From positions 64,001 to 128,000 of the forward strand of contig JBCCHT010000012.1 of assembly GCA_039028615.1 (NCBI GenBank): a DNA stretch of 64,000 bases, given 5' to 3'. Both the position numbers and the translations under genes were made by a program. Source of the DNA: Myxococcota bacterium (lineage in GTDB: Bacteria; Myxococcota_A; Polyangia; Nannocystales; Nannocystaceae). Each line of letters begins with the position of its first letter. Position 1 is the first letter of the stretch. The notes beneath the pieces were generated by a model. The model was not told the origin of the DNA and did not search any database. It was given only the letters and a program-made list of their open reading frames with translations. Positions 1 through 64,000 of the stretch are shown here, in pieces.

Positions 1-2
1 GG

Positions 3-605
3 GCCGGGAACGCCGGAACCGTCGCGAAGGTGGTGCTCGATGCTCCCCTGCCCGAGCGCCCTCAGCTGCAAGAGTGCATCCGCGATGCGCTCGCAGCCAC
101 CACCATCTCGACTCGATACGCCATGAGCGCGACGCAGGTTCGGATGGACCTGTCGCTCGACCCTCTGGTCGTGGAAGACATGGTCAGAGGCACGGCCGAC
201 CGCGGCCTCGTCACCGCCATGCGGCGGCGCGTCAACCCGGCGCATGAGGATGACCCTGCGGCGGCATGCCCCGGGCACCGACGGTCGACCTGCGAGAGCC
301 TCGCCGCGAAGCAGATCGACGAAAAGGCGATCTGGACCCCCGATCCCGAAAAGTCGGCCCTCGCCCAGACCTACGTCCCCGGCACGCCGACGCAGATGTT
401 CGTGTCCATCGACTACTGCGTGGATCAGCGAACCGGCAAGACCATCCATACCCGACGAGTCGACTCGGTTCCCCCTTCCGCGACCGCGGATCTCTTCGTC
501 GAACAGATCTCGAAGTGGAGATTCAAGATCTGGTCCAGAGACGTGGGCGAGGTCTGCTCTCGCATCCACTACGAAGTCCGCTTCAAGTGGCGCGGACGCC
601 CGTAG
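3..605 (+). CDS. Hypothetical protein, 5' partial; C-terminus TonB-C/AgmX-like
   Basis: Frame open from the window edge; ends ..DYCVDQRTGKT..ISKWRFK..CSRIHYEVRFK, resembling myxobacterial TonB-C-like domains. Confidence 0.45.
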   Translation, partial: AGNAGTVAKVVLDAPLPERPQLQECIRDALAATTISTRYAMSATQVRMDLSLDPLVVEDMVRGTADRGLVTAMRRRVNPAHEDDPAAACPGHRRSTCESLAAKQIDEKAIWTPDPEKSALAQTYVPGTPTQMFVSIDYCVDQRTGKTIHTRRVDSVPPSATADLFVEQISKWRFKIWSRDVGEVCSRIHYEVRFKWRGRP

Positions 606-645
606 TCGACGGCGGTGGGTTATGGTGGCGAGCCGAGGCTGCGCC

Positions 646-1740
646 ATGCGAGTTCCATCGTCTCTGCTACTCGTGATGCTCGCTGGTGCGGCGTGTAGCT
701 CCAGCTCGACCACTCCGGCCGGAATCGAGTCCCCCGAGGCGAGCTCCAGCGACGGCGCCCCCGCGATCGAGCCGGCCGGCGATCCGGCCGTTCACTGGGT
801 GGGCCGCTTCGACACGAGCGAGCCCGGCATCCGCCGCATGGGCTGGTCGGGCGCGGGCTTCGTGGTGCGCTTCGACGGCACGGGGGCGAGCGTCCGCATG
901 GACGACGCCGCTCGGTACTTCACGGTCGTGATCGATGGCGAGGTCCAGGCGCCCCTGGCCACCACGCCGGGGCTCCGCGACTACGTGCTCGCTCGAGGTC
1001 TGCCCGCCGGTCACCACGTCGTCGAGCTGTACCGCCGTACGGAGGGCCACTTCGGCCCTACCGAGATCCACGAGGTCATGCTCGAGGGCACGCTCGCCGC
1101 CCCGCCGATCGAGACCCGACGCATCGAGATCGTGGGCGACTCGATCTCCGCGGGCTACGGCAACGAAGGTGTGTCGCCGTGCAGCTTCAGCGCCGAGACG
1201 GAGAACCACTACCTCACCTACGGGGCCATGGCCGCGCGGGCGGTGGGGGCCGAAGTGCAGACGGTCGCCTGGTCGGGCAAGGGCGCCATCTACAACTACG
1301 GGGACGACCGGCTCCAACCGCTGCCCGAGCTCTACGACCGCACCATCGCCACCGAGACCGATCCCTGGCGCTTCGACTGGCAGCCCGATGTGGTGGTCAT
1401 CAACTTGGGGACCAACGACTTCAGCACGGACGACGATCCGTCGCAGACGCAGTTCAGTGAGGCGTACCTGGCGTTGTTGGTCCACCTGCGCGAGGTCTAC
1501 CCGAGCGCGATGATGCTGGTCGTCGCCCCCAGCCTCTTTGGAGCGGAGGCATCGTTGGTCCAGGGATACTTGGGCGACGTGGTCGCGCGACGACGGGCGG
1601 CCGGCGATGCCCGGGTGGCCTTCGCCGACATCAACGTCGCGTGGCTCGGCTCGGGCTGCGATGGCCACCCCGACGTCGCCACGCACGAGGCGATGGCGGC
1701 GCGGCTGGTGGACGCGCTGCAGCAGCACCTGGGGTGGTAG
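646..1740 (+). CDS. SGNH/GDSL hydrolase lipoprotein (CE2 acetylxylan esterase-like)
   Basis: Lipobox-like GAAC; GDSISAGYG, NLGTND and DGHP motifs; N-terminal WVGRF beta domain typical of CE2. Confidence 0.85.
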   Translation: MRVPSSLLLVMLAGAACSSSSTTPAGIESPEASSSDGAPAIEPAGDPAVHWVGRFDTSEPGIRRMGWSGAGFVVRFDGTGASVRMDDAARYFTVVIDGEVQAPLATTPGLRDYVLARGLPAGHHVVELYRRTEGHFGPTEIHEVMLEGTLAAPPIETRRIEIVGDSISAGYGNEGVSPCSFSAETENHYLTYGAMAARAVGAEVQTVAWSGKGAIYNYGDDRLQPLPELYDRTIATETDPWRFDWQPDVVVINLGTNDFSTDDDPSQTQFSEAYLALLVHLREVYPSAMMLVVAPSLFGAEASLVQGYLGDVVARRRAAGDARVAFADINVAWLGSGCDGHPDVATHEAMAARLVDALQQHLGW

Positions 1741-1878
1741 GACATTATCCTACTCAATTCCGCTCACCGGGAATCTCGCTGGCATAAGGCCGAGCGGGGC
1801 TCGGTTGCTGGTCGACGTGCGTGATGGCCGGTGTCGTTTTGCCACCGGGTGACGTGAAAGCCGGGAAGACGAACGACC

Positions 1879-2583
1879 ATGGGAACACTCCAACGCATCT
1901 CCATGATGATCCGCGCCAACCTCCACGACATGATCAGCCATGCCGAGAACCCCGAGCGCATGCTCAACCAGGCGATCTACGACATGCGCTCGCAGCTGAT
2001 CGAGGCCAAGAAGCAGGTCGCCGTGGCCATCGCCAGTGAACGGCGGAGCCGCAAGGAGCTCGATGCCCACAGGCAAGCGGCCGCGAGCTGGGAGCAGCGC
2101 GCGATGCTGGCGTTGCAGGCGGGTGACGACAACCTCGCTCGCCAAGCGCTGGCCCGCAAAGGGCAGCACGACGAGATGGTCTCGGCCTGGCATGCGCACT
2201 GGGCCATGGAGAAGCAGGGGGTCGACGCGCTGCGCAACGCCCTGCAGGGCCTGTCCAACAAGATCGAGCACGCCGATCGTCAGCGACGATTGCTGGCGGC
2301 TCGGGTCGCTCGGGCCAACGCCCAAATGGCGATCAACCGCACGCTGTCCACCATCAACGGCGCCTCGCCCTGGGGGACCCTCGAGCGCATGGAGGAGCGG
2401 GTCGTGCAGATGGAATCCCAGGCCGAGGCCTACGGCGAGCTCACGGCCGGCACCAACGACTACTCGCTCGAGTCCCAGTTCCGGGCGCTCGAAGCCAGCC
2501 AAGGCGTCGAAGACCAGCTCACCGCGCTCAAGCAGCAGATGGGGCTTCCCGCCAACCAAGAACCCAAGCGCCTGCCCGCCTGA
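1879..2583 (+). CDS. pspA: PspA/IM30 family protein
   Basis: MGTLQRISMMIRANL..AENPERML N-terminus, coiled coil, LARQAL and ERMEERV motifs. Confidence 0.9.
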   Translation: MGTLQRISMMIRANLHDMISHAENPERMLNQAIYDMRSQLIEAKKQVAVAIASERRSRKELDAHRQAAASWEQRAMLALQAGDDNLARQALARKGQHDEMVSAWHAHWAMEKQGVDALRNALQGLSNKIEHADRQRRLLAARVARANAQMAINRTLSTINGASPWGTLERMEERVVQMESQAEAYGELTAGTNDYSLESQFRALEASQGVEDQLTALKQQMGLPANQEPKRLPA

Positions 2584-2635
2584 GCCAACGGCGGCCGCGT
2601 TGACCAGGCCTCGTGCGGCGGGGTACTGGTGAAAA

Positions 2636-3271
2636 ATGACCGGCGGCCCCCCGGACACGACTCACCGCTCGGACTCGGTGGGCTTCATCCTGGAGGCCGC
2701 GGCCGAGCTGTTCACGGCGGGCGGCTTTGAACGGACCTCACTCAAGGCGGTGGCCGATCGGGCGGGCGTGGCGAAGGGCCTCATCGCCCATCACTTTCAG
2801 TCCAAGCAGGGCCTGCTCGAGGCGGTACTCATGGAGTTCTACCGTCGCCAGAGCGAGGCCCTCTTTGCGGCCTTCGACCCGTCCTTGGGTCTACACGCGC
2901 GCATCACCGCCATCGTCGACGCCTACTTCGACTTCATGTGTCGGTCGCATCTGTTTCCGCGGCTCATCCAGCACATGGCCGGCCGCGATGAACGAGTCCG
3001 AGAGATCTCCCAGCAGCAGCTCCGTCGGCTGCACACGTGGGTCGAAAAAGAAGTGCTCCCCGAGCTCTCCGACCAGGGGGCGGCCTCGGCTCGTCACTTC
3101 ACGCTGACCTTCGCCGGTTCGATCCTCACCTATTTTTCATCGGCACCCGCCCTGGACCCCATGTGGCCGGACGAGCAGGGACTGCTGGGCGAGCGAGCAC
3201 TGGCCGAACGGCGAGCGCACCTGCACCTCATCATCGACGCGTTTTGGTCACACCTCGAGCTGCCGGCCTAG
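2636..3271 (+). CDS. TetR/AcrR family transcriptional regulator
   Basis: ILEAAAELF..GFERTSLKAVADRAGVAKGLIAHHFQSK helix-turn-helix. Confidence 0.9.
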   Translation: MTGGPPDTTHRSDSVGFILEAAAELFTAGGFERTSLKAVADRAGVAKGLIAHHFQSKQGLLEAVLMEFYRRQSEALFAAFDPSLGLHARITAIVDAYFDFMCRSHLFPRLIQHMAGRDERVREISQQQLRRLHTWVEKEVLPELSDQGAASARHFTLTFAGSILTYFSSAPALDPMWPDEQGLLGERALAERRAHLHLIIDAFWSHLELPA

Positions 3272-3272
3272 G

Positions 3273-3548
3273 CTACTCGCGACACTGAATCGCGTCTTTG
3301 AAGGTGGCGGCGTCCATGATGCAGTTGCCGCTCTCCTTGAACTTCATCGCGCCCTGCATCTCCTTGGCCGAGTCCATGGCGGCAATGCACTCGCCGCGGT
3401 CTTCCTCGAGCTTCTTCACCATCGCGTCGGAGCCCTCTTTTTTGGCGAGCTCGATCATCTTGTCGCAGATGTCGGTGGACGAAGGGCCGCAGGCGCCGAG
3501 GAACAGCGCGCAGGTCAGTACACCAAATGTCTTGTGGAGTGTGGTCAT
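3273..3548 (-). CDS. Small Cys-rich lipoprotein, hypothetical
   Basis: Lipobox FLGAC; four further Cys (IC, EC, NC, QC) as in small myxobacterial helical lipoproteins. Confidence 0.7.
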   Translation of the reverse strand: MTTLHKTFGVLTCALFLGACGPSSTDICDKMIELAKKEGSDAMVKKLEEDRGECIAAMDSAKEMQGAMKFKESGNCIMDAATFKDAIQCRE

Positions 3549-4185
3549 CGATTTCGTGCCTCGACTCGCAAGATGTTCCTCGCGATGGCGATCGGCAAGC
3601 GTCGCGAGGCCAGGTTGACCACGGGGTCAACGAGGCCCGAAGCGCATCGACGTCGACACGACAACCCGTATGCTCTCGGTGCAGCCTCGTTCGGCCGCGA
3701 CGAGTCGGCGCCTTCCGTTTCGCGTCGGCTCGTCGCGTGCTCGATCGATCCGTCGACGAACGTCGCATCGATCGTCGTCACCCTTCGGTGTCGTTCGAGG
3801 ATCCAACGGTGCCACCCATGCCCCGCACGACCTTCATCGGAGACGGCGCCACCTCGACGATCCATGCCCGAGCACGTGCGCAAGGCTCAGCGCAGCGAGC
3901 GCGAAGACGACCCATGCACCGCCGGGGGCCAATCACCACGGACGACCGACGAAGCGCTCGCGGGCCCATGCGGGAGTCGACTCGCCGCGTTGGAAAAAGC
4001 TCGCGATGTCACGGGCTTCGCGTCCGAATCCAGCAACCTCTCCACACCGACCCGACCATGCCCCGTGGAGCAATGTGGCCCAAGCCCGAACCGAACAGGC
4101 CCGCCCGTGACCCGAAGGATGGGGGCGGAGTCGTCCATGAACAGGACGGTCGACCTAGCGCCATAGGCGCGCATTTTCGGCATCG

Positions 4186-4214
4186 TTGACAGCCGGTACC
4201 CGGCACGATAGCTC
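4186..4214 (+). promoter_or_regulatory. Putative sigma70-type promoter of the RRM gene
   Basis: TTGACA-N17-TAGCTC; the spacer contains the inverted repeat GCCGG-TAC-CCGGC. Confidence 0.4.
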
Positions 4215-4275
4215 AGTCGTCGCGAGAGACCGATTGGGAACGAATCCCTTCGGAGAAAGCACGCGACGACATCAG

Positions 4276-4755
4276 ATGGCAAGAAGCAACTACGCGGCGG
4301 GTAAACGACAGCGCGAGATTGAGAAGGCGAAGAAGAAGAAGGAAAAGGCGCTGCGCAAGCGCGACCGTTCTTCACACGGGGGAGACATCCCCATCGCCAC
4401 CGTAGATGAGCTTCAAGGCGGCTTGATGTCGGCCGACGATGTCGTGCGGCGAATGATGCCGGGCGGCGACGACGAGGGTCAGGAGCCGCAGCGTAAGACC
4501 CAGCCGAGCCGGCTGTTCGTGGGCGGCCTTGCGTGGCGCGTCACCATGGAGCAGCTCAAGGAGAAGTTCGAGACCCTGGGCCCGGTCATCGATGCCGTCG
4601 TGGTGCTCGACCGCGACACCGGTGACTCGCGTGGCTTCGGATTCGTGACGATGGGCAACCGCAAGGACGCCGCCGAAGCGATCAAGAAGCTCGACGGCCA
4701 GGACTTCGAGGGTCGAACCCTCGTCGTGCGGCCTGCGACCGAGCGCGGTCGCTAG
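4276..4755 (+). CDS. RRM RNA-binding protein with a basic N-terminal extension
   Basis: RNP2 LFVGGL and RNP1 RGFGFVTM; N-terminus MARSNYAAGKRQREIEKAKKKKEK. Confidence 0.9.
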   Translation: MARSNYAAGKRQREIEKAKKKKEKALRKRDRSSHGGDIPIATVDELQGGLMSADDVVRRMMPGGDDEGQEPQRKTQPSRLFVGGLAWRVTMEQLKEKFETLGPVIDAVVVLDRDTGDSRGFGFVTMGNRKDAAEAIKKLDGQDFEGRTLVVRPATERGR

Positions 4756-4804
4756 CCCCCGTAAACCCAGTTCGGCCGGCCGTCTACGACGGATCTGGCG
4801 TAAG

Positions 4805-4835
4805 ACGCGGCGTGACTTGTCCACGCCGCGTTTTT
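4805..4835 (+). terminator. Intrinsic terminator after the RRM gene
   Basis: ACGCGGCGTG-7nt-CACGCCGCGT followed by a T run. Confidence 0.8.
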
Positions 4836-5015
4836 GTTGAAACCGGCTCGACACCGGTAAACCAGGTCCTAGAGTCTCCTGGACACGCAATTGAGCGCTC
4901 GACCGTGAACTGGACTACGCACCCGGCAACGCCGAACCCCTTGTGGGGGTTCTCATGGAGTTGCGCGCGAGGGCGGCCCTAGCATCGGCACTCGATTTCG
5001 ACCCGCAACGCCACC

Positions 5016-5969
5016 ATGACGACCCAGGCTGCCACCCTCGAGCTTTCTCAGGCCCTTGCGGTGGAGTTGCATGGCCTGTTCCGGGCGCTGGATCTGCGCA
5101 TCCAGGCCCCGGACTTGGTTCGAGACAAGATGGAAGCGGCGGGGCGCATGCTCGACGAGCTGCTCGAGGCGGAGTGGAACCTCCTGCCCGAGTCGGTGGC
5201 CGAGAGCATGGACCGGGTGGCCGAGCTCATCCGCGACTGGAGCCCCGACGACAGCGAGGCCTGGGCGGAGCTCAAGAGCCAGCTGCGCGAGGCCTATGCC
5301 GGCTTCGCCAGCGCGCTGCACCAGCAGCAGGTCCAGGTCCCCGAGCTTCGACCGGCCAACTACACCCGCTCCGTCTTCCACATGGGCTCGGCCGTGCTGT
5401 GCCTGGGCCTGGTCACCCTGCTCGACGCTCGGCAGCTGCCCTGGGTCGCGGGGGCCTTCGCCGTCTGGGGCTGGTCGATGGAGACGGTGCGCCGGTTCTC
5501 GCCCTGGGCCAACCGAATCTTGATGGCGGCGTTCCGCCCCATCGCCCACGAGCAAGAGCGCAACCGCATCAACTCGGCCACCTACTACGTGACCGCGCTG
5601 CTGCTGCTGTCGCTGACCGGCTCGCCGCTGCTGTGCGCGGTGGCGGTGGCGGTGTTGGGCTTCGGCGACCCGCTCGCGGGCCTGGCCGGCCGCCGCTGGG
5701 GTCGGATTCGACTCGTCAACGGCCGCAGCCTCGAGGGCACGCTGGTGTTCTTCGCGGTGGGCACGGTCACCGCGGTCGGAGCCATGCAGCTGGTCGAGCA
5801 CAGCCTCACCGGGTCGCAGATGTGGATCGTGGCCGCCGCGGCGGCCGTCAGCGGTGGCCTGGCCGAGCTGTTCAGCCGCCGCATCGACGACAACCTGTCG
5901 ATCCCCATGGCCTCGGGCATCGCGGCCGTCGTTGCGCTCTTGCTGATGGGGCTGTCGCCCTGGGGCTGA
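5016..5969 (+). CDS. Diacylglycerol/polyprenol (phytol/dolichol) kinase family membrane protein
   Basis: RSVFH, GFGDPLAGLAGRRWG, RSLEGT and IDDNLSIP motifs; multiple TM helices. Confidence 0.85.
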   Translation: MTTQAATLELSQALAVELHGLFRALDLRIQAPDLVRDKMEAAGRMLDELLEAEWNLLPESVAESMDRVAELIRDWSPDDSEAWAELKSQLREAYAGFASALHQQQVQVPELRPANYTRSVFHMGSAVLCLGLVTLLDARQLPWVAGAFAVWGWSMETVRRFSPWANRILMAAFRPIAHEQERNRINSATYYVTALLLLSLTGSPLLCAVAVAVLGFGDPLAGLAGRRWGRIRLVNGRSLEGTLVFFAVGTVTAVGAMQLVEHSLTGSQMWIVAAAAAVSGGLAELFSRRIDDNLSIPMASGIAAVVALLLMGLSPWG

Positions 5970-5982
5970 GCCCACCGCCGCC

Positions 5983-6420
5983 TCAGCGCTGTTGAAAGAC
6001 CGAGTCGGGGATCGTGTGCGCCCCGGTGGGGTTGGCCGCGAGGAGGCCGAGCTCGAGCGGCGCGACGGCGACGATCTTCCAGCCGCGCTCGGGGGCGGTC
6101 AGCGTGTACATGAGGGCAAAGTCGGCCACGATGCCGTCCTCGGCGTCGCGCATCTGCCAGCCGACGTCGGCCGTCAGGGTGCGGGCCTCGAGGCGGCGAT
6201 GGCCCAGCACCTCGAAGCGAGCCTCGACCACGCCAGCTTGTTGATGGCGCTCGAGCTGCCGAGCGAGGCTCTGCTCCAGCTCTTCGGGCGTGGTCAGGGC
6301 ATGCACGGTGGGACCCATGACCAGGCAGGGCAAGTGCACCAGCTCCACGAGGCCGGCGACGTCGTTGGCAGCGAACGCCCTGCGGTACCGATCGAGGAAT
6401 GCGTTGAGGGTCGAAGCCAC
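5983..6420 (-). CDS. NTF2-like (SnoaL/DUF4440-type) protein
   Basis: FLDRYRRAFAANDVAGL..P..; ends YTL..GWKIVAV. Confidence 0.65.
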   Translation of the reverse strand: MASTLNAFLDRYRRAFAANDVAGLVELVHLPCLVMGPTVHALTTPEELEQSLARQLERHQQAGVVEARFEVLGHRRLEARTLTADVGWQMRDAEDGIVADFALMYTLTAPERGWKIVAVAPLELGLLAANPTGAHTIPDSVFQQR

Positions 6421-6524
6421 CGTTTTCCCGGGATTCTTCTACCAACGCTCCTCGCCCGAAGCGAGGTCTTCATGGGGCCGCCCGAGAAACGAAGTCCCGC
6501 GGCATCGAAGCTGCCGTGTCGGGG

Positions 6525-8039
6525 TCAGGGCCGAAAGCGCGACAGCGTAGCGCCTTCGATCGCTTGGCCGCCGACCTCGACGCTGGTGCCGCTGGAGATC
6601 CGAGCCACCACCGAGCCGTCGGGGCCAACCGCGAGCCCGTGCACCCAGACCGACGCGGGGTCCCGCAGCAGCTCCAGCCAACGACCCTGTCCCTGCCGAT
6701 CGATCCCCAAGAGGCCCACCGTCTCGACGTTCGGCGGCACGTGGACCCCGATCGGGCTCACGTCGAGAGCGCCGTAGAACTCGAGCGCGAGCACGACCGT
6801 GTCGTCGGGGCCGACGTCGACCCCTCGCACCGTAGCCTCGGTGCCCAGCCACTGTTCGGAGACGGGCTCGAGCTCGTCGGTGAAGTGGGCGAGCACGCCA
6901 CTATTGAAGCCTTCGAGGTGAGCGGTGAACACAGCCAAGAGCGTGCCGTCCTCGAGCCCGAACAGCTCGAGGTTGTCCAGCGGCACGGTGAGCTCGGTGT
7001 GCAGCGGCCGTTCGTCGATCAACGTGCCTCCCGCCGACAGTCGCAGCGCATACGCCCCGTAGAGCCCGAGGTCGACCGGCTCTCCGTCGAGGGTCGGCTC
7101 GACCGACTGGCTCGGCGAGAAGATGGCTCCCACCACCACTTCGCCGCTGTCCAGCACCGCGACGGCGATCGCTCGATCGCTGAGGCCGAACACGCCCGAG
7201 AGCCGACGCTCCCACGCGGGGATGCCATCGGAGGTGAAGGCGACCACCACCAACGACTCGTCGAGCAAATCTCGCCGACCCGCCACATAGACGGAGCCAT
7301 CGGGGCCCACGTCGACGGCGCTCACCGACGTGAAGGTCGTGCCCCGGCTCCACAGGTGATTGCCGTCGCCGTCGTAGCGAGCCACGAACCCGCGGCGCTC
7401 GTCGGCGTAGGGCAGCATGCCGCCGCCAGCGTCGAAGTCGAGGGTGTAGTAGCCCACCATGGTGGAGCGCTGCTCCGCGTCCACGGCCAAGTCGGCGACC
7501 CAGTCGACCCCCGGGTGGATGAAGCTGTGGTGCCACAGCAGGTCGCCCTGCTCATCGACCTTGAGCAGGTAGACATCGTCGAGGACGACGCCCTCGTACT
7601 CGAAGGCCCCGCCCGAGCTTCCGACGTAGGTGTGGCCCTGCCCATCGAGAGCCAGGTGGCGGAAGCTGGCCTGGGTCTGCTTCGTCCATACGAGTTCGGG
7701 CTCGCACACCACCGACCCGTCGCAGTCGTCGTCCTGCGCGGTGCTGCAGTCTTCGCGCGCCGCGGGGAGGACCTCGTCGGCACAGGGCAGCCACTCCGTG
7801 CCATCGGCGGCACAGACCTGCTCGCCCGCCCGGCACACGCCGAGCCCCTCGCTGCCCAGCGGGCCGCCGTAGCACGACCGGCGCTCGTCGGGCACACACT
7901 GCGCCCCGAGCCCCACCGTAGCGGGCGCGGTACTCTCGGACTCGTCGCCGCCGCTGCTGCTACCCGCTCCGCTCGGCGCCTCGGCCTCGCGGCAACCCAC
8001 GAGACCCACCAAGAGCGCCAGCCCTATGATGCGAGGCAT
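6525..8039 (-). CDS. Secreted lipoprotein with a Cys-rich repeat and beta-propeller
   Basis: Lipobox LVGC; CYGGP..GVCRAGEQVC..DDDCDG motif; repeated LAVD..G / G..LW blades. Confidence 0.7.
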   Translation of the reverse strand: MPRIIGLALLVGLVGCREAEAPSGAGSSSGGDESESTAPATVGLGAQCVPDERRSCYGGPLGSEGLGVCRAGEQVCAADGTEWLPCADEVLPAAREDCSTAQDDDCDGSVVCEPELVWTKQTQASFRHLALDGQGHTYVGSSGGAFEYEGVVLDDVYLLKVDEQGDLLWHHSFIHPGVDWVADLAVDAEQRSTMVGYYTLDFDAGGGMLPYADERRGFVARYDGDGNHLWSRGTTFTSVSAVDVGPDGSVYVAGRRDLLDESLVVVAFTSDGIPAWERRLSGVFGLSDRAIAVAVLDSGEVVVGAIFSPSQSVEPTLDGEPVDLGLYGAYALRLSAGGTLIDERPLHTELTVPLDNLELFGLEDGTLLAVFTAHLEGFNSGVLAHFTDELEPVSEQWLGTEATVRGVDVGPDDTVVLALEFYGALDVSPIGVHVPPNVETVGLLGIDRQGQGRWLELLRDPASVWVHGLAVGPDGSVVARISSGTSVEVGGQAIEGATLSRFRP

Positions 8040-8108
8040 CACCTTGGTCACGATAGCAAGCCCGGCGGGCGTAACACCGCACCGGTGCAGGACGATCGTT
8101 TCGTTGTG

Positions 8109-9089
8109 ATGGGTGCACGGACGACGGCGATGGTGTTGAGCGCGGCTCTCGCGTCGTGGGCGTGCCATCCCGAGGTCGACGATGAACCGCTGGCCACGCC
8201 CCCGGGCTCCGATCCGGCCGAGGCCTCGGGCATCGCGAATCCGCCCGAGGCGACGGCCAACAATGGCATCTCGGTCGGCGACGCGGTCATCACCGTCGAG
8301 TACGACGGGCGCGAGCTGTCCCTGCCCGACGAGGTGCTCGAGGCCTGGGTCCAGCGCTCGGCCAGCATGGTCCGCGGCTACCTCGGCGAGTTCCCCGTGC
8401 CCACCCTCGAGATCACCCTGGTCGGCCGGGGCTTCGGCGGCGTGGGCTTCGGCATGCACCAGGATGGGCGGTGGATCACCGTCTACTGCGGGCGGCGCAT
8501 CTCCAACGATGGCCTCGAGAACGACTGGGTCATGGTCCACGAGATGCTGCACGCCGCCTTCCCCGACCTCCAACGCGACCACCGCTGGATGCAGGAAGGA
8601 CTGTCGACCTACCTCGAGCCCATCGTGCGCGCCCGGGCCGGCAACACCCCCGACACCGAGGTCTGGCGCCGATGGACGCGGTCGATGCACCACGGTCGCC
8701 CCAAGGCGGGAGACCGCGGCCTCGACCAGACCCACACCTGGGGTCGGACCTACTGGGGCGGCGCCCTGTTCTGGCTGGCGGTCGACGTCGAGCTGCGCAA
8801 GCGGACCAACAACGAAACGTCCATTCGCGACATCGTGCGCGGCATCCTGGCCGAAGGCGGCAACGGGCGCGCCAACTGGTCGACCCGCAAGGTGGTCGCG
8901 GTGGGTGATGCGGCCACGGGCAACACCGTGCTGGCCGAGACCTACGCCGCCATGGCCGAGGCCCCCGGCGACATCGACCTGCCTGCTCTGTTCGCCGACT
9001 TGGGTGTCCAGCGGCACGACGACGGCACGGTGACCTTCGACGATACTGCCCCCATGGCGCATATTCGCCGCGCGATCACCCGGCAGTGA
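8109..9089 (+). CDS. Putative zinc metallopeptidase lipoprotein (M61/gluzincin-like)
   Basis: Lipobox-like SWAC; HEMLH..WMQEGLSTY; TYWGGALF. Confidence 0.7.
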   Translation: MGARTTAMVLSAALASWACHPEVDDEPLATPPGSDPAEASGIANPPEATANNGISVGDAVITVEYDGRELSLPDEVLEAWVQRSASMVRGYLGEFPVPTLEITLVGRGFGGVGFGMHQDGRWITVYCGRRISNDGLENDWVMVHEMLHAAFPDLQRDHRWMQEGLSTYLEPIVRARAGNTPDTEVWRRWTRSMHHGRPKAGDRGLDQTHTWGRTYWGGALFWLAVDVELRKRTNNETSIRDIVRGILAEGGNGRANWSTRKVVAVGDAATGNTVLAETYAAMAEAPGDIDLPALFADLGVQRHDDGTVTFDDTAPMAHIRRAITRQ

Positions 9090-10156
9090 GCGCGGCCGGG
9101 CCGTGCTATCACCGGGGCCTGGACATCGACCCCGAGATTGGCCAGGCCGAGCGCCTTCCCGCTGCCCTCCACCACGATCCGACGTGGTTCGAGCGCATGC
9201 GCGAGCGGGTCCTCGTTCGTACGTGGCACGCCTACCCCGGCCCGCTGCCTCCGCTCGAGCCGGGGCTGGTAATGCCGTGGAACTTGCTGCCCGTCAGCAT
9301 CGACGAGCCGCTCGTGCTCTGCGTCGGTGAGCAGGGGCCGCGCCTGCTGTCGAACGTCTGCACCCATTGTGGAGCGATGCTCGTGGCCCGGGTGAGCACC
9401 AACGCCGAGGGTCTGCGCTGCTCCGCGCATGGCCGGAGCTTCGCGCTGAACGGCCTGTTCGACGAGGATCCGGCCTTCGAGGGGGTCGACGGGGTGCCGT
9501 CGGCCAAGGACCACCTCGCCTCCGTCGCCCTCGAGCGCTGGGGACCGATGGCGTGGGCGAGCCTCGACCCGGTGCACCCCTTCGCCGAGCTGGTCGAGCC
9601 GCTGCAGCGACGGCTGAGCTTCCTCGACATCGATACGTTGCGACCGGTAGCCAAGCTCTTCCGCGAGTATCACGTGCCCGCGGGGTGGCTGGCGGTCTGC
9701 GAGCAGAAGCTCCGGGGTGCGGCCGCCGACGAGGTCCACCCCTCGCCGTGGGGCTCGCTGCGGCTCGAGATGGCCAGCGGCGAGCAAGCCCGACTCACGC
9801 TGCCGCCCGAGCACCCCGACCACGGCCGCGACCTCGCGAGCCTGCACTCGTGGCTGTTCCCGAGCACGTCGATCGCCGTCTACCCGTGGGGACTGGCGAT
9901 CGAGCTGATCTTGCCGCTGACCCCCACCGAGACCCGGGTGGTGTGCATGGGCCTGGCCGCCGACCCCGATGCCATCGACGACGCGCTGGGAACCACGCTC
10001 GATCAACGCGCTCACGAGGCCCATGGCCGCGCCGTCTCGGTCGCTCGAGGCCAGCGCGCTCGGCTCTACCCGCGCTCGGGCTACTCCCCTCGGCACGAGC
10101 GAGCGCTCCACCACTTTCATCGGCAGCTCGGCGAGCTGCTGGCCGACTCCGACTAG
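9086..10156 (+). CDS. Degenerate Rieske oxygenase alpha-subunit paralog (choline monooxygenase-like)
   Basis: CTH..CSAH Rieske motif present; mononuclear-iron His/His/Asp motif not recognisable. Confidence 0.75.
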   Translation: MSAAGPCYHRGLDIDPEIGQAERLPAALHHDPTWFERMRERVLVRTWHAYPGPLPPLEPGLVMPWNLLPVSIDEPLVLCVGEQGPRLLSNVCTHCGAMLVARVSTNAEGLRCSAHGRSFALNGLFDEDPAFEGVDGVPSAKDHLASVALERWGPMAWASLDPVHPFAELVEPLQRRLSFLDIDTLRPVAKLFREYHVPAGWLAVCEQKLRGAAADEVHPSPWGSLRLEMASGEQARLTLPPEHPDHGRDLASLHSWLFPSTSIAVYPWGLAIELILPLTPTETRVVCMGLAADPDAIDDALGTTLDQRAHEAHGRAVSVARGQRARLYPRSGYSPRHERALHHFHRQLGELLADSD

Positions 10157-11394
10157 GACCCGAGGCTCTTCAGGCCGGCGACCCGGCGGCGCTGGCCGTC
10201 GTCGGTGTCGAGGCTGAAGCTGTGGCCGTGGCCGATCTCGTTGATCATCGCGGTGAGCTGCTCGGCGGCGCGGCGCAGCTCGGTCTTGGCCCCGCGCGGG
10301 ACCTTGGCGAACAACGCATGCACCACCCGCTGGCTGTCCGGGTCGAACTCCCACATGCCCACGATCTCGTCCCCGCATGCGATCGGCCGCGATGCGAGGT
10401 GACGGGCCTTGCCCAGCGTGGTCGCTCGGGTTCCGCCCCAGGCTTCGGCCGGGAGATCATGGAACTGGGGATCGACCAGACGACGCGGGCCGCCGCGCAA
10501 CGCGACGAAGTTGTCGGCGAAGGGCAGCAAGGCGATCCGGGTCGAGCGCTCGGCCGGCTTCGCGAGCCCTTCGCTTTGGCCCGGCAACACGAACGCGGCC
10601 GCCTTGTCGTCTTCGACGCGCAGCTCTTCCGCTTCGAGGCGCCCGAGTGAGGCCTTGATGTCGCGCTGCGGCATGCCGGACCACGTCGCGATTTCCTTGG
10701 CGGTGGCCGGCCCCGCGTTGCGCAAGAAGCGTTTCACGACCGTATCGACCAGCTCGTCCGGGTCGGCGGACGAGGTCTCCGGCGAGTCGGCGATCGCCCA
10801 CTCGTACCGCTCGCTGTCCAGACGCCCGCCAGGCAAGGTGCGGACGATCGTCCCGGAGAACTCGAGCACGCGTAGCGCGGGAGGCAGGGGCGAGGACACA
10901 CCGACCTTCTTCCCCGCCGCGCCCAGGCTACGAACGCTGCCCTCGGGGAGGCCCCGGCGAATCTTGTCGGTCGTCGCGGGGCCATTGTCCGCGAGCCACT
11001 TGGACACCGACTTGGCGAGCCGCTCCACCTCCCCCTTTTTCACCCTGGCCTTGTCCAGATCGCGCTGGATCCGAGACGCCGAGAGGTGATTGGCCAGGCG
11101 CAGCAGCAGCGGCGCCTCGGCCTTGGTCACCAGGTAGATGCAGCCCCGTACCGCCGGTACGACCCGCAGCGCTCCTCGCTGCACCGCACGATTGATGGTG
11201 CCCACCGACGCCTTCGAAGCCCGGGAGGCGATGGCGACATAGGCCTCCACTCCACCCAGCGTGCGCGGCCACCCGGTGCGCTCGACCACCGTATCGGGGC
11301 GAGTGCCCTTGGCCTCGGCCAGCCCCTGACTCGCATGCCAGTGGGCGCGAGCCCGGGCCAAGCTGATGGTCATCGTCGCGGGGCGCTTGCTCAT
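10153..11394 (-). CDS. AlkZ/YcaQ-like (HTH_42) winged-helix DNA glycosylase family protein
   Basis: AVRGCIYLV, RFLRNAGPATAKEIATWSG, LLPFADNF and IVGMW motifs. Confidence 0.75.
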   Translation of the reverse strand: MSKRPATMTISLARARAHWHASQGLAEAKGTRPDTVVERTGWPRTLGGVEAYVAIASRASKASVGTINRAVQRGALRVVPAVRGCIYLVTKAEAPLLLRLANHLSASRIQRDLDKARVKKGEVERLAKSVSKWLADNGPATTDKIRRGLPEGSVRSLGAAGKKVGVSSPLPPALRVLEFSGTIVRTLPGGRLDSERYEWAIADSPETSSADPDELVDTVVKRFLRNAGPATAKEIATWSGMPQRDIKASLGRLEAEELRVEDDKAAAFVLPGQSEGLAKPAERSTRIALLPFADNFVALRGGPRRLVDPQFHDLPAEAWGGTRATTLGKARHLASRPIACGDEIVGMWEFDPDSQRVVHALFAKVPRGAKTELRRAAEQLTAMINEIGHGHSFSLDTDDGQRRRVAGLKSLGS

Positions 11395-11487
11395 GGTCCC
11401 GACGATAGCGCGAACCGCCGTCGCCCGAGATGCGAGCACCCGCAAGCGGAGCAAAACCCCGTTGTGACAGCCCCGCGCCGATCCGTC

Positions 11488-12627
11488 ATGATGGACAGCG
11501 TCGTGATCGACCCCACCGCCACCGACCCTCGCGACGAGCTGAAGCGCTTCGACCCCACGATCCCGATCGCCAAGGCCTGGACCCCGCCTTCGTCTTGGTA
11601 CACCTCCCCCGAGATCTACGAGCTGGAGCGTCGCCACGTCTTTGGGCGCACGTGGCAGCCGGTCGCTCGCCTGGCCACGCTGCAGGCGCCCGGTGCCTAC
11701 GCCAGCGGGTGCACGGCGTCCGAGCCCTGGGTCGTGCTTCGCGACGACGAGCAGCGGCTCCGTGGGTTCTCGAACACCTGCCGCCACAAGGGCCGCGAGG
11801 TCGTGCAGGGCAGCGGCCAGGCCGACGCGCTCGTCTGTGGCTACCACGCGTGGACCTACGACCTCCGCGGTCGCCTTCGCAGTGCGCCGCGCATGGCCGG
11901 GATCCAGGACTTCGATCGCGAGCAGATGTCCCTACCTTCGCTGGCCACCGAGTCCTGGGGGCCGTGGGCGTGGCTGAACCACGATCGTCAGGCTCCCGCG
12001 CTGCTGTCCCGGGTCCGCCCGCTCGACGAGCGACTGGCTCGCACCGACTGGGGAGCGCTACGCTTCCACTCGAGCGTGTCGTGGACCCTGGAGTGCAACT
12101 GGAAGGTCTACGTCGACAACTACCTCGACGGCGGCTACCACATCCCGCACATGCACCCGTCGCTCGATGCCCAGGTCGACATGGCCTCGTATCGCACGGA
12201 GTGCTTCGACCAGTTCTCGATCCAGACCGTCGACCCTTCGAGCGCCGCCGACGACCGCACCAAGGTCGATCCCGCGGAACGGATCGGGCCAGGGGCGATC
12301 TACGCGTGGATCTACCCCAACTTCATGATCAACCGGTACGGCCCGTGCCTCGACTCCAACCATGTGGTGCCGCTGGGGCCGAACCGCTGCCGGGTCGACT
12401 ACGAATTTTACTTCATCGAGGGCGAGGGCGAAGACGCCCTCGCCTTCGTCGAGCAGAGCATCGAGCAGGCCGCCATCACCCAGCAAGAAGACATCGCGAT
12501 CTGCGAGTCGGTGCAGCGGGGGCTCGCCTCGCGGCACTACGAGGTCGGGCGCTACGCGCCGCGCGTCGAGCAGGGTGAGCATCACTTTCATCGGCTGCTC
12601 GCCGCCGATCTCCGCCACACCGAGTAA
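11488..12627 (+). CDS. Rieske non-heme iron oxygenase alpha subunit (choline monooxygenase-like)
   Basis: CRH..CGYH; NWKVYVDNYLDGGYHIPHMH; EDIAICESVQRGL; GRYAP..HHFH. Confidence 0.9.
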   Translation: MMDSVVIDPTATDPRDELKRFDPTIPIAKAWTPPSSWYTSPEIYELERRHVFGRTWQPVARLATLQAPGAYASGCTASEPWVVLRDDEQRLRGFSNTCRHKGREVVQGSGQADALVCGYHAWTYDLRGRLRSAPRMAGIQDFDREQMSLPSLATESWGPWAWLNHDRQAPALLSRVRPLDERLARTDWGALRFHSSVSWTLECNWKVYVDNYLDGGYHIPHMHPSLDAQVDMASYRTECFDQFSIQTVDPSSAADDRTKVDPAERIGPGAIYAWIYPNFMINRYGPCLDSNHVVPLGPNRCRVDYEFYFIEGEGEDALAFVEQSIEQAAITQQEDIAICESVQRGLASRHYEVGRYAPRVEQGEHHFHRLLAADLRHTE

Positions 12628-12670
12628 GCGTGGCTTGTGGCAAAGGGCGGGCCTCGCTAGCTTCGGGACG

Positions 12671-14050
12671 ATGCCTCCTGGCCCCGACGCCGAAACGCTC
12701 GCGACCGTCGCGGCTCAGCTCATCACCCAGCAGCTCCAACGCGACGAACACGAACCCATGCGCCCGCTTCGAAGCGCGACCGAGCTCGAGGCTTCGCTCC
12801 CGCTGGCGCTCGACGGCTCGTCCCTGCCGTGGACGCGGACGATCGAGCTGCTGGGCGAGGTCCTGGCCGCGACCCCCACGACCAGCAGTCGGCGCTTCTT
12901 CAACCAGCTCTTCGGCGGCCGCGACCCCGTCGCCACGCTCGCCGAGCTGACCACGGTCATCTCCAACACCCCCATGCACACCTTCAAGGCGAGCGGGGTC
13001 CAGGTGCTCATCGAGCGCGAGGTCCTGCGACGCATGGGCGCGATGGCGGGTATGACCGAGGGCGACGGCGTGATCGCTCCCGGCGGCTCGATCTCCAACC
13101 TCATGGGGATGATGCTGGCGCGCAACACCGCGGTCGCGAAGGCTCGGAGTGAAGGGCTGCCGGGCACCCGCCTGTGCGTCTACACCTCGGAGGCCAGCCA
13201 CTACTCGGTGCGCAAGGCGGCCGGCGTGCTCGGCTTCGGTCGCGACAACGTCCGCCGGGTGCCCATCGACCACCAGGGCCGGATGCGCCCCGACGCGCTG
13301 GCATCGATGATCGAGGAGGATCGAGCTGCGGGTGCCCTGCCCGTGATGATCAACGCGACCGCATGCACCACCGTGCTCGGGGCCTTCGATCCCCTGCCCG
13401 CCCTCGCCGACCTCGCCGAAGAGACCGGAGTCTGGCTGCACGTCGATGCGGCGTACGGCGGCTCGATCCTGCTCTCCCCCCAGCATCGGCATCACCTCGA
13501 GGGCACCGCCCGCGCGGACTCGCTGACCTGGGATGCCCACAAGCTGCTCGGCGTGCCGCTCACCTGCTCGGCCCTGCTCACCCGCCGAGCGGGCGTGTGC
13601 ACGGAGCACCTCGACGAGCCCGCGAGCTACCTGTTCCAAGACGACGCGTTCTACGACCCCGGCCGCGGTTCACTGCAGTGCGCGCGTCGTAACGATGCGC
13701 TCAAGCTGTGGCTTTCGTGGAAGCACCACGGCGACGAAGGGTTCGCTCGGCGCATCGACACGCTCTTCGCCCTGGCCCAGCACGTCGCGGCGCGAGTCGA
13801 GGCCGAGCCCCGCTGCCGCCTCATGCGACCCCCCGCGTCCGTCAACGTCTGCTTCGAGGTCCTGGGCGTCGACAACCGCCGGCTCTGCCGCGTGCTGTGG
13901 GAGCGGGGCATCGCCAAGATCGGCCACGCGCGGGTCGACGACCGCGACATCGTGCGATGGGTCTTCGTCAATCCCGAGGTGGAACCGGCCGAGGTCGACA
14001 CCGTGCTCGACGAGCTGCTGGCCCTGGCCGAAGACCTCGATGGAACCTGA
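12671..14050 (+). CDS. Group II PLP-dependent decarboxylase (GAD/CSAD-like)
   Basis: FFNQLF, PGGSISN, HYSV, TTVLGAFDP, WLHVDAAYGG, DAHK PLP lysine. Confidence 0.9.
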   Translation: MPPGPDAETLATVAAQLITQQLQRDEHEPMRPLRSATELEASLPLALDGSSLPWTRTIELLGEVLAATPTTSSRRFFNQLFGGRDPVATLAELTTVISNTPMHTFKASGVQVLIEREVLRRMGAMAGMTEGDGVIAPGGSISNLMGMMLARNTAVAKARSEGLPGTRLCVYTSEASHYSVRKAAGVLGFGRDNVRRVPIDHQGRMRPDALASMIEEDRAAGALPVMINATACTTVLGAFDPLPALADLAEETGVWLHVDAAYGGSILLSPQHRHHLEGTARADSLTWDAHKLLGVPLTCSALLTRRAGVCTEHLDEPASYLFQDDAFYDPGRGSLQCARRNDALKLWLSWKHHGDEGFARRIDTLFALAQHVAARVEAEPRCRLMRPPASVNVCFEVLGVDNRRLCRVLWERGIAKIGHARVDDRDIVRWVFVNPEVEPAEVDTVLDELLALAEDLDGT

Positions 14051-14159
14051 GCCGGACGCGGGCCCCCGCGTATGGCCTCGAGCGGTCGTGACCACGATGT
14101 GACCTTCCGGTCGCCCGTGGCCTTGGCCTCCTGCCCGCTGCATCCGGCATCATCTCCCT

Positions 14160-15839
14160 GTGCGACGCCGCGAGCTTCTGACGGGGACCTCTGCCCTCGG
14201 CCTGTTCGGTTGCCGACCGACGGCCCCCGCCGCCATTCCGCCCGCGCCTCCGACGACGCGGCCGATGCCCTCGCCCGACGCGGACCCATCGGCGCCCCCG
14301 AGCCCATTCCTCCACGGCGTGGCCTCGGGCGATCCGCTGGCCGACCGCGTGATCCTCTGGACCCGCGTCACCCCCCTCGCCCGCGATGCCGAAATCGACA
14401 CACGCTGGGAAATCGCCCTCGACCCCCAGCTGCGTCGGGTCGTCGGCCGGGGCTCCCGACGCGTCACCGCGGCCACCGATCACACCCTCAAGATCGACGT
14501 GACTGGCCTTCAGCCGGGGCAGGCCTACTACTACCGCTTCGAAGCCGCCGGGCACCGCTCGCCGATCGGCCGCACCCGCACCGCCCCCACCGGCTCCATC
14601 GACCGCCTGCGACTCGCCACCGCGTCCTGCTCCAACTACCCCTACGGCTTCTTCAACGTCTACGGGGCAATCGCGCGTCGCAACGACCTGCACGCCGTGC
14701 TGCACCTGGGCGACTACCTCTACGAGTACGAGAACGGCCGCTACGGCGACGGAACCCCGCTTTCCCGCGAGCCCGACCCCGTCGACCGCGAGATGGTGAG
14801 CCTGGCCGACTACCGAGCCCGGCACGCCATCTACAAGACCGACCCCGATCTCCAGGAGCTGCACCGACAGCATCCGGTCATCGCGATCTGGGACGACCAC
14901 GAGTTCACCAACGACGCCTGGTGGGGCGGCGCCCAGAACCACCAGCCGGAAGAAGGAGACTGGCCGACCCGCCGCGCCGCCGCAGTGCGTGCCTATTGGG
15001 AGTGGATGCCGATTCGCGAGCTGCCCAGCGATCCCACCGGACAGATCCACCGCCGCATCCGCTTCGGCAACCTGCTCGATCTGGTCATGCTCGACACTCG
15101 CCTGCGCGGACGAGATCGCCAGGCCGACTGGCACCAGCCGGGCTACGAGGCCATCGTCGCCGATCCCGAGCGCAGCCTGCTCGGACGCCCCCAGGAAGCC
15201 TGGCTCGCCGCCCAGCTCGAACGCTCGCGCGACGACGGCATCGCATGGAGGGTGCTGGGCCAGCAGGTGATGATGAGCGCGCTGCAGCCCCGCTCGCTGG
15301 GGGACTGGGTGAACACGGACATGTGGGACGGCTACGCGCCCGCCCGACGGCGCCTCCTCGACCATGTCGCGGGCGCGAAGATCGAGGACCTCGTCGTGCT
15401 GACGGGGGACATCCACAGCTCGTGGGGGTTCGAGATCGCGGCCGATCCCTTTGGGCGTGGCTACGATCCGGTGACCGGACGGGGAGCGCTGGCGGTGGAG
15501 TTCGTGACGCCGTCGGTCTCGTCGCCGTCTCCGGTCGCACCCGACCAGGCGCTCGCGAAAGAGCAGCACATGAAGGACTTGCATCCGCACCTGCGCTTCG
15601 TCGAGCTACGACATCGGGGCTACACCATCCTCGACATCGATCACGACCGTACGGTGTGTGAATGGCACCATGTCGATGGGGTGGATGAGCGAGCCATCGT
15701 CGAGCAACACACTCGGTCGCTCGCCACCGCGCGAGGCAAGGCGCAGCTGGTCGATGTGAAGGACGTGACGACGGCGGACCCTGATGCGCCGGCTCCGGCT
15801 CCGGGTGGAGCGTCGTCCGGCATGATCGACGCGCGCTGA
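14160..15839 (+). CDS. phoD: Alkaline phosphatase D, Tat-exported
   Basis: MRRRELL Tat signal; HGVASGDP, HLGDYLYE, WDDHE, WDGY, TGDIHSSW. Confidence 0.92.
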   Translation: MRRRELLTGTSALGLFGCRPTAPAAIPPAPPTTRPMPSPDADPSAPPSPFLHGVASGDPLADRVILWTRVTPLARDAEIDTRWEIALDPQLRRVVGRGSRRVTAATDHTLKIDVTGLQPGQAYYYRFEAAGHRSPIGRTRTAPTGSIDRLRLATASCSNYPYGFFNVYGAIARRNDLHAVLHLGDYLYEYENGRYGDGTPLSREPDPVDREMVSLADYRARHAIYKTDPDLQELHRQHPVIAIWDDHEFTNDAWWGGAQNHQPEEGDWPTRRAAAVRAYWEWMPIRELPSDPTGQIHRRIRFGNLLDLVMLDTRLRGRDRQADWHQPGYEAIVADPERSLLGRPQEAWLAAQLERSRDDGIAWRVLGQQVMMSALQPRSLGDWVNTDMWDGYAPARRRLLDHVAGAKIEDLVVLTGDIHSSWGFEIAADPFGRGYDPVTGRGALAVEFVTPSVSSPSPVAPDQALAKEQHMKDLHPHLRFVELRHRGYTILDIDHDRTVCEWHHVDGVDERAIVEQHTRSLATARGKAQLVDVKDVTTADPDAPAPAPGGASSGMIDAR

Positions 15840-16013
15840 CCTTGGCCGGCATCGGACGCTCGGTTCTCCTCCCGTGGTGGCTAGAGCGCCCACCCGTCGG
15901 CTACATCGTTATCCTGCGAGCATTGCCGAGTGCGATCGGGACCCCATGCGAGGCTTGCAGTTTCGAGCTCCGACCCTCGCAATTTCTCGCCATCGGGATG
16001 GCCGAGCCTCGGT

Positions 16014-16029
16014 TGGCACCGGCGTTGCA
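16014..16029 (+). promoter_or_regulatory. Sigma54 (-24/-12) promoter
   Basis: TGGCAC-CGGCG-TTGCA matches the consensus and lies just upstream of ATG 16042. Confidence 0.7.
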
Positions 16030-16041
16030 CAAACAGCGGGC

Positions 16042-16935
16042 ATGAACGCCAAGCTCGCTTCCTTCGTCGCAACCGGAATCGTCTCCATCGTTGCCGCTGC
16101 CTCGCCACGCACTGCGCACGCGGGCATTCCGGTGACCATCGACGGTACGAGCGGGGACGATGAGATCGAGATCGTCGACGGGGTGCTGACCCTCAACGGG
16201 GGCGCCCAGGTGGACTTGGAGGACATTCTCCCCGACGACTTTGCCTACGACGTGACGATCAATGGCTTGGCGGGTAACGACACCATCATCGTCGATGGCC
16301 TCGACGCGCTTGCCGACACCATCACGTTCACCATCAATGGTGGCGACGGCGAGGACAACCTCGTCAACTACGACAGCCAGGAATCGGTGACCGTCGTCGG
16401 TGGCGATGGCATCGACGCCTGCGCCGAGAACGTCGTCGCCAGCCAGTGTGAGACGGACGTCGACCTCGCGGGCCTGGGGATGGCATGGGACTACGACGCC
16501 AGCCTCAACGAGTTCACGATCTGGGGAACGACCGGGGCGGATCAGATCGCGGTCTTCAACATCTTCACCGTCGGCGTCTACCTCTTCAACGGCACCGCGA
16601 CCGGCCTCGGCGACGTCTTGTTCGACTACGGAGACGACGTCAATCAGTTCCCCATCGACAGCTTGGTCATCCGCGGCCGCCGCGGCGCCGACGAGATCTG
16701 GGTGATGCCCTCCGCACACGCGGAACATGTCACCGTCTACGGTGGATACGGAGCCGATGACATCATCACGATGGGGCACATCGGCTCGGGAAGCACCGTG
16801 GTCATCGATGGCGGCCGGAACGCCAACGACACTTGCTACACCGGCGTCAATGACATCCACAACGGCTCGTATCAGACGATCGACTGCGAGAACTCTGGAA
16901 ACCTCGAGTTCACCGACTTCGATCCCGTCGAGTAG
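16042..16935 (+). CDS. Secreted acidic protein with RTX-like calcium-binding repeats
   Basis: Signal ending AHA; repeats GTSGDDEI, GLAGNDTI, GGDGEDNL, GGDGID, GGYGADDI. Confidence 0.7.
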   Translation: MNAKLASFVATGIVSIVAAASPRTAHAGIPVTIDGTSGDDEIEIVDGVLTLNGGAQVDLEDILPDDFAYDVTINGLAGNDTIIVDGLDALADTITFTINGGDGEDNLVNYDSQESVTVVGGDGIDACAENVVASQCETDVDLAGLGMAWDYDASLNEFTIWGTTGADQIAVFNIFTVGVYLFNGTATGLGDVLFDYGDDVNQFPIDSLVIRGRRGADEIWVMPSAHAEHVTVYGGYGADDIITMGHIGSGSTVVIDGGRNANDTCYTGVNDIHNGSYQTIDCENSGNLEFTDFDPVE

Positions 16936-16962
16936 ACGCGGCCTCCGCCCAGCGCCCCTTCG

Positions 16963-17000
16963 AAACGAAAACGACCGACGAGGAACACCCCGTCGGTCGT
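16963..17000 (-). terminator. Intrinsic terminator for the activator/dehydratase operon (possibly bidirectional)
   Basis: ACGACCGACG-10nt-CGTCGGTCGT with a T-rich tail on the minus strand. Confidence 0.7.
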
Positions 17001-17025
17001 CCGTTGCCTCAGCGGGTCGGAGCGA

Positions 17026-20000
17026 TCAGCTCGGCTCGTCGCGCTTGGCCGCGGGTGCCGAAGCGGGAGCCTCGGCCGGACGCGGAGCGTTGCGCATGTC
17101 GGCACCACGGTGAGCGCCCGCCGTCTTGTTGAGCGTATCCGCCTGCGCCCCGTTGACCTTCTTGCCCTGCGCGATGTTCAGGTACTTGCGGTTGACGTCC
17201 TTGGGTCGCAGCCCCGCCGCATCGAGCAGTACGTCGGGCTTGTTCGCCGCAGCCTCGCCCATTGCCAGCGCCGCCGCCTCGATCTTCGCCATGAGCTCGG
17301 CCTGGTACTCCCGCATCCGCTCCGCCACTCGACCCCGAGCCGGCTTCTCCGTCTGCAGATCCTCCTGGTAGCGCTTGAGGAAGTACCCGATCGTCTCCGT
17401 CCGAATCTTGATCGACCCGGTCGGCTTGTTCTCGTCGATGTCCTTGAACGAGAAGTAGGGCGTGCCCGAGGTCTCCACGATCTCTTCGATGACCGTGTAG
17501 ATGGGCGCATCGTGCCCGCACTTGAAGCTCGACAGCTCCAGCGCCACCAGGTTGGGGTGACGGGCGCAGTACTTGGCCGCCCACACCTTCTGGTTGGTGT
17601 TCTCGGAGTAGCTGTTCTTCCAGACGTCGTAGATGTCGAAGGGGTCCTTGATGAAGCCCGCGTCGATGTCGTCCTGGAACAGCGGCCCCACGATCTCCTC
17701 GTCGATGGGCAACGAGTGGATGGTGAAGATGGGGTAGCCCAGCTTCTGGAGCTCGTCCGGGATCTCGTGATTCATGCCCGGATCGTTGTGGTAGGGCCGC
17801 GCCAGCAGGACGATGCCGATGCGGTTGTCCTCTTCGAGCTCGCGCAGCACCTCGCGGCCCTTGTCGCGGAGCTTGTCGACGAACTTCTCCTGCGCCTTGA
17901 AGCCCTCTTCGACGGCCAGGCTGTTCTCCTCGGGAGACAGGCCCAGCACGTCGCCGAAGTAGCCCAGCAGCTCGCGCTTGCAGAGCTTGGGCTCGCGCAT
18001 GTGCACGAAGGGCACGATGTGCAGGATGCCCTTCTCGACGAAGATGTCGCCCTCTTTGACGAAGGCCGCCTTGGTCGTGTCGGCCGAGCCCACCACGGTG
18101 GGGCAGGCACGCGCGCCGACCGAGGAGCTCAGCCAGGTGTCCATCGAGTCCACCTGAGGGAACACGATGAGGTCGAGCGGTCGCTTCTTGTGCTTCACCT
18201 CGAGGAGGTTGTGCATGTGGGCGATGCAGACCTTCGACGGGAAGCAGGGGTCGATCGCGCCCCGCTTCGCGCCTTCCTTGTACATCTCCTCGGAGGTGTA
18301 GTCGGAGTACACGAGGTTGCGGGGCGGGATGCCCAGCGCCTCGAAGTAGGCGGAGAAGAACGGGTTCTGCGAGTACTGGTTGAGCACGCGCGGGATGCCG
18401 ATGCGCAGCTTCTTGCGAGCGCGGATCTTCTCGGCGCGAGCCCGGGTGGCCTCGGTGCGAGCCTTGACCTGCTTGGCGCCGGGCACCGAGTCGCCCGTGC
18501 GATCGAGCAGCTTGGCCACGCGATCACTGCGGTTGATGCGACGCAACAGACCGCTGAGCTTGTCCTGGTGCTTGGCCAGGGTGGGCGGCAGCTCGAACGC
18601 TTCGGGGAGACCGAGGCCCTTTTCCACCTCGTCGGGATCGTCAGCCACGATGGGAGGCTTGACCGCCTTCCACACGTCCTTGGCCGCGGTGGCCGCGAGG
18701 TTCGGGAAGTCCTTCTTCGCCGCGTCGAGACCGCTCTTGATCTTGCGCATCGACTCGACGTCCTCGACCTCGCCCTTCTCGCACGTGGCGATGATGAGGC
18801 GCTTGGTCGCCATCTGCGTCGCGTCGCTCTTCTTGCGGATCTGCAGCAGCTCGCCCGCCTCCATCCGCTGCTTCGCTTCCTTGTTCTCGAGCTCGATGTC
18901 GACGTCGATGAAGGTGCGCAGGCACTTGTTCTTGCAGAAGTAGCAGCGAGTGCTCTCGTCGCGCTTCTGCCGGTAGTCGATGCCCGGGACCTTGTCGAGG
19001 CCGATCCACTGCGTCTGGTGGCCGAGCCTCTGGTGCATCCGGCGGGACTCGAGCGCGGCGCCGATGGCCCCCGACTCACCGCAGTGCTTGTGCACGATGA
19101 CGTCGGCTTGCAGCCCCTTGGCCGTGAAGCGCTCCTGGATGAAGTCGACCTGCGACTTCACGGCGGCCATGTTGTGCTGCGTACCGCCCTGGAGCACGAA
19201 GCGGCTGCCCAGCTTCGCGAGGTTGGGGATCTGCGAGACGTACAGCCAGATGTTCTTGGGCAGCACGTTGGCCAGGCCGGCCATGATCTCCTCGGGCGCC
19301 CATCCCTGGCGCTGGAAGTCGACGATGTCGCTCTGCATGAACACCGCGCAGCCGTAGCCGAACATCGGCATCGACTCCGCTGCGAACGCGATGTCGGCGT
19401 ACTCGCGCACGTCGTAGCCGAAGCCGTTCGCCGTGCCCTGAAGGAAGTAACCGTTGCCCGCCGAGCACTGCGTGTTCAGCTTGAAATCCTTCACCTTGCC
19501 GTTCTTCAAGATGATGATCTTGATGTCCTGGCCGCCGACGTCGCAGACCACGTCCACGTCGTCGTAGAAGTGAAGGGCGCTCTCGCAGTGAGCCACCGTC
19601 TCGACGATGGCCGCGTCCGCCCGAAGCACGTCCTTGAGGATGTCCTTGGCGTAGCCCGTGGTGCCGACCCCGAGGATCTCGAGCGTGGCGCCGGCCCCTT
19701 CCACCTGCCCCTGAAGGTCGGCGAAGAGGTCCTTGGTGTCCTCGATCGGGTTGCCCTTGGAGAGCTGGTAGACCTTGGCGAGGATGGTGGCGTCCTCGCT
19801 GAGGAGCACCGCCTTGGACGAGGTCGAGCCGCCGTCGATGCCGACGTAGGCGCGAACCGTCTCGCCCTTCTTGAAGGTCGCGGGCACGAACTTCTCGGGC
19901 TTGTAGGCCTCCTTGAACGCGGCGAGTTCTTCCTCGTCCTTGGCCAGACCGGTGCCGCCCGCCTTCTTCTTCTCTTCCTTGCGGCCGACGTCCATGTACC

Positions 20001-20898
20001 ACTTGAGGCCGTCGGTGCCCTTGTAGCGGCCGACGACGTCGTCCTCGTCCTTGCCGAACTCGGCCGCGCCGAGGGCCGCGTAGTACTGAGCGTTGTCCGG
20101 CACGATGATGAGATCGGCCGGGTCGTCGCAGGGCGGAAGCTCGACGCCACGCTCCTCCCAGATGGGGGGAATGTTGGCGCGCCAGGCCTCCTGCATGCCG
20201 CGGATATAGGTGTTGGGGCCGCCCAGCAGCATCACGTGCGGCATGAGCGTGTGACCGCGGGTGAGCACGGACAGGTTCTGCTGAATGATCGACTCGAACA
20301 GCGACGCCATCAGCTCGCTGGCGGGCACGCCCATCTTCTGCAGCGAGTTGATGTCCGTCTCCGCGAAGACGCCACACTTGCCCGCCACGGGGTGCAGCTT
20401 GAGGCCGGTATGGCCCGCGTTGCACAGCTCCTCGGGGGGCAGCTTGAGCTTGGCGTTGATCTTGTCGATGACCGCCCCGGTGCCGCCGGCACACTTGTCG
20501 TTCATCGAGGGGATCTTCTTCTTGCGCCCGCTCTCCGGGTCCTCCTTGAAGACGATGATCTTCGCGTCCTGACCACCGAGCTCGACGACCGAGTTGACCT
20601 CGGGATGCAGCTTCTCGACGGCGAGGGAGACCGCGTTGACCTCCTGGACGAACTTGGCGCCCGTCCAGCGCCCGACGTTGGCACCACCGGAGCCGGTGAT
20701 GAACATACGAGCGTTGTCGGGGCCGAGGCCCACGTCACGCTCGATGTCGTTCAGCATTTCGCAGGCCTTCTCGGGCTGCTTGGAGTCGTGACGACGATAG
20801 TCTTTCCAGACGATCTCGTCGCTCTCGACGTCGACGACTACCGCCTTGACGGTGGTGGAGCCGAGGTCGAAGCCAATGCGAAAGTTGCGGTCGCTCAT
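17026..20898 (-). CDS. CoA-substrate-specific enzyme activase (tandem BadF/BadG/BcrA/BcrD ATPase domains plus DUF2229-like region)
   Basis: DLGSTTVK/NDKCAGGTG/CGVF and DGGSTSSK/NTQCSAGNG/CAVF; CYFCKNKC; PCFPSKV; SFKCGHD. Confidence 0.9.
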   Translation of the reverse strand: MSDRNFRIGFDLGSTTVKAVVVDVESDEIVWKDYRRHDSKQPEKACEMLNDIERDVGLGPDNARMFITGSGGANVGRWTGAKFVQEVNAVSLAVEKLHPEVNSVVELGGQDAKIIVFKEDPESGRKKKIPSMNDKCAGGTGAVIDKINAKLKLPPEELCNAGHTGLKLHPVAGKCGVFAETDINSLQKMGVPASELMASLFESIIQQNLSVLTRGHTLMPHVMLLGGPNTYIRGMQEAWRANIPPIWEERGVELPPCDDPADLIIVPDNAQYYAALGAAEFGKDEDDVVGRYKGTDGLKWYMDVGRKEEKKKAGGTGLAKDEEELAAFKEAYKPEKFVPATFKKGETVRAYVGIDGGSTSSKAVLLSEDATILAKVYQLSKGNPIEDTKDLFADLQGQVEGAGATLEILGVGTTGYAKDILKDVLRADAAIVETVAHCESALHFYDDVDVVCDVGGQDIKIIILKNGKVKDFKLNTQCSAGNGYFLQGTANGFGYDVREYADIAFAAESMPMFGYGCAVFMQSDIVDFQRQGWAPEEIMAGLANVLPKNIWLYVSQIPNLAKLGSRFVLQGGTQHNMAAVKSQVDFIQERFTAKGLQADVIVHKHCGESGAIGAALESRRMHQRLGHQTQWIGLDKVPGIDYRQKRDESTRCYFCKNKCLRTFIDVDIELENKEAKQRMEAGELLQIRKKSDATQMATKRLIIATCEKGEVEDVESMRKIKSGLDAAKKDFPNLAATAAKDVWKAVKPPIVADDPDEVEKGLGLPEAFELPPTLAKHQDKLSGLLRRINRSDRVAKLLDRTGDSVPGAKQVKARTEATRARAEKIRARKKLRIGIPRVLNQYSQNPFFSAYFEALGIPPRNLVYSDYTSEEMYKEGAKRGAIDPCFPSKVCIAHMHNLLEVKHKKRPLDLIVFPQVDSMDTWLSSSVGARACPTVVGSADTTKAAFVKEGDIFVEKGILHIVPFVHMREPKLCKRELLGYFGDVLGLSPEENSLAVEEGFKAQEKFVDKLRDKGREVLRELEEDNRIGIVLLARPYHNDPGMNHEIPDELQKLGYPIFTIHSLPIDEEIVGPLFQDDIDAGFIKDPFDIYDVWKNSYSENTNQKVWAAKYCARHPNLVALELSSFKCGHDAPIYTVIEEIVETSGTPYFSFKDIDENKPTGSIKIRTETIGYFLKRYQEDLQTEKPARGRVAERMREYQAELMAKIEAAALAMGEAAANKPDVLLDAAGLRPKDVNRKYLNIAQGKKVNGAQADTLNKTAGAHRGADMRNAPRPAEAPASAPAAKRDEPS

Positions 20899-20955
20899 CG
20901 TAAGTATTCCTGGGAGGAACTCGAGGTCTGCAGTCCGAGGTCGGGCCCGGTGGGC

Positions 20956-22740
20956 CTACTGTGCGGCCAGCTCGGCCTGCGGGCGGATGCCCTCGGCGCG
21001 CATGCGCTCGATCAGGTGCTGGGCGAAGCGGGCTCCGGTGCCGACGATGCCCTCGTACTCGGGCACGTGGTAGAGCGGGCGGTTCACCTCGGGGTTGTTG
21101 CGCTGGTACTCGCGCAGCTGCTCGAGGTCGTAGCCGCTGCTGTCGATGATCTGGGCGAACTCGAGCTTGGCCTTGGCCTTGGCCTCACCCAGAGCCATCT
21201 GCACGCGGCTATGGGCGTTGATCTCACCCTCGCCCGAGGTCTCGATGGGCAGGTAGATCATGTCCTTGAAGTGGTTGATGACCGCCGACTGAGCGCCGTC
21301 GCTCTGGGTCGAGGGCATGCAGCCGAAGGGCTTGAGCGACAGCACCATGTGCGCGATGCCCTTGACCGTGTAGTAGATGTTCTTCGCGACCTCGAGGTGG
21401 CCTTCGCCGCCCTCGGAGCGCGTGTGGTAGAACTCGTGCGCGATCTTCTCCATCTCGAACATGTCGACGATGGAGTGGGTGGTGCCGCCGAGGGCCTCGC
21501 GAATGCGGTCGTACTCGCGGCGATAGACCTTGTCGGCGAAGGCCATGGTCGCTCGCTTCTTGTAGTACTTGCTGTCGAGCTCCCAGCGCTTCTTGAGATC
21601 CCACCACTTGAGCTCGCCCTCGGCCTCGTCGAGGCTGCGACGGTCGGCGGCTTTGATCTTCTCCTGCCACATCAGGTAGGTGATCCAGGTCGCCACCGGC
21701 TCCGTGATGATCTCGGCGCCCTCCGCCTGGAGGAACCGGAACATGTTGAAGTTGCCGTCGCCCTCGGTGGTCTGGGCCCAGAACTCGCCGGTGACCTTGA
21801 CCACGGGCTTGGGCGCGAGGCGATCGACCTCGACGTCGTTCATCTTGCGGGCCACCTCGCGTAGCGGCGTGGTGTAGTCCTCGGTGGTCAGCAGGTCGAG
21901 GAACTTGACGACCAGCTCGAGCTTGTCGACGGCTCCCTCGCCCCGGTTCTCCACCAGCTTGCGCAGCGGGCCCGTGACCTCAGCCGGCTTGATGTTCTGG
22001 ATGGCCTCGCCGAGGAAGTGCAGCGCCTCGTTGAGCACGCGGTCGGTCTCGCCCGGCACGACCTCGTGGGGACGGACCTGGTTGGCGAGCTCGTTGAGCA
22101 GGTCACCGATGTTGATCGTGGTGACCAGGCCCATGAAGAAGTCGGCGTTCATCTCGAGGCCGGCCTTCACGTCGCCCTGCTTGAGGCCGCCCTTCTGCTG
22201 GAAGAGCATGACGCGGAAGCCGTCGAAGCCGGCGTTGCGCAGGGCCAAGCGGTACTCGGCCTCGTACATCCCGAACCGACAGGGGCCACAGGCACCCGCG
22301 GTGATGAAGAAGTACTGGTCGATGATGTCCTCGGTGGACATCCCCTGGTCGTCGCGGAGCCACTCCAGGTACTGCACCAGGTTGCCCACCGTGAAGTAGG
22401 TGGGGTTGCACTGACCGTTGTTGCCGTACTCCTTGCCCTTCTGGAAGGCGTCGGTGTTCGGGGTCGGCAGCGGCTTGACGTTGTAGCCGAGGCGCTGAAA
22501 GTGCGCGGTGATGAGGAACTCGTGACGGAAGGTCAGTCCACCGCACAGCATGGTTGTGTGCGGGCGCTGGTCGGCCGTGAAGTCGTGCTCCACGGGGCGC
22601 TGGAACTGCAAGTTCACAGAGCGAAAGCTGACGCCCTCTTCTTCGGAGAAACGCTCCTGGGCCTGATCGAGAAGCTGCTGGACGGCGGGCTGCTGGATCA
22701 CGTTGAGAAGCTGGCTGCGATGTTCGGGAGACGTGGCCAT
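20956..22740 (-). CDS. 2-hydroxyacyl-CoA dehydratase-like Fe-S partner protein
   Basis: GQCNP, GACGPCRFGMY, GGEG and KPFGCMP motifs; directly upstream of the activase. Confidence 0.8.
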   Translation of the reverse strand: MATSPEHRSQLLNVIQQPAVQQLLDQAQERFSEEEGVSFRSVNLQFQRPVEHDFTADQRPHTTMLCGGLTFRHEFLITAHFQRLGYNVKPLPTPNTDAFQKGKEYGNNGQCNPTYFTVGNLVQYLEWLRDDQGMSTEDIIDQYFFITAGACGPCRFGMYEAEYRLALRNAGFDGFRVMLFQQKGGLKQGDVKAGLEMNADFFMGLVTTINIGDLLNELANQVRPHEVVPGETDRVLNEALHFLGEAIQNIKPAEVTGPLRKLVENRGEGAVDKLELVVKFLDLLTTEDYTTPLREVARKMNDVEVDRLAPKPVVKVTGEFWAQTTEGDGNFNMFRFLQAEGAEIITEPVATWITYLMWQEKIKAADRRSLDEAEGELKWWDLKKRWELDSKYYKKRATMAFADKVYRREYDRIREALGGTTHSIVDMFEMEKIAHEFYHTRSEGGEGHLEVAKNIYYTVKGIAHMVLSLKPFGCMPSTQSDGAQSAVINHFKDMIYLPIETSGEGEINAHSRVQMALGEAKAKAKLEFAQIIDSSGYDLEQLREYQRNNPEVNRPLYHVPEYEGIVGTGARFAQHLIERMRAEGIRPQAELAAQ

Positions 22741-22783
22741 GGCGTGAACTCCGAGTGGGGGCAAAGCTTGGTCGGTAAGAGAA

Positions 22784-22835
22784 TCAGTGACGGTCTCGTC
22801 ACTGACACGGTCGTCACTGACACACGTGTCAGTGA
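22784..22835. promoter_or_regulatory. Nested palindromic operator array
   Basis: TCAGTGACG-gtct-CGTCACTGA and TCACTGACAC-ac-GTGTCAGTGA; direct repeat CGTCACTGACAC with a 15-bp period. Confidence 0.75.
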
Positions 22836-23104
22836 ACTTTCGGAGGGTTTTGTCGCACACCCTCCGGGGGGTGGCAAGGAACAAGACCGTGTCCTTTGCG
22901 GCCGAATTCGGTGTGTGACGCGGATCGCAGCGTGTTCGACGCCAGTCCCGAAGGGGGTCGGGTCGAGGTGAAACTGCGCCAAGTCCGCGTCCGGCCGCGG
23001 AGACGAACATCGTAAAGCCCGCGGAATTGCGCAAGGGTTCCCCGTATTTCCGCGCAGTGTACGCGTCCTTGTAAGGCGGCTACGGGCTCGGCGTTGCCCT
23101 ATCG

Positions 23105-24307
23105 ATGGTCTCGCCGATCCGCTGTGTCGCCCTCCTGCTCCCCCTCGCGGTCGGCTGTTCGAGCGACGCGGCGACCTCCACCGAGGTACCCGCCCACCGT
23201 GCAGACCGTGACGCACCCGACCCGTCCCGGATCTACACGGTGGGCGAGGCGCACTTCGCCCGCGGCGAATACTCGCAGGCGGTGGAGCTGTGGCGGCAGG
23301 CGATCGTGAAGCTGCCGCCCACGTCCGACGCCGACGATCTCCGGCACGCCCTGATCCTGCGACGCGCCTACGGGCAGCTCATGGCGTGGCACCACCAGGG
23401 CGACGAGGCGCATCTGCACGACGCCAAGCAGATGCTCGAGCGCTATCTCGTTCGGCACGAGGAGCTGTTGGGCACGACCGATGACGCGCTGGCGCAGCGC
23501 GGTGAAGTCTACGAGCTGCTCTTCGAGGTCGAGCGAGCGCTCGAGCCCCCGCCCGTCGTCCAGACCAGCGAGCTGCGGGTGGACGATCCCAACGAGGAGG
23601 ACAAAGAGTTCGAGGCCGACGGCGATGCCGACATCCAGCGCACGGTCGTCGTGCGTGCCACGCAGACCGACGTCGACGACCCGAAGATGCGCGGCAAGCT
23701 TCGAAGCAGCTTCACCGATCCATTTTTCGATGGCCTGGTGCTCACAGCCCCGACCGCGGTGCTGCTCCATGGGCCTCGGCCGCTACTGCGAGCGGGCGGC
23801 GTGGTGCAGCTCGCCGAGACCGAGGGCAGCAGCGTGGCCGACCGTCGCCGGGCCCGAAGCCTCGGGCGACACGTGCTCGCCACCGCCCGCGATCGCCTCA
23901 AGGACTGCTACCAGGCGGCCTACACCCGCCACCCCGTCGCGGCCGCCCGCAGCACGGTGCAGGTCACGGTGGGCGAAGACGGCAAGATTCGCGACGCCGA
24001 GATCGTGACCGGTGGCCTGGTCGATACGCTCGGTGACCTGTGCGTCCTCGATGAGCTCGAGTCCACGGCCATCGAAGACGCCGAGCTTCTGGAGACCGAC
24101 GGTGCCATCGCAATTCGAGTGCCGCTGACCTTCTTCTACCAAGGCCCCGTGTACCTCAACGAAGGCACGGGCAGCAGCGCCCCCGCGGGCGTGCTCCACC
24201 AAGTCGACGCCACCCCGGGCGCCAACGCACCGCGGGCCCCGGGCAGCGCCCCGCTGGCTCCGGGTGCGCCCGGTTCGTCCATCCCCGGCCGGGCGATGGG
24301 CGCATAG
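23105..24307 (+). CDS. Lipoprotein with TPR-like region and AgmX/PglI-type C-terminal domain
   Basis: Lipobox AVGC; GEAHFARGEYSQAVELW; LKDCY..VGEDGKI..LCV..VPLTF. Confidence 0.65.
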   Translation: MVSPIRCVALLLPLAVGCSSDAATSTEVPAHRADRDAPDPSRIYTVGEAHFARGEYSQAVELWRQAIVKLPPTSDADDLRHALILRRAYGQLMAWHHQGDEAHLHDAKQMLERYLVRHEELLGTTDDALAQRGEVYELLFEVERALEPPPVVQTSELRVDDPNEEDKEFEADGDADIQRTVVVRATQTDVDDPKMRGKLRSSFTDPFFDGLVLTAPTAVLLHGPRPLLRAGGVVQLAETEGSSVADRRRARSLGRHVLATARDRLKDCYQAAYTRHPVAAARSTVQVTVGEDGKIRDAEIVTGGLVDTLGDLCVLDELESTAIEDAELLETDGAIAIRVPLTFFYQGPVYLNEGTGSSAPAGVLHQVDATPGANAPRAPGSAPLAPGAPGSSIPGRAMGA

Positions 24308-24320
24308 AAGACGCCACGCC

Positions 24321-25007
24321 TCAGTTCACGGGGGCGAGCTTCAGGCCGCCTTCGACCAGGGCGTCGTAGTGGTAGCCGAAGCCGAGGTCGACGTCGCGGC
24401 GGAGAGTCCCGCGAAAGGCGACCCGTTGGCCCACCGTGACCGACGCCTGAGTCTTGACGGTGAGGTCGTGTGTACCCGCGGCGGGGTCACCAGAACCGTC
24501 TTGGAGGTGAACCCAGCGATAGCCGATGGCGTCGGGCGCCTTGACCACGGTGCCGTAGACGACGACCTCTCGATCCGCTCGCGCTGCGAGCTCGGCGTAG
24601 ACGGCCTCGATTGCCACGGCGTCGGCGGGCGCCGGGGACCGGACGCTTCGCACCGCGGTGTCGTAGTCGGCGACCTGGACGTGGTCGATGTCGACGAGCT
24701 CGCGCGCGACGGTGCCGAGCTCGGGGATGTCGACGTCCGGTTGCATCCGGCCTTGCCCCAAGAGCACATAGTCTCCGACGCGGACCCCGACGTCGGGTAC
24801 TCGAACCCAGGTACGGACCGAGCCCTGGCTGACTTCGAGGAGCTGGAACCCCGGCCGGTCGACCACCTGCTCGACGAAGGTCGGCGCGAGGTTGGCCCAG
24901 CCCTGGGGCGGAGGCGCGGTGCCGGGCGAGGCCGTGCTCGCAGCCCCCACTGCGAGCACGGCCAGCCCCACCACGAATGCCAGTCCGAGAATGTGTCGGC
25001 GCTTCAT
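24321..25007 (-). CDS. Exported OB-fold protein (NrfJ-like N-domain plus GTHDLTV/GYHY domain)
   Basis: Signal peptide; VVYGTVVK..RWVHLQDGSG..DLTV..DLGFGYHYDALVE; 8 nt after the katG stop. Confidence 0.6.
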   Translation of the reverse strand: MKRRHILGLAFVVGLAVLAVGAASTASPGTAPPPQGWANLAPTFVEQVVDRPGFQLLEVSQGSVRTWVRVPDVGVRVGDYVLLGQGRMQPDVDIPELGTVARELVDIDHVQVADYDTAVRSVRSPAPADAVAIEAVYAELAARADREVVVYGTVVKAPDAIGYRWVHLQDGSGDPAAGTHDLTVKTQASVTVGQRVAFRGTLRRDVDLGFGYHYDALVEGGLKLAPVN

Positions 25008-25015
25008 GGCCTACC

Positions 25016-27346
25016 TCAGCGATTCAGGTCGAAGCGATCGGCCCGCATGACCTTGGTCCAGGTCGCCACGAAGTCGCGCACGAAGGCCTCTTGGTCGTAG
25101 GCGTAGGCCTCGGCCACGGCCCGAAGCTCGGCGTTCGAGCCGAAGACCAGATCGACCTCGGTGGCCTTCCACTTCACGGCTCCCGAGTGGTCACGGCCCT
25201 CGAACACGTTCTTCGCCTGCGCGGGCTTCCACTGGGTGGACATGTCGAGCAGGTGGACGAAAAAATCGTTGCTGAGCGTGCCGGGACGCTCGGTCAAGAC
25301 CCCCACCCCGCCGTCCTCGGCGTTGTTGCCGAGGACGCGCAGGCCACCGAGCAACACCGTCATTTCCGGGACGCTCAGGTCGAGCAGGTCGGCCTTGTCG
25401 ATGAGGGCATCCGCCGGGCTGCGCAGCTCGTGCGCGGTGTAGTAGTTGCGGAAGCCGTCCGACTTTGGCTCGAGGGGCTCGAACGAGGGCACGTCCGTCT
25501 GGTCTTGCGTGGCGTCGACCCGACCCGGTTCGAAGGGCACCGTGACGCTCAGGCCACCGCGACGTGCCGACTCTTCGATGCCAGCCGCCCCCGCGAGCAC
25601 GATGAGGTCGGCCATGGAGACCTTCTTGCCTCGCGAGGCCGAAGCGTTGAACGCAGACTGCACCGAGGCGAGCGCGTCGAGGACCTCGCCGAGCTCCGCG
25701 GGTCGATTGACCTCCCAGCCCTTTTGCGGAGCCAGTCGGACGCGAGCCCCGTTGGCACCGCCACGCATGTCGGAGTCCCGGTAGGTCGAGGCCGAGGCCC
25801 AGGCGGTCCGCACGAGCGCGGCGGGGTCGATGCCCCGGGCGAGGATGTCCTTTTTGAGCGACGCGATGTCGCGTGCGTTCACGAGCGGGTGGTCGAGCTC
25901 AGGCAGCGGGTCCTGCCAGGCGAACACCTCCCGCGGCACGTCGGGACCCAGGTAGCGCGCCCGGGGGCCCAGATCGCGATGCGTCAGCTTGAACCAGGCT
26001 TTGGCGAACGCCGCTTCGAAGGCCTCCGGGTCGTCTCGGAAGCGCTCGGAGATGGCCTCGTACGCGGGGTCCTCCCGCAGCGAGAGATCGGTGGTCAGCA
26101 TCATCGGCGCATGACGCTTGGAGGCATCGTGTGCATCGGGGACCAGCGTGGCCGCCTCGCCGCCCGCGGGTCGCCACTGGATCGCGCCACCGGGCCCCTC
26201 GTGCTTTTCCCATTCGTAGTCGAAGAGGAAACGGAGGTACTGGTGGGTCCACTTGACGGGTGCCGCCGTCCAGGCGCCTTCGATGCCGCTGGTCACCGTG
26301 TCGACCCCCTTGCCGTCGCCGCAGCGGTTGTTCCACCCGAAGCCCTGCTCCACGATGGCTGCCGCGGCCGGCTCGGCCCCGACACAGTCGCCGGGTTTGT
26401 GGGCGCCGTGGGACTTGCCGAAGGTGTGACCCCCGGCGATGAGCGCGACCGTCTCTTCGTCGTTCATCGCCATGCGCGCGAAGGTCTGACGGATGTCGCC
26501 CGCGGCGGACACCGGGTCGCCGTTGGCATCGGGGCCCTCGGGATTGACGTAGATGAGGCCCATGTGGGCGGCACCGAGAGGTTCATCGAGCGTGCGGTCA
26601 CCGTGGAAACGGTCGCTGCCGAGCATCTCGGCCTCGGGCCCCCAGTACACGAGGTCGGCTTCCCAGTCGTCCTCGCGGCCCCCGGCAAAACCCAGGGTCT
26701 CGAAGCCCATGGACTCCATGCCCACCGTGCCCGCGAGCACCATGAGGTCGGCCCACGACAACGCCCGACCGTACTTGGCCTTGACCGGCCACAGGAGGCG
26801 ACGCGCCTTGTCGAGGTTGCCGTTGTCGGGCCAGCTGTTGAGCGGCTCGAAGCGGATCTGCCCGCCATCGGATCCGCCTCGCCCGTCCGTCACGCGGTAG
26901 GTCCCGGCGCTGTGCCACGCGAGCCGCACCATGAGCGGGCCGTAGTTGCCGTAGTCGGCCGGCCACCACGGCTGGCTGTCGGTGAGGACCGCCTCGATGT
27001 CCTTCTTCACCGCGTCGAAGTCGAGCGTGGCGAACTCGCGAGCGTAGTCGAAGTCGCGGCCATGGGGGTTGGCCGCCTCGTTGTGACGGAGCGCCCGCAG
27101 GTCGAGCTGGTCGGGCCACCAGTGGTCGTTGGGGATCGCCTCACCCGCCGCGAAGGCCTTCGTCGTGCCAGGGGCGCCCTCGTCGGCCGAGCTCGGGCCA
27201 GCGTCGGCGGCCGACCGAGCGGGTGCCTGGGACGCCGGCGTGGACTTCGCCGGGTCGCAGGACGCGACCAGAGCCAGGGACAAGGCGGCGCCGATGAGGG
27301 CCATCGCGCGTCGCGTACGAGGGTTGCGTGTCTCTCCGAGTCTCAC
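25016..27346 (-). CDS. katG: Catalase-peroxidase with an export/lipoprotein signal (start may be 27304)
   Basis: [37 protein letters not shown]-terminus TRRAMAL..LVASC. Confidence 0.97.
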
Positions 27347-27403
27347 GGAGACACTATTCGCGGCCCGACCGGGTTGGGTCCAAGACCAACAATCTGGGGG
27401 AGC

Positions 27404-27420
27404 GATAGGCAGGGCCTATC
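27404..27420. promoter_or_regulatory. OxyR-type binding site upstream of katG
   Basis: GATAGGC-AGG-GCCTATC, i.e. ATAG-N7-CTAT. Confidence 0.7.
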
Positions 27421-27439
27421 AGCGGAGGTCGCCGCGCCC

Positions 27440-28345
27440 CTATCGCGGCATCACGCCGCGGAAGGCCACCACGAGCTCCTCGAGCACCCCGGAAAGAGGG
27501 TGCCCCTCGGTCGTGACGAGGGTCAGCGTGCGGCCGATCGTATCTTCGACGAAGGGCCGCACCTGGATCGGCGCTCGTGCTCGCTCCGCTTCCACGGCCA
27601 TGGCGGGCAACACACTGACGCCGAGCCCAGCCGCGACCATCTGCACCATGGTGACCAGGCTCGTCGCTCTGAACTGCGAGCGCTGAGTGCTGGGGAATCG
27701 GCACAGCGACAGCGTCTGATCGCGCAGGCAGTGCCCCTGCGCCAGCAACAAGAGCTGCTGCTCGTGCAGCCAGCTGACCGGCACCTCGTCGGGGAGCGAC
27801 ATCTCCTGTGGGGCGATCACCACGAACGGCTCCCAGCCCAGCTCGTGCCCCCGTTGACCGGGCTCCGTCGGAGGGTCGGCGATGACGATGGCGTCCGCCT
27901 TGCCGTGCGCCAGCGCCTCTTCGGCAGAGGTCGTCTGCAGCTCGAGCCAGTGAACGGTCGGGCCCTCCCCCGCCTTCATCGCCTGGCTGAGGGCGGGCAA
28001 CAGGTAGGGGGCGACGGTGGGGATGACCGCGATCCGTACGGGGACGGCGTAGGGATCGTGGAGGGTGGCGGCGGTGGCCTCGACGAGGGCGGCCGCGTTC
28101 AAGGCCTCGCGAAAGGCCGGCAGCTGGCGCTCACCCGCAGGCGAGAGAAACACGCCTTTGGGGGTGCGCACGAACAGCTCGGTGCCCAACACCGCCTCGA
28201 GCTTCGCGACCTGCGAGCTGAGGGACGGCTGCGAGACCCCACAAAGAGCCGCGGCTGCCCCGAAGCCTCCCGTCTCGGCCACGGCGAGAGCGTATTGGAG
28301 CTGGCGCAGGGAGAAGGCAGGAGTCTGGAACTGGTTGATGGCCAT
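27440..28345 (-). CDS. oxyR: OxyR-like LysR regulator
   Basis: LysR HTH (VSQPSLSSQVAKLE); GHCLRDQTLSLC carries both redox Cys; ATSLVTMVQMVAAGLG. Confidence 0.88.
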   Translation of the reverse strand: MAINQFQTPAFSLRQLQYALAVAETGGFGAAAALCGVSQPSLSSQVAKLEAVLGTELFVRTPKGVFLSPAGERQLPAFREALNAAALVEATAATLHDPYAVPVRIAVIPTVAPYLLPALSQAMKAGEGPTVHWLELQTTSAEEALAHGKADAIVIADPPTEPGQRGHELGWEPFVVIAPQEMSLPDEVPVSWLHEQQLLLLAQGHCLRDQTLSLCRFPSTQRSQFRATSLVTMVQMVAAGLGVSVLPAMAVEAERARAPIQVRPFVEDTIGRTLTLVTTEGHPLSGVLEELVVAFRGVMPR

Positions 28346-28441
28346 GTCGCTTCGCCTTCCCGAGCGGCATGCACAGTCTAGCAGGGGGCGCTCCGTGGAA
28401 CGCCGACCCCGAGCAGGCGGCGGAAGTCTCGTCGCGACGCG

Positions 28442-29683
28442 CTACCCGGGGGGAAGCTGCGGCGAGGCGATCCCGGTAATCTGCGGGATTCGGTTCTTGA
28501 GCCGCCGCTCGATGCCCTGGCGCAGCGTCGCCTGCGAGCTGGGGCAGCCGACACAGTTACCCGTGAGCTGCACGTGCACCACGTTGCCCTGGACGTCGAG
28601 CAGCTCGATGTCGCCGCCGTCGGCCTGCACCATCGGGCGACACTCGTCGAGCACCTCGCGAACACGGCCGACGAGGGCGTCTCCATCGAGGACCTCGTCG
28701 TCCGCCGCCGCTTCGCCCACGCCCAGCCCCTCGAAGGGCGAGCGCTCGGGGTGCAGCACGGGGAGCTTGAGCCGCGGCTTGGCCACCTTCGGGGAGACGG
28801 TCTCGCCTCCGACCGAGGTCCAGGCATCGATACCGCCGCCCAGGCTCACCGCGGAACGGAAGCCGTGGCTGCGCAGCGCCTGCACGGCGCGAAGCGAGCG
28901 TCCGCCCGACTTGCAGTACACGATCCACACGTCGTTGGCGTCGAGTTCGCCCGCTCTCGCGTCGAGGTCGTCGAGCGGGATGTGGAGGGACCCTGCGATC
29001 ATCCCTTGCTCCGTCTCGGCCTTGGTGCGGACGTCGATGAGCCGCAGGTCGGCGCCGGATTGCTTGCGGGCCCGCAGCTCCGCGACGTCGATCTCGTCGA
29101 CCAGCGCGTCGTCGGCCTCGGCCGGCTCGGGCGTGGCGGCGATGCGGGTCTGGAGCTCGCCCGACTGGTCGAGCGCACGCAGCTCCTCGAAGCCGCCGAT
29201 CGACTCGCCGTGGATGAAGATCTGCGGCGTGGTCTGCTGACCGGTCACGATCTTCAGCCAGCTCAAGGTCGCGTCGTCGCCCTTGATGTCGTGCTCGGCG
29301 AAGGGAATCTCGCGCTCGCGCAGCAGGTCCATCGCGGCGCGCGAGTAAGGGCAGCCTCGCTTGTAGTAGAACTCGACCGCGGGCTTGGCCGGCTCGGCGG
29401 CGGCCGCCTCCTCTTCCTCTTCGTCGGCCTTGACGATGCCGTGGTCGACCTGGTGCTTGCGCAGCTTGGCGCGGTCCGAGTCCCACATGTGCTGGTCGGG
29501 CGTTTCCCCCGTCCACTCGGGGTTGGGCGCCTGTGGAGGAATGTCGTCGAGACCGACCACGCCACGGGCACGATCGAGGACGGAGGCAGCCGCGCGCACG
29601 GGAGCGCGCTCGGAGCTACGCGCCTTGTCGACGACGACATCGAGGGTCTTGACCGTTACGCGGCGAAGGAGGGTGCCCAGCAT
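28442..29683 (-). CDS. Glutaredoxin-rhodanese-NifU(C) fusion protein
   Basis: CPYS..TTPQIFI..IGGF; YCKSGGRS; RPMVQADGGDIEL..GNCVGCPSSQATL. Confidence 0.85.
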   Translation of the reverse strand: MLGTLLRRVTVKTLDVVVDKARSSERAPVRAAASVLDRARGVVGLDDIPPQAPNPEWTGETPDQHMWDSDRAKLRKHQVDHGIVKADEEEEEAAAAEPAKPAVEFYYKRGCPYSRAAMDLLREREIPFAEHDIKGDDATLSWLKIVTGQQTTPQIFIHGESIGGFEELRALDQSGELQTRIAATPEPAEADDALVDEIDVAELRARKQSGADLRLIDVRTKAETEQGMIAGSLHIPLDDLDARAGELDANDVWIVYCKSGGRSLRAVQALRSHGFRSAVSLGGGIDAWTSVGGETVSPKVAKPRLKLPVLHPERSPFEGLGVGEAAADDEVLDGDALVGRVREVLDECRPMVQADGGDIELLDVQGNVVHVQLTGNCVGCPSSQATLRQGIERRLKNRIPQITGIASPQLPPG

Positions 29684-29784
29684 GGCGGTCGCTTCCGTAG
29701 CCCGCGCCTCGGACCACCGTCAAGGGCGGCTATCGCGGCCCAGCCGCGAAGCGAGATTCACATCACGGGTGATACGCTTCCTTT

Positions 29785-30819
29785 GTGGATCCACGAGGCA
29801 AGTGTGAGTTGGCCCTGTTGGTGTTCGTAGGGGCGTGTGGATCGACGAGTGAGGGACCTGCGGCCGCATCCGGGACTGAGGGTTCGACCAGCCTCGAGCA
29901 GAGCCAAGACCCGAGCGCCCCCGGTGACACGATGGCGGCGGCGGGCTCGAGCGGGGCCGCCGAAGCCACGGGCACGACCGGCGGTGCGGACTCGACCGGC
30001 GGATCGGACGACACCTCGCCGCCCCAGCTTCCGTGCAACGGTCACGTCGAGCTGTGCGACCGCTCCTTCGATCAAGTGGTGTTCCCCGGTACGCACAACA
30101 GCCACGCCGCACTCGACGACGGCTTCCCGATCATCAACGCCAACCACCAACGCGGCATCGCGCAGCAGCTCGATGATGGCGTGCGGGTGATGCTGCTGGA
30201 CATCTACCCCGACCCCGCCGACGACGAGCAGATCGTGCTGTGCCACGGCCCGTGCATCCTCGCTTCGCTGCCGCACCTCGACGGGCTCCAGACCATCGTC
30301 GACTTTTTGCGGGACAACCCCCGCGAGGTGCTGACCATCATCTATCAAGATGCGGTCGACGTCGAAGAGGTCGCGCAGGACTTCGCGCTGACTACCGCCG
30401 ACACGCTGACCTACGCGCACCAGCCCGGCACGGCATGGCCGACGCTCGGCGAGATGATCGAGGCCGACACCCGACTGGTCATCACCGCGGAGTCGGGCGG
30501 ACCCCCGCCCGCTTGGTACCACCACGTCTGGGACGAAGCCTGGGACACCCCCTACGGCCCCTCCTCCATCGACGACCTGTCGTGCGACCACAACCGCGGC
30601 TCGACCGATCACGACCTGTTCCTCATGAACCATTGGGTCAACACCCTGGTGGGGCTGCCCGATCAGGGCGGGGCGAGCGAGGTCAACTCCACCGACGTGC
30701 TGCTCACCCGCGCGCAAGAATGCTGGGAGCGGTGGGATCACCCGCCGAACTTCGTGGTGGTGGATTGGTACGAGCAGGGCGATCTGTTCGCGGTCGTCGA
30801 CACGCTCAACGGAATCTGA
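29785..30819 (+). CDS. PI-PLC-like phosphodiesterase lipoprotein
   Basis: CNGHVELCDR, GTHNS, QLDDGVR..LD, NPREV, PNFVVVDWY. Confidence 0.8.
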   Translation: MDPRGKCELALLVFVGACGSTSEGPAAASGTEGSTSLEQSQDPSAPGDTMAAAGSSGAAEATGTTGGADSTGGSDDTSPPQLPCNGHVELCDRSFDQVVFPGTHNSHAALDDGFPIINANHQRGIAQQLDDGVRVMLLDIYPDPADDEQIVLCHGPCILASLPHLDGLQTIVDFLRDNPREVLTIIYQDAVDVEEVAQDFALTTADTLTYAHQPGTAWPTLGEMIEADTRLVITAESGGPPPAWYHHVWDEAWDTPYGPSSIDDLSCDHNRGSTDHDLFLMNHWVNTLVGLPDQGGASEVNSTDVLLTRAQECWERWDHPPNFVVVDWYEQGDLFAVVDTLNGI

Positions 30820-30910
30820 CGCTTCGCCGTCCGAAAAATCGCCGCCTGACGTGAGTTCGTCGCCGGGCGAAGCCTTGATCGGGTGAGGTCGAAAACCCAC
30901 TACCGCCTTC

Positions 30911-33703
30911 GTGCCGCCGTTTCGAGGCCTCCTCGTCGCACTGGCCGGGCTGATGCTCACCGCCTGCGCCTTCTCCGCTAGCCGCCCCCACCTTCGCAAG
31001 CCGAGCCGCGACCTCGTCGTCCCCGGCGATGGCTTCCTCAAGACCTACGACAACGGGCTGACCCTGATGGTCGTGCCCGACCCCTACGCTCGGGTCGTCC
31101 AGTTCGACGTCCGCCACGAGGTCGGCTCCCGGGACGAGCCCATCGGACAAGAAGGCGTGGCCCACTTCGTCGAGCACCTCATGTACGAGCTGCCTTCGAA
31201 GGGCCCGGGCACCACGACGCTCTATGCGGAAGCCCGCGCGCGCTCGGTGGCGTTCAATGCCTATACCGCGCTCGACGAGACCCACTATCAATATACCGGG
31301 ATCTCCGAGCAGCTCCCGACCTATGTCGAGCACACCGCCAAGCGGCTGAATTTCGACTGCGGGGCCATCGACGACGCCGCCCTGGAGCAGGTCACGGAGA
31401 TCATCCGCAACGAGCTCCGCGAGCGTCGGGGCACCTCGAGCATGCAGGTTCGCGACCAGATCGTCGCCGCCATCTATCCCGAGGAGCACCCCTACCACCA
31501 CAGCGAAGCGGACTACGAACGGCTGGACTCGCTCACGTGGCACCAGCTGTGCACCTTCGCCACCGAGCACTACACCACCGATCGCACCACCATCGTCGTC
31601 ACGGGCAACGTCGATCCTCTGGCGGTCCTCGAGCTCACCAACCAGACGCTCGAGCCCCTGCCCGCCAAGGAGTCGGACCCACGCACCGCAATCCCGGAAT
31701 TCGAGCTACCCGTGGGGCGGGTCTCGCTCGAGTCTCCCGTCTCGTCCCCCAGCGCGCTGGTCGTGTTCCAGATGCCGCGGCGCTTCACCGAGGACTACGT
31801 GGCGACCCAGGTCGCAGCGACCGGCATCGAGATCTCCCTAGAGACGGTCATCAACCGGGATCGCGGGAACAACGACCGCTGGGACTTCACGTTCTCCTCG
31901 TGGCTGGGCGGCAAGGAGGCCCCGGTCTGGGCCATCGCGGTCGAGCCGGACGAGGACACCTCGCTCGACGATGCCGTGGACGAAGTCCTGGAGGTCCTCG
32001 AGCACGGCGGCAAGATGAACCCGACGACCGGGTCCTACGATCGCATCCGACAGATTCGTCGCCTCCAGCTGGTCGACGAGCTCGCGTCGATCTCCACTCG
32101 CTCGAAGGCCTACGCCGACTACCTCGAGGAGGGGGACACCCCGGGCTTCGTCGGCGCCGAGCTGGCCGCCATCGACACTCTCGACGAGCAAGAGATCCAG
32201 GCCGCCTGGCGCGATGTGTTTTCACGCGACCGCGCGATGCTCATCGAGCTGACGCCGACCGAAGATCCGGGCCGAGTCCAAATCGACCCCGAGCCCTTCG
32301 CGTACGACCCTACGCGCCACGAACGGCTATATCTGCCCGACGACATCGGGGCGGACGAAGCCAACCGTCCCCTCGAGGTGGTGGAGATCGCCCCGCCCGA
32401 CCTCGACCTGGTCGCCTACCGCACGAGCAACGGCATGCGGGTCGTCCTGGCCGCCTCGTCGCAGTTTCCCGTGATGCACACCCAGCTCATGGTCGGGGCC
32501 GGTACCGCTCATAGCCGGCGCCACCCCGAGACGGCGAAGCTGGCGATGGACCTCTATCGCGTCCACGCTCGGGAAAGCGCCAAGGTGTTGCGGCAATTCT
32601 TCAATGCGGGCGGCGTGTACAGCCGCTCGATGGACGCCTACAGCACGACCTACCGCGCCCAGGGCCTGTCCATCTACCTCGACTTCATCCTGGCCGGGCT
32701 ATCGGATCGCATCCTTCAAGCGCAGTACTCGAACGATGGCTTCGATCAGTGGAAGAAGACGGCGCGTGTACTCGCCGAGAACCCGAAGATCGCAGCGGCG
32801 CTTCGTCGGCGGCAGCTGCTTCTGAGTTCGCTCTACGGCGAGGGACATCCGCTGGCCCGCTCTCCGGGCGGCCCCAAGGACATCAAGAAAGTCCGAGGCG
32901 TCCCCGTCAACCGATTCCGCAGCCGCTACTTTCGGGCTCCCAACGCCACGTTGGTCGTGACCGGCAACTTCGACATGGCCCTGGCCACCGACCACATCGA
33001 AGCCGGCTTCGGCAAGCCTCGGAACACCAACCAGTTCACGGTGTGGAACCGTCGGATGGACTACACCACGCCCGAGATACCCCCCATCTCGCCACACTGG
33101 GGCCGCACGCTCACCCAGGTGGACGACGATCGGGTCCAGACCGAGGTCCAGCTCATCTATCCGATGGACTCGGTCTACGGGCGACGGCATGCCGCCCTCC
33201 TGGTCCTCGCCGCGATGCTCGACCTCAGCGTCAGCCGCGTACGCGAGGAGCTGTCCGTCTCCTACGGAGCGAGTGCCTTCCTGGATCGAGATCAACCGAG
33301 CCTGGTGGTCACGGCCAGCCTCGACAGCGGCCGGGCGAACGAGGGCCTCGAGGCACTCCGAGCGTCCATCATCGCGGCGACGTCGGCCGATGATTTCGAA
33401 CGTCGCTTCGCCTTCGCGCGCCGCCAGCAGATGGAGTCGATGCTCCTGACCCATGGTGACCCCGGCCGCCTCGCCGACGAACTCGCCACCGCCGTGCGGC
33501 ACGAGGGCAGCGTCAACTACTTCTATGCACTCGCCGAGCGGATCGCCGTGCTCCAGCCCAGCGACGTCGTGGCCGTGGCGCACGAGCTGTTCGACCACGG
33601 GGGGCCCATCACCCACGTCATCGGACCCGGGGACAGCATCGAGCAGATCGTCGCCGGCCTCGACCCGAGCACCGTGCTCGAGCTGCCCGAAACTCCACGA
33701 TGA
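30911..33703 (+). CDS. M16 (insulinase/pitrilysin) zinc peptidase
   Basis: NGLT, VGSRDEP..GVAHFVEHLM, NAYT; second M16 half starting SNGMRV. Confidence 0.88.
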   Translation: MPPFRGLLVALAGLMLTACAFSASRPHLRKPSRDLVVPGDGFLKTYDNGLTLMVVPDPYARVVQFDVRHEVGSRDEPIGQEGVAHFVEHLMYELPSKGPGTTTLYAEARARSVAFNAYTALDETHYQYTGISEQLPTYVEHTAKRLNFDCGAIDDAALEQVTEIIRNELRERRGTSSMQVRDQIVAAIYPEEHPYHHSEADYERLDSLTWHQLCTFATEHYTTDRTTIVVTGNVDPLAVLELTNQTLEPLPAKESDPRTAIPEFELPVGRVSLESPVSSPSALVVFQMPRRFTEDYVATQVAATGIEISLETVINRDRGNNDRWDFTFSSWLGGKEAPVWAIAVEPDEDTSLDDAVDEVLEVLEHGGKMNPTTGSYDRIRQIRRLQLVDELASISTRSKAYADYLEEGDTPGFVGAELAAIDTLDEQEIQAAWRDVFSRDRAMLIELTPTEDPGRVQIDPEPFAYDPTRHERLYLPDDIGADEANRPLEVVEIAPPDLDLVAYRTSNGMRVVLAASSQFPVMHTQLMVGAGTAHSRRHPETAKLAMDLYRVHARESAKVLRQFFNAGGVYSRSMDAYSTTYRAQGLSIYLDFILAGLSDRILQAQYSNDGFDQWKKTARVLAENPKIAAALRRRQLLLSSLYGEGHPLARSPGGPKDIKKVRGVPVNRFRSRYFRAPNATLVVTGNFDMALATDHIEAGFGKPRNTNQFTVWNRRMDYTTPEIPPISPHWGRTLTQVDDDRVQTEVQLIYPMDSVYGRRHAALLVLAAMLDLSVSRVREELSVSYGASAFLDRDQPSLVVTASLDSGRANEGLEALRASIIAATSADDFERRFAFARRQQMESMLLTHGDPGRLADELATAVRHEGSVNYFYALAERIAVLQPSDVVAVAHELFDHGGPITHVIGPGDSIEQIVAGLDPSTVLELPETPR

Positions 33704-33770
33704 TCCCGCGAGCACGCGCCCCTCGAAGCTCGGCGTGCGCGGCTCGTTCCGCACGACCGCCGAAGAGGCG

Positions 33771-33799
33771 GCTCGAGCAGCCGAAGGCGCTGCTCGAGC
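33771..33799. terminator. Hairpin between convergent M16 and rpsD genes
   Basis: GCTCGAGCAGC-7nt-GCTGCTCGAGC; no U tract. Confidence 0.45.
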
Positions 33800-33807
33800 G
33801 GTGAGCC

Positions 33808-34416
33808 CTACTTGGCGTAGAACTCGACGATCAGCTGGGTGTCGACCTCGAGCAAGACGTCCTGCGGGGTCGGCATCGCGACCACCGTGGCCACCTGGTT
33901 ATTCGAGTCCCAGCTCAGCCACGACGGCGGCGAAAAGCGGGGCTGGGCCAGCGATTCCTTGACGATCTCGAAGCCGCGCGAGCGCTCGGTCATCTCGATC
34001 CGGTCGCCCACCTTCACTCGAATCGAAGGGATGTCGACGCGACGCCCGCCGACGATGAGGTGGCGATGATTGATGAGCTGCCGCGCCCCGGGAATGGTCG
34101 GCGCGATGCCGAGCCGAAACGCCACGTTGTCGAGACGCCGCTCGAGCAGGTTGAGCATGTTGTCGCCCGTGATCCCCTTGGCCGCGTGGGCCTCTCGGTA
34201 GATCCGGCGAAGCTGGCGCTCGGTGAGACCGTAGTTGTAGCGAAGCTTCTGCTTCTCGAGCAGCTGCATCGCGTACTCGGAAGGGCGTCGACGTGGCCTC
34301 GAGCCATGCTGGCCGGGGCGTTGCGGGCGACGATCACGACTCTTGCGGGTGAGGCCAGGCAGCTCGCTGTCGAGCGCCCGCATCACCCGTACTCGGGGAC
34401 CGGTATAGCGACTCAT
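33808..34416 (-). CDS. rpsD: 30S ribosomal protein S4, cysteine-free stand-alone paralog
   Basis: MSRYTGP..PGQHG..SEYAMQLLEKQKLR..LERRLDNV..ARQLINHRH..IVEFYAK; GGAG RBS. Confidence 0.97.
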   Translation of the reverse strand: MSRYTGPRVRVMRALDSELPGLTRKSRDRRPQRPGQHGSRPRRRPSEYAMQLLEKQKLRYNYGLTERQLRRIYREAHAAKGITGDNMLNLLERRLDNVAFRLGIAPTIPGARQLINHRHLIVGGRRVDIPSIRVKVGDRIEMTERSRGFEIVKESLAQPRFSPPSWLSWDSNNQVATVVAMPTPQDVLLEVDTQLIVEFYAK

Positions 34417-34448
34417 GGGTACTCCGTTGGGGTAAGGACGGAAGGCGA

Positions 34449-35378
34449 TCAGCCGACCAACGCCGGCCAGACCAACGCGAGCATCCATATGCTCGCGACC
34501 ACACCCGACAGCATCACGACCCAGCCAACGCGACGAAGACGACGAAGCTGCCACCACATCACAACCCCAGTGATGCTCCACATGATCAGGCAGAAGATCG
34601 TCAGATCTACGACGAAGGCGTGGATCCACGGCACCCCGAATTCGGCGGGGTAGGTGTGGGTCATGTGCAGCCGAGCAAGAATTCGGCTGGTTCGAACCTC
34701 GGGTTCTTCGATTTCCTCGAACTCGGGTTTCTGGGTCACCGCGTCGTAGGTGACCCGCCAAGGGCGACCGTCGATGGTCGCCACGAACTCGATCTTCGGC
34801 GCAGACTCGAGCTTCAAGGCCTCGGGCTCGTCGAGCCACGGCTCGGCCGCGGCCTCGACCATGCGCTCGAAGATGGCCGGCTCGAGCGCATCGACCGGCA
34901 TCGACTCGACCTCGGCGAAGGCCTCGGGCTGCGCGGGCTCCTCGACCGGGCTCATGCGCAGCGAGCCGTTGCCACTGCGTGCGCCCAGGAATAGACGCAC
35001 GCGCTGGTCGTCGATCTCGCCTCGGGCGCGTAGCGACCCCCCGTACTCGGGGAGCGGCGTCGGCTGCAGCTCGATCTGCGCGTCGGGGGCCGTGGCTCGC
35101 ATCGCCTCTACCGCAGCCTCGGCGGCGGACTCGGGCGTGGGCACGTCGGCCAGCACCTGCGGCGGCAGATCATCGCGGACGAAGCGATGCACGCCCGGCG
35201 AACCCGACAAGCTCGGGTGATTGAAGAGCAGGCCGCTGATGGCGTACATCAGCACCCAGGGCACCATGGCGAGCCCCGCGTACAGGTGCGTACGACGAAT
35301 GATCTTCAAGATCTTCGCGTTGCGTGCCGCGCGAGCGCGGTCCCGTGCGGGCGGGCGAGCCATGGTGTCCGGGGTCAT
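34449..35378 (-). CDS. PepSY-associated TM helix protein
   Basis: RRTHLYAGL..SGLLFNH; ARLHM; SITGVVMWW. Confidence 0.8.
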   Translation of the reverse strand: MTPDTMARPPARDRARAARNAKILKIIRRTHLYAGLAMVPWVLMYAISGLLFNHPSLSGSPGVHRFVRDDLPPQVLADVPTPESAAEAAVEAMRATAPDAQIELQPTPLPEYGGSLRARGEIDDQRVRLFLGARSGNGSLRMSPVEEPAQPEAFAEVESMPVDALEPAIFERMVEAAAEPWLDEPEALKLESAPKIEFVATIDGRPWRVTYDAVTQKPEFEEIEEPEVRTSRILARLHMTHTYPAEFGVPWIHAFVVDLTIFCLIMWSITGVVMWWQLRRLRRVGWVVMLSGVVASIWMLALVWPALVG

Positions 35379-35383
35379 CGTGT

Positions 35384-35986
35384 CTAGAGGTTCGCGCTGT
35401 GCTGCGCGAGGTAGTCGGCCACGCCCTCGGGGTTGGCCTTCATGCCGGGGTCACCCTTGTTCCAGCCGGCGGGGCAGACCTCGCCGTGCTCCTCGTGGAA
35501 CTGCAGGGCGTCGACCAGGCGCGTCAGCTCGTCCATGTTCCGCCCGAGCGGGAGGTCGTTGACGATCTGCGAGCGCACGGTGCCCTCGCGGTCGATGAGG
35601 AAGCTGGCGCGCAGAGCCACGCCGCCGTCGGTCTGGACCCCATAGGCCTGGCAGATCTCGTGCTTGACGTCGGCGACCATGGTGAAGCCCACCGGTCCGA
35701 TGCCGCCCTTGTCGACCGCGGTGTTCCGCCACGCGTGGTGGGTGAACTGCGAGTCGATGGACACGGCAATGACCTCCACGTTGCGCTCGCGCAGCGCGGG
35801 CACTCGGCGGTCCAGAGCGATCAGCTCCGAAGGACACACGAACGTGAAGTCCAGCGGATAGAACACGAGCACGCCGTAGCGAGACTTCAGCGCATTCGAC
35901 ATGGACCAGTCGTCGGCGATCGTGCCGTCGGGCAGGACGGCGGAGGCCGAGAACATGGGAGCGGGACGAGTAACGAGTACGGACAT
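35384..35986 (-). CDS. ahpC: 2-Cys peroxiredoxin (AhpC/TSA)
   Basis: FYPLDFTFVCPSE; GEVCPAGW. Confidence 0.97.
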   Translation of the reverse strand: MSVLVTRPAPMFSASAVLPDGTIADDWSMSNALKSRYGVLVFYPLDFTFVCPSELIALDRRVPALRERNVEVIAVSIDSQFTHHAWRNTAVDKGGIGPVGFTMVADVKHEICQAYGVQTDGGVALRASFLIDREGTVRSQIVNDLPLGRNMDELTRLVDALQFHEEHGEVCPAGWNKGDPGMKANPEGVADYLAQHSANL

Positions 35987-36003
35987 TCGGATGAACCTGA
36001 TTA

Positions 36004-36047
36004 GATTTTGAAAATCAAAATCGACAAACTCGATAGAACGGTTCAAT
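36004..36047. promoter_or_regulatory. AT-rich control region of ahpC: Fur/PerR-like box plus OxyR-like site
   Basis: GATTTTGA-AAA-TCAAAATC (36004-36022) and ATAG-N7-CAAT (36033-36047). Confidence 0.6.
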
Positions 36048-36230
36048 CGCCGTTTCAACTCATTAATCGAGAAATGATGAATGCGCTTGCTCACCAATTG
36101 AAATCCCATATCATCCGGGATCCTCCGTGGGCTCGCCGCTCGACGCGGCGGCACGAGCGTCGGTCCCGCCGTCGATCCGCGGACCGCGTCGACACGGCGC
36201 AGTTTCTGTGGGCTCGCTCGAACGATCGGC

Positions 36231-36845
36231 TCAGTCGTCGCCGCAGCGCAGCGCCACGAAGCCGCCTTGGACCGCGCTGCCCGAGGCGGCGAACGTGTCC
36301 GCCGTATCGATCAACCGACCGATCACACACTCGTCGGTGACGCTGATGATCTCGAGGTCGCCCTTGGCGAAGCCACCTTCGAGCTGCTCGTCCACGCACT
36401 CCCCCTCTTCGCGCCACACGTGCGAGAGGTTGAAGCCCTGGCCGTAGTCGTTGAGCACGAACTCTCCGACCACGGGATCGGAGCCTCGCAGCACGATATC
36501 GGTGGCCCAGGCGCGGGGACAGGTGAGCGGCTCGGCCGCGAGCTCGTCGTCGCAGCTCACCTCGTCATCGGACAGACGCAACACCATGCTCGCGGTGGGC
36601 ACGTTGAAGTTGGTCTGGTTGTCCTTGGTGGGGATCGCCGTAACCGCCCACGCCGTCCGCAAGCCGCGAATCAACTCCACGTCTTCGGGCAACGGACCAC
36701 ACCGTTCCATCGCGGTGTGGATGTTGCCTTCGGGCTCGAGCAAAAGCGCGTCGTGGTCGACGATGTCGAGGTCGGCGCAGGCGCTGGCGGCCACGACGAG
36801 CGCAAGGCTCGCAATTGCCTTCGATGCCCCCATCCACATACGCAC
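36231..36845 (-). CDS. Hypothetical Cys-containing lipoprotein
   Basis: Lipobox ASAC; ends CVIGRL..GGFVALRC; divergent from the ECF module. Confidence 0.65.
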   Translation of the reverse strand: MRMWMGASKAIASLALVVAASACADLDIVDHDALLLEPEGNIHTAMERCGPLPEDVELIRGLRTAWAVTAIPTKDNQTNFNVPTASMVLRLSDDEVSCDDELAAEPLTCPRAWATDIVLRGSDPVVGEFVLNDYGQGFNLSHVWREEGECVDEQLEGGFAKGDLEIISVTDECVIGRLIDTADTFAASGSAVQGGFVALRCGDD

Positions 36846-37056
36846 GATGCGTCTGAGTATGCCCGACCAGGGTGCAAAGCGCCCAACCCAAAATCATGCC
36901 GAACCTCATATTCCCGATATCGCTCGCGTTTTTCGCGGGCGGAAAGGAAACCGGACCCATTGGTTCGCGTGGTGAGGACGGCGGCGGCTATGCTCGAACC
37001 TGCGGGAGCCAAGAACTGCGATCCGCGATCATGGGCGGACTCGCAATGCGGAGGAG

Positions 37057-38265
37057 ATGGTGATTACTGCGCTACTAGCGCTGGTTCTCGCTCCGGCACC
37101 CGTGTACGTGGAAACCGTCCCGCCGACGGAGAGCCGCGAGACGCGCTCACTTCGAGCCCAACTGATGCTGCGTTTGCTGGAGGAGGGCTACCCCCTCGCG
37201 CCGTCGGCCGAGCACGCCACGCGCACGCTGTACGTCACGCCGACCGACAGCGGGTTGCGCGTGGAAGCGAGGGGCTTGGACATCCAGGCCTTCGAAGTGG
37301 CGACGGGTCCGGTGCTTCCGCTCGAGGCAGTGCACCGCGCGATGCAGGCGCTCGACGAAGTGACGCCGCGGGCCGATCCGACGGCCGTGCCTCCGCCTCG
37401 CTTTGCGGTGCACGTGACCGACGCCCCGGAGTCGACCTCGCCCGAGGCGGTTCGCGAGGCGCTGGTCGATCGACTGCTGGCCGCGAACGGAGCCGTGGTC
37501 CCGCTGTCGGCGAACCCGGACGGCGTGTTCTGTGCCGAAGCGCTGGGCAACGACCTGTCCGTGTCGCGGGGCCAGAGCCTCGACGACTGCGGGCTGCAAC
37601 CAGCGCTGGTGCCGATGGACGACGACCAGGTCGATGCGACCGCGCTCGCCAGCTCGGTGCAGGAGCTGATGCGCGACCCCGACGTGGTCGACCTGCAGCC
37701 GCGCGACACCACGACGAAGCAACCACCGCGACGGGACATCGAGACCACGACCGACAACGAGCCGCCGCCCCGCAACGGCAAGACGCGGGTTCGGGTCGGA
37801 GCGCGGGCGGGCATCTTCGGGCGCATCAGCTCGGCGGATGCCGCGGTCGGCACTTCGTTGCGAGTCGGTCGCGAGCCGGGTCCGGGCGGTCTGCTCGACC
37901 TGACGATGGTGCCCACGTCCGCCCCCGACATCTCGATCTTCGAGACCAGCGTGAGCGGCGGCTTCGGCTGGATGTGGGCCGTGTCGCCGATCGTGGCCAT
38001 GCGAGTGCAGGGCCTGGTCGGCGTACAAATTCACCGCTTCCGGCAGCGTGGCGACGTCACGGGTCACCGCGTGGACTGGACGGCAGAGATACCCGTAGGA
38101 ACCTCGCTCCGATTGGCGCGTGGCCTTCGCCTCGACCTCACGGTTCGTGGCGGACGCTCGGGGCGAGACAGAGAACACCGAGTCGACGACGTCATCGTAT
38201 GGGCCCGCAGTGCGTGGCGCATTGGAGCATCGGTCGGCTTGAGTTACGGTTGGAGGGCGCGATGA
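37057..38265 (+). CDS. Hypothetical exported protein with a beta-barrel-like C-terminus (ECF module partner)
   Basis: Signal peptide; amphipathic strands ending GLSYGW; stop overlaps the sigma start. Confidence 0.65.
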   Translation: MVITALLALVLAPAPVYVETVPPTESRETRSLRAQLMLRLLEEGYPLAPSAEHATRTLYVTPTDSGLRVEARGLDIQAFEVATGPVLPLEAVHRAMQALDEVTPRADPTAVPPPRFAVHVTDAPESTSPEAVREALVDRLLAANGAVVPLSANPDGVFCAEALGNDLSVSRGQSLDDCGLQPALVPMDDDQVDATALASSVQELMRDPDVVDLQPRDTTTKQPPRRDIETTTDNEPPPRNGKTRVRVGARAGIFGRISSADAAVGTSLRVGREPGPGGLLDLTMVPTSAPDISIFETSVSGGFGWMWAVSPIVAMRVQGLVGVQIHRFRQRGDVTGHRVDWTAEIPVGTSLRLARGLRLDLTVRGGRSGRDREHRVDDVIVWARSAWRIGASVGLSYGWRAR

Positions 38266-38858
38266 ACGAGATGGGTGAGATGGGTGAGCTCGAGTCGAGC
38301 TCACTGTTGATGCTGGAGGACACCGCTGCGAGCGATCCCTCCGCGGCCAACGCGGCCCGCATTGCGGGGCTGTACCGGCAGCACCGCGACCAGGTCTACC
38401 GCCTGGCGCTGCGCTACGGCCGGGGCGACCGCACCTGGGCCGAGGACGTCACCCAAGACGTCTTCGTGTCGCTGTGCAAGGTCATCCACCGCCTCGAGGA
38501 CGACGAAGCCCTCAAGGGCTGGTTCTACCGCGTGGCCACCAACCGCTGCCTCAGCCGGCTGCGCCGCGAGGCGGTCGCGGGTGCGCCCGCCGTGCGCTGG
38601 CTGCTGGGGCGCTCGATCAAGACGGCCGAGGACCCCGAGGCCCAGGCCACGGAGCGTCGCGACCTGCGACGGGTCGATGCGGTGCTCGCCACCCTGCCCC
38701 CCAAGCAGCGCATCGCGTTCTGCATGTATCGCCTCGACGGCAAGGAGCAGCAGGAGATCGGCGAGATCCTCGGCTTCTCCAAGAGCTACGTCTGCAAGCT
38801 CATCAAGCGCGCCGAAGCCAAGATTCGCGCCGCGGGTTGGGAGGTGGGCGATGAGTGA
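38262..38858 (+). CDS. ECF sigma-70 factor
   Basis: AEDVTQDVF, WFYRVATNRCL, LPPKQR..EIGEILG. Confidence 0.92.
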   Translation: MNEMGEMGELESSSLLMLEDTAASDPSAANAARIAGLYRQHRDQVYRLALRYGRGDRTWAEDVTQDVFVSLCKVIHRLEDDEALKGWFYRVATNRCLSRLRREAVAGAPAVRWLLGRSIKTAEDPEAQATERRDLRRVDAVLATLPPKQRIAFCMYRLDGKEQQEIGEILGFSKSYVCKLIKRAEAKIRAAGWEVGDE

Positions 38859-39963
38859 TCAGCCATCCTTCGTCGCCGCCCTGCGCGAGCTCGACGAGAC
38901 CCGCCAGGCCGAGCGCCTGCGTCCCGGGGCCGTCCATCGCATCACGCGTCGCCTCGACGCCGAGCTGCTGCAGACCGAGCTGCCCAAGAAGCGCCGCGGC
39001 TTCATCCCCATGGTGAGCTTCGCCGCCGGGGCAGCCACCGTGCTGGCCGTGTTCACCTTGAGCTCGGGCCCCGACGCGGTCCTCGAAGAAACGACCGACG
39101 CCCCCGCGCCCATGCACGCGTCGTGGGAGGTCAGCGGCAGCAACTGCCACACCACCAACGGCAAGACCGAGCTGACCCTCGACGGCAGCTGCCACGTGGT
39201 CGTGCCCGGAGCCGACCTCGTGGTGGAGAGCCGCAAGACCACGCGACTGCGGGGCATCGAAAACGGCGTCGCGATGATCGACGGCACCGCGCTATTCGAC
39301 ATCACGCCGGACATCCAGGGCCCGCCGCGTCGAGTGGTGGTGCCGGGCGGCACCATCGAGGTGCACGGCACCCGGTTCTCGGTCGTCGTCCGCTACGGCG
39401 CCGGTCATGTCGATCTGCTCGAAGGCTCGGTGCACTTCATCGACGACGCGGGCAAGACCCACGAGCTGTCGCCGGGTCAGCGCTTCATGTTCTCGGCCAA
39501 CGAGACCATCGCCGCTGCGCCTTCGCCCACGCCGACCAGCACGGGAGGCATCGTCGAGCCCGAGGTCGCGGCCGAGACCGAAGAGGCGCCCGCCCTGCCC
39601 CTGGCGGCGGGCGAGCGGCTCGCCGCGCTGGCCAACGAGTACAAGGACAAGCACTCCCGTCCCGCTCGCTCTCGGGCGCCCTCGTCCGAGGAGCTGCAGG
39701 GCATCGTGCAGCAGATCGCCGAGTTCCGGGCCCAGCGGAAGTACGACGCCGCGGTGTCCTTGCTTCGCGGCGCCTTGAACAAGCGCTGGGATCGACGCAC
39801 GCGAGAGGTCCTGAGCTACGAGCTGGGCACCATCCTGTCCAACCAGCTCACCAATCGCGAGCAAGCCTGCGCGCACTGGCAGAACCATCGGCGGCAGTTC
39901 CCGTCGGGCCAGTACGCACGGGCGATCGAACGCGTCGAAGCGCGGCTGACCTGCGAGAAGTAA
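38851..39963 (+). CDS. FecR-domain anti-sigma factor with a C-terminal TPR-like region
   Basis: TM helix; IEVHGTRFSV..VDLLEGSV; overlaps the sigma stop. Confidence 0.85.
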   Translation: MSDQPSFVAALRELDETRQAERLRPGAVHRITRRLDAELLQTELPKKRRGFIPMVSFAAGAATVLAVFTLSSGPDAVLEETTDAPAPMHASWEVSGSNCHTTNGKTELTLDGSCHVVVPGADLVVESRKTTRLRGIENGVAMIDGTALFDITPDIQGPPRRVVVPGGTIEVHGTRFSVVVRYGAGHVDLLEGSVHFIDDAGKTHELSPGQRFMFSANETIAAAPSPTPTSTGGIVEPEVAAETEEAPALPLAAGERLAALANEYKDKHSRPARSRAPSSEELQGIVQQIAEFRAQRKYDAAVSLLRGALNKRWDRRTREVLSYELGTILSNQLTNREQACAHWQNHRRQFPSGQYARAIERVEARLTCEK

Positions 39964-40199
39964 GTCGGCGAGGCGACGGCCGCGGGCCCACGGAGACCCG
40001 CGGCGAGGCCTCGCTGCCCAGGTCGACGAGTCACGAGTCGTCAAGCCGTTTGAGCCAAAAAGACGCGTGATGGCGTCGCGTCGAAAACGAGATCCCTAAA
40101 CGCGACCGCTCCGAAGTCAATGTGGCCGGAGTCGGGCGCACCGCAGCGCACCGAACTTTCACCGGGCCCCGCCCGGATCGGGGCACTACACTCTTTTCC

Positions 40200-41963
40200 A
40201 TGCAAGGCTTCGCGCCATCGCGCTGGGGAATGTGGATCCTGGCTCTCGGGCTCGGGATGTCGTCGTGCTCGGACTCCGACTCGGACAAGCCCGAGGCCAA
40301 GAAGGAAAACGCCGCGGAAGAGCCCGCCCCCGCCGAGCCTGTGGCCGACAGCGAAGACGGCGAAGAGGACGAGATCGAGCACGTGGGCGACGCCCCGCTC
40401 GAGGCGGCCGTCAACCTGATCGAGCCGGGCGAAGGCACGCCGAAGACGCTGCCCAATCGAACCGCGGGCCTCGGGCCCCAGCGCGTGGTCGTCGAGGTGA
40501 AGATCACCGAGGGCCGCAAGCGCAAGCTCCACGTGCCGGTGGTTCGCCTCGCGGGTGACCTCGACTTCGGCAGCATCGACGACAGCGGCTCGAGCTATCG
40601 CTGGACGCCGGTCGCCACCACCGTGCTCGCCGATGCCGACGACGAAGGGGTCGACCCCGAGTTCCTCGCCGGCTTCGAGTCCGCCCTCGCGGTCGGAGAT
40701 GCGCCCGCCCCTGTTTCCCTGACCACCGATCGCTGGGACGTGGTCAGCAGCTTCGCGTGGCCGGCCGCCACCACCGACCCCCACGTGGCCACCGTCGCCT
40801 ATGCGCAGCGCCTGGCGCTGGGGCACCTGGCGATCCCCATCCCCGAGCTGAGCATGAGCAAGGGCGCCCACTGGGAGGTGCACCGCAAGGTCGACCTGTT
40901 CGGGGTCACCACCTGGCAGAGCCTCGATTGCACCGCCAAGAAGATCGCTGGCGACCAACTCGAAATCACGGCCAACGTCTCGTACGTCGGCGTCACCGAC
41001 GATCCGATCTCCGGCAAGCCACTCGGGCTCGACTCGGTCGCGGCCCTGAGCGGCCGCGGCAAGCTCCGCGCTCGCTACGACCTGAAGACCGCGCTGCCCA
41101 TCGACATGCAGCTCACGGCCAAGCTCGACATCCGCCGCGAAGGCGCCGACCGAGCCAAGCGCTTCGGCTTCGAGGTCCGCGCCGACGAGGACTTCCTGGC
41201 CCGCCCCGACGAGCGCGTCAGCCTGAAGGGCAAGTTCGTGCAGGGCGGCCTCGTCACTGGCATCGTCCCCGCGGGCACCAAGGTCTGGTTCAACCGCAAG
41301 CGCATCGAGGTCTCGTCCGAGGGCGACTTCGTGGTCGGCTTCGGTCGCGATGCGCCTCCGCGCGCGCTGATGGCCTTCGCCTTCGACGGCGGCCCCGACG
41401 AGCGCCACGTGGTCCACGTCGAGGACCGCGAGTTCGAGCCCGAGGCGATCGATGGACTCCCACCGGAGATGGTCGACCTCGACCGCCCCACCCGCAAGGC
41501 GCTGGGCAAGGCCAAGGTGCGGATCAAGAAGGTCCGCAACAAGGTCAACAAGACCCCCTACTTCCGCGACGGCTTCGAGTGGCCCATGAAGGGCAAGATC
41601 ACCAGCACCTACGGGCGCAAGCGGATCCTCAACGGCGAGGACAAGGGCTTCCACTGGGGCGTCGACCTGGCCGCCCCCGTCGGTCGCAAGGTCCGGGCCC
41701 CCGCGGGCGGCGTGGTGATCTTTGCCGAGGCCGACGTGCCACTGTCCGGGACCCTGCTCATCCTCGACCACGGACATGGCCTGAGTTCATCGTTCCTGCA
41801 CCTCGACAAGCTGTCGGTCGCGCTCGGCGACGAGGTCAAGGCCGGGCAGGTGATCGCGACCTCGGGCAACACCGGGCGCTCGACGGGGCCTCACCTCGAC
41901 TGGCGTATGAACCTGTTCGACACCCGGGTCGACCCGCAGACCTTGGTGAGCGCCGCGCCCTGA
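40200..41963 (+). CDS. M23 metallopeptidase lipoprotein with a large N-terminal domain
   Basis: HWGVD, DHGHGLSSSFLHL, GNTGRSTGPHLDW; possible lipobox MSSC. Confidence 0.85.
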   Translation: MQGFAPSRWGMWILALGLGMSSCSDSDSDKPEAKKENAAEEPAPAEPVADSEDGEEDEIEHVGDAPLEAAVNLIEPGEGTPKTLPNRTAGLGPQRVVVEVKITEGRKRKLHVPVVRLAGDLDFGSIDDSGSSYRWTPVATTVLADADDEGVDPEFLAGFESALAVGDAPAPVSLTTDRWDVVSSFAWPAATTDPHVATVAYAQRLALGHLAIPIPELSMSKGAHWEVHRKVDLFGVTTWQSLDCTAKKIAGDQLEITANVSYVGVTDDPISGKPLGLDSVAALSGRGKLRARYDLKTALPIDMQLTAKLDIRREGADRAKRFGFEVRADEDFLARPDERVSLKGKFVQGGLVTGIVPAGTKVWFNRKRIEVSSEGDFVVGFGRDAPPRALMAFAFDGGPDERHVVHVEDREFEPEAIDGLPPEMVDLDRPTRKALGKAKVRIKKVRNKVNKTPYFRDGFEWPMKGKITSTYGRKRILNGEDKGFHWGVDLAAPVGRKVRAPAGGVVIFAEADVPLSGTLLILDHGHGLSSSFLHLDKLSVALGDEVKAGQVIATSGNTGRSTGPHLDWRMNLFDTRVDPQTLVSAAP

Positions 41964-41972
41964 GGCGCTCCG

Positions 41973-42377
41973 TCACGAGGCCTGGCAAAACTGCGCCAGG
42001 CGAGCCGCGCTGCCGATCGACTCGAGCAGCAGCGGGGGCGGCACGGGCATGAGCAGCACGTTCATCAGCGCGCCGTCCTTGTGCACCTCGCTGCGAAAGA
42101 ACGCGCGGACGTGGTCGCGCTCGCGCGTGAGCAGCACGCCGATGGTGCCCCGGTCGTAGCGCGCGAGGGAGGCGATGAGCTGCGGGCCGGACATCTCGGC
42201 CAGCTCGTAGGTCGAGCACACGACCTGGTACTCCTGGTTCTTTCGCTTCGCTCGCTCGACCCTATAGAGAGCTTCGGTAGCGCCGATGGCCGTGCGCACG
42301 TCGAAGTGCGGAGTGAGCTGCGAATGGAGCGCATCGAGCTCGACGCGGTCCTCCGATACCAACAAGACGCGATTCAT
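41973..42377 (-). CDS. Atypical stand-alone receiver-like protein
   Basis: RVLLVSED..EAL..YQVVCSTYELAEMSGPQLI..LLT..LLMP; phosphoacceptor Asp and conserved Lys absent. Confidence 0.65.
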   Translation of the reverse strand: MNRVLLVSEDRVELDALHSQLTPHFDVRTAIGATEALYRVERAKRKNQEYQVVCSTYELAEMSGPQLIASLARYDRGTIGVLLTRERDHVRAFFRSEVHKDGALMNVLLMPVPPPLLLESIGSAARLAQFCQAS

Positions 42378-42415
42378 CCGTTCGGCTCCCCCTGCGGGCC
42401 GACGACGGCACAATG

Positions 42416-42448
42416 AACTGTTCAATTGACCCCATCAATTGAACAGTT
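42416..42448. promoter_or_regulatory. 14-bp perfect inverted repeat, likely operator
   Basis: AACTGTTCAATTGA-CCCCA-TCAATTGAACAGTT. Confidence 0.7.
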
Positions 42449-42813
42449 TTGGCCATCGGCAGGCCAATTTCTCCGTTGCCACAGGGTGTCCCCCCGCAGC
42501 TGCCCCCGCGTCGCCCCTGCGACTGCCCACCAAACTAGAGGGGAACGGGCCGGTACAGGACGACGTAATCGACCTGAAATCCCGTTCCCGGTCGCTGGTG
42601 ACCGATCCAGAGCACGCGGTGCTCGTCGAGCCTTGCGCGGAATCGAGCCGTGAGAGAATGCACGCATTGAGCGCCAGGCACCCGCCGTTGGGAAACGGAC
42701 GTATTCGAGCAAACAAAAAAATCCATTTTTCGCTGGCCATCTGGTGCCGAAGCCCTCATAGTTCAGCGACCTGAACAGCACACTTGTAGGTGCAAGTTCG
42801 ACAAGGGGGACCA

Positions 42814-44598
42814 ATGACCGCTACCGTAGTGAACTTCTTCACGTTCTGCGCACGCTCTCGTGCCACCAGCCTGGCCCTTGGCGCGGGAATGCTCCTGACC
42901 GCCGGCATCAGTGGCTGCGCGACCGAGGGCGAAGATGAGCTCGTCGGAGACTTCGACCAGGACCGGATCATCGAGATCACCAGCGAGAGCACCTGCGTGC
43001 CGCTGGTCAAGCGACGGGGCTCCGTCGGCACCGTCTGCATGACGATCGACAACGAAGTCGACACCTCCGCCCAGTGTGGCGAGGGCTCCACCGGCGTCAT
43101 GAACGTGACCTTCGAGACCGAGGGCCCCTGGGAGCTGATTCGCGCCCGCGTCGGCGTCGGCCACAGCCTCGAGGACTTCCCCCGCAACCGCCGGGGTCGC
43201 GTCGTCCGCAACCAGCTTCCCCACCAGAGCGGCGAGATCCCGGGAGAGACCTCGCACACGCTCAGCGTTCCGCTGTGCGAAGTCGGCCTCGATGGCGCCG
43301 ACGAGGTCTGCGATCCGGTCAACGCCCACCTCGTGGCCCACGCCCGAGTTCGCCGGCTCCGCCGCAACGGCACCTACCGCAGCCGCTCCGTGTTCGGCGA
43401 CGGCACCATGGTCGGCAGCCGCCGCCGTCACGGTCGCCTGTTCACGCTCGAGCTGAGCTGTGCCGAGGGCGAGCCCCCTCCCCCGCCGCCCAACCAGTGC
43501 GAGACCGCCTTCGCGGCGGGCCCCGGTGCCACCTGCTTCCTGGGCAACGACTTCGACGGCGATGGCCTCGACGACGGCTTCGCCGAGTGGGGCTGGACCA
43601 ACGGTCCCGTCTCCCCCGGTACCTCCACGGAGTGGCCGGTCTACGCCGCGGTCAACGGCTGCGATCCCTCTGCGGGCGCGCACGTCGGCACCCTGGGCGT
43701 CTCGTACGACGGCAGCACCGCGTCCTTCGTCTTCAACCGCGAGGGCGACGTCACCCTCGACGGTGAGCAGCTGTTCGTGGGCAGCGAGGCCCTGCCGCGC
43801 GACGCAGACGGCGGCCTGAGCATCGACCCCTCCGACTTCCCGATCTCGGTCGACCTCGACGAGGCGACTCAGACCACGCACACCGTGTCGGGCCTGAGCG
43901 GCGACATCAACGTCGTCTACCACGCCACCGCCTGTGGCGAGGGCATCGAGGCCAACCCCGATCCCCTCACCGTGCTCACCGACGAGTTCTCCACCGAGGG
44001 CGACATGGGGACCTGGCAGCAGCACATGCCGCAGGACGCCACCGTCAAGGTCGAGGACGACGCGCTCGTCATCGAGCCCAACGCGAACACCTGGTGGTAC
44101 GCGCAGGACGAGACCCTGCACGTCTACAAGACCATCTCGGGCGACTTCGCGGCCACCACCAGCGTGGAGGTCACCACCCTCGACGGTGAGCCCGTCGCCC
44201 CCGGCGACCCGTACCGCATCGGTGGTCTCATGATGCGAGACATGACCAGCGACCTGCCGAACACCTACCACATGGGTATCGGCAACATGAACACCGCGGG
44301 CGTGGTCACCGTGTCCAAGAGCACCGACGAGGGCAGCAGCTCCATCGGCACGCAGCCCTGGAACGGCGTCGAGGCCGAGATGCGAATCTGTCGCGTCGGC
44401 GACGAGGTCCAGTCCTTCATCCGACTCGAGGACGAGCCCTGGCGACTCATCGACCAGCGCACCCGCGGCGACCTGCCCAACACGCTCGCGGTCGGCCCCA
44501 TCGCCTACGCCGGCACGGCCGTCCCCGACCTCCACGTGGAAACCGACTACGTCACCTTCCACACCGTCAGCTCGCTGCAAGACTGCTACCGCGACTGA
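42814..44598 (+). CDS. Modular secreted lipoprotein with a C-terminal ConA-like beta-sandwich
   Basis: Lipobox ISGC; Pro linker; CETAFA..WGWTNGP domain; YKTISGDF..GGLMMR..AVGP; GGGGA RBS. Confidence 0.7.
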   Translation: MTATVVNFFTFCARSRATSLALGAGMLLTAGISGCATEGEDELVGDFDQDRIIEITSESTCVPLVKRRGSVGTVCMTIDNEVDTSAQCGEGSTGVMNVTFETEGPWELIRARVGVGHSLEDFPRNRRGRVVRNQLPHQSGEIPGETSHTLSVPLCEVGLDGADEVCDPVNAHLVAHARVRRLRRNGTYRSRSVFGDGTMVGSRRRHGRLFTLELSCAEGEPPPPPPNQCETAFAAGPGATCFLGNDFDGDGLDDGFAEWGWTNGPVSPGTSTEWPVYAAVNGCDPSAGAHVGTLGVSYDGSTASFVFNREGDVTLDGEQLFVGSEALPRDADGGLSIDPSDFPISVDLDEATQTTHTVSGLSGDINVVYHATACGEGIEANPDPLTVLTDEFSTEGDMGTWQQHMPQDATVKVEDDALVIEPNANTWWYAQDETLHVYKTISGDFAATTSVEVTTLDGEPVAPGDPYRIGGLMMRDMTSDLPNTYHMGIGNMNTAGVVTVSKSTDEGSSSIGTQPWNGVEAEMRICRVGDEVQSFIRLEDEPWRLIDQRTRGDLPNTLAVGPIAYAGTAVPDLHVETDYVTFHTVSSLQDCYRD

Positions 44599-44623
44599 TC
44601 CGAGAGAATCGAACCGCATTTTC

Positions 44624-44661
44624 GGGCGGCGTCACTGGTCACGGTGGCGCCGCCCTTTTTT
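44624..44661 (+). terminator. Intrinsic terminator
   Basis: GGGCGGCGTCAC..GTGGCGCCGCCC followed by T6. Confidence 0.8.
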
Positions 44662-44683
44662 GCGCCCGGAGCTCGAACCCCCT

Positions 44684-46336
44684 CTAGCGCGAGATGAGCT
44701 CGAGCTTCGTGGGGAGCGCATGGCGGTCCCCCAGCTGGGGAGCCGACCATGGAGCGGCGTGACCGTCGAGCCACGCGACCCAGTGCAGCGAGTCCAGGGG
44801 ACGATCGAAGACGGCTCGGATCTCCGTGGGGCGGCCCGCTCCGTTGACCGCGACGACCTCGATCACCGCCGTCGGTAGCTCCACCCGCTCTCCGACGCGC
44901 ATGGGGATGCCTTCGGCCCGAGCGATCCGGTTGAGCGGAGAGCCCATCCAGCCCCGGGGAGCCTCGAGCCGAAGCGTGTCGTCGGCAACCCGCTCCACCG
45001 TGACCAGCCCTTGCCCGGCGTATAGCGGCACCACGTGGTCGGGCCACCGCTGCCCGTGCTCGGCCGCGATCGCCTGCGGGTGCATCAGCAGGATGTCGTA
45101 GGGCACGTTGACCACCACGACCACCTCGCCTGGTGCCACGTCGTGATCGGTGACGGCGACGGACAGCTCCTGAGCGTAGCGGTCGACGTAGTACATCACC
45201 CACGACGACGGCACGAAGAGCAGGACCGAGATCCACAGGTGCAGGAGGAGCAGTCCTCGGCCCACCCACCGAGAGCCGCGAAGGCGGGGCGCAGGGGCGA
45301 GCGAGTCGGCGATGGCCAACGCCAGCAAGCCGCATCCACCGAGCCCGAGCGGGAGCAGGATGCGCCCCGAGGGGTCGGTGCTCGCATAGGGCAGTGCGCA
45401 GACCAGCATGCCGACGGCAAAGAACCGGGCCGTCGCCTCGCGACGCAGCAGCGGCAGGAGCCAGACCCCGAAGGCCAGCAGCCCGAGCGTGGCCCACAGC
45501 CAACCGTAGGGCATCCCTCGCAGGGGGCTGGCGACGGGGAGGGTGAGTTCGGCAAAACCGAGGATGCTGGTGTTGCGCACCGCGATGGGCAGCAGGCCGA
45601 GGGGGTCGGCCGCCGGATCACGGTACAGACCGCTGGCGACCGCGCCGTAGCCCGAGGCCACGTAGGCGATGCGCCAGGCGATGACGACCCCGAGATACGG
45701 CAGCAACGTCGAGACCCGACGCCACCACGGGCCGCGATCGAGGAATAGCGCGTAGGCGAACAGGTAGCCGCCGACGGTCAGGGCCGCCTCCGCGCCGCTG
45801 AGCGCCACGACGAGCAGGACGGGGGCCAGCCACCCACCCGGGTGCCAGCCGTCCCGTCGCCAGCGGTCGTGGGCCCACAGCACGGCAAAGCCTCCGAGCG
45901 TGGCGAGGATCAGGTTGCGGTTGGCGAGCCAACCCAGGGTCTGCCCGTGGGTGTCGTCGACGGCGAACAGCAGCGTGGCCAGCCCGGCCGCAAACCCGAC
46001 CCCGAGCAAGCGCCGATAGAGCCGACCGGCGACCCACACCAGCGCGCCGTACAGCAGCACCGAGGTCAGGTGCATCAGCCACGGCATGCGCCACACCCGG
46101 AAGTCGAGCGCATGCAGCAGCGACGACAAGGGGCGCAGGAACACCACCTGCAGCTCGGGCGCCGCCCACCAGCCCACCGTGCCCCGTGCCATCGCGGTCG
46201 CTCGCGTGCTCGGCTCGAACAGACGAAAGAGGTCCCACGCGGGCTGCGACACCGCGGCCTGACCCAAGAGGTGATCGTCGAGGGTCAGGCCGACGAAGAC
46301 CGAAGGGAAGCCGATCAACACGGCCAGCACGGCCAT
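44684..46336 (-). CDS. Polytopic membrane protein, GT-C glycosyltransferase-like (start uncertain)
   Basis: LDDH, FLRPLSSL, HLTS, WLANRN motifs; many TM helices. Confidence 0.6.
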   Translation of the reverse strand: MAVLAVLIGFPSVFVGLTLDDHLLGQAAVSQPAWDLFRLFEPSTRATAMARGTVGWWAAPELQVVFLRPLSSLLHALDFRVWRMPWLMHLTSVLLYGALVWVAGRLYRRLLGVGFAAGLATLLFAVDDTHGQTLGWLANRNLILATLGGFAVLWAHDRWRRDGWHPGGWLAPVLLVVALSGAEAALTVGGYLFAYALFLDRGPWWRRVSTLLPYLGVVIAWRIAYVASGYGAVASGLYRDPAADPLGLLPIAVRNTSILGFAELTLPVASPLRGMPYGWLWATLGLLAFGVWLLPLLRREATARFFAVGMLVCALPYASTDPSGRILLPLGLGGCGLLALAIADSLAPAPRLRGSRWVGRGLLLLHLWISVLLFVPSSWVMYYVDRYAQELSVAVTDHDVAPGEVVVVVNVPYDILLMHPQAIAAEHGQRWPDHVVPLYAGQGLVTVERVADDTLRLEAPRGWMGSPLNRIARAEGIPMRVGERVELPTAVIEVVAVNGAGRPTEIRAVFDRPLDSLHWVAWLDGHAAPWSAPQLGDRHALPTKLELISR

Positions 46337-46479
46337 GTGCGCCGCAGCCCGAGGCGACGCGAGCCATTGTTGCCAACGTCGAACGCGGGGGCCCTCGGCG
46401 CGGTGGTCGGGTGAGGCGGTCAGAAGCGTCCGGGGGGTCGAGGTGATGGCAGAACCAACGAAGGGGCGGCGCGGCGGCG

Positions 46480-47241
46480 TCAGCCCTCGCCCGGCACGAG
46501 GTCGAGCTCTGGGTACGCCCGGAAGATCCCGTCCGCGTTGAAGTCCAGGCACCGCGCCGATGCTCGATAGGCGGCGATCCGCTCGAGTCCATCCACGTGC
46601 TGTCGAACCGCGACCAACCCGGGCAGTTCGCCGCGATAGTGCTGCCACGCCCGCGGGAACGCGTACTCGAGCCCGCGCACCATCTGGTTCATCGCCAGGT
46701 CCACGTAGCTCAGCGCGCCGCCGACCAGATGCCGACCGCCGCCCGCCTCGTTCGCTCGCATCACCGCCTCGAAGTAGCGCAGGAACTTGGGCATGCGCAG
46801 GTCGACGAAGTGCCGGGTCTTGCGGAGCGCTTCGACCTTTTGGTCCTCGTAGTACTCGCCCGTGCCTACCGGGTGGTGCGTGTCGTGGACCTCGTCGACC
46901 AAGTCGGCGAGGGTCAGCTGGAGCTGCATCGCCTCCGCGCGGGCACCTTCGGCCTGCGGGGCGAGGCCGTGCTGCGCCCCGAGGTACGCACAGATGTTGG
47001 CCATCTGCGCCAGCTGAAGCTCACCGTGGACGAGCACGGGCGGCGCGAGCGGGCGCAGGCCGGGGCCGGGCTCCTTCAGGTGCGCGACGATGGCCGCGGG
47101 CCCGCCTCCCTCGGCCGCCGGTCGACGGGCGAAGTCGTCGTACTCGGCTCCCGCTTGCTCGAGCACCAGCCGAACGAACTCGCCCCGCCCCGGGATGTTC
47201 GGCCAGTAGTGCAGCACGTACGGAGCATCGGCGTTCGGCAT
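46480..47241 (-). CDS. Glutathione S-transferase
   Basis: YWPNIPGRGEFVRL, APPVL, AQMANI, LSYVDL. Confidence 0.92.
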   Translation of the reverse strand: MPNADAPYVLHYWPNIPGRGEFVRLVLEQAGAEYDDFARRPAAEGGGPAAIVAHLKEPGPGLRPLAPPVLVHGELQLAQMANICAYLGAQHGLAPQAEGARAEAMQLQLTLADLVDEVHDTHHPVGTGEYYEDQKVEALRKTRHFVDLRMPKFLRYFEAVMRANEAGGGRHLVGGALSYVDLAMNQMVRGLEYAFPRAWQHYRGELPGLVAVRQHVDGLERIAAYRASARCLDFNADGIFRAYPELDLVPGEG

Positions 47242-47506
47242 GGCTCAGCTGCCTTACCTGGGATCCCGGGCCATTTCCAGCCGCCGACATGCTCCCGATG
47301 ACTCTCGCCACACGAGGCCGCCACCCCCTTTGGGATTGGACCCCGATGGTAGGCCGAGGTCCGACATCGTCGCAGACGATCGTCCGTTGCCACCGCGCGG
47401 GGCCGTAGCCCCACCAATCCCAGTGGGCCTTGGAACGCCCGTCTACTTCGTGTTCTGCACGACATTGCGGCGTCGTGGTTCGCGGTGCGTCACAATCGAA
47501 GGGTCG

Positions 47507-48214
47507 ATGGAGGCAATCGAGGGAGGCGCCGAACCCGGACACCAGAGCTTGGTGTTGGCCGCCAGTGCCCCGCCGCGACCTCGGCTCGACCCCATGCCCC
47601 TGCAGGCGCCGCATTTTTCGGTCGGGTTCGCGGTCGGCTGGACCCTCACCTCCGCCGTGCTGGGCACCATCACCGTCACCTGGCTCGTCGGGATGATCGC
47701 CACCACGGTCTTTTGGCTCGCGGGCACGGGCAGCATCATCTCGGTGGTGGCGTTCGGCCTCACCGGCCTGCTGCTCGGTCGAGGCTGGATGGGCATGGCG
47801 CAGACGATGCACGGACGACTTCGTCACCGCGACCTCGACGACGGCGCCGCGCTGCCCATCACCTTCTGGTCGCTCGGGCCCGGCCTCCAGCGGTTGGTCC
47901 GGCACACCCGGAGCCTGCAGATCGTCGCGCGAGACCCCGAGCTCCCGCTCTCTCAGCTCGACCGCGAGATCTTCGAGTGGCTCTCCACCATGGGCCAGCT
48001 GACGTTCGAAGAGCGACGCTTCCTCGACAGCCGAACGCTCGTGCCCAGCCAGCTCCGCGAAGAGCTGGTCGATAGTCGCTACGCCGAAGATCGCCTGGGC
48101 GCCAGGCTCGGCCTCGGCCGTCGCTACGGTGCCGGACATCGCCAGCGCGTGTTGGCCTTGCTGTCCCGCTTCGAACGCGTGGTGCTCGAGGACGGCGGCG
48201 ATCCTTTTCGCTGA
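47507..48214 (+). CDS. Hypothetical membrane protein
   Basis: Hydrophobic segments; ends DPFR, common in myxobacterial proteins. Confidence 0.55.
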   Translation: MEAIEGGAEPGHQSLVLAASAPPRPRLDPMPLQAPHFSVGFAVGWTLTSAVLGTITVTWLVGMIATTVFWLAGTGSIISVVAFGLTGLLLGRGWMGMAQTMHGRLRHRDLDDGAALPITFWSLGPGLQRLVRHTRSLQIVARDPELPLSQLDREIFEWLSTMGQLTFEERRFLDSRTLVPSQLREELVDSRYAEDRLGARLGLGRRYGAGHRQRVLALLSRFERVVLEDGGDPFR

Positions 48215-48245
48215 GCTCCCCTTCGGGCGTCCTTCGAAACGAGAC

Positions 48246-48283
48246 CGGGCGACCTCCCTCGCTGGTCGAGGGGAGGCCGCCCG
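48246..48283. terminator. Hairpin between convergent genes
   Basis: CGGGCGACCTCCCTCG..CGAGGGGAGGCCGCCCG imperfect stem. Confidence 0.5.
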
Positions 48284-48303
48284 GCGCTCGGTGGTGGTGA
48301 TGG

Positions 48304-50424
48304 TCAGCCGGGGGAGAACGAGAAGGGGTAGGTGACCATCGCGCTTCCGCCCGACGACGGCTTGGGGAACTTCCAGCGCTTGACCGACTTGGCCACGCAG
48401 CGCCCGACGTTCGCGTCGCCGAGGGTGCTCTCGGTGACGGCCGCCGTGGGCACCGTGCCCCGAGGACCGATGGTGAACATCACCGCGACGCGACCGCGGA
48501 GGTTGGGGTCCTTGGCCAGCCCCTGGTTGTAGCAGTGACGCACCTCGTTGTGATGGTTGCGAACGATCCGGCGGATGATGTCCTTGTCGATGACACCGCT
48601 GATCTTGGCCTTGCCGCGACGGATCTTGGGGGCGCGCTTGGTCTTGCCACCAAACCCGATGCCGCTGCCTCGACCGTAGCCGGCGAGCCCGCCACCGCCA
48701 CCACCGCGACCGATGGTGCCGACCTGGCCCAAGCCGATGGTGCCTTCACCGTTGCCACCGCCACCGCGGCCCGTGCCGATGACTCCCATCCCGCCGACGC
48801 CGAACGCCGTGCCGACTTCGGTGCCCGTGAGGCCACCCCAGATGTCGTCTTCGTCGTTACCCGAGGCGATCGAGCCATAGGGCGACGCGATGAAGTGGCC
48901 GCTGTTGCTCTCCATCATGCCCAGGATGCCCGCCTGTCGAGCGGCCATCTCGGGGTCGAAGTCCCGGGCCATGGTGGGCATGGCGTTCTTGGGACCCTTG
49001 ATGGCGTACAGACCGGACTTGGTCTCGGCCGAGGGCTTGCCCATCTTGCCTTCGTCACCCGCGTGGCGCTTGCCTTCGCCGCCCTTGTCGTCGGCGACCT
49101 CGGTGGGCACGATTTCCTCTTCGGGCTCGGGCTCGGGCGTGAGGTCGGGCTGGTTCATGTAGCCGACGTAGCGGTTCTCGGCGGTGAGCTCGTCGACGCT
49201 CATCGACAGCGCGTCCTCGGGGATGAGGTGCACCAGCGCGAGCAAGCCGCCCAACACGCCGAAGGACGCCGCGTTGTAGGCCCAGAAGGGCTTGTCGGTC
49301 TCGCTACGCCCCGCCATCGCGCGCCCCTTGGGCACCGACGAGATCTGGTAGCTGACGCCCGCGTGCTCGACTCGAGCCTTGGCTCCGCTGGGCAGCGGGA
49401 AGGCATACGACGAGCCCGCCATGCCCGCCCGACCCGAGCTCGCGAGCTCGGCCAGGTCCATGCGCTGACCACCGATGGTGACCTCGCCCTTCATCTCGGG
49501 AGTGAAGCGCAGCAGGTAGTCGTCGCCGTGACGGCTCACCAGGGCAAAGGCCTCGTCGCTGCCCGGCAGGCCCTCGGTGGGCACATGGAAGGTGGCGTCG
49601 TGGGTCTCGCCCAGCGTGTACTTCTCGAGGCCGACGTCGTCGCGACGCGCCATGCCGAGGCCGAAGGGCACCAAGCCGAGCAGCGCCAGGCCGATGCCGA
49701 GCCCGCCGAGCCCGGTGCCGGGAGCCTCGGGCGCAGCCCGACCGAGCGTCGCCGCTTCGTCGCGCGCCGCCTGGTACGACTCCCAGTCCTGGTTGACCTC
49801 GTTGGCCAGCACGCCCGCGCCGGCCAGCAACATCATCGCACCCACGGCAAACATCGCGGGAGCCTGCCGACGGCGGTTGCGAACCTGGCCGACGTGCCGC
49901 ACGTCGAGCACGGTGCCGCCGTAGCTCGCGATGACCTCGGCCACGTGGTGCTCGGAGTCCTCGACCTCATCCAAGGAGACGGGCAAGGTCGCACGCGGAG
50001 CCACCGTGGTCGGAGGCGCGGCCGCAGGCATGGCGGGCGCCGCTGCGATCGACGACATCTCGACCCGAGGCGCCGCGGTGGCACCGAAGGGTGCCTGCGC
50101 CGCCGTCATCACCGTGGCCGCGGGACCGATCGACTTCACCTCGAGGCGATAGGGACCCACCGTGAGGCTGTCACCCACGCTCATGGCCGCGCTCTTCTCG
50201 ACGCGCCGCCCGTTGATGGAAGTCCCGGTGGCGCTGCCCAAGTCGACGAGGCGAAGGTCGGAGTCGGTCACTTCGAGCACGGCGTGCATTCGCGCCACCG
50301 AGTCGTCTTCGAGGAACAAGTCGCTGCTGCGGAGCTTGCCGATCTTGATGACGTCACGGGTCAGAGAGGTGCTGCCTACCAGCTGCTCGTTCTTGAAAAT
50401 CTCGAGGTCGATCGTGCGGGACAT
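48304..50424 (-). CDS. FHA-domain / TonB-C protein, GltG (adventurous gliding)-like
   Basis: IKIGK..VARMHAVLE..DLGSATGT FHA; TM helices; Gly-rich linker; IRRIVR..CY..WKFPKP..YPFSF. Confidence 0.85.
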   Translation of the reverse strand: MSRTIDLEIFKNEQLVGSTSLTRDVIKIGKLRSSDLFLEDDSVARMHAVLEVTDSDLRLVDLGSATGTSINGRRVEKSAAMSVGDSLTVGPYRLEVKSIGPAATVMTAAQAPFGATAAPRVEMSSIAAAPAMPAAAPPTTVAPRATLPVSLDEVEDSEHHVAEVIASYGGTVLDVRHVGQVRNRRRQAPAMFAVGAMMLLAGAGVLANEVNQDWESYQAARDEAATLGRAAPEAPGTGLGGLGIGLALLGLVPFGLGMARRDDVGLEKYTLGETHDATFHVPTEGLPGSDEAFALVSRHGDDYLLRFTPEMKGEVTIGGQRMDLAELASSGRAGMAGSSYAFPLPSGAKARVEHAGVSYQISSVPKGRAMAGRSETDKPFWAYNAASFGVLGGLLALVHLIPEDALSMSVDELTAENRYVGYMNQPDLTPEPEPEEEIVPTEVADDKGGEGKRHAGDEGKMGKPSAETKSGLYAIKGPKNAMPTMARDFDPEMAARQAGILGMMESNSGHFIASPYGSIASGNDEDDIWGGLTGTEVGTAFGVGGMGVIGTGRGGGGNGEGTIGLGQVGTIGRGGGGGGLAGYGRGSGIGFGGKTKRAPKIRRGKAKISGVIDKDIIRRIVRNHHNEVRHCYNQGLAKDPNLRGRVAVMFTIGPRGTVPTAAVTESTLGDANVGRCVAKSVKRWKFPKPSSGGSAMVTYPFSFSPG

Positions 50425-50958
50425 GATGCGGGTCTTCCTTGCGGTGCTCGGTCGACATGACATCGACCTGCGCAATGGGTTCCGCCCAACGAGCGCGCGT
50501 CCTCGTCCGCATCGACAACCGCATGCAAACCCGGGCTGCGCTGCCGATTTTCGAGGCCGCGATCATTTTCGAAAATCAAGGCGGAACTTGTTCCGCCCTT
50601 CGTTGTCATACCGCAGCCAGCCCCCGTCTCGACGGCGCCCGTCGCCATCGACTCCGGCCGGCCAAATGGCTCTCAAAGCCTCGAATTCGCCCGATTCGGA
50701 GCGATCTCGACAAACCGGGAACACGGCCGAACGCCGACCTCTCGAGGGTCTGTCGATGTCGCACCCGCGACCAACGCTGGAGCGAACGAAAAAAGACGCG
50801 ACGTCGTCGAACCCCGCGAGCGAGTTTCTGACACCCACGGGCTGGAGCTCACCGCGATGGCGAACACGCCGTCGCAACGAAGTCGCGAGCAGAAAGACAA
50901 CGACCCCCGATCGCTCACTGCGACCGGGGGTCCATGGATTCGAAGCGAAGCGTCGCGA

Positions 50959-52035
50959 TCAGGCAGCGCGCTCTTTGTCGAGCCCGCTGAGGATGGCGTC
51001 GGTCATCGCGTCGGTGCCCAGCGAGCCTCCGATGTCCGCGGTCCGAGCCCCCGAGGCCAGCGCGGCATCGATGGCCGACTCGACCGCGGTGGCCTCCGCC
51101 TCGAGCCCCAAAGAGTGACGCAGCAACATGGCCAGGCTGGCGATGGTGCCCACCGGGTTGGCCACGCCCTTGCCCGCGATGTCTGGCGCCGAGCCATGAA
51201 TGGGCTCGTAGAGCCCGCGCTTGCCCGCCCCCAGCGAGGCGCTCGGCAACAGACCCAGCGAACCCGAGAGCACGGAGGCCTCGTCGGTCAGGATGTCCCC
51301 GAACATGTTCTCGGTGACCATCACGTCGAAGTCGGCGGGGCTGGTCACCAGCCGCATGGCGGTGGCGTCGACCAGCTGGTGCTCCATCTCGACCTTTGGG
51401 AAGTCGCGGTGGACCTCGGTGGCCACTTGCCGCCACAGCCGCGACGACTCGAGCACGTTGGCCTTGTCGACCGAGGTGACCTTGCCGCGGCGACCGCCCG
51501 CGAGCTCACACGCCAAGCGAACGACCCGCTGGATCTCCACGTCGGTGTACTCGAGCGTGTCGACGGCTCGGGTCACGCCTTCTTCCCAGGTACGGAAGCG
51601 AGGCTGGCCGAAGTAGAGGCCTCCGGTCAGCTCGCGCACGACGAGCAGGTCCACGCCTTCGAGGCGCTCGGGACGGAGCGGCGAGGCACCGACCAGGCTG
51701 GGCCGCACCTTCACCGGTCGGAGGTTGGCGTACAGCTCGAGGCCCTTGCGTAGCCCGAGCAGCCCTTGCTCCGGCCGAACCTTGGCCGCCGGGTCATCCC
51801 ACTTGGGACCGCCCACCGCCCCCAACAAAATGGCGTCGGCCTCGGCACATGCGGCCAGGGTTGGCTCGGGCAGTGGTTGCCCGGTGGCGTCGATCGCCGC
51901 CCCGCCGATGATCTGGGTGCTGCAGTCGAAGCGGTGACCGAAGCGAGAGCCGATGGCATCGAGGACACGGCGGGCCGCGGCCACGATCTCGGGACCGATG
52001 CCATCGCCGGGTAGCAGTACGAGTGAAAAATTCAT
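50959..52035 (-). CDS. leuB: 3-isopropylmalate dehydrogenase
   Basis: [44 protein letters not shown]. Confidence 0.97.
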
Positions 52036-52047
52036 GGGAGTCTCCGC

Positions 52048-52677
52048 TCAGGGAGCGGCCGTAGCCGGGATCTCGGTGAGGGTGGAAAAGGGCGCGCTGC
52101 GTTGCTCGTGGGCGATCACGGCGTCTTGGAAGCGCTGTAGATACCCCAGCTCGTCGAGTCCTTCGAGCAGGCACCGTTGCGCAAACGCATCGAGCTCGAA
52201 GCGCGCGGTGGGGCCGCCCGGGACGTGCAGGAAGCGCTCGGCGACGTCGACCTCGAGCTGCGTCTCGGGCTCCTGCTCGAGATGCGCCACGAGGGCACGG
52301 TGCAGCGCGGGGTCGAGCGCGACGGGCAGCAGGCCGTTCTTGAGCGCGTTGTTGCGGAAGATGTCGGCGAACGACAGCGCCACCACCACGCGAATGCCCC
52401 AGTCCACGAGCGCCCAGGGAGCATGCTCGCGCGAGGACCCACAGCCGAAGTTGCGACCCGCCACCAGGATGCTGCGCCCCTGGGACGCGGGTTGGTTGAG
52501 CACGAAGTCGGGCCGCGGCTCGCCTTGCTTGTCGTAGCGCCAGTCGTTGAAGAGCTGACGACCCAGCCCCTTCTTGACCGTCGTGGTCAAGAAGCGAGCG
52601 GGGATGATCTGGTCGGTATCGACGTCGTCGGCGTCCAGGACGATGGCGGCCGAGCGAAGATCTCGAAAGGGTTTCAT
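52048..52677 (-). CDS. leuD: 3-isopropylmalate dehydratase small subunit
   Basis: VDTDQIIPARFL, NFGCGSSREHAPW, FADIFRNN. Confidence 0.97.
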   Translation of the reverse strand: MKPFRDLRSAAIVLDADDVDTDQIIPARFLTTTVKKGLGRQLFNDWRYDKQGEPRPDFVLNQPASQGRSILVAGRNFGCGSSREHAPWALVDWGIRVVVALSFADIFRNNALKNGLLPVALDPALHRALVAHLEQEPETQLEVDVAERFLHVPGGPTARFELDAFAQRCLLEGLDELGYLQRFQDAVIAHEQRSAPFSTLTEIPATAAP

Positions 52678-52690
52678 CGGTGTGTTCCTG

Positions 52691-54087
52691 TCAAAGGAGG
52701 GCTCGTACGTCGGCGACGCAGCCCGAGACGGCCGAGGCGGCCGCGGTCAAGGGAGACGCGAGGAAGGTGCGCCCACCCGGGCCTTGGCGGCCCTCGAAGT
52801 TGCGGTTGCTGGTGCTCACGGCGTACTGGCCCGGCCGCAGCCGGTCGCCGTTCATCGCGATGCACATCGAGCATCCAGGGCTGCGCCACTCGGCGCCGGC
52901 GTCGGTGAAGATTCGATCGAGCCCCTCGGCTTCGGCTTCGGCCTTCACCGCGGCCGAGCCGGGTACGACGATGGCCTGCACGCCGGGGTTGACCCGGCGC
53001 CCCCGCATGACGGTGGCCGCCTCGCGCAGGTCGGAGATCCGCGCGTTGGTGCACGAACCGATGAACACCACCTCGATGGGCTTGCCGAGGATCGGCCGGC
53101 CCGGCTCAAGATCCATGTAGCGCAGCGCCTTGTCGAGGGCCTCGCGCTGGGCGGTGTCGTCGGCGTCGGTGGGCTGCGGCACGGCGGCGGTGACCGGGAT
53201 GCCCATGCCGGGGTGGGTGCCGTAGGTGATCATCGGCTCGAGCGCGGAGACGTCGAGCGAGATGCTGCGATCGTAGCGAGCCCCCTCGTCGGTGGGCAGC
53301 GCGCGCCAGCGCTCGAGCGCCGCGTCCCACTGCTCGCCCTTGGGCGCGAAGGGCCGCCCCGCGAGGTACTCGAAGGTGGTGTCGTCGGGCGCCACCATGC
53401 CCGCACGCGCCCCCGCCTCGATCGACATGTTGGCGATCGTCATGCGGGACTCCATGGACAGCGACGAGATGCCCGCGCCGCGATACTCGATGACGTGACC
53501 GGTGCCCACGCCGACGCCGTGCCGCGCGATCAGGGCGAGGATGATGTCCTTGGCCCCGACGCCGGAGGGCACCGTGCCCTCGAGGCGGACCTCGAGCGAC
53601 TTGGGCTTGCGCTGCAGCAAGCTCTGCGTGGCGAGCACGTGCTCGACCTCGCTGGTGCCGATGCCGAAGGCCAGCGCACCGAAGGCCCCGTGGGTCGCGG
53701 TGTGGCTGTCACCGCACACGATGGTCATGCCCGGCTGGGTCAGCCCCAGCTCGGGGCCGATGACGTGCACGATGCCGTTGTGGTCGGAGCCCATGCCAAA
53801 CAGGCGAATGCCGTGCTGGATGCAGTTGGCCTCGAGCTGCGTCAGCTGCCGCCACGCCGCGGGGGCCGGCTTGGCCTTGGCCGCGGTGGGCGTGGAGTGA
53901 TCCATGGTCGCGATGGTGCGATCGGGGCGACGCACGGGCAGGCCGCGGGCCTTGAGCCCGGCGAAGGCCTGTGGCGAGGTCACCTCGTGGATCAGGTGCA
54001 GGTCGACGTACAGCACACTGGGGCACTGCTCTTCGGTGGCGACGACGTGGTCGTCCCAGACCTTTTCGAACAGGGTGCGGGGGGCGT

Positions 54088-54091
<4 letters not shown>
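52691..54091 (-). CDS. leuC: 3-isopropylmalate dehydratase large subunit
   Basis: [35 protein letters not shown]. Confidence 0.97.
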
Positions 54092-55313
<1,222 letters not shown>

Positions 55314-55320
<7 letters not shown>

Positions 55321-55595
55321 GCTACTGGCTCCGGCGCTCGTACCTTGGGTACCGACTCGGCGGGGGCGAACACGTCGCGCACCTCGTGAAGCTTGCGAAG
55401 ATGACGCTTGAGCACTTGCACGGAGCGAGGCATGCCCTTCGTCTCCACGTTCAGTGCGACATTGAGCGTTCCTGCCTCGCGACCCGGACGGGTGGCGATG
55501 CCCAGGGGCATGAAGCCCCGGCGCTCAATGAGCCCCAGCATTCGCACGAGGGCGCCTTCACGGAGATCGACCACGATTTCAATGGTGTGGGACAT
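55314..55595 (-). CDS. ilvM: Acetolactate synthase small subunit (IlvM-like ACT domain)
   Basis: [27 protein letters not shown]; follows ilvG. Confidence 0.8.
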
Positions 55596-55657
55596 GGCTT
55601 GTTTCGCTTTCGCTGTTCGTCGCTGCGTTCAAAGAGGAAGAAGAAAAATGGATGAGC

Positions 55658-57307
55658 TCAGGCGCCGTCGAGCATGACGGCGTTGGAGGCCCCGGGCGGC
55701 ACCAAGGGCCAGACCTGGGCAGTAGAGTCGATGCGCACGTGGGCCAGCACGGGGCCCTCGGTGGCGAAGAGACGCTCGATCGCATCGGGGACCTCGTCCG
55801 CCGTATCGACGGCGAAGGCCTCGATGCCCATCGATCGGGCGACCGCGGCGAAGTCCGGGTTGTCGGACAGGTCGACTTCGCTGCGGCGTTGGTCGTGGAA
55901 CAGGTCCTGCCACTGGCGCACGAGCCCCAGCATGGAGTTGTCGAGCAGGACGATCTTGATGGGCAGGTCGTAGCGCCGCATCGTGACCAACTCCTGGATG
56001 TTGATCATGATCGAGCCGTCGCCGGACACCGCCACGACCGCGGCATCCGGGCACGCGAGCTGAGCCCCGATGGCCGCGGGCAAGCCGTAGCCCATCGCCC
56101 CGAGCCCCGAGGAGCTCAGGTGCCGTGCGGGGTGATCGATGCGGCAGTGCTGCGCCGCCCACATCTGGTGCTGCCCCACGTCGCAAGTGACGATGAGGTC
56201 GTCGCCGCCCGCCATCGAGATCTCGCGGAGCAGGCGAGGGGCATGGATCGCGGGCCCGGGCGCGTCGTAGTGCACGCGGTGGGTCTGCTTGAGATCCTGG
56301 CAGTAACCCTGCCAACCCTCGATGTCCCCCGGCGACCCGAGCCGAGGCAAGGACGAGCGTAGGTCCCCCAGCACCGCCGCCTGGGCCTTGCGCAGCTTGC
56401 CGATCTCCGCCGCGTCGACGTCGAGGTGAATGACCGCGGCATCGGGCGCGAAGCCCTTGAGGTTGCCCGTCGCTCGGTCGTCGAAGCGTGCCCCCACGCA
56501 GATCAGCAGGTCACTGCCCTGCACCGCGAGGTTGGCCGCCTTGGTCCCGTGCATGCCCAGCATGCCCAGAAACTGCGGATGCTCGGTGGGCAAGGCGCCC
56601 AGCCCCTTGAGCGTGCCCACGGTGGGGATCCCCGTCCGCTCCGCGAAGTCCCGCAGCGGCTCGATCGCCCGGCCCAGGACGACCCCGCCACCGACGTAGA
56701 GCACCGGTCGCCGTGCCGCGGCCAGCAGCTCGTTGGCCTTGGCGATGGCCTCGGCCGTGGGCGCGGGCGGATCGACCGGCTCGGCCGAGAGCGCGGTCGG
56801 CCGAACCGTGACCTCGGCATTGGCCACGTCCTTGGGCAGGTCGATCAGCACCGGGCCGGGGCGACCGCTGGCCGCGATCTGGAAGGCCTCGGTGACGATG
56901 CGAGGGATGTCGTCGGCGTCGCGCACCAGGAAGCTGTGCTTGACCACCGACATCGTCATTCCGAAGATGTCGACTTCCTGGAAGGCGTCGGTCCCCATGA
57001 CCGAGGTCGGCACCTGCCCCGTGATCACCACCATGGGCACCGAGTCGATGTACGCGTTGGCGATCCCGGTGATGAGGTTGGTCGCCCCGGGTCCCGAGGT
57101 GGCGATGCAGACCCCCACCCGCCCGTTGGCGCGGGCGTAGGCATCGGCCGCGAAGGCCGAGGCCTGTTCGTGGCGGGTCAGGATATGCCGCAACGAGCTG
57201 TCCACCAGCGCGTCGTAGACCGGCAAGATGGCGCCCCCCGGGTACCCGAAGACCAGGTCCACGCCGAGCGCTTCGAGGGTCTCGATCAGTGCTCGTGCAC
57301 CGTTCAC
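55658..57307 (-). CDS. ilvG: Acetolactate synthase large subunit (IlvG/IlvB)
   Basis: [38 protein letters not shown]. Confidence 0.9.
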
Positions 57308-58317
57308 GAGGACCCCGGGGGTTGACGTTTATTCTCCAGCCAGGGCATCCGTGCGCGGAGTCGACGACCCACGTCCTCGATGGGGTGCTCGAGGTCTCGC
57401 GCCATCAGCCGGCGATAGCGAGGCCGGCCCGCTTGGTTCTCCAGGATCCACTCGCGGGCGAAGGTTCCGTTGCGGATCTCCTCGAGCACTTGGCCCATCT
57501 TCTGCTTGGCGTCGGCGTCCACCACCCGCGGGCCGCGGGTCAGATCGCCGTAGATGGCGGTCTCGCTGATGAACTCGTGCATCTTGCTCAGCCCGCCCTC
57601 GTGCAGCAGGTCGACGATGAGCTTGAGCTCGTGCAGGCACTCGAAGTAGGCGACCTCGGGTTGGTAACCGGCCTCGACCAGGGTCTCGAAGCCCCGCACC
57701 ACCAGCTCGCTGGCCCCGCCGCAGAGCACGGCTTGCTCACCGAACAGGTCGGTCTCGGTCTCCTCGGCGAAGGTGGTCTCGAGCACGCCCGCCCGGCCAC
57801 CACCGATGCCGCTGGCGTAGGCCAGCGCTCGCGCCCGACCGGAGCCCGTGGCGTCTTGCTCCACCGCGAACAGGCAGGGCACGCCGCGGCCTTCGGCGTA
57901 TTGGCGGCGCACCAGATCGCCGGGCCCCTTGGGCGCCACCAGCACCACGTCCACGTTGGGGGGCGGTTGGATCTGCCCGTAGTGCACGTTGAAGCCGTGG
58001 GCGAAGAGAATGGCCGCCCCTTCCTTGAGGTTGGGCTTGACCGAGTGCTCGAACACGGCCGGCTGGGCCATGTCGGGCACCAGCATCGCCACCAGGTCGG
58101 CCGAGGCCACCGCGTCGGCGGGGGTCATCAGATCCCAGCCGTCGGCGCCCGCCTTCTTCCACGAAGCCCCCTCGGGCCGCAGACCCACCACCGTATCGAC
58201 CCCCGAGTCGCGGAGGTTGAGCGCGTGTGCCCGCCCTTGGGATCCGTAGCCTACGACGGCTACTCGCTTGCCCTCGAGGGCAGAGTTGTCGACATCCTTA
58301 CCGGAGAACAGTTTCAT
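57304..58317 (-). CDS. ilvC: Ketol-acid reductoisomerase
   Basis: [28 protein letters not shown]. Confidence 0.97.
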
Positions 58318-58324
58318 CTTCGCG

Positions 58325-59995
<1,671 letters not shown>

Positions 59996-60018
59996 GACCC
60001 CGTCTCCCCCGTGGTCGC

Positions 60019-60882
60019 TCACCAACCGGCGCAGGGCTCGAAGCGCGCTTCGAGCGTGTCCAGCACCGCTTGCCCCATTTGCCCCGCCGGAGCTCGCTTC
60101 GCCCCCGGCAGCACGTCGTCCACCGCCTGGCGGATCGACTCGGCCAGCCCGTAGCGCGCCGCGCTGTACTCGAGCAGCATCGCGGCCGAGCGCATGGCCG
60201 CGATGAGCTTGGCTCCCACGCCGTCGCTGTTCACCGCCGCGGGGGCGTACATCGCCCCGCCCTGCCCCAGCCACGCCAGCGGACCACTGCGGCGCGGCGG
60301 CTCCCCGTCGATGGCCAGGTCGGTGACCACCACGTCGAGATCCGCCGGGTGCCCCTCGAGCCGCCTGAACAGCTTGGAGGGGTTGTGGCTCTCGACGCAG
60401 ACCTTGGGGAAGCGCGGCGTCAGGTCGGCCAGCACCTCGGCCCAGATCTCCTCGCGCTGCGGCACGGGAGAGGCGGCGTAGGCCAGCGTCCGCTCGCGTC
60501 GCTCCGCGATATGAAAGGCTTGTTCCACCGTTCGACGCAGGCGCATCGGGGTGGCCCCGGGCGTGCCGCGGACCACCACGACGTCTTGCCCCGCCGCCTT
60601 CGGTTGGTGTTGCACCGTCGCAAACACCCCCAGCGACTCGCGCAGCGCGGAGAAGCGACGGGCCATCACCGGCTCCCAGCTGCCCAGCAAAACCGCGTCG
60701 GCGTGCAAGGCCGCCGCACAGACCGAGTCGGGCACGCGCCCGGTGGCATCGAGGTCGACGCTTCGCACCTCGAGGCCCAAGGGACCCGCATCGGCGGCCC
60801 AACGAAAGACCGAGATGGCTTCGTCCACGACCTCGGAATCGCGAGTCGCACAGTTGATTACGAGGATGTTTAGTGTCGTCAT
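60019..60882 (-). CDS. Degenerate isopropylmalate/isocitrate dehydrogenase-family protein (pseudoenzyme)
   Basis: Colinear with LeuB ([43 protein letters not shown]) but active-site motifs lost; GGAG RBS. Confidence 0.75.
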
Positions 60883-61004
60883 CGGTGAATCACTCCGTGA
60901 AGAGGGCGCACGAGCCCCTTCGTGGCCGCGGTTCGTTCGAAACCGTGGCCGCGCCATCTCGGTGGCAGTACTTGCCTTGAGGAGCCAAAGCGCCTCAACG
61001 CATG

Positions 61005-61073
61005 AAAAAACCCCGCTCCGGGTCTCGGGCGGGGTCCTGTGTACCGTTTCCGGTGTTTTGGCTCAGGACCCCG
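61005..61073 (-). terminator. Attenuator: intrinsic terminator with overlapping antiterminator
   Basis: ACCCCGCCCG-AGACC-CGGAGCGGGGT-TTTTT; CGGGGTCCTG (61073-61064) can pair with CAGGACCCCG (61039-61030). Confidence 0.88.
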
Positions 61074-61200
61074 TTGGCACTCCAATGATTAGAAGGACCA
61101 CAAGTAGAAGCTCGACTACCGAAACCACGCCCGCTACGACGACGAAGCGACCGAACTGGTTGCTCGTGGCGAAGGGCAGGCTGGGAAGAGCATCGACCAT
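61063..61200 (-). CDS. ilv-leu operon leader peptide (45 aa)
   Basis: MVDALPSLPFATSNQFGRFVVVAGVVSVVELLLVVLLIIGVPTGS*; 17 of 22 codons (20-41) are V/L/I. Confidence 0.88.
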   Translation of the reverse strand: MVDALPSLPFATSNQFGRFVVVAGVVSVVELLLVVLLIIGVPTGS

Positions 61201-61211
61201 GCTTGATGGTC

Positions 61212-61240
61212 ACCATGAACGAGCGCTCAAATCCTGTCAA
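61212..61240 (-). promoter_or_regulatory. Putative sigma70 promoter of the ilv-leu leader
   Basis: TTGACA-N17-CATGGT, ending 11 nt before the leader ATG. Confidence 0.6.
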
Positions 61241-61626
61241 CGAGTGTCGCAATAAAAAACTGTATCGAAGAAGAAATAGCCATCGATGTTGGTGAGCGGC
61301 ACCTTTTGTTCGTGAATGGACCCCTTCCAATGGCTCTTTCCGCTTCGCGGAATGACTGGTTCGGAACGGAACCGAACGTGCCGAATTCATGCGCAGAAGG
61401 CTTCGCACGGCCAACTGGTGCTTTTTCCGACAATCCACGGGACAAATCTTCGGAAGCGAAAAAGCAGAAAACGATTCACGTTGGTTTGCCCAGACAGTCC
61501 AGTAAAAGAGACACCAAATCGTCACTCGAAGTCGCAGTGATTCGCGCTCATCGATTGATCGATCATCCAATGAAAAACGCCAGAGCATGTGCCCTGGCGT
61601 CTTCGTTTCGGCGTCCGATTCGGAGG

Positions 61627-62361
61627 CTAGAACCGGTACTCGACGGTCAGCGGCATGACCTCGAAACCGAGGAGGAATGCGCCGCTGCGCTCCTCCGCGC
61701 CGGCCAGCTGGGCGTCGGTGTGAATGAGGAACCCGAAGGGAATGTTGAAGTCCATGCCCACGCCGAGCTGGTCGAGCACGAAGATGCGGATACCGCCACC
61801 CGGCCGGAGGTTCAGGGTCCACGAACGGATGCGGCTCTGCTCGCGACCACCCGACACCCGGGGATAGGCCCACCACGCGAAGCCCAGCGAGCCCCGCACG
61901 AAGGGCACCAGCCAGGGTCGGTCCTTGAGCGAGAAGCGGTAGCTGTAGCCGGCGTAGACGTCCCAGCCGACCACGCTACCCGCGGAGCAGCTGAACTCGG
62001 CGGGGTCGCAGGAGTCGAGCCGGAAGTTCTCCCAGTCGCCGCGGTCGACGAGGAAGCTGACCCCGCCGTGGACCCAGTGCTGATAGAGATTGGCCGACAG
62101 CCAGCGGTCGTACTGGAAGCTGAACTTGGCCCGGGGCAGGTAGCCGACGGCCCCGATCTGAAAGGGCGCGACGAAGGTCAGGGCGTTGCCACCCACCACT
62201 CGCTCGGGCCAGTCGAAGTTGCCTCCGCTCGACGAGCCACTCGCACCTCCATTGGTGCTGATCTGTCCGCTGGCGGCGGGAGCAGCCTTCGCATCGCGGG
62301 GCAGAGCCACCACGGTGAGCAGAGCGACGACGAGCGGGGCGAGGAAGCGCAATCCGAACAT
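61627..62361 (-). CDS. Hypothetical exported outer-membrane beta-barrel-like protein
   Basis: Signal ending AKA; amphipathic aromatic strands; C-terminal VEYRF. Confidence 0.65.
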   Translation of the reverse strand: MFGLRFLAPLVVALLTVVALPRDAKAAPAASGQISTNGGASGSSSGGNFDWPERVVGGNALTFVAPFQIGAVGYLPRAKFSFQYDRWLSANLYQHWVHGGVSFLVDRGDWENFRLDSCDPAEFSCSAGSVVGWDVYAGYSYRFSLKDRPWLVPFVRGSLGFAWWAYPRVSGGREQSRIRSWTLNLRPGGGIRIFVLDQLGVGMDFNIPFGFLIHTDAQLAGAEERSGAFLLGFEVMPLTVEYRF

Positions 62362-62849
62362 GGGGAGGCCGGCCTTTTCTTTGTGGCACCACTTTGGGTG
62401 CGACGCGATCCTAGCAGCCCGTCCGAGGGCGGCGCGAGCACGCGGGGCGGGTGAGCGTCGAGGCGTGCGATCGAGCCCGGCCCGTGACGACCGACCACGC
62501 CCCGAATTGCCCCGCGTGTGACGACCAGCACGGGCGACGTCGGGCGGGCGGCCTTGGGGTACCTGGCTCCATCTGTCACGCGGGCCGGCCGATCCCGAAC
62601 GACGGTTCGCGGCGCGCTCACGTCGCCGCGATCGAACTCGACCGCGACGGCACCACCGAGCACCGCCCCGTCGCTGGGCACGGAAGCGACGCGACGATGC
62701 ACTCACCGCTCAACCCCTCGAAACTGCTGTGCCCAGGTTGCTACGAGGAACGCGAGGCACCGCGCGCAGGGGGCTGCCTCACGGAGGGTGGGGGTGCACG
62801 GGCGGGCCTTGTGCCTCGACGGCCCCGCCGGCTGTGGTAGAGCCGGGTC

Positions 62850-64000
62850 ATGGCACTCGAGGCGACGCCCTACCTGTTGTCCATCGATCACCTGCTCACC
62901 GAGGAAGAGCGCCTCGTCTGGGAGTCGGCTCGCGACTTTGGTCGACGACGCATCGCCCCCTCCATCGAGAAGCACTACGAGGACGCCACCTTCCCGCGCG
63001 AGCTGATCCCCGAGTTCGCCGAGATGGGCTTTTTGGGCGCGCCCTACACCGGCTATGGCTGTGCCGGCATGAGCCCCGTCGCCTACGGGCTGACCATGGT
63101 CGAGCTCGAGCGCCAGGACAGCGGCATCCGCTCGTTCTGCTCCGTCCAGACCGCGCTGGCGATGTACCCGATCTACGCCTACGGCACCGAGGCCCAAAAA
63201 GAGCGCTTCCTGCCGGGCATGGCCAAGGGCGAGCTCATCGGCTGCTTCGGCCTCACCGAGCCCAACGCGGGCAGCGACCCCGGCTCGATGGTCACCCACG
63301 CCAAGCAGGACGGGCCCGACGGCGACTACATCCTCAACGGGGCCAAGTTCTGGATCACCAACAGCCCCATCGCCGACCTGGCCATCGTGTGGGCCAAGAC
63401 CCTCGACCACGGCTCCGAGGCCCCGGTCATCCGCGGCTTCATCGTCGAGCGCAACATGAAGGGCGTGTCGACCCCGGAGACCAAGGGCAAGCTGAGCATG
63501 CGGGCCTCGATCACCGGTGAGATCGTCCTCGACGAGGTGCGCGTGCCCAAGGAGAACCTCCTGCCGGGCGTGTCGGGTCTCAAGGGCCCGCTGTCGTGCC
63601 TCACCCAGGCCCGCTACGGCATCGGCTGGGGCGTGCTCGGAGCGGCCATGGACGTGTACGAGCGCGCGCGCCAGTACACCATCGACCGCGTGCAGTTCGA
63701 CCGCCCCCTGGCCAGCTTCCAGCTCACCCAGCGCAAGCTCGTCGAGTTGCACAACGAGATCGGCAAGGGCCTGTTGCTCGCCATGCACTTCGGTCGGCTC
63801 AAGGAGCAGGGCAAGCTCACCCCGCTGCAGGTCTCCTATCTCAAGCGCGACAACGTGCGCATGGCTCTCGAAGCCGCCCGCACCGCTCGAGCCATGCTCG
63901 GTGGAAACGGGATCATGGGCGAGTTCCACATCATGCGGCACATGTGCAATCTCGAGACGGTCTTCACCTACGAGGGCACGCACGAGGTGCACACGCTGGC
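62850..64000 (+). CDS. Acyl-CoA dehydrogenase, glutaryl-CoA dehydrogenase-like (3' partial; absent from the ORF track)
   Basis: ATG 62850: MALEATPYLLSIDHLLTEEE..GCFGLTEPNAGSDP..WITNSP..LRASITG-like..TYEGTHEVH; runs off the window. Confidence 0.9.
   Translation, partial: MALEATPYLLSIDHLLTEEERLVWESARDFGRRRIAPSIEKHYEDATFPRELIPEFAEMGFLGAPYTGYGCAGMSPVAYGLTMVELERQDSGIRSFCSVQTALAMYPIYAYGTEAQKERFLPGMAKGELIGCFGLTEPNAGSDPGSMVTHAKQDGPDGDYILNGAKFWITNSPIADLAIVWAKTLDHGSEAPVIRGFIVERNMKGVSTPETKGKLSMRASITGEIVLDEVRVPKENLLPGVSGLKGPLSCLTQARYGIGWGVLGAAMDVYERARQYTIDRVQFDRPLASFQLTQRKLVELHNEIGKGLLLAMHFGRLKEQGKLTPLQVSYLKRDNVRMALEAARTARAMLGGNGIMGEFHIMRHMCNLETVFTYEGTHEVHTL

What the first reader, a model, noticed from the sequence alone, without database searches (positions are those of the whole stretch)
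33808..36110. Peroxiredoxin operon carrying a cysteine-free ribosomal protein S4 paralog: possible oxidative-stress ribosome remodelling
Seen: ahpC, a PepSY-TM gene and rpsD are co-oriented with 5-nt and 32-nt gaps. This S4 has no cysteine and lies outside the rpsM-rpsK-rpsD-rpoA context. The upstream AT-rich region holds an ATAG-N7-CAAT site like the katG OxyR box and a Fur-family-like palindrome. Established: C-minus r-protein paralogs replace Zn-ribbon C-plus forms, usually under Zur control in zinc limitation, and S4 influences decoding fidelity. Inference: here the swap may be driven by peroxide or metal stress, giving oxidation-resistant ribosomes. I am not aware of this linkage being described.
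Basis: partly seen in the sequence, partly recalled or inferred. Interest (0 to 1): 0.72.

Follow-up and report, generated by a model that had tools for sequence, protein, structure and literature searches.

The report
Iron-controlled spare ribosomal protein S4
This bacterium carries a spare, cysteine-free ribosomal protein S4 that sits among iron-starvation genes, which suggests it stands in for an iron-sulfur-bearing S4 when iron is scarce, rather than protecting ribosomes from peroxide.

Summary
Observation confirmed: ahpC, a PepSY-TM gene and a cysteine-free rpsD run together with 5- and 32-nt gaps, and a four-cysteine rpsD lies in the alpha operon. The best-supported signal is iron, not peroxide or zinc. 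Two Fur-type boxes precede ahpC; the same box marks this genome's siderophore, haem-uptake, flavodoxin and Ni-SOD genes. A separate Zur-like box is absent here. Extra S4 copies have the box within 2 kb upstream in 18 of 21 two-copy genomes; sole cysteine-free copies have it in 1 of 19. Both two-copy Bacillota genomes found also have a Fur box. In published M. xanthus RNA-seq the paralog follows iron-uptake genes (r 0.94-0.98 for six of seven), not ahpC (-0.01). ahpC is co-oriented just upstream in only 3 of 17 family genomes with the paralog. Thermus S4 is reported to bind Fe4S4, so I infer an iron-sparing S4 swap under Fur; the metal in this S4 and the swap are untested. Prior notes: an M. 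xanthus Fur box in a supplementary table, and this scan's e1-5457871 (iron-linked paralog, another genome).

The parts
36097..36115 (.). Fur-type iron box, distal
   Evidence: score 14.9 with a matrix trained on haem-uptake promoters of three relatives; best site in window
36033..36047 (.). OxyR-like half-site (ATAG-N7-CAAT), one mismatch from the katG half-site
   Evidence: absent before the same ahpC type in 20 other genomes
36007..36025 (.). Fur-type iron box, proximal (about 20-40 nt before the ahpC start)
   Evidence: score 13.6
35384..35986 (-). ahpC, typical 2-Cys peroxiredoxin (closest model PRK15000, 281 bits, below its 301 cut-off)
34449..35378 (-). PepSY-associated TM protein; three other PepSY-TM genes of this genome lie at the same iron box
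   Evidence: PF03929
33808..34416 (-). rpsD2, cysteine-free C-(IV)-type ribosomal protein S4, extra copy
   Evidence: classes from PMC3087516 section 5
33745..33807 (-). GC-rich hairpins after the rpsD2 stop, between convergent genes; no U-tract
   Evidence: z -3.18, 2 of 200 shuffles as stable; not called as a terminator
27440..28345 (-). context: OxyR-like LysR regulator (best NCBIfam model OxyR, below cut-off), upstream of katG
25016..27346 (-). context: katG catalase-peroxidase, with an ATAG-N7-CTAT half-site at 27405-27419

Best explanation
rpsD2 is an iron-starvation (Fur-controlled) spare S4. Shown: it is an extra, cysteine-free copy; Fur-type boxes head the ahpC-pepSY-rpsD2 run; the same box goes with extra S4 copies in many relatives and with iron-uptake and iron-sparing genes in this genome. 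Inferred: (1) Fur represses one transcript from ahpC to rpsD2 when iron is plentiful; (2) the housekeeping S4 binds an Fe4S4 cluster with C9/C12/C26/C31, as reported for Thermus; (3) in iron shortage the metal-free S4 goes into newly made 30S subunits, which saves up to four irons per ribosome and frees 30S assembly from Fe-S supply. It works like the Zur-controlled zinc-sparing paralogs, but for iron. ahpC is a neighbour because it belongs to the same regulon.
For: Box regulon in this genome: of 38 sites, those I annotated (20 regions) lie at flavodoxin, a siderophore-interacting protein, IucA/IucC, imelysin twice, PepSY-TM three times, TonB receptors, HmuY and Ni-SOD. Extra copies: box score >=13 within 2 kb upstream in 15 of 15 two-copy genomes of this family and 3 of 6 outside it. 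Two of the other three end same-strand TonB/haem clusters headed by a box (12.8 at 3.1 kb; 19.9 at 10 kb). Background is 0.7% per 2.4 kb. Sole cysteine-free copies (rpsK directly before rpoA): 1 of 19, in a 40% GC locus. The alpha-operon copies of the 14 two-copy family relatives have four Cys and no box. Bacillota: 2 of 2 true two-copy genomes have Fur-consensus matches of 18/19 and 16/19 just upstream, 0 of 1000 shuffles each. M. xanthus MXAN_6805 has a 'putative Fur box' in Table S2A of PMC9548883. Its r with fepA, mxcH, hmuY, haem oxygenase, dhbC and MXAN_5024 is 0.94-0.98. Thermus uS4 binds Fe4S4 (PMC10450194 passages). The best PDB match of the C-plus S4 shares all four Cys (that these entries are Thermus is recalled). 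Chen 2009 found no Zur site at any S4 paralog.
Against: No expression data for this organism, and co-transcription is not shown. The two boxes here are weak (ranks 29 and 33 of 38) and lie 1.6-1.7 kb from rpsD2. Chen 2009 describes the Thermus site as zinc, and no metal data exist here for a myxobacterial S4. In M. xanthus the C-plus transcript does not fall when the paralog rises (r -0.31; ratio 0.06-1.03); znuA also correlates (r 0.76, low counts), and the Fur-box gene MXAN_1314 only reaches 0.69. The ten samples are five conditions and iron was not measured. One two-copy genome (G058) has no box. One sole-copy genome (G368) still lies in a box-headed cluster 5 kb long. Kin are not independent. 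Most family members lack the paralog (17 of 73 have it), so it is dispensable.
Confidence: 0.6

Rival explanations
1. Iron/Fur-controlled, but not to spare iron: the paralog retunes translation (fidelity, or mRNA entry at S4), or acts outside the ribosome as an RNA-binding regulator during iron starvation. The housekeeping S4 binds zinc.
For: All the regulatory evidence fits equally. The C-plus transcript stays high when the paralog rises. A small gene of unknown family follows the paralog closely in many relatives. A uS4 mutation changes mistranslation and H2O2 tolerance in E. coli (PMC8141631 passage).
Against: It does not explain why the iron-controlled copy has lost or altered exactly the cysteine site. 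The same protein type serves as sole housekeeping S4 in 19 genomes and is mixed with them on the tree.
Confidence: 0.2
2. One reading: peroxide (OxyR, or a PerR-like use of the box) induces ahpC and rpsD2 together to give oxidation-resistant ribosomes. An Fe-S S4 would be oxidant-sensitive, so this could be a local second input.
For: OxyR-like half-site at 36033-36047, similar to the katG one, and an oxyR-katG pair 6 kb away. ahpC lies directly upstream in G006 and G022, and in the same cluster in G066 and G368. sodN lies downstream in G002.
Against: The half-site occurs in 1 of 21 ahpC loci, the iron box in 15 of 21. 14 of 17 paralogs lack an adjacent ahpC. There is no co-variation with ahpC, ahpD, sod or katE in M. 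xanthus. katG has no iron box. The Fur-boxed extra S4 of G720 keeps three cysteines. Only two Fur-family genes were found in the genome, and the second goes with the zinc-type box.
Confidence: 0.1
3. Classical zinc-sparing paralog under Zur.
For: Textbook behaviour of other C-minus paralogs; M. xanthus znuA r 0.76.
Against: A distinct TGCAA-N5-TTGCA box lies before COG0523 genes and the second Fur-family gene; it scores 2.8 before ahpC, against 13-18.5 at its 23 best sites. It outscores the iron matrix at 2 of 21 other paralog loci (G456 and G058, neither with an iron box in the stretch scanned; Zur scores 10.3 and 0.7) and passes 13 at one (G163, 15.0 against 25.7). The M. xanthus L28/S14/L33 paralogs stay near silent (mean 6-18 FPKM; r -0.27 to 0.38) while MXAN_6805 swings about fivefold.
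Confidence: 0.05
4. Chance insertion: a horizontally acquired S4 landed behind ahpC-pepSY and has its own constitutive promoter, or is silent.
For: Patchy presence (3 of 6 genomes in the genus). No box within 250 nt of rpsD2 itself. ahpC-pepSY occurs without rpsD2 in G002 and G013.
Against: The two closest orthologs (71-74% identical) have the box directly upstream. The frame is intact, codon use is normal (GC3 0.84), and the gap is only 32 nt.
Confidence: 0.05

Closest known systems
C+/C-(IV) S4 pairs of Myxococcus xanthus, Sorangium, Bdellovibrio, Nitrosomonas (Chen, Roberts, Luthey-Schulten 2009, PMC3087516; sections 5 and 8 and passages read)
   Same: C-plus copy in the alpha operon, C-(IV) copy outside it, lacking the four Cys and the 7-residue insert
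   Different: That paper treats the site as zinc, found no Zur box, left regulation open, and has no whole-word 'iron' or 'Fur' in its main text
Zur-controlled zinc-sparing paralogs (L31, L33, S14, S18, L28, L36)
   Same: A metal-free paralog under a Fur-family repressor backs up a cysteine-ligated original
   Different: The box and regulon here are iron/Fur; the Zur-like box is absent; the ligand of the original may be Fe4S4
M. xanthus MXAN_6805 (PMC9548883 passages, section 16 and supplementary tables; PMC6791715 passages)
   Same: Extra rpsD with a putative Fur box, up in predation together with iron-uptake genes
   Different: Noted only as a table comment. The text reads the two S4s as life-cycle regulation and gives a wrong locus number. 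Its neighbours are a MATE transporter and a hydrolase, not ahpC. Its sequence was not checked here
Iron-sparing substitutions (flavodoxin for ferredoxin, iron-free SOD for Fe-SOD; recalled)
   Same: Iron-free substitute induced in iron shortage; flavodoxin and Ni-SOD lie at the same box in this genome
   Different: Here the substituted protein is a core ribosomal assembly protein

Membership tests
Bacterial ribosomal protein S4, C-(IV) type | Full-length S4 above family cut-off | tested here: met
   NF003717 237 bits (cut-off 116), TIGR01017 218 (177)
Bacterial ribosomal protein S4, C-(IV) type | No Cys, lacks the 7-residue insert, keeps PGxHG | tested here: met
   definition
C+/C- paralog pair | Four-Cys original in the alpha operon | tested here: met
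   C9/C12/C26/C31, between rpsK and rpoA
Zur-controlled zinc-sparing paralogs | Zur box upstream | tested here: not met
   genus Zur-like matrix scores 2.8 before ahpC and 5.4 at best over the operon; the matrix was assigned to Zur from gene context only
Zur-controlled zinc-sparing paralogs | Co-expression with zinc-starvation paralogs | tested here: inconclusive
   M. xanthus only: not with L28/S14/L33/COG0523, partly with znuA
Fur (iron) regulon | Box shared with iron-uptake genes, above chance | tested here: met
Fur (iron) regulon | Fur binding and derepression in low iron or a fur mutant | not testable with these tools
   indirect support only, from the M. xanthus ortholog
OxyR regulon | Conserved tandem ATAG-N7-CTAT site (motif recalled) | tested here: inconclusive
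   a single half-site with one mismatch, in 1 of 21 ahpC loci
Fe-S-binding S4 (Thermus type), for the alpha-operon copy | CxxC...CxxxxC aligned with the solved S4 | tested here: met
Fe-S-binding S4 (Thermus type), for the alpha-operon copy | Fe4S4 actually bound | not testable with these tools
   literature differs: zinc against Fe4S4
Typical 2-Cys peroxiredoxin | Peroxidatic and resolving Cys motifs | tested here: met
   FTFVCP Cys51, EVCPAGW Cys171

The most novel reading that the evidence does not exclude
The 'zinc-ribbon' S4 of many bacteria is an Fe4S4 protein, which makes ribosomes an iron sink. Distant lineages (myxobacteria, betaproteobacteria, Clostridia) each keep a Fur-controlled S4 without the four-cysteine site as an iron-sparing substitute, and sole cysteine-free S4 genes in some lineages are former iron-starvation spares that lost Fur control.
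Probability: 0.45. Interest if true: 0.85.

Novelty: new variant of a known kind. Interest (0 to 1): 0.7.

Why it matters
It offers an answer to a question left open in 2009: what switches on S4 paralogs, which lack Zur boxes. If right, it is an iron counterpart of the zinc-sparing ribosomal swap and ties 30S assembly to Fe-S supply. It can be tested directly in M. xanthus, where a furA mutant exists (PMC11388931 passages).

Tried and rejected
No RNA holder was listed for this stretch. The sigma-70 scan found no promoter and no minus-strand terminator. The plasmid search gave nothing of use. The downstream partner ORF of relatives had no Pfam match and no usable Atlas hit. ZnuA was not found with PF01297 in the 6 genus genomes, and S14 gave one match each. 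Rows dropped before counting: G064's second S4 (48% GC alpha operon, probably contamination); G015 (box present, but rpsK not found, so copy number unknown); G413 (rpsK not found); G148 (C-minus inside the alpha operon); G171 (two matches, coordinates not listed); G488 and G490 (one match, alpha operon not checked); G660 (one gene split over two contigs). The Fisher P used a looser count (19/2) and related genomes, so I do not use it. The betaproteobacterial palindrome was written after seeing the sites, so that test is circular. Paper searches for an iron or Fur link to S4 paralogs found none; the library lacks most subscription papers and the Altmeyer 2010 thesis. Three papers asked for were not held. 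PMC9731571 and PMC3050691 passages, and the PMC11388931 supplement, held nothing on S4. I recall, unverified, that an iron-limitation study of Clostridium acetobutylicum listed an rpsD among Fur-controlled genes; it may be prior art.

Full report
Observation. On the minus strand lie ahpC (35384-35986), a PepSY-TM gene (34449-35378) and rpsD (33808-34416; 202 aa, no cysteine), 5 and 32 nt apart. The pair fits the C+/C-(IV) pattern of Chen et al. 2009, who list it for M. xanthus, Sorangium and Bdellovibrio and found no Zur site near any S4 paralog (PMC3087516). The closest named relative in my searches is a Nannocystis record, so this is probably a Nannocystaceae-type myxobacterium.

The upstream box. 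Relatives showed one AT-rich palindrome before their S4 paralogs and before haem-uptake genes. I trained a matrix on eight sites from haem-uptake promoters of G006, G022 and G015, none from an S4 or ahpC operon. It gave 38 clustered sites in this genome. In the 20 regions I annotated, the sites lie at flavodoxin, a siderophore-interacting protein, IucA/IucC, two imelysins, three PepSY-TM genes, TonB receptors, HmuY and Ni-SOD; several others lie at genes with no clear iron link. That is an iron regulon, and I assign the box to Fur by inference. Two sites precede ahpC, at 36007-36025 and 36097-36115. They are the best two in the window but weak genome-wide; two such sites arose in 0 of 2000 shuffles. 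A different palindrome, TGCAA-N5-TTGCA, precedes COG0523 genes and the second Fur-family gene, so it is probably the Zur box; it scores 2.8 before ahpC.

Is the ahpC link conserved? Of 73 family genomes, 17 have the cysteine-poor S4 outside the alpha operon. ahpC is directly upstream in G000, G006 and G022, and 4 kb away in G066. Others place the gene beside haem ABC transporters, HmuY, TonB receptors, PepSY-TM or sodN. This ahpC type occurs in 21 of 73 genomes, 12 of them with no paralog found. It has the iron box within 1.5 kb upstream in 15 of 21, often ahead of a DUF3501 gene, and the OxyR-like half-site within 250 nt in 1 of 21, this genome. ahpC-pepSY is a unit without rpsD2 in G002 and G013. 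So ahpC and rpsD2 are separate members of one iron regulon that are sometimes joined.

Extra against sole copies. In 15 of 15 family genomes with both forms, the box lies within 2 kb upstream of the paralog, within 200 nt in 11. The alpha-operon copies of the 14 relatives all have four cysteines and no box. Outside the family, 3 of 6 two-copy genomes meet the same test. G211 and G456 end longer box-headed TonB/haem clusters, and G058 has no box. In 19 genomes the cysteine-poor S4 is the only match and rpsK is followed directly by rpoA. One of these has a box within 2 kb (1.5 kb examined for two of them), in a 40% GC locus, and G368 lies 5 kb behind one, with ahpC between. These genomes were picked as top hits, not at random, and kin are not independent. 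On a 62-sequence tree with no outgroup root, extra and sole copies are mixed, for example G399 with G175; I draw no order of events from it.

Other phyla. In the order of a Dechloromonas record, 8 of 151 genomes carry this S4 type; 6 also have a second S4 with the N-terminal cysteines, and 2 gave one match. E. coli Fur-consensus matches were 10-14 of 19 for the six and 11 of 19 for the two, which is weak, but hemP and a TonB receptor follow the gene in G613. Among 121 Bacillota genomes, 2 have true second copies, and both have the best Fur match of a 9-kb region just upstream (18/19 and 16/19; 0 of 1000 shuffles; PerR and Zur consensus fit worse). The G720 copy keeps three cysteines in an H-x2-C...C-x4-C pattern. 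That argues against 'cysteine-free to resist oxidation' and fits loss of a four-cysteine cluster site (inference).

Expression in M. xanthus. Table S2A of PMC9548883 gives the extra rpsD, MXAN_6805, a putative Fur box and log2 rises of 2.2 and 1.8 in predation. That it is the C-minus copy I infer from Chen 2009 and from the position of MXAN_3325 among ribosomal genes. Over ten samples (five conditions), for 18 genes I picked, its log expression gives r 0.94-0.98 with six iron genes and 0.69 with a seventh. It gives -0.01 with ahpC, -0.54 to 0.58 with ahpD, catalases and SOD, -0.32 to 0.38 with the L28/S14/L33 paralogs and COG0523, and 0.76 with znuA. The paralog-to-original ratio ranges from 0.06 to 1.03, and the original is not lowered in co-culture.

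Mechanism. Why would iron control S4? PMC10450194 states that Thermus thermophilus uS4 coordinates an Fe4S4 cluster, unlike the eight zinc proteins (passages), and the best PDB match of this genome's C-plus S4 aligns at all four cysteines. I therefore propose that Fur releases a metal-free S4 in iron shortage, alongside flavodoxin and Ni-SOD. The sequence features and the box association are shown. Fur binding, co-transcription, the cluster in this S4 and incorporation into ribosomes are inferred. I put iron/Fur control of the paralog family at about 0.9 and the whole sparing model at 0.6. A second, OxyR input at this one locus is not excluded.

Novelty. The S4 pair is known, and the M. xanthus Fur box stands as a table comment. 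My ten paper searches found no paper linking S4 paralogs to iron, Fur or an Fe-S cluster; subscription papers and the cited thesis could not be searched. Verdict: a new variant of a known kind.

Noticed in passing
L076:8312-8731, L079:7113-7514, L034:8028-8456, L035:7961-8362: A 130-150 aa gene of no known family follows or overlaps the stop of the S4 paralog in many family relatives; no Pfam or Atlas hit; absent from the window.
   Followed up: partly
L044:4262-5233 (G000:C40, about 30260-31230): A small CxxC..H protein and a DUF3501-like gene behind the second-best iron box: the upstream half of the module that precedes ahpC in relatives.
   Followed up: partly
L045:4623-6185 (G000:C16): Nickel superoxide dismutase and its maturation peptidase behind strong iron boxes.
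   Followed up: partly
L064:1384-3297, L294, L309: Candidate Zur gene with a TonB receptor, and a TGCAA-N5-TTGCA box also found before COG0523 genes in the genus.
   Followed up: partly
L339:4577-5208 (G720): Fur-boxed extra S4 with an H-x2-C...C-x4-C site, possibly a zinc version standing in for a four-cysteine one.
   Followed up: partly
window 28442-29683 (-): Glutaredoxin-rhodanese-NifU fusion protein just upstream of oxyR-katG.
   Followed up: no
L088 (G007:C274) and L036: Family member whose alpha operon lacks rpsD and whose sole cysteine-free S4 has no iron box.
   Followed up: yes
L085 (G064:C1160): 48% GC alpha-operon contig in a high-GC genome bin, probably contamination.
   Followed up: no
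PMC9548883 main text: The S4 paralog is cited as MXAN_6908, which its own table lists as glucose-6-phosphate isomerase; the rpsD row is MXAN_6805.
   Followed up: yes
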